Translations under genes and position numbers: made by a program
DNA from: Octopus sinensis
Lineage: Eukaryota
Assembly (NCBI RefSeq): GCF_006345805.1
Contig: NW_021826267.1
Span: 1-35,783 of the forward strand
DNA length: 35,783 nucleotides
Direction: 5' to 3'
Shown: piece by piece, positions 1 to 35,783 of the stretch
How positions within the stretch are numbered: position 1 is the first letter of the stretch
How the letters are laid out: every line of letters begins with the position of its first letter
Notes under the pieces: model-generated
Seen by the model: only the letters and a program-made list of their open reading frames with translations
Told to the model about the DNA's origin: nothing
Database searches by the model: none

Positions 1-18
1 ATATCTATCTATCTGTCT

Positions 19-62
<44 letters not shown>

Positions 63-112
63 CTATCTATCTATCTATCTATCTATCTATCAGCCTGTCT
101 ATTTATCTCTCT
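1..112. repeat. (ATCT)n microsatellite
   Basis: Direct tandem ATCT units with minor interruptions. Confidence 0.95.
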
Positions 113-259
113 CTGCACAAATATCCGTAGAAACACACACACGCGCGCGTGCGTATGTCATTATCCAGTTTTATTTCAAGATTTCTCGACAAAACAGAGC
201 CTGCTTCTAACCTAGATCCAGGGCTCCTTTATTGAAATTTCAAAATCAACAACAAGGTT

Positions 260-265
260 TGTATG

Positions 266-299
<34 letters not shown>

Positions 300-337
300 T
301 GTATGTATGTATGTATGTATGTATGTATGTATGTATG
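260..337. repeat. (TATG)n microsatellite
   Basis: Tandem TATG; source of the MYVC-repeat ORF 232..516. Confidence 0.95.
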
Positions 338-970
338 TGAGCATATTTGTACGTTTTGTTTCATGTAAGCCTTCTCATGCATATACTTGCATATCTAGAC
401 ATGCTCATATATACTTAAATGCATTTATGTACGTATGTATTTATGTATGCATACACGCATGCGCTGCGGTGATGTTATTGCACAATAACGTGTACAAAAG
501 GTCAATATCAGTGTAATGTAAATATTTAGATAAAACTACAAAAGTCTCGCTATAACAATTTACTGTAATTTTGTCGGTCGAATTTTCAGAATTAAAAGAA
601 ACAGAAGAATTATTTTATATTATACATAATAAAGTTTATCAGTTGAAGAACAAGGAGAGAGAAAAATAAGTAGAGGAGGAAGGCAAACGAGAGAAAAGAT
701 GTGTAGAAATGTAAGCAATAAACCATTGAGATATTAAAAGTTTAACTTAGAGAAAAAAGGTGGATGGTTAGAAAAGAATCAACAGCTTTTGTGAAGTTAT
801 ATGAGTGAGGAAGACATTGTTTAGGGAGGAGAAATCACTATCAGTAACTGCTTTCATATTTTTGGTATGATATATTTTCAAGATTCTAAACAATCGCTTG
901 AAAATTAAAATATTAAAAGAATCAGGAATATTTAAAGTTGTCATCAAAGCTATTTCAATAGAAATTGGTA

Positions 971-1792
971 TATGCATATATTTTATTATTACACTATTGT
1001 ATGACTGAGCGCACTCGCGTCGATTCGATTCGATTCGTTTCGTTTCTTCTTGTCCAAGTACTGTTTTTATATATAATTATGACGCGAAACACTATACCTC
1101 TTTGCTTTACCTTCCCTTCTTTCCCTATCTCTCTCTCTCTCACTCCTCCTCATCTATCTCTCAGACGCTTGTCTTCCTCTATCTCTCTCTCTCTCTCACT
1201 CCTCTTCATCTCTCTCACAGCCAGCCAACTACTTCCTTTTACATGCGGCCTCCTAACTGTAAACACACGGTTTTTCTTGCGCTCTCCAGAATCTTCCTCG
1301 TCTAGGCCCCAAAAAGGCCCTTTTCGTTTGTTTTCTTGTTTGTTTTTATATCTCGTATTGTATTTTTTTGTAATTGTATTTTTATTTTGTATTTTATTTT
1401 GTATTTTATTTGTATCGTTTTTACGTCCTGTTTGTGTTACATTTTTTTCTTTCTTTGTTTTTACCCCTCTGCGAAGTAATTTTATTTAATTCTTTCGCAG
1501 GAAGGGCTAGTTCGACGAGTCGTGTTCTGTCCTCACCTTCGAAATACGCTGAAGTTGAACTAGGGACAGCTGATGAAGGGGATTTTTCCTTGTGTAGTTT
1601 GTCTTGTACTCTGTTTTTCGTAGTAAAAAAGTGTCTGTTCCATGCTTGTTTTTACGTTTTCGTTTCTCGTTGAGTTCTAGGTCTATTTGTGGTGTCCTGT
1701 ACTCACGTATATATATTTATATATGCATGTATATATACATGTAGATGTATGTACATAGATATATGTATGCATATATTTTATTTATTACACTA
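971..1792 (+). mobile_element. Non-coding hammerhead-bearing retroelement (Penelope-like/retrozyme-like), copy 1
   Basis: Bounded by a 26/27-nt direct repeat (971-996, 1766-1792). Contains hairpin 1465-1506, a permuted hammerhead 1521-1581 and the 3' motif GTCCTGTAC-CA..TATATGCATGTATATA shared with 8660-9005(-). No real ORF. Confidence 0.6.
1521..1581 (+). ncRNA. Hammerhead ribozyme, non-circularly permuted strand order (predicted)
   Basis: Stem III CGTGT(1521-25)/ATACG(1544-48); H17=T1526; stem I CTGTCC(1527-32)/GGACAG(1564-69); GAAA 1541-44; CTGATGA 1570-76; stem II CCTTC(1536-40)/AGGGG(1577-81). Confidence 0.7.
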
Positions 1793-1811
1793 CATATATA
1801 TATATATATAT

Positions 1812-2213
1812 TCTTTTACTCTTTTACTTGTTTCAGTCATTTGACTGTGGCCATGCTGGAGCACCGCCTTTAATCGAGCAACTCGACCCCGGGACTTATT
1901 CTTTGTAAGCCCAGTACGTATTCTATCGGTCTCTTTTTGCCGAACCGCTAAGTGACGGGGACATTAACACACCAGCATCGGTTGTCAAGCTATGTTGGAT
2001 GGGACAAACACAAACATACACGCACATACACATATATATATACATATATACGACGGGCTTCTTTCAGTTTCCGTCTACCAAATCCACTCACAAGGCTTTG
2101 GTCGGCCCGAGGCTATAGTAGAAGACACTTGCCCAAGGTGCCACGCTGTGGGACTGAACCCGGAACCATGTGGTTGGTAAACAAGCTACTTACCACACAG
2201 CCACTCCTACGCC
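1812..2213 (-). mobile_element. tRNA-derived SINE, family A, full length
   Basis: Minus-strand head with A box TGGCTGTGTGG and B box GGTTCAGTCCC, internal (TA)/(TG) tract, (AAAAGAGT)n tail; inserted in (TA)n; closely similar to 2754-3176 and 15604-16013. Confidence 0.9.
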
Positions 2214-2217
2214 TATA

Positions 2218-2248
<31 letters not shown>

Positions 2249-2753
2249 GGTGTTATTTGAGATAGGGGAATCACTCTCATTAGCATTTCTCAGATATTTG
2301 ATCTCTTAAATGCTTTAAATTATGTTCTAAAACATTTATGTATACAAGCAGATATCAGCTCTGAATGACGATTAAGAAGAGAGAATTTTGAAAACAATAT
2401 TTCACAAATGTAAAATTCTCCCAAAACTGAGGAAAGTTTGTGATGCAAAGCACCAGATATATAAAACTGCAATATCATTAATATCAAACAAATATTTCGA
2501 TCTCATTGAAAGAATTATACGAAAGTTATCGAAATACCATTATAAAATGTAATAGTTTTCCTTGTGGGTAAGGTAATATGAATTTCAGAACCAGTAATTA
2601 ATGGGAAGATTTTTTGTCATCCGTCAAAAGGTGGTCGGAATTGATGGGTTAGCTTTCCTTTATGTCAACTTGTACAAATTTTCAAATTGTAACCAGTAAT
2701 AGGGTCGGTAATTTTACTTTGGACAATCTTCTATCAAGAATATGCATACTATA

Positions 2754-3176
2754 GGCGCAGGAGTGGCTGTGTGGTAAGTAGCTTGCTAACCAACCACATG
2801 GTTGCGGGTTCAGTCCCACTGCGTGGCATCTTGGGCAAGTGTCTTCTGCTGTAGCCCTGGGCCGACCAATGCCTTGTGAGTGGATTTGGTAGACGGAAAC
2901 TGAAAGAAGCCTGTCGTATATATGTATATATATATATATATGTATGTATGTGTGTGTTTGTGTGTCTGTGTTTGTCCCCCTAGCATTGCTTGACAACCGA
3001 TGCTGGTGTGCTTATGTCCCCGTCACTTAGCGGTTCGGCAAAAAGAGACTAATAGAATAAGTACTGGGCTTACAAAGAATAAGTCCCGGGGACGATTTGA
3101 TCGACTAAAATGCGGTGCTCCAGCATGGCCGCAGTCAAATGACTGAAACAAGTAAAAGAGTAAAAGAGTAAAAGAG
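2754..3176 (+). mobile_element. tRNA-derived SINE, family A, full length, with 6-bp TSD
   Basis: Pol III A/B boxes, (TAAAAGAG)n tail; ACTATA duplicated at 2748-2753 and 3177-3182. Confidence 0.92.
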
Positions 3177-3654
3177 ACTATATTACCTTTTAATAAGATT
3201 TGTAATTTTAGATTTTATTTATAAAATTTGTTTTATGTTGTTTATGTCTGAAATACTGGTTTGTAATGCTAAAAGTTGTAGTTATTCCCAATATCTAAAC
3301 CGGTTGCTATTATACTTTGAGTTTATACGTAGATGTTATTTAAAATGATTAAAGTTCGTTTTTTCATGTAAGTGTGGGTAATTCAAGTTATATAGGTTTC
3401 ATAAAGTTTTTAATCTTTGTTGAATATTATATAAAGTTGTTAGAAGTAAACGTTTATGATTCCAGATTTTTCCAGAATTGGTTTGTGGTATCTCTCGATG
3501 TTTTATTCAGCTCATATTGTCAAGTATACATAAACGGCTTATAATGCTAAATCATTTTACATCATTTATCAGATTAAATAACTGAGAATTGTTAACGTGA
3601 GCGATTTCTCCTTCTCAAATAATATATTGATTACAATTTCATATATAACTTATT

Positions 3655-3884
3655 CTTTTCTTTTCTTTTTCTTTTTCGACCAGACCATCAGATGTTGTTA
3701 CACATCGCTGGTCACAATGCGTTCGCATTGTTTTAGCCTTTGAATGACGCCACCCCGCTGGCTAAGCGAGCAGGCCAACAGAAGAAAGAGTGGTGAAAGA
3801 GTACAGCAGGGATCACCACCCCCTGCCGGAGCCTCGTGGAGCTTTTAAGTGTTTTCGCTCAATAAACACACACAAAGCCTCCAC
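3655..3884 (-). mobile_element. 5'-truncated SINE-like retroposon with 12-bp TSD
   Basis: ATATAACTTATT at 3643-3654 and 3885-3896; (GAAAA)n tail on the minus strand; GC-richer body than its flanks. Confidence 0.8.
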
Positions 3885-4282
3885 ATATAACTTATTATTT
3901 TGCGATATTTTTAAATACTTTATTCTTAATATTAAGGATTCTTTGGATAATCTTCAATGCATTAAGCCAAAGCAATAAAAGAAGTTGAATGATTTCTCCT
4001 TCCTAACGAACAGTTATGATGTACGAAAAATTCCCTTTATACCAGTGATTTCTTTCTAAGCAACCATTTGTTTCTCACTGTTTAATCATTGAGCATCTTA
4101 TGAACACTGTTGATAATTTCTCTTCCTCAACGTTCTTTTCTCTCGAATATTTCTCTCTCAATCCTCCTAAAATCCTAATCTTTATTATACAAACAATATT
4201 TATTTTAGCGTTCATCACGATAAGTCTGAAGGTTGAACCGATGAATCTACAATAAGTTATAAACCGGAAATTTCTTTTCTGA

Positions 4283-4468
4283 TGACGCCGGGCGAAATGC
4301 TTAGCGTTACTTCGTCTGTCTTTACGTTCTGAGTTCAAATCCGCCGAGGTCGACTTTGCCTTTCATCCTTCGGGAGTCGATAAAATAAATACCAGTTGCA
4401 TACTGGGGACGATCTAACCGACTGGCCCCCTCCCCTCAAATTTCGGGCCTTGTGCCTAGAGCAGAAAA
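4283..4468 (+). mobile_element. SINE family B, 5'-truncated monomer
   Basis: B-box-like GAGTTCAAATCC followed by GTCGACTTTGCCTTTCATCCTT..GTCGATAAAATAA.TACCAG core, also at about 16058, 19505 and 35492. Core resembles the MetaSINE-type conserved domain (from memory, unverified). Confidence 0.85.
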
Positions 4469-5522
4469 GTATATATGTATTTGTAAAAGTATGTATAGTA
4501 TGTCAGAATGTGTTTGTCAGATTGTATATGCGTGCATATAGTTTCCCTGGGGTCATGTATGATGCATGTGCGTGTGTTTTATGTGTTCAAGTGTGTAGGT
4601 CGTATGTTCGAGTGCATATGTATGTGTGTATATCGTGATTGGGTGTATATGAATCTGTGTGCGAAGTGTGACCAAATGTATGTGTATCTGAGCTGTAATG
4701 TGTTCGAACGTAAGTGTACCTGTGTATTTATTCTGTTCGTGCGTAGAAGTATTTCTGCGTGAGTTGAACGTAAAGTTAATGTCTAGGTGTCCACTGAGAA
4801 TACCTCTGTGGTTAAAATATTGCGCAATAGGACCAAATCCAATATCATATCACTACCATGTAAATTTGAACTTTGATCCTTTTGTGTAGCTTATTGGTCA
4901 ACGGCTTTTGTCAAAACTTTTGGTCAATCCAAGCCTGTGGGTGAAATTTGGAAGACGAAAGCAGTAAAAACGTGTTCATGGGACCTTCTTGCTCGTAATT
5001 GGTAGTTTTAAATGCACTGGGCTATTTAACACCACCGTATAGTTGATGGGTGACCCTTACTATATTCCACTGTGTTGCAAGTATTCGACTTAAGCCTCTG
5101 GACAGAGATTAACTTCTCTACTTCCCAGTAGCCTTGGAGACTCTGAAAATGTTCATGGGTGTGCTGTCCTTTCTCTTTTGCTTAAAAAATTTGAATATAT
5201 CAATAAGATTGTAGTAAACATTGATGTATATGAATGCGCACAGTCAGGATAGTATTACATAATTCAAGTTATACACTCATAAAGTATATAAATTTAAGGA
5301 AGTATTAGGTTTGAGAGAGCTAACGTGGATCCAATATTCCATTGTATGCTGCTGACGTTATAAGAATTTGGAAGGCGAAAGCAGTCATAAGAATTGAGAA
5401 ACTTAGGGACCGAGGAATAATTCTGTTTTGGAACACTGGATCTTGAAGCAGAATCTTGAAGCAGATAATATAAATAATAGCGTGTAAATATGAAGTTAGA
5501 TAACCCTTATTATAAAAACAAG

Positions 5523-5597
5523 TCGAAGGCTGTCCGTGGGACTCGAACCCACATACTTACAAGGAATATGGCTTCGAATCACACGGGTAGTCTTCGA
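5523..5597. repeat. Imperfect 75-nt inverted repeat (hairpin) with a Pol III B box
   Basis: TCGAAGGCTGTCCGTGGGACTCGAA pairs with TTCGAATCACACGGGTAGTCTTCGA; the left arm reads GGTTCGAGTCC on the minus strand. Confidence 0.75.
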
Positions 5598-5866
5598 TCG
5601 TAAAGTCGTGCGTTCGATTTTCGGTTATACGTTGTGTCCTTGATCAAGACACTTTATTTTACGTTGCTTCAGTCAACTCTGCTGGCAAAAAATGAGTTGT
5701 ACATGCAACTCAAATGGCCACGCTGAATCGCCGAGTCTCCCTGAGAACTACGTAAAGGGTACACGTGTCTGTGGAATGCTCAACTACTTGCACGTTAATT
5801 TCACGACTAGACTGTTCCGTTGATAGGGTCAAGTGGAACCCTTGTCGTTGTAACCGAAGGAGTGCA
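5598..5866 (+). mobile_element. Degenerate tRNA-SINE, third family
   Basis: B-box remnant GTTCGATT followed by GTTGTGTCCTTGA.CAAGACACTTTA, typical of a SINE post-tRNA region. Confidence 0.55.
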
Positions 5867-7435
5867 GTTACTTGTAATATTTCTAACGGTCTTACAAGAA
5901 GAAAAAGTAAAGCATACTCGGGCTAAATTTGAACGCTGAACGTAGACGTACGCAACTAAATACCTATAGGCATTCTCTTCACCCTCTACTGATTCTGCCC
6001 ATTCATCATTTTTTTGTTACCTCAAAATATATCCCATGTAATACAATTATTTTTTTTTTCCCTATTCGTCTCTCTTAGAATATTTTATGCCTTTTATTTA
6101 TATTTCTATGATTTGAATGTTTTCCTTTCCATTTATTTATTGAGTTTATTTATTGCGTTTCCATACAAAAACATTCGCCCCTCCCTTTCATCTACATTAA
6201 AATTTCGATTGATATAATTGAAAATAATGATTGTGTGAAAACAATTAAATTTGTCGCCTTACTTTTATATTTAAATTGCATGTATTTCAATTTCCTGGTT
6301 AAACAATTCACCATCTGTTTCATTTTTATACATTATCGTAACATTATTCTTTGCACACGCAAATATAGTCAAACACACACGCATGCACACGGTCGCGTAC
6401 ACATACGCAGTGACACACAAACAAACACACACACACACACATACATACATATAGGCATACATACATACATACGTACATATACACATTCAGTCACGCGCAC
6501 ATGCACACAGTCATAAACAAGCACACGCATATAAAAACACGACGTAAACATACACGCTCATGCAGACACATACTACACACGTATACACACACATGCATAT
6601 ACACGCATACATAAACACACACACACATATAGTACATGAACATTTTAATATAAAATATGTAATTAGACACACGCATACATAGACTTGTATATATATATGC
6701 ATATATATGTGTGTGCAATGTTGCGACGTATGTGCAAATTTATGCATTATTTTCATTTATTATTTATGCTTACGTCCCCAACCTTTACACCACACATTCC
6801 TCATCAATTGTTTGACCTATTAAATTGTTGTAATATTTTCAGGTTTCCTTATTGTATAATATTTTCTTTATTTTAATATATTATTTGGAATTCGGTCAAA
6901 ATATATGCACTGGCTGTATAGTACGTGGGTCCACAGGGAGATTACATTTTGCAGGCTAACTGTTAAGAGTTGAAACTCCGGCGAGGTTTCAGATACATTA
7001 AGCAATACACTCCTTTTACGATAACCTCTTGTACCTCTGAAAGACGAGCCCTCTTCGGATTCTTTCGGGAAAATAATTTTAGCATAGAGAGCCAAATAAA
7101 AGCAACTTTTTCACGGTACTTATTTCACATGATTCGCCATTGAACGTACTCATATGTAAATTAGTAATGGAAATAACTGTATACGAATGGCATTTATAGG
7201 CAGTCATATGCTATTGATTATCCCTGTAGGATTGACGAAGTAAATGTTCTTGACGATATGAGAAACTCGTCGAGTTGGGTCTTTGTTTGGTTTTTTGAGA
7301 GGGAGGGAAAGAGAGACAAAAAGAAAAAAAGAAGGAAAGAGAGAGAGAGAGACTATGATTAACTACTTGGGCTATTGGCACCCATGTAGATTTACTCATA
7401 AATTATTCCCAAATAATATGCTTCTGTTTTTTAAT

Positions 7436-7486
<51 letters not shown>

Positions 7487-7580
7487 GCGTGTGTGTGTAT
7501 GCGTGCGTGTGTATATATTATATATATAATATAAATAAATCAATCTATATATATGCATGTGTATATATATATATAATATA

Positions 7581-8148
7581 CTAGCAGCGAAGCCCGGTTT
7601 CACCCGGTCTGTTTGGATGATGTTGCTGTGATCGTTTTCGGTTTGGCATAATCTATAACAGCGTTTCTCAACCTTATCATTTCGGATCCCCTGTTTCGAT
7701 TGGAGATTCCAGCTGTATGAAAATTTCCTGACTCCCCACTCCACCTTGTGAGGAAACAGCTTCAGGCGTTGTGAAGGACGAATTTGTACGTAGTCTGTTT
7801 CTGAGAGCTATTCTATTGAACCTCTTCCTAATCATTAAAACATTGATTTAATTATGAACATAGAAACCCTATACATGAATCCCTATTTTTGTAAGCAGTT
7901 GTATCCGTAAAACTTTTATTTGCAGAGAGCAGAAATTGAAAGAAGATATATGAAATGGACGTGTGCATATGTGTGTGTGTGTGTGTATGTGTGCGTGCTT
8001 GTGCGTGCGTGTGTATGTGAGAGAGAAAGAGGGTGAGAAATAGAGATAAAGTGAGTGAGTGAAGGTGTGTGTCGTGATGATTGAGGTCTTTTAAGGTACA
8101 CGTACATACATAGAAAATGTCACAGTATAAAATTTTTACAATAGTTGA
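7581..8148 (-). mobile_element. Non-autonomous Helitron
   Basis: On the minus strand starts A|TC (8149|8148) and ends in hairpin CCGGGTGAAACCGGG plus CTAG|T (7584-7581); no TSD; internal microsatellite. The 5' end placement is less certain than the 3' end. Confidence 0.65.
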
Positions 8149-8659
8149 TTTATGGAAAAGATTATGTTAAATTTTTGAAATGCAAATATTTGAATGAAAA
8201 TTAAATTCAGACCTCTACATGGTAGCTAGACCTGATAGGAATAGCACCCTACTGTCCTAATCCGACAATTCTGCCTATTATGTAGTTTGGATTAGAAACT
8301 GTAACTAAAGATTAAGATTATTAACCCCACAAAGTGTTGAAAGAAGAGAGACAGCACAGCAAAAGTTTTCGCTGACTGTCATCCTGTACTCCCCTTGTTG
8401 TTAGCGAAATGGTATATGCCAGCTGTGTGAGCAACTGGTGGTTTTTTAATGGCGGGAACAAACAGGGAATTCCATTAGAAAAGTTTTAATCCATTTTCTC
8501 TGTAAGTATGGGGGCTATGAAAAAACTTCTAACCGCATTTCAATGTATGCACCCGTCTACACATGTGTGCCATTTTTCACGTGAATCCACCCAACCGTTT
8601 GGCTGTGAACCTCAAGACAAGAAAGAATACAACGATCGCCCATGTTTAATTTATATTAT

Positions 8660-9005
8660 AAATATATATACATGCATATATGGGTACAGGACGTTACCAA
8701 CTGTGCAAATAACATGAAATACGTAACCAACGACAAAAATGGAAAACAGGACAAGTAAACATAGAAAAAGGACCCTCCATCAGTTGTCGGCTGTCTATCT
8801 ACTCCTCATTTCGAGCCTTCAACGACAATATGAGTCATCAAAGATAGTTACCCCCATAAAATCTAAAATAATATTTAGGATTTATAGAGGGTCAGAGTCG
8901 GGAACAAATACATAACAGTGTAGACATACAAAGAGATCGAATGAAAACAAACATGGAGGGTGTTAGACGATAGAAGAGAAAGAGAAATAAAACGTCCGCT
9001 CTTAC
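8660..9005 (-). mobile_element. Non-coding hammerhead-bearing element, divergent copy 2 (5'-truncated)
   Basis: Same module order as 971-1792: T-rich tract, hairpin 8850-8892, permuted hammerhead, T-rich tract, GTCCTGTACCCATATATGCATGTATATA end. Confidence 0.6.
8771..8834 (-). ncRNA. Hammerhead ribozyme, non-circularly permuted, with A9G core change
   Basis: Minus strand reads CTCAT-A-TTGTCG-ttgaa-GGCTC-GAA-ATGAG-15 nt-CGACAA-CTGATGG-A-GGGTC; stems I and III are perfect Watson-Crick. Confidence 0.65.
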
Positions 9006-9068
9006 ATACATACATACATACACACATACATACATACACACTCATACATACATATATACATACATACA

Positions 9069-9104
<36 letters not shown>

Positions 9105-9974
9105 TATATACACATATATATATGTGTGTGTGTGTGTGTGTGTATATATATACCGATATATGTATGTATGTATATATGTATGTATCACAGTATCAGAGTA
9201 TCGAACAGACTATCAGTTCAGAATCTGTTATACACCGCTGGTTACAATGTACTTTCAATTCTGTCTAGATTGTGCCATTCTTTCCCACCTTCATCCGAAT
9301 TGCTAGAGTAAATCGTGATTTCATCGCCGTGGAGGCTTTCCAAGTGGTCTTTTCCGATCTCTTGGATACAATTCAGCTACGATATGGGTCCACCTGTTGT
9401 TTGTGAACTTTATAACATGCCCAGTACAGCAGAACTTGTGATATAGTTAATCTCTGATTACATCTTCCACTCTACTCGTAAACTATATACATACATACAT
9501 ACATACATACACACACGTATACACATGCGTGCACACACATACATACACAAACAAATACCTAGTTTACAGTTCCAATATAGATAGGATCAACAAAAATATA
9601 CTCTATACAGTAAGAGATAAATATCCTTTAATATACACAATTATACAAGGGTTACTAATAGTTCCATGCTTTAAGATACATTAAATTGGCATATTTACAT
9701 AACATACTATAGATATATATCCCTAAGCAATCTTTCAAGCTCAGTTCATAACGCTAGATGTATTTATACACCCAGGACACTGGTCAATGAGAAAACATGA
9801 GAAAAATGAGAAGAATACGCGAAGAAGGTTGATGCAGAAAACGAAACTAAAAGAAAGAAAAGTAAGAAAACCAAGATCTTTGTCTTTTTTGACTGCAGAA
9901 ACTATGGTTAATGTAGCTGGTGCAAAATAATATAAGAGAAAAGAGGCCAAATCTTGTGAGATATCCAGTCAGTC

Positions 9975-10202
9975 CGGAGCAGTCAGTCACTTCGACGAAA
10001 GATATTCCTCATTGTTCTTGCATTTGCTGAAAATTTCGGATCTCGAATTAAGTAGTGTAGCTGAATTCTTAGACCAGAAAAGAGTGTGTGATCGTTCAGC
10101 TACGTATAATTTGCTTCGGTTTGATACACTTATATATAGCGTAGATTTCTCCACGATCTCCACTTGACTGCATATGGTGTGCTTTTGGTCTTCAATTCCC
10201 AT
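9975..10202 (-). pseudogene. Possible decayed mariner transposase N-terminus
   Basis: MGIEDQKHTICSQVEIVEKST loosely matches mariner N-terminal 'EQRxxIKFCVKLGKSA'; judged by eye only. Confidence 0.3.
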
Positions 10203-10269
10203 GCAGGACTAGTCAACTTAGCGACTTTACTTTTATCAATGGCTTTTAAAATCGCCTTCGCATATTAGT

Positions 10270-10374
10270 CGGTGCGGTGTTGTAATAGAAGACACTTGCA
10301 CAAATGCCACACAGCGGGACTGAATCCAAGTTGACGTGGTTCAAAAGCAAGTTTCTAAACCACATAGCGACGCC
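10270..10374 (-). mobile_element. SINE family A head fragment (degenerate)
   Basis: TAGAAGACACTTGC..GCCAC..GGGACTGAA matches the family A 5' region. Confidence 0.7.
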
Positions 10375-10801
10375 TCATACAAATGATATCAATCCATGCG
10401 ATTTTTTAAACCAATAAGTTATAAAGTTAACACTGAACAAGTTCCTCAGTAAGTTAGTCTAGGGAAATGATAATTAAAAATTTCATTTAATATTATATCC
10501 ATTTAACATAAATTATATGTATAACCTATCATACTGATTGATAAAAAATATGGCGTATTGAAACCACCATCACTGACTAAAATTGTATTAACTTCATTAT
10601 GATTAATTTTATTACTTTTAAAACCCAACGGTAAACGTACGAAACTTATCTGTTTTCTCTAGGATTTACAGTTTGTATGATATGTTATTTGGATTAACAG
10701 AATACTTTGAACTGATTTTCTTGCTGTTATATATTCTGTGTCAAAATTTCTGATAGAATGCTGACTTTGTACTTGCCTGCATTTCCTAAATTCCTATTCT
10801 C

Positions 10802-10803
<2 letters not shown>

Positions 10804-10833
<30 letters not shown>

Positions 10834-10895
10834 TGTATGTATGTATGTATGTATGTATGTATGTATGTATCTATGTATGTATGTATGTATGTATG

Positions 10896-10927
<32 letters not shown>

Positions 10928-10970
10928 TGTATGTATGTATGTATGTATGTATGTATGCATGTATGTATGC
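10804..10970. repeat. (TATG)n microsatellite
   Basis: Long tandem array. Confidence 0.95.
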
Positions 10971-11079
10971 ATTTATATATCTATCTTTCTATATATGTGT
11001 GTATATTTACATATAATTATAAATGGCACAGTGATTAGGGTATACATATAAATATGAATGGCACAGTAAGTAGGATATA

Positions 11080-11110
11080 CTAGCAGAGATACCAGGTGTT
11101 GCTCGAGATT
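11080..11110 (-). mobile_element. Helitron 3' terminus fragment
   Basis: CTAGCAGAGATACCAGGTGTTGCTCGAG closely matches the reverse complement of the terminus at 30056-30084. Confidence 0.55.
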
Positions 11111-11127
11111 AAGATGGCAAAGTGTAA

Positions 11128-11246
<119 letters not shown>

Positions 11247-12343
11247 GTTGTAGTTATGATGAACATGGGATACGGGAAGTGCAGCATTGACGACAAAACA
11301 TTTGTGGAGTAAATCATGGGCTAATTCGACTAAGCGACATGTCAGGCGTCCGTTTGGAGGATCAGAGGCCCTAACCTGTCATCGGAAATTGGGGCTGGGT
11401 GTATGTGATCTTTGAACGCACTGAAAAGCTGTCAGTGGATATACTGTCTCTTACTGTGATCGGCGCTGCTTCTAGCAGGACCCATAGTATGGTTGACAGT
11501 AAAATGAATGTACGTAAATGGGTACTTTCGGGAAAGGGGCTGCAATGGGAGACGGCAAGAGGGAAGTAATCTGTTGAAATTTTGCAGAAGGCGAAGGGTT
11601 GATATTCGAATAAGAAACATAAACTGAGTCTATGCAGTCACATGAAAATAGGCAGTAATGAATTGCTTGAAAAAATAAGGCTTACCGCGTGGTTGGTAGG
11701 AATAATTGGAGAATATGCATTGATACTGATGTCCATGCATGGATACTGCGGCGCATCATAGGATGTAGTAGAGGACTTCCAGGAAGGCACTGCAGTAGAT
11801 GCTCATTAATTTTACTTACAGTGCTGATTTTTGGAGCCAGTATTGCTCTTTTACACAGCCAACTGAGACTGTGATAATTTTTCGACCAATGGAAGATCTC
11901 TTTGGAGGCATTATGTCAAAAAATATGATGTAATAAAATGAGATGACTATTGTAAATTAATAATGAAAGGTAAATAGTATAAACATCTTAGTAAATTATA
12001 AGAAATGCTTACAATGAACTGAGATGATACTTGTTATGTTAATAATCACTGTCAATAAAAACATTAATTAATATCAATATTTTAAAAAGATGAAAAACGT
12101 TCAGCGGATTAAACACGCTAGTTGTGAGGGAGACAATCAAATTCTGAAAGTTACTTCGCAAAGAATTACCTCCTTTCACCACGTAGCCCAGGAAAGGGTG
12201 TTTTCTGCTCCCAGAAGGCCAATTACTCATTATGTGAAACATTTTAAGAGTCTAAAACCATCTCTGGAACATAAGTAATACATGTTCCCACTTTCGAGAA
12301 AATCAGTGTGAACTTCAGAAGATACACACACACAACCTCACTG

Positions 12344-12384
<41 letters not shown>

Positions 12385-12421
12385 ATATATAATATATATA
12401 TATATATATGTGTGTGTGCTC

Positions 12422-12467
<46 letters not shown>

Positions 12468-13340
12468 TATATATATCACATGAAATTAGCTTTGATGGGC
12501 CTTTACATTTACTCCGACGACTTAACCTAAGCGACTGGAGAAACCCTCGAGTGAAACTTCAACTCCCAGTCAACACAAATTAATAATAAATGTGTTTATA
12601 CTTTCAATATTAAATTTCCACAGCAGTAAATGTTCTGTTGTTATTCTTAAACTCGTTTTAATGTAATAGCCTTAAATTAACATTTACATTTAGATTAATA
12701 TCCTTTAGTTCTTTAGTTTCACTTAGCAGTAACAATCAAAACTATGTTAAATCACAAACTTATGTGAGCGAGTGCGCTTTTGGTGTCCGTGTAGGTTTAG
12801 AGGCATGTGCCAACTCCATGAAAAAATATACTGAGTGATAACGCAACATGGCTTAGAAAACTTACTGGAATTTTCGGCTAGTAATTGTTTGAAAGAAAAC
12901 TGCTTATGTCTTTTCTATGTATTGTAGTAACATATTTTAAAAGTACGACTCTTTATGTGATTGAAAAGTTGTCGCTCGGAATTAGGGTTTATTTTCATTT
13001 TACGTTAGTTTCACATATCAATATCTTTAAATCAAAATATCAGATTTTGTTTATGTGTGAATCACGTATATAGACGATAAATTATAATTAACAACAGAAT
13101 TGAAAGCAATGATACAGAGATGATATTTCTTACATATGGACAAACAGAAAACTGTAGGCTTCATTTCAGCCGAAATGACACATTTCTTTTGTATATATGG
13201 CTTTACGAACACACAAGTACGAATGCATGTTTGTTTGCAGCTTAAATAAAAACATATTGCTCCACATTTAATAATCGACTGCTAATTTGCCACCTTGTTT
13301 TGCACTTATGTGCTCACGTGTGTGTGTGTGTGTGTCCTTA

Positions 13341-13492
13341 GGCGCAGGCGTAGCTGTGTGGTATGAAGCTTGTTTCTCAACCGCATGGTTCCGCGTCCAG
13401 TCCCACCTTGGGCAAATGTCTTCTACTATAGTCTCGGTCCGACCAATGCCTTGTGAGTAGATTTGGTAGGCGGAACCTGAAAGAAGCCCGTT
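13341..13492 (+). mobile_element. SINE family A 5' half
   Basis: Head homologous to 2754-2915; ends at the internal TA tract. Confidence 0.85.
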
Positions 13493-13629
13493 GTATATAT
13501 ATATATATATATATATAAAATATTATTAGAGACAAAACCACTATTTTGCAAAACAAACAAGGAAAGACTTAATCAATACATAAAATTTTAATAAATAGTC
13601 AAAAAATATATATATACATACACATAGAA

Positions 13630-14222
13630 GCAAAATTTCTTTCCTGAGAGATCTTACTGCATGCAATCAAGCCCTATACATAGCATTCGTGGAAACTCAC
13701 CTCAGCCCTGACATAGAGAATGCAGAAGTACACGTACCAAACTATGCCATACTGCGAACAGACAGAAGGGAAAGGAGCCATGGTGGAGTTGCTGTATACA
13801 TCCGTGATGACCTCACACCCCAGGTCTTACTGTCATACTCAAATTCGGTATGTGACACTCTAATTGTATACATAAGACAACATAATATAGTCATATGCAA
13901 TACATATTGCCCACCTGATGCTCCAAACCACATAGGCAAGTTTGAAGATTGCCTCCCAAGAATTAAAGAAATCCTCATGAATCTGGAACACCACGTGACC
14001 ATATTTCTTATGGATGATTTCAACTTCCCCAACGTCAAATGGCCCGAAGGTCTCATACTCTCAGGAATGACTCATTGAAAGCAAACACAGGTGGAGTCCC
14101 TGCTCAACCTCACCAATGCCTTATTCATGGAGCAAGTTGTACTCAAACCAGTTAGGGCGAATAACCTTCTGGATCTCTGCTTCACGAACAATATGGACAT
14201 CATCCATGATGTGAAAGTGACA
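13630..14222 (+). pseudogene. CR1/L2-type LINE APE endonuclease domain, disrupted
   Basis: Motifs ETHL, RTDR..GGVAVYI, YCPP, (G)DFN, and after a stop NNLLDLCFTN. Confidence 0.9.
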
Positions 14223-14979
14223 TGCTTGGGCCGAAAGTAACCAGAGACATACAGCCTAAAGGAAGCACCCGAAATGGCCGAAATGTCTCTCCACACCAGA
14301 CATTGACATGAAACTAGAATGTTTCAGGTCTTCTGTGTATCATACACATTAATACATTAGATGAGAAATTACGATAAACAAATTTATATTTTCTTCACAT
14401 GGTTGTTTACATTTATATATATACACCCATACAGATATGTATGTGTACATATACAAGTATTTTTGTTTATATAAATAAAAATATATACATAGAGCGCTCA
14501 CACAAAGACACGAGCATACATGTACACTTATATACATAAACATACATACATATAAATACATACATACATATAAATACATACATACATACATGCATATACA
14601 CGCTTCACACGAATGCACAAATCAGCATGATACTGTGTGACAAGGCTGTATGGTAGCCCTTCGTATCCTGTCGGATGGATTGCTCAAACCCGACAGATCT
14701 GTAGTTAAACGAGAGCGTCAAACGCACCGCCATAACGACTGGCATAGTAAATTATGAGTGTATTTTACATTATAGAAAACAGATAACGAGTCTACGGTAC
14801 AGCTTCTATGTGGTTTATGGGATGCAAGAAATAACAGTCAAATTCCCTTATGCACTATCCTCTTAATGCAGGAAGGACATGCTGGACAATATAGTTCGGG
14901 GATCTGTAGGGATGAGATAGTGATAACTGAAATATCTCTGATAATAGGTTTCGCTTGATTCAAGATGACTATAGAATAA

Positions 14980-15204
14980 ACATCATCAACATGCTTCTTC
15001 TCATCTTCCTTCTCCACGCCCCTCCTCCTCGTCTACCTCCTCCTCCTCGTCTTCCTCCTCCTCCTCGTCTTCCTCCCCTCCTTGTCTTCCTCCCCCCTCC
15101 TCCCCTCTTCTCTTTCTCGCTCGTCTTCCTCTTCTCCCTGCTTCATCTGCCTCCTCCTTCTCACCACCACCACCACCGCCGCCGCCGTCGTCGTCATCAT
15201 CATC

Positions 15205-15261
<57 letters not shown>

Positions 15262-15298
15262 AGCAGCAACAAAACAACAACGACAACAACAACAGCAA
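14980..15298. repeat. Compound trinucleotide microsatellite (CTT/CCT/CAC/CGC/CAT/CAG/CAA)
   Basis: Successive triplet runs; source of the polyP/H/Q ORFs. Confidence 0.9.
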
Positions 15299-15603
15299 CC
15301 GGAAAAGCAAACGCTTTAAGGAAGTCTGCACTGGAAATAGCGCAAGTGAACTTTTTTAATATGGCGTCGTGACACGGATTGAGAGAAATGTTTGAGCTCT
15401 GATTACAGGTCTAGACTCTTTGTGGATGTATCTTAAGAGAAAGCCTTTACAAAAAGTGGTGAGCTGTGGTTTTATGAGAAAATCTAAAGGATGAGCTTCT
15501 TGGTAATTTAAAGGAGGTAGGAAATTATTTCCCTAAGTAATTAGTTTCTAAAAGGTTCTTCCTTTCAACCCTTCATTACCATATTTTCGCCGGATGAGGA
15601 AAC

Positions 15604-16013
15604 TCTCTACTCTTTTCTTTTACTTCTTTCAGTCATGTGACTGTGGCCATGCTGGAGCACCGCCTTTAGTCGAGCAAATTGACCCCAGGACTTGTTCTTT
15701 GTAAGCCTAGTATTTATTCTATCGGTCTCTTTTGCCGAACCGCATAGTTACGGGGACGTAAACACACCAGCATCGGTTGTCAAGCGATGTTGGTGGGACA
15801 AACACAAACACACAAACATATACATACACATACATATATATACATATATACGACGGGCTTCTTTCAGTTTCCGTCTACCAAATCTACTCACAAGGCTTTG
15901 GTAGGCCCGAGGCTATAGTAGAAGACACTTGTCCAAGTTGCCACGCAGTGGGACTGAACCCGGAACCATGTGGTTCGTAAGCAAGCTACTTACCACACAG
16001 TCACTCCTACGCC
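15604..16013 (-). mobile_element. tRNA-derived SINE, family A, full length
   Basis: Collinear with 1812-2213 over its whole length. Confidence 0.9.
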
Positions 16014-16057
16014 TATAAACTGTTCATATTTTATATAAAGTCTAAGGTGTCAAGCTG

Positions 16058-16253
16058 GGAGAATCGTTACCACACCGGGTAAAATGCTTAGTGGCATTTT
16101 GTCCATCTTTACATTCCAAGGTCAAATTCCGCTGTGATCGACTTTGCCTTTCATCTCTTTCGGGGTTGATAAAATAAGTACCAGCTGAGCACTGAGGTCA
16201 ATATAATCGACTTACCTACTTCATTGAAATAGCTTGCCTTGTGCCAAAATTTG

Positions 16254-16255
<2 letters not shown>
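16058..16255 (+). mobile_element. SINE family B, degenerate
   Basis: Contains the GACTTTGCCTTTCATC..CGGGGTTGATAAAATAAGTACCAG core. Confidence 0.75.
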
Positions 16256-16290
<35 letters not shown>

Positions 16291-16318
16291 TATTCTTCTT
16301 CTTCTTCTTCTTCTTCTT

Positions 16319-16349
<31 letters not shown>

Positions 16350-16364
16350 TTATTATTATTATTA

Positions 16365-16400
<36 letters not shown>
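16256..16400. repeat. (CAT)n-(CTT)n-(TAT)n compound microsatellite
   Basis: Direct observation; abuts the 3' end of the R4/Dong element. Confidence 0.95.
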
Positions 16401-16404
<4 letters not shown>

Positions 16405-17571
16405 TAGTTTTATTTTTATAGCGTGCTTTCACTTCACTAACGAGCGCAGCTCTGTGTGCCTTGGGTATGTGCTGTGATTTGTTGTGATGCTCTGATGGTT
16501 ATTGTATGGAAAGTGTTCTGCGTAGGATGTGTGCAGTGCCTAGTAGTGCAATTTTCTGTATGTTATATGTGTTTGTAAGTCCTGGTGTTTTTGTTATGTA
16601 TTTGTCTGAATATTTTTTTATCATGCCTAATGCACCTGCTATGATAGGAATTGTTTCTGTTTTCAGGTTCCACATTCTAGTTACCTCTATTTCCAGGTCT
16701 TTGTATTTTGAGAGTTTCTCCATTTCTTTTAGAGACACGTTGTCATCTGCCGGTATTGATACATCAATTAGAAAGCATTTTTTTTCTTCATGATCTCTGA
16801 CAACTATATCTGGTCTGTTGGCCTTAATTTCTCTATCTGTGTGTATCGGCATATCCCAGAGTATGGTTGCTTTCTCGTTTTCTGTGACCTTTTCTGGTGT
16901 GTGCCTATACCATCTTTTTCTGTTGTTATTCCATAATGTTGGCATAGCTTCCAATGTATGTAGGTTCCAACTCTGTCATGTCTGTGAATATATTCCTTCT
17001 TAGCCAGGACTGGGCAGCTAGAGATAATATGATTTATTGTTTCTTGTCCATCTCCACATATTCTGCAGTTACTTGTAATATTTCTTTTCATTACATGTTT
17101 TTGGTAATTTCTGGTGGGGAGGCTTTGGTCTTGTGCTGCAATTAAAAATCCCTCTGTTTCTGCTTTGAGTCCTGAGCTTCTCAACCATTGCTGGGATTTT
17201 TCTTTGTCTATTTCTTTTGCGTTTAGTTTAGTGCAATATTTACCATGAAGGGGCTTTTCTTGCCATCGTTTTATCATGGCTCGTTGCTGTTCTATTTTTA
17301 GTTTGGATTTCATTTGTTTTATAGCTTTTGTTGTTTCTTCATCATCTTCTTCTTCTTCTTTGTGTTATTAGGTGGTATGATTTCTTGTTGTATTTGTCAG
17401 CTTCCTTAAATACCGAGAACAGTTTTTTGTTTTGCTCGTGTTTTGCTGCTATCTGGATCAGTTTTCCTTCCTTCTGAAGTAGGTATTTTTGCAGTCCTAT
17501 GGTGGTTATTTTATAGTAGTTTTCCAGCTGTATAAGGCCTCTACCACCTTCTATACGTTGTATATATAGTC

Positions 17572-17573
<2 letters not shown>
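16401..17573 (-). mobile_element. R4/Dong-type REL-endonuclease non-LTR retrotransposon, 5'-truncated, frameshifted
   Basis: EGGRGL, LHGKY, AQDQ, CCHC zinc knuckle CRIC..ETINHIISSC, RHD, RPDIV..IDVSIP..EKLSKY, GALG; flanked on both sides by (TAA)n. Confidence 0.9.
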
Positions 17574-17624
<51 letters not shown>

Positions 17625-17639
17625 TTATTATTATTATTA

Positions 17640-17678
<39 letters not shown>

Positions 17679-17699
17679 CATCATCATCATCATCATCAT

Positions 17700-18182
17700 T
17701 ATATGTTTTACTTTTGCTTTGTATCTGTACAAGTTGACTTCAAGTTTTACCCAGAGAAAAGGTAGAAGTTCAAGTTGGTGTTATGACTAGGGTGCCATAT
17801 ATTCGGTTTTACTCCACGTATTGTTCTAGAGAATGTTTAAGAAAACACAAGAAAATCATAATTTTCTTTTAAAATTTGAGGTTACATAGACAATATTTTA
17901 CGTAGGATATGAGTAGTTCCAACGAGCATTATTTTTTGAATTTCTGCCATTTTGGGATTTCCTGCTATTGAAGCTAGGTAGCAATCATCCCCATTTGCTA
18001 TCATTCCTAATGCACCTATGACAACAAGTATTGTTTTATTCTTGAGGTTCCACATGTTGCCAATTTCTATTTCAAAATCTTTATACTTGCTCAGTTTTTG
18101 GTAGGTCTTGACAGATACATTTATGTCGATTGGGCCAGTCATATCGATGAGGAGGCATGATTTTTGTCTGAAGGCCTTCAAT
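17700..18182 (-). mobile_element. Second R4/Dong-type 3' fragment (different subfamily)
   Basis: CLLIDM..KLSKYKDFEIEI..MWNLK..IGALG..THILRKILS; distinct 3' UTR; flanked by TAT/CAT tracts. Confidence 0.85.
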
Positions 18183-18209
18183 ATTATTATTATTAGTATT
18201 GTTGTTATT

Positions 18210-18530
18210 TTGAATTTTATTCTGCATGTGTCTTACAGTCATTTGCTGGAGCACACCTAGCGTCCTGCGGTGAGTGAAGAATAAGAGATATTACAATATG
18301 ACTGAAAGCATGGGAGATGAGGTAGTGAAATATCTTCATGTAACACAATACAGACATTTAAATGGATAGGGTTTTTAAAGATGTGTGCAGTACAATATTT
18401 TGGATTTCTCTGAGACTTGGTTCACCTGGGATCTTATCTAGCTATTTCTGACATCCCCTTTTTTTTTATTATACCTAGGGCTCCTACAATAATAGGAATA
18501 GTTCTCGTTTTTAAGATGCCACATCTTTTA
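18210..18530 (-). mobile_element. Third R4/Dong-type 3' fragment
   Basis: Minus-strand translation LKTRTIPIIVGALGIIKK..KIPGEPSLREIQ..KTLSI*. Confidence 0.75.
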
Positions 18531-18540
18531 GCCTGGATCG

Positions 18541-18651
18541 TTCTTCTTCTTCTTCTTCTTCTTCTTCTTCTTCTTCTTCTTCTTCTTCTTCTTCTTCTTC
18601 TTCTTCTTCTTCTTCTTCTTCTTCTTCTTCTTCTTCTTCTTCTTCTTCTTC
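18541..18651. repeat. Perfect (TTC)n tract, about 37 units
   Basis: Direct observation. Confidence 0.97.
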
Positions 18652-18754
18652 AGAGTATAAATTTGTAGAATATATTTGTCTTGGCGACGACATTTCAACA
18701 AAAAACGTCATATAGAAAATGTTTTTTTACCGATAATGAAATATATATATGTAC

Positions 18755-18792
<38 letters not shown>

Positions 18793-19039
18793 TATGAACA
18801 ATAAGAGCTTGAAAGCCGGTGTAATTCACATTCCATGCTGAAATAACTACTAGTGGTGGCGATGTATATGAACAACTAAAACACGGAAGGCGGTGTCCCA
18901 GGGTGGCCGCAGTACAATGACTGAGACCAGTAAAAGAATAAAAATCTTAAAGGCGGAATGTACAGTGAAAGCTGAGTTATGACGGCTGAACAGGCAAGTT
19001 GTACAGAAAACTGAAATAACGTCTTGTTTCTTGAAATGA

Positions 19040-19500
19040 ATATGTAAAAGGCAGCATTCTTCCCAGCTGCTTTTCTTATCTTTCAAAATAATATAATACC
19101 TTATAGCTTGACATATTTCTCCATGTAGACCATTATGACATTTGTCTTTTTGGGGTTCAGTGCAACAATTATTATTGTTGTATTTTACAGGAGATAAAGT
19201 AGAAACATTATAGGATGTAGATTTGGTCGTCATAGGGTAGAGAGATCCCGTCCGAACGTAGGGTCAAAAATGTATTACTTTCACTAGCGTAATTATCTCT
19301 CAAGGACTCAGTTAGCCTAGCTATAAATAGATGTTGTGTCTACTTGCATATTATCGCAATGGCCAGTGTCATGATGTCTCGTTATAAATAGTTTCTTTGC
19401 ATTTATGACGCATATGGCTGCACATTTCAAGAGAGTGTAGATATTCAAATATTGGATAAACATAAGACAAAATTGTCCTATGAGCAATAATGCCATTCGC
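19040..19500 (-). pseudogene. Decayed piggyBac (PGBD4-like) transposase core
   Basis: Ordered fragments across frames: LLLIGQ..FIQYL, KKLFITRHHDTGHCDNMQVDT, RLTESL, DNY..FLTLRSDGI, GEI, LKDKK..CLLHIH. These parallel piggyBac motifs F.QY, IKL....TGY..NF.VYTG, DN.YTS..LF..L...GI, W.DKK.V..LST.H. Confidence 0.55.
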
Positions 19501-19504
19501 ATAA

Positions 19505-19889
19505 GGCGGTGAGCTGGCAGAAAAGTTATCACGCCGGGCGAAATGTTTCATCTGCCGTTACGTTCTGAGTTCAAATACCACCAAAGTCGACTTTGCCTTT
19601 CATCCTTTCGGGGTCGATAAATTAAGTACCAGTTACCCACTGGAGTCGATATAATCGACTTAATCCGTTTGTCTGTCCTTGTTTGTCCCCTCTGTGTCTA
19701 GCCCCTTATAGGTAGTAAAGAAATAGGTATTTAGTCTGTCGTTACGTTCTGAATTCAAATTCTGTCAAGTTCGACTTTGCCTTTTATCCTTTCGGGGTTT
19801 GTAAATAAGTACCAGTTGTGTACTGGGGGTCGATGTAATCGACTGGCCCGCTCCTCAAAATTTCGGGCCTTGTATCTAAAGTAGAAAAG
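19505..19889 (+). mobile_element. SINE family B dimer
   Basis: Full monomer to about 19725, then a headless second monomer with a different tail. Confidence 0.85.
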
Positions 19890-20510
19890 AATGCCGTTCG
19901 TATACTGCAGTAGCTTATAAACGAAAGCGAGTATTTTATTCGCTTCAAGCCGTTGATTTAAATGGCAAAAAAAAAAAAAAAAAGCAAACAACGAGCGCCT
20001 GACATGTGTATATTCAGAAAGGGAGGTCACCTGGCCACCCCCAACAACTAGACATACAGAAGACTATATAAGTTTACATTATTTAGTATCTACTTTAAAT
20101 GATGCCTTTGCCATCTCTGAAGCAGGCGGAGCTCATACAACAGAGATCAATCGAGTCCTTTCCGCCTTGAAATCCCTACCCGCCAAAAAATTACAAAAAG
20201 AAAGAAAAAACTATAGCTGATTGTATAACACTGCAATGATTTAGCTGTGTGCTGATTTGGGATGACAGCAGACACGATGAACCTAGACTTTCAAATGGCT
20301 TGATATGAGGATATTGTAGGAGATGTAACGTAAATACCGAGCGTAGATGGCAATAATTGAGCCAGCTACTTGTGTTATTACGTTAAGCAGTAATATGGAC
20401 AGTTCAATGAAGCTAATGTGGAGAAACGAGGTCAACAAAATAGAGATCATTGCAAAGGGAGAGAAATCAGGAATAAGTGGAGGATGAAACAGATGTACGG
20501 AATAGTTATA

Positions 20511-20733
20511 GGTGCAGACTTAGCTGTGTGGTAAGAAGTTTACTTTCCAGCCACATGGGTCTGGGTTCAGTCCCACTGCGTGCCATCTTGGAGACTTCAA
20601 CTTTAGTGTCAGGCCAACTGTAGTTGTTATTTATTATAAAGAACCCAGTTCCGTTATTGGTATTGTAATTCTGTGAATAGATTTGGTAAACGGAAACTGA
20701 AGGAAGCCTCACATATATATGTGTGTGCGCGTG

Positions 20734-20772
<39 letters not shown>

Positions 20773-20990
20773 TTGTGCGAGTGTATGTTTGTGTGCGTTT
20801 GTGTCTGCCCACCACCAGCAGCACCACCACCACCGCTTGATGACTGGTATTGGTGTGTCTACGTCCCCGTAACTTGGCGGTTCGGCAAAAAACGCCGATA
20901 TGATAAGTATCAAGCTTAAAATATAAGCACTGGGGTCGATTCATTCGACTAGAATTCTTCAAGGCTCGCATAGCTGAAACAAGTGAAAGG
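20511..20990 (+). mobile_element. Older SINE family A copy
   Basis: Degenerate head, internal TG tract, CGTAACTTGGCGGTTCGGCAAAA body, CTGAAACAAGT tail. Confidence 0.8.
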
Positions 20991-21701
20991 TAGAACGATA
21001 TGAAAGCGAGAATACGTGAAATATTTAGCTTTGGAAGTAGTAAGAACAATGGCTGTTGTTGTGGTGGTGGTGTTGGTGGTGGTTTTGATGGTGGTGGTGG
21101 TGGTGATGAGGATAATGATGGGGAGGAGGAGGAGGAAGACGATGATTACGTCGATGACCACGACGATGGTGACATTGATGATGATACTTTGTGCATCGAG
21201 TTGTTCGGCCGTATGAATTATGTACGTTTTGAACTATCTGCGTACTCCGCGGACATATGTACCATGAACATAATTTCCCAGAACAATCTGCTTGAAATGT
21301 AAACGACAAGGTGCTTTAATTACAGTTGCAGTCGGCCCGACATGCTTCCGCTGCTTCCATTTCTACTTAAATTCACTTAGAAGGTTTGGAAAAGAATTTT
21401 CGTTTGCTTGTCGAAGAACATAAGAGATCAATGTTGAATGGAAGCAAAGCAAAGCTTTTCTCAGAAAATTCAAACATCTTATTGCCGGGACTTTTAGACG
21501 AGCCAACGGCAGAGAACTATACCTAAATACTGCTAGTAATGAAAGCGCCTAGCATCGTAATTTTGAAATATCTATAAAACCGTCAAAAGCTTGTTTAAAA
21601 ATTTTTTTTTTTATTTATTATTAGTATTGCTTAATACATTTTGATAAAATTGTTATTTATTTTCAGATATCATCAGAAAAAGGTAATTAAAATTCATTAA
21701 A

Positions 21702-22080
21702 ATGACAGATCTATCGGACTTTCAAAGAGGTCAAATTGTTGGTGCTCGTATGACAGGCGCTAGCGTATCGAAAACAGTCGAAATGTTTGGTCTATCAAGA
21801 AGTACTATCTCGAAAGTAATGACAGCCTTTAAGAAAGGGGGAAAACCACCTTGTCGAAACAAAACTCCGGAAGTAAACCAAAATTTTCAGATAGGGACCG
21901 TCGGATTCTTACGCGAATTGTTAGAAAGGATCACAAAAGTACAGCTCCCAAAATTGCTGCCGAGCTTAATGACCACCCCGAGAACCCAGTTTCCACAAAA
22001 ACTGTTCGCCGGGAGCTTCACAAAGCCGGATTTCACGGGAGGGCCACAAAAATCCCCGCTACTTTCAAAAACAAACACTC
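21702..22080 (+). pseudogene. Tc1-family transposase N-terminal (bipartite HTH) fragment
   Basis: LSDFQRGQIVGAR..; frameshift near 21845; SG.KPKFSDRDRR..VSTKTVRRELHKAGFHGR; no catalytic domain. Confidence 0.88.
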
Positions 22081-22089
22081 AGCAAGCTC

Positions 22090-24095
22090 ATCAAAAGACT
22101 TAATAACAAAAATCAATCAATTAAAATGCATCCACATTCAACAGCAATGAAAGGCTGGGGTTGGAAAAACTTCAACTGCAAACCAACATGAAAAACTCCA
22201 TTGAAAATCAAAGAGCTGCAGAGGAACAGTGGATAATAAAAAAAAATCAAACAGAACACAAAAGTGTTCTATTCATATGCAAATAAGCGTAGGACCGCTG
22301 TCTCACCCATTGATCCATTGATCGATCTTAACAGAATTCTCCAACACGATGCTAAAGAAATGGCTGAAGTACTGCAGAAACAATACTGCTCTGTCTTTAG
22401 TGATCCCACTGATATTGACGTAAGGGATGTGAATGAAGTCGATTCCCAACACATAATCTCGGACATAACCTTTACTGCTTCAGTCATCATAGCAGCAATA
22501 AAAAAGATCAAATACTTTTCTGCTGTAGGCCCTGATAGATTCCTCGCTAGTCTGCTGAAGGAATGTAGACATCAACTCGCAGTCATTCTGACCAACCCCT
22601 GGAGAAATTCTTTAGACTCAGGTTATATACCGAAACAGCTCTTATCCCGGTTTTCAAACAGGGAATCAGATCCCTCGCAGTCCACTATCGGCCAATCTCA
22701 CTCACCCTTCATATTATTAAAGTGTTTGAAAGGGTGGTAAGATTAAGGATAGCTGGCTTCCTGGAAAGTCACAATCTCCTAAATTCAAACCAGTATGGAT
22801 TTTGCTTCGGCAGGGACTGTATATCACAGTTCTTACACCACATCGACAATATCCTTAAAGCCTTGGGAATAAGTTCGAACTCTGATGTCATATATCTTGG
22901 ATTCAGTAAAACTTTCAACAGAGTTAACTATAATATTCTATTGTCAAACTTGTCAGATGTTGGAATCCGTGGGAAACCTCTACACAGGATTGAGTATTTC
23001 CTGAAGAACAGGACACAACATGCTGTGATCGGTGGCATCCTCTCAGGTCCTGCAAAGACATCAGTGTTCTTGGGCCCGCTCCTCTGTCTTGGGCCCGTTC
23101 CTTTTTATAATCTATATAAACGACCTTTCCAGCGTCATAAAACACAGCAAAGTGAAAATATTCACTGATGACTCTAACCTCCAGAAAATTATCAATGAAG
23201 AAGACTGAACTCAACTCCAGTCTGATCTTCATGATGTGAGTCAATAGGCAGACACACAAAATGTTACTAAATGAGGAAAAATTTGAGCTGATGCATTTTG
23301 GAAAAAAGTTTATGCTAAATCAGTCATACCCTCTTCCTTCACGGAAACCTCTAACAGCATCTAATAATATCAGAGACCTAGGAGTAATTGTTGATCACAA
23401 TCTAAGTTGGAGTGCCCACATCAACAATAATGTCGATATAGCTTGTAGGTTGGCCTCCTGGATCGGCAGAACCTTGCGGTCCAGAGAACAAGGCGTCATC
23501 ATTCAACTCTTCCCCTCCTTTGTACAGCCGCACCCCGAATACTAATGCCCCCTGTGATCTCCCCATAAAAAACAAAATATCTCGAAAATTAAATCATCCC
23601 AGATGTCATTCACTAAAAGAATTAAGTGCCTGACCGATCTCGATTATTGGGACTTCCATAAAGCATTGAAACTCTATTCTCTCCAGAGCCGCCGTGAGCG
23701 ATACATCATTTGCACGATGTGGAGAATATACCACAAGCATTGCCCAAACGACCTCAACATTATCTTCAAAATTCATCCAAGGCTACCCAATTCCGGATTA
23801 TAACATGCACTGCAACACAGTTTCTTTTCCGCAACAGATTCAGCCCTATTTAATATTGTCACCAAACAGATCAAAGAGGAAAAGGATCCCATTACGTTTA
23901 ACCGGAATCTGGACAAATTTCTTCAACGAATACCAGATAAGCCACATAAACCTGGATACAACTCACTCAACAAGAACTCCCTACACGAATGGACCATGAT
24001 ACCACAAAACTTGACTTAAAAAGGATTTAAATAATCCTATTAGTTGATGCTATTAAGTTAGACACGGCCCGAACCAATCTTTGATCGAGACATAT
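22090..24095 (+). mobile_element. CR1/L2-type LINE, RT and 3' end, many frameshifts and stops
   Basis: FYSY, AVGPD, YRPISLT, NQYGF, DVIYLGFSKTF, LGP, YINDL, FTDD, RDLGV, LYSLQSRRERY in the expected order. Confidence 0.92.
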
Positions 24096-24101
24096 ATAAT
24101 T

Positions 24102-24132
<31 letters not shown>

Positions 24133-24349
24133 CCCCTCTCTCTCTATCTGTATATATATATGCATACATATCTGTGTGTGTGTGATATACACACATATGC
24201 ATGTAGCTATATATATATTCATTTATATTCTATTTGGGCATGTCATGATAGCCATTTAATCGTATGAGTGCAAGCGTAGCATACACGTGTATTTAAATAA
24301 ACCATACATACGTAATATGTCGGGCACACAGACATGCGTTATAGGTTTC

Positions 24350-24373
24350 TGTATACATACATACATACATACA

Positions 24374-24405
<32 letters not shown>

Positions 24406-24424
24406 CATGCGTACATATATATAC

Positions 24425-24498
<74 letters not shown>

Positions 24499-24600
24499 CA
24501 TACACACACACACGTATATGGATGTATGTAATAATGTATATGTATATATGTATATATGTACATGTATACATAGATACATAGATACATACATATATATATA

Positions 24601-24668
<68 letters not shown>

Positions 24669-24682
24669 TATACACACACACA
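24350..24682. repeat. (TACA)n/(TA)n/(CA)n compound microsatellite
   Basis: Direct observation. Confidence 0.92.
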
Positions 24683-26631
24683 CAACTCCCACCTGCTCCT
24701 ATTTACTCGCACATATGAACATGTACACGAATGTTTTAGTCTGAAATTCTCGTATTGTAAACTTTATATAGAGAGATGAAATGTATATACATGTATACTT
24801 ATATGCATATATATGTCTGTGTGTGTATGTGCACATGTGTGTTTGCGGTGCGTATGTGCGTATGTATATATATATATATATATATGCACATACACATACA
24901 CGCACACATACAAACAGTAGATATGTTCAATTTCGTATTTTCGGTATCCTAAACTGTTTCTGTCATGGGAAACTTGCGGCCCAATGCCACAAAACAGAAA
25001 AAAAGAAAGGCAGAGAAGAAAAGAGAAAATATAGAATGAAAAAAGAGTAGAATAGTAAAAAAAGCACCAAAAACATACCAAAATGAGTTGGCCCACCCTG
25101 AACCGGCTTGCCAATAACAACAGATCACGCACCCCACCATTGAACATAGGACTTCACTGTTCTGACATTAGAGTTGACAGCTGGGAATAGAGGCAGATTA
25201 AATTTTGTTTGAGTCGATTTCAAATGACTGTTTATTTTTCTTGTTATTAATATTAATATTATTCCCTGTGTTAGGGCGGTAGAATAAGAGGAAAAAATAT
25301 AAAGAAAACGTGGAAGCGCCGGACTAAATGATGCCTTTTAGTATTCAGTTTCGTTCATGCGTGTTCTTAGATGAGGTTACGCCACGCTCGCCTTTTACTC
25401 TCGTTCCTACACGGTCAATAAAATAGACACAAAGAATATGTTGAGGTTTGACCCGGTAGGTTATATCTTACGATTGTGCAACTTGACATTATGTATTTGT
25501 AACATAACAAAAGATGGTTACTGCTTAGATGTAGGTCAGCTCTAACTAAAGTGTCCGTGTCCTGGCCAATTTATCTTTCATTCGATTGCAGACTATCTAG
25601 GATCATATTATTCAAAGTATTCGTCAGTTTTAAGATGAAACTTATTTCTGGGAAGTTGAGAGACCACAAAGAGTTTCCTACTTTTTAGTAACACCAGTTC
25701 AACCCAGAATCATCCTTCGATTTGAGATCATTTCGTCTTTAGATTAACTCAATTTAGATGTACATATAGCAACGTGTTTATATTTTACATCTTGTATCCA
25801 TAAGATATAACATCCTTTGTTATGATATTATAGCGTCTATTATTATGATGTTATAGCGTCCGTCATTTTAACCGATGTCTATTGCTGAAATAGTAAATTG
25901 ATTGTTTATTGTTTAACTCACGATCAGTTCCGAGCTAAAAGGTTGTTGATGAAATATATGAATAATAACCTTCATCATAGAGCGAATGTGTCTTTCACTG
26001 TTAAAACAGAAGGAAACGATTTGAGGGTGAGTTAACGGTTATTTCTAGCAAGATGATCAACCTTGAACCAGAAATCGAAACCGCGTCGAAAAAACCGCAT
26101 ATCGGTAGATCGTAGCTTCACATAGATCGCTAGAAACATTGATCTCAGCTGACGGAAAGAGAAAATAAAACAAGATCACACCCAGAATAATTAAATTTAA
26201 CCGAGGAAGAAGTGGCCGGAAGCAAAGTTAAAAAATTCCAGACCATCCCCCAACACCTCGAAAAATCGCTGGAAATCCTGTGGCGATTATAATGTTCCGT
26301 ACGTAAGACGAAACTACCTAATCAGCAACAATTGAAACCCTTGTAATAACATTGAAATACACGCTACTGTTACTAAATACTCCATTTCTTCCCTCTCCAA
26401 AATAATAAATAAAGCATAAAAAAGAAAGTCAAATAGAAATCAAAATAACCAGCAATTAAACAGTAATGATAAAAATCAGTCTTTATATTGAAAATATAAA
26501 CAACATGTACGATTCTTATTTTTCTTTTTCAAATTTCTTCCACTTCACATCGTGAAAGTCAGCGATATTTACACTTTTGGAGAAATTGGTCCCTCACTGG
26601 ATAAACCACAATATTTTCCCACGCGAGTGGT

Positions 26632-26633
<2 letters not shown>

Positions 26634-26663
<30 letters not shown>

Positions 26664-26898
26664 TGTATGTATGTATGCATGTATGCATGCATGTATGCAT
26701 GTATGTATGTATGTATGTATGTATGTATGCATGTATGCATGTATGTATGTATGTATGCATGTATGTATGTATGTATGTATGTATGCATGTATGTATGTAT
26801 GCATGTATGTATGTATGTATGTATATCTGTATGTATCTCTCTCTCTCTCTCGCTCTCTCTCTCTCTATCTCTCTATCTATCTATCTCTATCTATCTAT
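26634..26898. repeat. (TATG)n with CATG variants followed by (CT)n/(CTAT)n
   Basis: Direct observation. Confidence 0.93.
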
Positions 26899-27424
26899 AT
26901 AACGAAGTAAAACCTGTTGGCTAAAATATAAATAAACCTACAAGCTTTATTTAGTTCGCTTAGAGTTGAATCTTTTAAGTACATCCCATCGACAAGAGTC
27001 AATAAACTCGAAACATCGATGTCTGAGACTCCCAAGAGATGGCGACACTGAACGAACTGGGTGATTTCACACCTTTTTACCATAAAAGAGATTTCTTCAC
27101 GGTAACTGCAGTGTATTTGCCTTTAGCAGTTGAGATATGTAGCAAACATATTTCAACTAACCTAAATTGTGATTATATATAGTAGAAATATGTTACAAAA
27201 AGAAAATATAAAATACACATGGAAATGTAAGGGTAAAATATGAAAAATCAACGAAAATGCACATTGTAAATAAACAAAGGCTTTTTATGACAGGTAACGA
27301 CAAATATATACATTTAGATTGACTGAGGTAGTAATAAGAGTCATAAAAGTCATTATTATGAGATGTTTATAAGATGATTATAAAGTAAGAGAACAAAACG
27401 GACCATGGTTTACGCAAAGCTATT

Positions 27425-27463
<39 letters not shown>

Positions 27464-27466
<3 letters not shown>

Positions 27467-27700
27467 GTATTTAGAAATGGTCATTTTGCCAGTTCAGCCA
27501 GTAAAAACACACGCACAATATATTTGGTGTTACTTTGCTTCAGCGTTATATATATTTTACTTTTTTACATTTTAATCATATTTCGACCAGAGTTCTTTCG
27601 TCATACTCCTGTAACCTCATCAGTGGTTCCTTTGCTTTCTTCTTTCTTATTTGTGTGTCTCTCCTTACTAACGGTCAGCCATTTATATATATACGTAGTC
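27464..27700 (-). mobile_element. Penelope-like pseudo-LTR fragment
   Basis: Contains a minimal type I hammerhead; terminus GTTGTATTTAGAAATGGTCATTTT is shared with 30111 and, inverted, with 30438-30463; inserted at (TA)n. Confidence 0.65.
27586..27627 (-). ncRNA. Minimal type I hammerhead ribozyme
   Basis: Minus strand ACCA-CTGATGA-G-GTTACA ggag TATGAC-GAAAG aa CT-C-TGGT. Confidence 0.75.
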
Positions 27701-28236
27701 TGTTGTAGTATCTCAACCGATCAACATTTAGTCTCCCTAAATTCAATATCTTCAAAAGGCAACCTTTTATTATATATGTTTTGTAATTTGTACTTAGTAT
27801 AAATTGAAACAATTGAAGGCAATGTTAATTAATTAATAAATAAAGTTAAAGAAGTGATTTTAAATTCCCAGGCGCAGGATAATGCTACTGAACAGGATAA
27901 GCTATCCCTATTTTGCAGAACATGTGTTGGCGGCGATTGATTTATATCTATTAAATCTTTCCCTTTACTTATTATATAATATATATATCTATATATAAAT
28001 ATATGTATACATATATATATATATGTATGTATATATTTAAGTGTATGTTTGTGACTTTGTTTCTGCGTTTCACCCTCATCACTGCTTCACAACTGCTGTT
28101 CGTTTATTTACATCCCCATTACTTACTGGTTTCACAAGAAACTAATAGAATAAGTTCCAGGCATATCAACAAGCACTATGCTGTGTCTCATATTTTTGTT
28201 TGCCCATTCAGTTGTATCTATCAATTTATTTGTGTG

Positions 28237-28268
<32 letters not shown>

Positions 28269-28276
28269 CATATAAT

Positions 28277-28309
<33 letters not shown>

Positions 28310-28405
28310 ATATATTATATATATATATTATATTATATATATTATATATATATATATATAATATATATATATAGATATATACATGCATGTATGTATATGT
28401 GTACA

Positions 28406-30084
28406 TTCATATTTATTATATCAAAGACAATGTCTTTATGTGTTCGTGTATTACTTATACATTCGAAGACTGCTGCAGCGATCATAATGAAATTTGGAAC
28501 ACAAAATCGAAGCCTAGGGAGAAGGGTAATGCTGTGTGTTTCATACAATTTCATGGACCAAAATTACTGAATGGATCCTTATGATATTTGAAACTTAGAT
28601 TCAATGCATAAGGGCGGGTATAATGCAATATGTTTGGTTTGAATTTCAGAAGGTTTAAAGGGGGCAGAAGCTCCCATGAAAATTCATAAATTTTCGATGT
28701 TGATGAAATTTCAACCATGGGTAATTGATACACATCAAGAAGTATTCTCAAAGTTTCCGCTTCACATGAGGATTCTAAGGCACCCTAATGGGGGCCTTAA
28801 TTCCCAAATTTTAGTAATTTCTTTTATGATCCAAAACTAAGTCAAAAGTACTGAATGGATCTTTACGAAATTTGGAAATTATATTCTATGCATAAGGGCC
28901 ACAACCCTCATGACAATTCATATATTTTTGCTGTTGATGAAATTTTAACCATAGATATTAGATACAAATGAAGTAATATTTATAAAATTTCATCTTCTTA
29001 CAAGTTAGAAAGACCCCTTCATGGGGTCTTAACACCCACAATTTTGTCATTTTATCTAAGCAAAGACGAATAGTTGTACTCTTGGAAGCTGTGGGGTCAT
29101 CCGAGCATAGAAGATGAGCGTTATTTGTAATCCAATGGTACAACAGTGTAAGAGTTTGCTTTGACATACACTTAGATTGTGATTTCTGCAATGTGCTGCA
29201 TAAATTGTTAAGTAAATGAGAGGTATCTTTGCCTCCACTGGTTCAGTTGCAAAGTGTTGAGTAAAGTTATTTGATTGCAGATCTCCTTTCAGTCTTTTTA
29301 TTATCAATGGGTCACACATAGTCCCCACATGGTAACATTGATTTCAAGGTCTTCCCAGATGAGTGACTGGTTATTCAAAGACATTTATAGATTGTAAATT
29401 TATTCTGTCCAGTTACATATCAGTATAGTGGTCATTTGCAAACTCCAACTTTCGTTTCTCCTTAGCCATCACGTCACACAGTTGTTAATGTTTATTTCAG
29501 TTGGGTCACGCCCTTCGAATTGCTATAGATTCGTAATGCATCTTACGGCTGTGCCTGTTACCTGCATGGTGAGGAATACTACATTGGGAGTGGTAACGAC
29601 TTGGGTACTGTAGCTGACTGCTTATTGTGATCATTCGTCTTTTGGTTTCCTGTAGCTTTGCTCTCTTTTACAAACCCAGTGAACATATATTTCCTATTTC
29701 AAAGAAATTCAAACAATAGATATAAGACCCACGTTAGAATGATTCTCAACAATTCAACTTCTCTGGTTGACAATAAGATGCCCACCCACAATAGGGGCGT
29801 TAACTCTCACATTTTAGAGCTCCATGACCTCCATTTTTCAGGAGCAAAATCCTTTTAACAGCTATAAGACTGGAATTTTGGAATATGCGCATAAAAATCA
29901 GTAGTATGAGGTACATGTGGCACGATTACAATTTTGTTTGGGTGTGTAAAGAGGGAAATAACCCTCATCTGCAATTTTGATGAAATTCAAAACATAGGTA
30001 TTACAGTTCATTACAGAAAATATAACAGAAAAGCCTAATTCTTCAAATGTATGTAGCTCGGGCAACGCCAGGTAACTCTGCTAG
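28406..30084 (+). mobile_element. Non-autonomous Helitron with internal repeats and cargo
   Basis: 3' hairpin CTCGGGCAACGCCAGG followed by CTAG|T (30081-30085); 5' AT-rich start then GATCATAATGAAATTTGG; duplicated blocks 28560-28820 and 28843-29053. 5' boundary is approximate. Confidence 0.6.
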
Positions 30085-30109
<25 letters not shown>

Positions 30110-30115
<6 letters not shown>

Positions 30116-30176
30116 ACTTCAGAATGGTCATTTTATATATCTATTTATTTATTTATTTCTTCCAATTAAACATACG

Positions 30177-30221
<45 letters not shown>

Positions 30222-30463
30222 CTTCACTCGTTTATTACTGTTATTTTCTTATTTTGACGTTTGTCCATTGTCCGGAAATATTTCGTTACACATCTGTGAC
30301 CCCTTCAGCGACACTTTTGTGGATAGGGCGTATTTTTATTCGGCCCAAAAAAATAAATAAATAATAATATAATAATAATAATAATAATAATAATATAATA
30401 ATAATAATAATAATATAATAATAAATAAATATAAAAATAAAATGACCATATTGAAATACAACA
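30110..30463 (-). mobile_element. Penelope-like pLTR fragment with inverted terminal copy
   Basis: 23/26 inverted match between 30110-30135 and 30438-30463; internal hammerhead. Confidence 0.65.
30269..30313 (-). ncRNA. Degenerate minimal type I hammerhead
   Basis: Minus strand TGTCG-CTGAAGG-G-GTCACA gatg TGTAAC-GAAATATTTC-CGGACA; palindromic stem III region; A9G. Confidence 0.55.
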
Positions 30464-30520
30464 GTATCTGTTTCAACAGACGATTACACATCAGGAATCT
30501 TGCAAAACGAATAGATAAAC

Positions 30521-30578
<58 letters not shown>

Positions 30579-30593
30579 CACATGTACAATCAT

Positions 30594-30644
<51 letters not shown>

Positions 30645-31406
30645 ACATATTTCTATATGTATGACCGAAAACAAAAACAAAACAAAAAGCAACCGAAAGG
30701 GTGTGTAGCGACGTAAAGTTTAACTACACCAGAGTAAAGCTATATAAAAGAAAAAAGAAAAGAAAGACAAAACAATAAAAATAATAACAAAAGCAACATT
30801 GCAAGAAAGCATAAATTATTTAATTACCAAAATTTGTTTCGGAACTTTGCGTTTGTAACAGTACACGTGTTAGAAAGCAGTCGATCTAATATGAACGAAA
30901 TATATCAAACACCTCCTGAGAAATACTGGAACTACATAAGAAAAGGAAGTTCACAAGTGACTTAATTTTTTTTATAAGAAGAGGGATGTATCTATTATTT
31001 TTCTTAATTTCACGCTAAATTCAAACTTACCGAAACAAATTGAACACATGCGATATGACGAAACTGAGGCCGAAACAATAATGTGTGAGCCTCTATGATC
31101 TCACAGTGTTGATTGCATTGCTAGAATTAAGAGCCAAAAGTTCTCCTGCAAATCATTCTCAACAGTCGTTGAAAAGAAAGAAAGAAACAAAGAATGAACG
31201 AAAAAAGAAAGAATGAATGAAAAAGAAAGAAGGAAAGAAAGACCCTTTAGATAATGTAATCCTAGCTGTCCTGTTTAAAGATGAGGTGGTCACGATTGAG
31301 TCATCTTTGATCAGAGACCTGTTTGACCAGATCAAACCTGGTGGAGAGAGAGATGGGGAGAACACAGACAGAAAGATGGGATGGAAGGGAGAGAGAGAGG
31401 AGAGAG

Positions 31407-31443
<37 letters not shown>

Positions 31444-32225
31444 GAATCAACCTCTTTATGAAAGGCAAAATTGACATCTAGTTGGGATTTCAGTTCAGAG
31501 CTCAGAGAGCCGGAACAAATACCACAAAGCGTTTTATCTAGCGGTGCTCTAGTTCTTCATTTTTTTCTTCAATTCACTGTCTGACGAATGTCAACTGAAG
31601 AACTGAAGAAGTTTAAAGGCATCGTTGACCTCGATCAGATTTGAACTAAGAACATAAATGCATTTGCGTGACATACAATAATGCTATTTCCAAACCAATA
31701 CCACCGTTTGTATTAGAAAGGTGTAATACTAATGTTCCAAACCGAATAGACTTCCCCATAAAGTCTTAGAGATGATCAAACAGAGTTTCCTGCCAGAATA
31801 TCTCCACGACCGGTTTATCCCTCTCACCAGTATTGCGCATTTGCGACATTATCAAGATCTGTCCTTCTACTTTCTGTGAGGCTATAAGTGTAATTTCACG
31901 GGGCGGTGTTGGTTGCTGTTTCTAGGAGAGCGAACAATCATACCCAGATATATTGGTTCCTAGAAGTGTTATTGATATATGTGAAGCGATTCCAACTGGG
32001 AATAACAAGACGGTTTTTGCAGCGTACACAATATATCTAAAGCGCATCGGTTATTTCTGGTCTATTTCATAGCATTATCAGATATAGAATGTAAATAAAA
32101 CTAAAATGAAACTCTACCTATTACACCAAAGAACTATTGTATTACAACACTGTTATACACATCCATAACACAACACTTTTACACCATAACATCACGCAAT
32201 TACACGTTATTTTCTAAAATATTTT

Positions 32226-32702
32226 CCAAGCTTGCTTCCCTACCACATGGTACCGGGTTCAGTCCTACAGCGTGGCTACTTAGCTAGGTGTCTTCTACAA
32301 TAGCCTCGGGCCAACCAAAGCCTTGTTAGTGGATTTGGTTTATGGAAACTGAAAGAAACCCATCGTATATAGATATATATATACAAATATATATATAAAT
32401 GGCGGTGCCCCAGCAAAATGGCGGTGCCCCAGCATGGCCACAGCTCATGAGCTGAAACCAGAAGAAAAAAAAAAAAAAAAATGTATATATACATATATAT
32501 GTTTGTATGTGTGTATGCGTGTGTATGTATGTGTATCTTTGTGTCTCTGTTGGTGTGTTTACGTCCCTGTAGGTTAGCGGTGTGGCAAAAGATCTCGATA
32601 TAATAAATCCCAAGCTTTAAAAGCTAATAAACACTGGAGTCGATTCATTCGACTAAAATGAATTCAAGACGGTGCCCTAGCACCTAATTACTGAAACAAG
32701 AC
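32226..32702 (+). mobile_element. Degenerate SINE family A copy with nested 3'-tail insertion
   Basis: Head 32226-32365, extra tail plus A run 32397-32481, body and tail 32520-32702. Confidence 0.75.
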
Positions 32703-33200
32703 AAAAATATTTTGTACGCCTATATGAATGTGTGTTTTTGTATGTATGTATGTATGTATGTATTATATATATATGTATATAGTATGTATGTATAACTCTA
32801 TCTCTCTATGTGTATGTGTATATGTGTGTACACTATATAATATACATATATATACATATTATATATACATATATATAATATATATATATATATATACACA
32901 TATATATATACGTATATATATTATATACATCTATATATATATAATATATATATATATAATATATATATATATAATACATATATTATATAATATATACTAC
33001 ACACACACACATATATAATACATATATATATCAAGAGATCCCCAAGAATTCATTAAAAAACAGTCCCAATCACTGCTATAATCCATAACGTGCCAATTTT
33101 AAGTCATTTAAACATTTAACACCCTACTACTTTCACACTACCTACATTCCTTCTTATTCTCCCTTGTCTTTCTCTTTCTTCTTCTTCTTCTTCTTCTTCT

Positions 33201-33235
<35 letters not shown>

Positions 33236-33416
33236 TTCTCCCTCTTCTTCTTCTTCCCTACCAAGAATTCACAACGACCTCGAACCCACAAGAGTAAACA
33301 AGAGAGACAGAGACAGGCAGAAACAAGGAAAATGCCACTTGTATTTGAACACTATACACATATTCTTCTAAAAAACTTTTCTTGTAAATCTTCTAAATTT
33401 AATTGTTTAATTGTTA

Positions 33417-33452
33417 CAGTTGAAAAAGTCTCAATGTCTGAAACCGGTACTG
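33417..33452 (+). ncRNA. Decayed minimal type I hammerhead (Penelope-type)
   Basis: CAG-TTGAAAA-AGTC tcaat GTCT-GAAACCGGT-A-CTG; palindromic ACCGGT; two substitutions relative to CTGAAGA. Confidence 0.45.
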
Positions 33453-33502
33453 AAATGTTTTTTATAAAAGTATTTTAGCATTTTTTATCTTGACTTTTTT
33501 CC

Positions 33503-33597
<95 letters not shown>

Positions 33598-33996
33598 GAG
33601 AGAGAGAGGAGGGGGAGAGAGAATTATGGCTGAAATACTGTGAGATGGTAGTATTTATGTTGCATTATTTCATTGCTTAATGATCTGTACAAAAGTGCTG
33701 CTATCTAATATACTACAACACTGTTGCATTACAACACAATTACACAGATCCATAACATAACAGTAACATACTACAACGTCACCCTATCACAACATATTAA
33801 GTCACTTCAGTACAATTACACCCATATTATTGTTGTTGTCGATGTTATTGTTGAACTGTAATGCAGTAAACCTATAATAAAAGACACTCCAGGTATGACC
33901 ATCGAATATTTTTGCGAAAAAGAAAATGGATGTCGAGGACTATTTTATTTACCATGTGTCATGCCTTCTTTTTATGAGGATTGATTCCGATTTCTA

Positions 33997-35280
33997 TTGG
34001 GTTGTTCGGAAAGTTCGTGCCGATTTATAAAGGAAAGAAATAGGTCAATAAATACATACCATTACATTTTTAATCAACCAAATATGAACCATTTTGTTGC
34101 GCAATGCGTCTCCATCTTTCCTTTAACTTGAAAATACCCTCTTCCCAGAATTGAGGTGGTTTCATGGCAAAGAATTCATCAAGGTGTCTTTTTACGTCAT
34201 CCAAAGAATTGAAATTTTTACCATTAAGACCATTCTGCAGAGACCTGAATAAGTGGAAATCCAAAGGAGCAATATCTGGCAAATATAGAGGGTGGAGTAA
34301 TACATCCCAACTGAGCTGCAGCAATTTTTGTCTGGTTCCCAAAGAAACGTGCAGTCTTGCATTATCATGTTGGAAAACAACATCCTTCCTGTTGGCCAAT
34401 TCTGGATGCTTCTCTTGAATTGCTGCTTTTAACTCGTCCAGTTGTGTGCAGTATTTCTCAGAATTAATTGTCTGGTTACTTGGGAGAAGCTTATAATACA
34501 GAATTCCTTTCCAATCCCACCAGACACAAAGCAAGACGTTTTTAGGGTGAAGAGCCGTTTTGTGGGTGGCTAAGGGTGGCTCATGTCGCTTACTCCAGGA
34601 TCGCTTTCTCTGAACATTTCGGTAGATAATCCATTTCTCATCATCTGCCACAATTTTCTTTAAAAAAGGGGCATTTTCATTCCGTTTATAAAGCGAATCA
34701 CAAATGGAAATGTGATTCAAAAGGTTCTTCTCACTCAACTCATGTGGTACCCAAACATCGGAGCGATTTGTGTACCCTAGCTTTACCAGGAGTTCATGAA
34801 CGACGGATTTTGATAGGTTGAGTCTGTCTACCAATTCTCGGGTTGTGCAATGTGGGTTATTCTCAGCTAATGACTTGATTTGGTCATCATCTGTAGTGGC
34901 TGGTCTGTCTGATCACTCTTTATCAATAAGGTTACAATCTCCAGTTTGGAACCTTGCGAACCATTTCCATATAGTTCTTTCAGATAAAGAAACATCATCG
35001 TAAACTGCGTATATTTCTTTGGTTGCTTGTGAGGCATTTTCCCCTTACGGAAAAAGAAAAGCATCAAGTGCCGAAAATGAACTTTCTTATCTTCCATTTT
35101 AAAGGGTTACAGAATTAACACAGGTTATAGGAACATAAATCTTCTTCCAAGAAAAGATAGTTTCAACTGTACTCTAAATGGAGGTGTAGTCAAATCCTAT
35201 CGTATTGGACTCAACCATGTTCTAAAATAAGTCGAAAGGTAAGCTACTATAAATCGGCACGAACTTTCCGGACAACCCAA
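33997..35280 (-). mobile_element. Full-length mariner (DD34D), 1284 bp
   Basis: 33-bp TIRs 33997-34029 and 35248-35280 (1 mismatch); TA TSD on both sides. Confidence 0.97.
34070..35097 (-). pseudogene. Mariner transposase, disabled
   Basis: ATG at 35097, frameshift near 35040, in-frame TGA near 34914; WVPHEL, DEKW, HDNA..34 aa..D, YLPDIAPLD (YSPDLAPSD variant). Confidence 0.95.
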
Positions 35281-35491
35281 TAATATGTCCAACGGCCACT
35301 TAAATCACTGCTTTATGGGTCTTTACCAACACTACTAATTTCGGTGAATCAATAATCCTTTGAAGCTGTTTTCATAAATGTAAACAAATAATTAATTGTT
35401 TACGAAAATTAACGTCATTGATATATCGTTGAAGTTAAAGCTCCCGCAATATGATAATGTAGTTGTAGTCTTTTAATATAGTGTAACAGAA

Positions 35492-35783
35492 GGTGGCGAG
35501 CTGGCAGAAACTTTAGCACGCCAGGCGAAATGCGTAGCCGTATTTCGTCTGCCGTTACGTTCTGAGTTCAAATTCCGCCGAGGTCGACTTTGCCTTTCAT
35601 CCTTTCGGGGTCGATAAATCAAGGGCGAGATACGCACTGGGGTCGATGTAATCGATTTAATCCGTTTGTCTGTCCTTGTTTGTCCTCCCTGTGTTTAGCC
35701 CCTTGTGGGGAGTAAAGAAATAGTATTTTTGTCCGCCGCTGCGTTCTGAGTTCAAATTCCGCCGAGGTCGACTTTGCCTTTCA
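35492..35783 (+). mobile_element. SINE family B dimer, cut by the window edge
   Basis: Monomer 35492-35722, then a restart of the headless unit as at about 19730. Confidence 0.88.

Follow-up and report, generated by a model that had tools for sequence, protein, structure and literature searches.

Hammerhead ribozymes have been described in terms of three blocks, S, G and C, and two arrangements of these blocks, types SGC and CSG, have been validated by cleavage (Eckert et al. 2023, PMC10085705; this and the other published sources are cited for the portions consulted). In that account, CUGANGA and the adjacent stem strands are assumed to be contiguous, with six possible layouts, and type SGC is described as having an additional helix that connects stem I with stem II. 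The same portions place type SGC in metatranscriptomes only, with none in the genomes of known organisms, and give type CSG from a pair of metagenomic sequences (CSG-1, CSG-2). Among mobile elements, Penelope-type hammerheads commonly bulge a nucleotide between A9 and G10.1 (PMC4209133), and other core insertions and a different pseudoknot form have been reported (PMC3088659 and PMC11300833). The Naiads, a group of Penelope-like elements, have (TA)n targets and, in the portions of Craig et al. (2021, PMC8557442) consulted, no canonical hammerheads; eight Naiad "half cores" are flagged there, and Naiad_Ovul and Naiad_Esco are labeled "HHR_half_core." The preprint on non-LTR retrozymes uses type I descriptors only in the portions consulted (bioRxiv 10.64898/2026.07.22.740005).

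We analyzed a 35,783-nt stretch of the Octopus sinensis genome (contig NW_021826267.1; here called the window), which is AT-rich and contains many microsatellites and retroelement remnants. Among its other contents are 3' ends of another RLE-type LINE (RPD...K..KY) by (TTC)n/(TTA)n (16499-17364 and 17882-18232, both on the minus strand), fragments resembling an AP-endonuclease/RT LINE (13599-14078 and 22240-23803, both on the plus strand), Tc1-like and mariner-like transposase remnants (21687-22150 on the plus strand and 34070-34912 on the minus strand), and a common SINE-like repeat in both orientations (1869-2217, 2729-3109, 13404-13552, 15730-16038, 20672-20772, and 32229-32424). Rfam microRNA matches in the window were rejected as microsatellite artefacts.

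The motif of interest lies on the minus strand in a decayed, 5'-truncated copy of a non-autonomous retroelement family, F2 (8968-8681). The copy sits between microsatellites, and a (TACA)n/(TA)n tract (9003-9185) begins just past its truncated 5' end. Read 5' to 3' on the minus strand, a stem III strand, CTCAT (8834-8830), is followed by H17 (A, 8829; triplet AUA) and by a stem I strand, TTGTCG (8828-8823), which covaries across families; by analogy, the cut is predicted to fall between 8829 and 8828. The next segment (8817-8805) comprises the stem II 3' strand GGCTC (8817-8813; family TGCTC), GAAA (8812-8809), and the second stem III strand, TGAG (8808-8805). A 15-nt linker (8804-8790) then leads to the second stem I strand, CGACAA (8789-8784), joined to the core CTGATGG (8783-8777), which carries an A9G change, and GGGTC (8775-8771) follows. 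The preliminary description of this locus had named these letters, and each of them was present exactly where it had been placed, including the 15-nt linker; its reading of a hammerhead-type RNA with the blocks in a noncircularly permuted order (cleavage site, GAAA, CUGANGA) is likewise upheld. It had missed a fourth helix, between loops I and II, as well as the status of the motif as a retroelement 3' module. The 3' strand of this loop I/II helix, AGACAG (8796-8791), lies within the linker, and its 5' strand, CTATCT (8847-8842; CTGTCT in the family, with one private change), precedes the cleavage block. Further upstream is GGGTA (8853-8849; F2 majority GAGCA, two private changes), the 5' strand of the stem II that covaries (strand "a"), the first G of which is the equivalent of G10.1. 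The motif therefore starts at about 8853, some 20 nt before the segment first described.

The window copy is a poor representative of its family. None of the 29 F2 relatives that we fetched, which were picked for similarity overall, carries A9G, all 29 having A at this position, so that the change is private, as is the G at 8817, which 1 of the 29 relatives shares and in place of which the other 28 have T. Of 37 differences between the window copy and the column majority, 24 fall in 8968-8681. The suspicion that this copy is impaired was well founded: with A9G and private changes in both stem II and the I/II helix, it is probably inactive.

A first look with the 291 nt around the motif gave 2,927 candidates in the genome, and the 29 fetched relatives were 84 to 87% identical. 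The full F2 unit is ~700 to 800 nt long. Its copies share one 3' boundary, at a TA-rich tract, whereas their 5' ends are scattered as far as ~600 to 700 nt upstream, the pattern expected of reverse-transcribed insertions, which places the motif on the RNA strand. A microsatellite lies no more than 260 nt 3' of 28 of 34 F2 copies, compared with 405 of 2,000 in the background. Among genomic F2 copies, the core shows no better conservation than the flanks (0.94 versus 0.93), which argues for neutral decay after insertion, with any selection acting in the source elements. The window also carries, on the plus strand, a near full-length unit (960-1710, ~780 nt) of a younger family, F1 (2,403 candidates, 94 to 96% identity), with tandem and inverted neighbors. 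Its motif extends over 1501-1576 (from stem III to the core, 1521-1576) and consists of strand "a" (1501-1505), the I/II helix (1507-1516 with 1554-1563), stem III (1521-1525), H17 (U, 1526), stem I (1527-1532 with 1564-1569), the stem II 3' strand (1536-1540), GAAA (1541-1544), and an intact core (1570-1576). F1 forms head-to-tail repeats and inverted 5' copies, and a second copy was found within 1.5 kb at 8 of 29 F1 loci and at 5 of 29 F2 loci (four tandem and one inverted). Contigs from three runs guessed to be RNA cover F1, although contigs cannot show strand, ends, or level. In two loci (L151:1450-1600 and L152:1480-1560), inversion junctions in or beside the motif create perfect palindromes. 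A different repeat (L003, ~150-230 on the minus strand) has a degenerate hammerhead-like core in canonical order, which makes it probable that this genome also houses ordinary type I elements.

To follow pairing through sequence turnover, we assembled 150 copies from 10 families (loci L001 to L220) and scored pairing within a copy's own family against pairing between families. Nine families were assigned by the GAAA-to-core segment only and family C (6 copies) manually; we dropped one misassigned row (L193 in F1) and left out loci in which the segment was too decayed, while copies truncated upstream were retained and scored as misses. The tests were anchored on the blocks, because MAFFT misaligned families N and E when applied to 17 octopus-genome motifs. 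With an equal site search for both partners, stems I and III together scored 8.8 of 10 with own-family partners and 6.0 with foreign partners (P < 1e-5; this and the other P values from the 10 families overstate independence because the families share ancestry, and four of them have five copies or fewer). CUGANGA, GAAA, C11.1, U16.1, and an H other than G were the majority state in all 10 families, so that at the family level the core, with its A9, is intact in the majority; the search patterns required the core, so that its conservation is partly built in, whereas U16.1, H, and the upstream G were not required. The modal NUH triplets were AUA, GUC, GUU, GUA, and AUC. A cleavage block downstream of the core, as in the canonical order, was considered and rejected, scoring 6.3 against 9.1 for the upstream position. 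In nested folding, the motif did not stand out (z, −2.4 to +0.5), but such folding is weak and uninformative here because the motif is pseudoknotted.

The partner of the stem II strand that precedes GAAA proved to lie upstream, 20 to 28 nt before the cleavage site. Pairing between the upstream strand and the pre-GAAA strand averaged 4.39 of 5 within families and 3.41 between families (P ~ 1e-5), and when six sequence classes were compared, the true pairing ranked best of 720. The upstream pairs differ in sequence (GAGCA/UGCUC, GAAGG/CCUUC, GACAC/GUGUC, GCACC/GGUGC, GACCC/GGGUC, and GGCUG/CAGUC). In every family (10/10), the majority state of the upstream strand has G in first position, facing the C that precedes GAAA, and it is only through this strand that the G10.1-C11.1 closure of stem II is the majority state in all 10. 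With stem II paired in this way, the break in the chain likely falls within the catalytic core. The I/II helix, formed between a strand that begins 1 nt after the upstream strand of stem II and the linker preceding stem I, also covaried (P = 3.5e-5).

An independent set of motifs gave the same structure. A metagenome scan with the pattern of family F, whose host is a LINE, returned 34 matches, of which we judged 21 by eye to be the motif and 13 to be chance matches in coding DNA. We aligned 12 of the 21 with 7 family F copies (19 motifs in all), leaving out near-duplicates (L252, L260, L274, L277, and L283), contig-end truncations (L257 and L259), and two loci in which parts were replaced or deleted (L273 and L282). 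In the four-helix structure, 89.7% of 409 cells were paired and there were 71 two-sided changes, a result matched by 0 of 500 shuffles; slid controls on the same alignment were 35 to 47% paired. The I/II helix was 93% paired, with two-sided changes at five of its six pairs. Stem II was just 77.7% paired because five rows are shifted, and it included reciprocal swaps (GGGUC/GACCC, GACCC/GGGUC, and GGCCA/UGGCC). Stem III was nearly invariant in this set because the search pattern fixed it.

The preliminary description had instead paired GGCTC with GGGTC, the strand that follows the core, as stem II. This pairing needs the private letter at 8817. Across the 10 families, the post-core strand (allowing a bulge of 0 to 2 nt) did not covary with the pre-GAAA strand (2.9 versus 2.8 of 5, P = 0.22), its pairing ranked 139 of 720 in the six classes even though the search pattern demanded AGG there, and no more than one copy per family reached 4.5 of 5. 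In the 19 LINE-type motifs, it was 42% paired, and 296 of 500 shuffles did as well. GGGTC is present, then, but is unsupported as the covarying partner. The proposal that pairing kept through sequence turnover reflects selection on RNA structure in the source elements holds in these larger alignments for stems I and III and fails for stem II as first drawn, the true partner having been invisible from the two copies then at hand and becoming apparent from 150 copies in 10 families and the 19 LINE-type motifs.

These results bear directly on a rival explanation, that the motif is an ordinary type SGC hammerhead or a hybrid, in which a nucleotide is bulged 3' of CUGANGA and the G that comes next acts as G10.1, closing one to four weak pairs, and the upstream strand would serve as a distal extension or else would sequester the pre-GAAA strand as an off-switch. 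A G at position +2 after the core is indeed the majority in 6 of the 10 families, where it could still pair with C11.1, and is found in most fish-type motifs too; a strict SGC descriptor passes 47 times, although nearly always with three or four pairs that include two G-U pairs. Moreover, bulged nucleotides after A9 are known (PMC4209133), and type SGC itself is validated (PMC10085705). Nevertheless, the absence of covariation despite a pattern biased toward this pairing speaks against it. Families F, G, and C have no G at +2; in family F, the core is followed by CAU (9 of 11 copies) or UAU (2 copies), neither of which supplies a G10.1. The spacer varies (A, TA, or TT) within F1-like subfamilies, and the upstream duplex is transcribed first and is the more stable, by 2.7 to 8.3 kcal/mol, in the best copies of 9 of 10 families (in the tenth, neither duplex forms). 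We therefore regard the SGC or hybrid explanation as unlikely, while ranking it first among the alternatives.

The motif occupies the 3' end, on the sense strand, of two kinds of animal retrotransposon that are unrelated to each other. RLE LINEs such as R2 are known for HDV-like ribozymes at their 5' ends. In family F, the motif lies ~20 nt after the stop codon of an ORF with an RPD...ELTVPWEE endonuclease motif; the ORF has homologues among fish RT proteins (tblastn of family F loci reached 1e-76), and we provisionally take its clade to be that of the Hero/Zebulon-type RLE non-LTR retrotransposons. Matches of the LINE-type ORF include zf-RVT, R2 proteins, and PF00078 relatives, Tetraodon and Takifugu proteins among them, as well as AAN12398.1, BAC82598.1, and BAC82599.1. 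In five metagenome loci, as in family F, the motif directly follows an ORF for RT, zinc knuckle, and RLE. On a 3.8-kb contig (L276:1-640, minus strand), it lies between the stop and the restart of a single RLE-LINE ORF, that is, between the C and N termini of the same protein, so that this unit must be tandem or circular. Many relatives likewise come from contigs of 3.6 to 4.2 kb, as arrays or circles would give. At a number of loci (L160, L171 to L173, L209 to L220, L269, and L282), CATCA(G) after the core complements both the core and the GATGA after stem III, and in family F it may represent an off-state or a dimer contact. In viral contigs, there was one match (L296), with the family F pattern twice, 90 nt apart, probably in a coding repeat.

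The second host is a Naiad. There are 249 exact genome matches to the 3' end of the Naiad consensus sequences published for Octopus, and family N was assigned to Naiads by its match, by eye, to the 3' ends of the Naiad_Obim and Naiad_Ovul consensus sequences as displayed in the source. Both of these ends carry the full layout, again by eye, and the Naiad_Esco end has all three blocks (S, G, and C), but no stem II follows its core. Among 30 loci with the end of a Naiad ORF, 13 have the motif 0.5 to 1.4 kb downstream, always on the coding strand; Pfam did not recognize the short Naiad ORF-end fragments. Judging from these sequences, the motif would explain the octopus Naiad "half core." Most of the Naiad ends displayed are without it: within the ~280 nt given for each end, it is absent from 13 of 16 ends in a first set and from 12 of 18 in a second set. 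By eye, six ends of the second set, all from nematodes (Naiad-1_Nbra, Naiad-2_Nbra, Naiad-3_Nbra, Naiad_Hcon, Naiad_Hpol, and Naiad_Asuum), look like clean type CSG hammerheads with covarying stems and an I/II helix. Ends of Saccoglossus, Ptychodera, and bivalve Naiads share GC-rich 3' motifs of another kind, which are conserved, do not resemble hammerheads by eye, and may represent another structured RNA.

We found no coding partner for F1 to F4, C, D, E, or G, and no coding remnant or shared tail was found for F2; F2 and family N have the motif layout alone in common. The tandem and inverted pattern and the TA targets suggest that a Penelope-like element drives F2, and a Naiad-type enzyme may move both of the nonautonomous families F1 and F2.

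How the motif might work can be outlined as follows. From 5' to 3', the wiring would run from the 5' strand of stem II to the first I/II helix strand and the stem III/NUH/stem I block, and then through the stem II 3' strand/GAAA/stem III block and the second I/II helix strand to stem I and CUGANGA. The source element transcript would be a tandem, read-through, or circular RNA, on which each unit could fold as it is transcribed, with stem II first and then stem III, the I/II helix, and stem I, CUGANGA docking last. A cut after NUH would create the 5' end of the next unit RNA, as has been proposed for Penelope pseudo-LTR hammerheads. Since genomic copies extend ~60 to 150 nt past the predicted cut, the template for reverse transcription would have been uncut at the 3' copy, multimeric, or circular. 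The folding order, the cutting, and the role in processing are all predictions, as is catalysis in the source elements.

The same features could be read as those of a hammerhead-derived structure that cleaves very slowly or not at all and serves the reverse transcriptase as a 3'-end recognition or protein-binding element, an alternative that we rank next and also consider improbable. The motif sits where reverse transcription starts, inserted copies span both sides of the predicted cut, and a break at A9/G10.1 could disable the core. However, the catalytic letters are kept across 10 families and two retroelement classes that are unrelated, whereas all of the stem letters change, a pattern that fits selection on catalysis. 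Much less likely is a ribozyme that forms only as a dimer, of tandem copies or of separate RNAs. Tandem and inverted neighbors are common, palindrome-like tracts follow the core in several families, and dimeric action has been described for Penelope hammerheads (PMC4209133); in those canonical Penelope hammerheads, however, it is the absence of stem III that drives dimer formation, whereas here all four helices, a full stem III included, find 4- to 10-bp partners within one 85-nt unit, and the linker lengths match those of monomeric type SGC. Chance resemblance in repeat DNA, for which one could cite the lack of an Rfam match and the 783 control matches to a loose pattern (short cores arise by chance), is refuted by the covariation tests, by 4,805 genome matches to CGAAA-N22..28-CTGAYGAAGG against 26 for the reversed control, by the four helices that covary, with fixed offsets, throughout 10 families, and by recurrence of the motif in unrelated elements and animals, and can be dismissed.

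Taken together, the block order, the copy number, the family-level covariation of four helices, the core that is intact in the majority, and the 3'-end position in a Naiad Penelope-like element and an RLE LINE strongly support a conserved structure, which we predict to be a variant member of the hammerhead class and a catalyst. We think it likely that the window stretch is the decayed 3' module of a retroelement, with a predicted opened-core hammerhead fold that was probably self-cleaving after NUH in the source elements. On balance, we also lean toward a more specific proposal drawn from the same sequences, namely, that the motif is an active seventh wiring, present in animal genomes in thousands of copies, and the missing ribozyme of cephalopod Naiads (with plain type CSG in the nematode ones), that Penelope-like elements and the RLE LINEs found in fish and mollusks have exchanged it as a module, and that there it would divide tandem transcripts into unit RNAs. 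If this is true, it would break the assumption behind the six hammerhead layouts, that CUGANGA is joined to stem II, and noncircular permutations, so far seen in rare metatranscriptome RNAs, would be found among the most common repeats of an animal genome. The proposal would also account for the seeming lack of ribozymes in Naiads and add a hammerhead to an RLE LINE clade. Current ribozyme descriptors and Rfam miss this very abundant class: Rfam reported no ribozyme family in the window, in the motif, or in nine related loci, and the gathering thresholds of its hammerhead families (types I to III) were not reached. In the literature searched, which lay mostly outside subscription journals and wholly outside Repbase/Dfam annotations and bioRxiv supplements, none of the hammerheads described had its chain broken at A9/G10.1, and there was no account of the octopus layout, of Naiad ribozymes, or of hammerheads in Hero-type LINEs.

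Compared with its possible relatives among mobile elements, the motif combines familiar and unfamiliar traits. F2 resembles Naiads in its (TA)n targeting and its tandem and inverted structures, but Naiads carry an ORF that F2 lacks, and its link to them is indirect. Family F has an RT/zinc-knuckle/RLE ORF, probably of the Hero/Zebulon type, before the motif, with head-to-tail units at L276, and differs from the LINEs of that type in the literature searched in carrying a hammerhead-like motif at all. Like Penelope pseudo-LTR type I hammerheads and non-LTR retrozymes (PMC4209133; 10.64898/2026.07.22.740005), the octopus motif lies near the 3' end of nonautonomous units of several hundred nucleotides that occur as tandem and inverted copies and for which processing of tandem transcripts has been proposed. 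The hammerheads of those elements, however, are nested type I structures with a minimal stem III that need dimers, whereas in the octopus motif, the order is noncircular, stem III is full, and one strand of stem II is detached. Its units do not carry the one type I hammerhead per tandem unit that characterizes non-LTR retrozymes, so that at most they would act like one.

The closest parallels are types SGC and CSG. With type SGC (HRIMA-1 and its variants), the motif shares the order of cleavage, GAAA, and CUGANGA blocks, a pseudoknotted core, a short linker from stem I to stem II, and an extra helix that joins the far sides of these two stems. In SGC, though, compensatory mutants place the 5' strand of stem II directly after CUGANGA, a contiguity (0 to 2 nt) that the octopus motif lacks, since its strand lies upstream of the cleavage block; and SGC comes from metatranscriptomes, whereas the octopus type is present in thousands of copies in an animal genome. 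With type CSG, it shares an identical cyclic order of strands and a cleavage block enclosed by stem II, and its local strand orders, in which the stem II strand precedes an I/II helix strand and an I/II helix strand precedes stem I, match both the nematode Naiad type CSG ends (by eye, six ends) and the SGC extra helix. A type CSG hammerhead begins with the CUGANGA block, continuous with stem II, and opens after stem III; in the octopus layout, the core is 3' of the GAAA block, a stem II strand alone comes first, and the chain opens between A9 and G10.1. The layout would thus be a circular permutation of CSG/SGC opened between these two nucleotides, with a backbone break in the three-dimensional fold, which the bulge of Penelope-type hammerheads at this position makes plausible without proving it. 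If it works, the motif would act as types SGC and CSG do, yet by its strand arrangement it belongs to neither.
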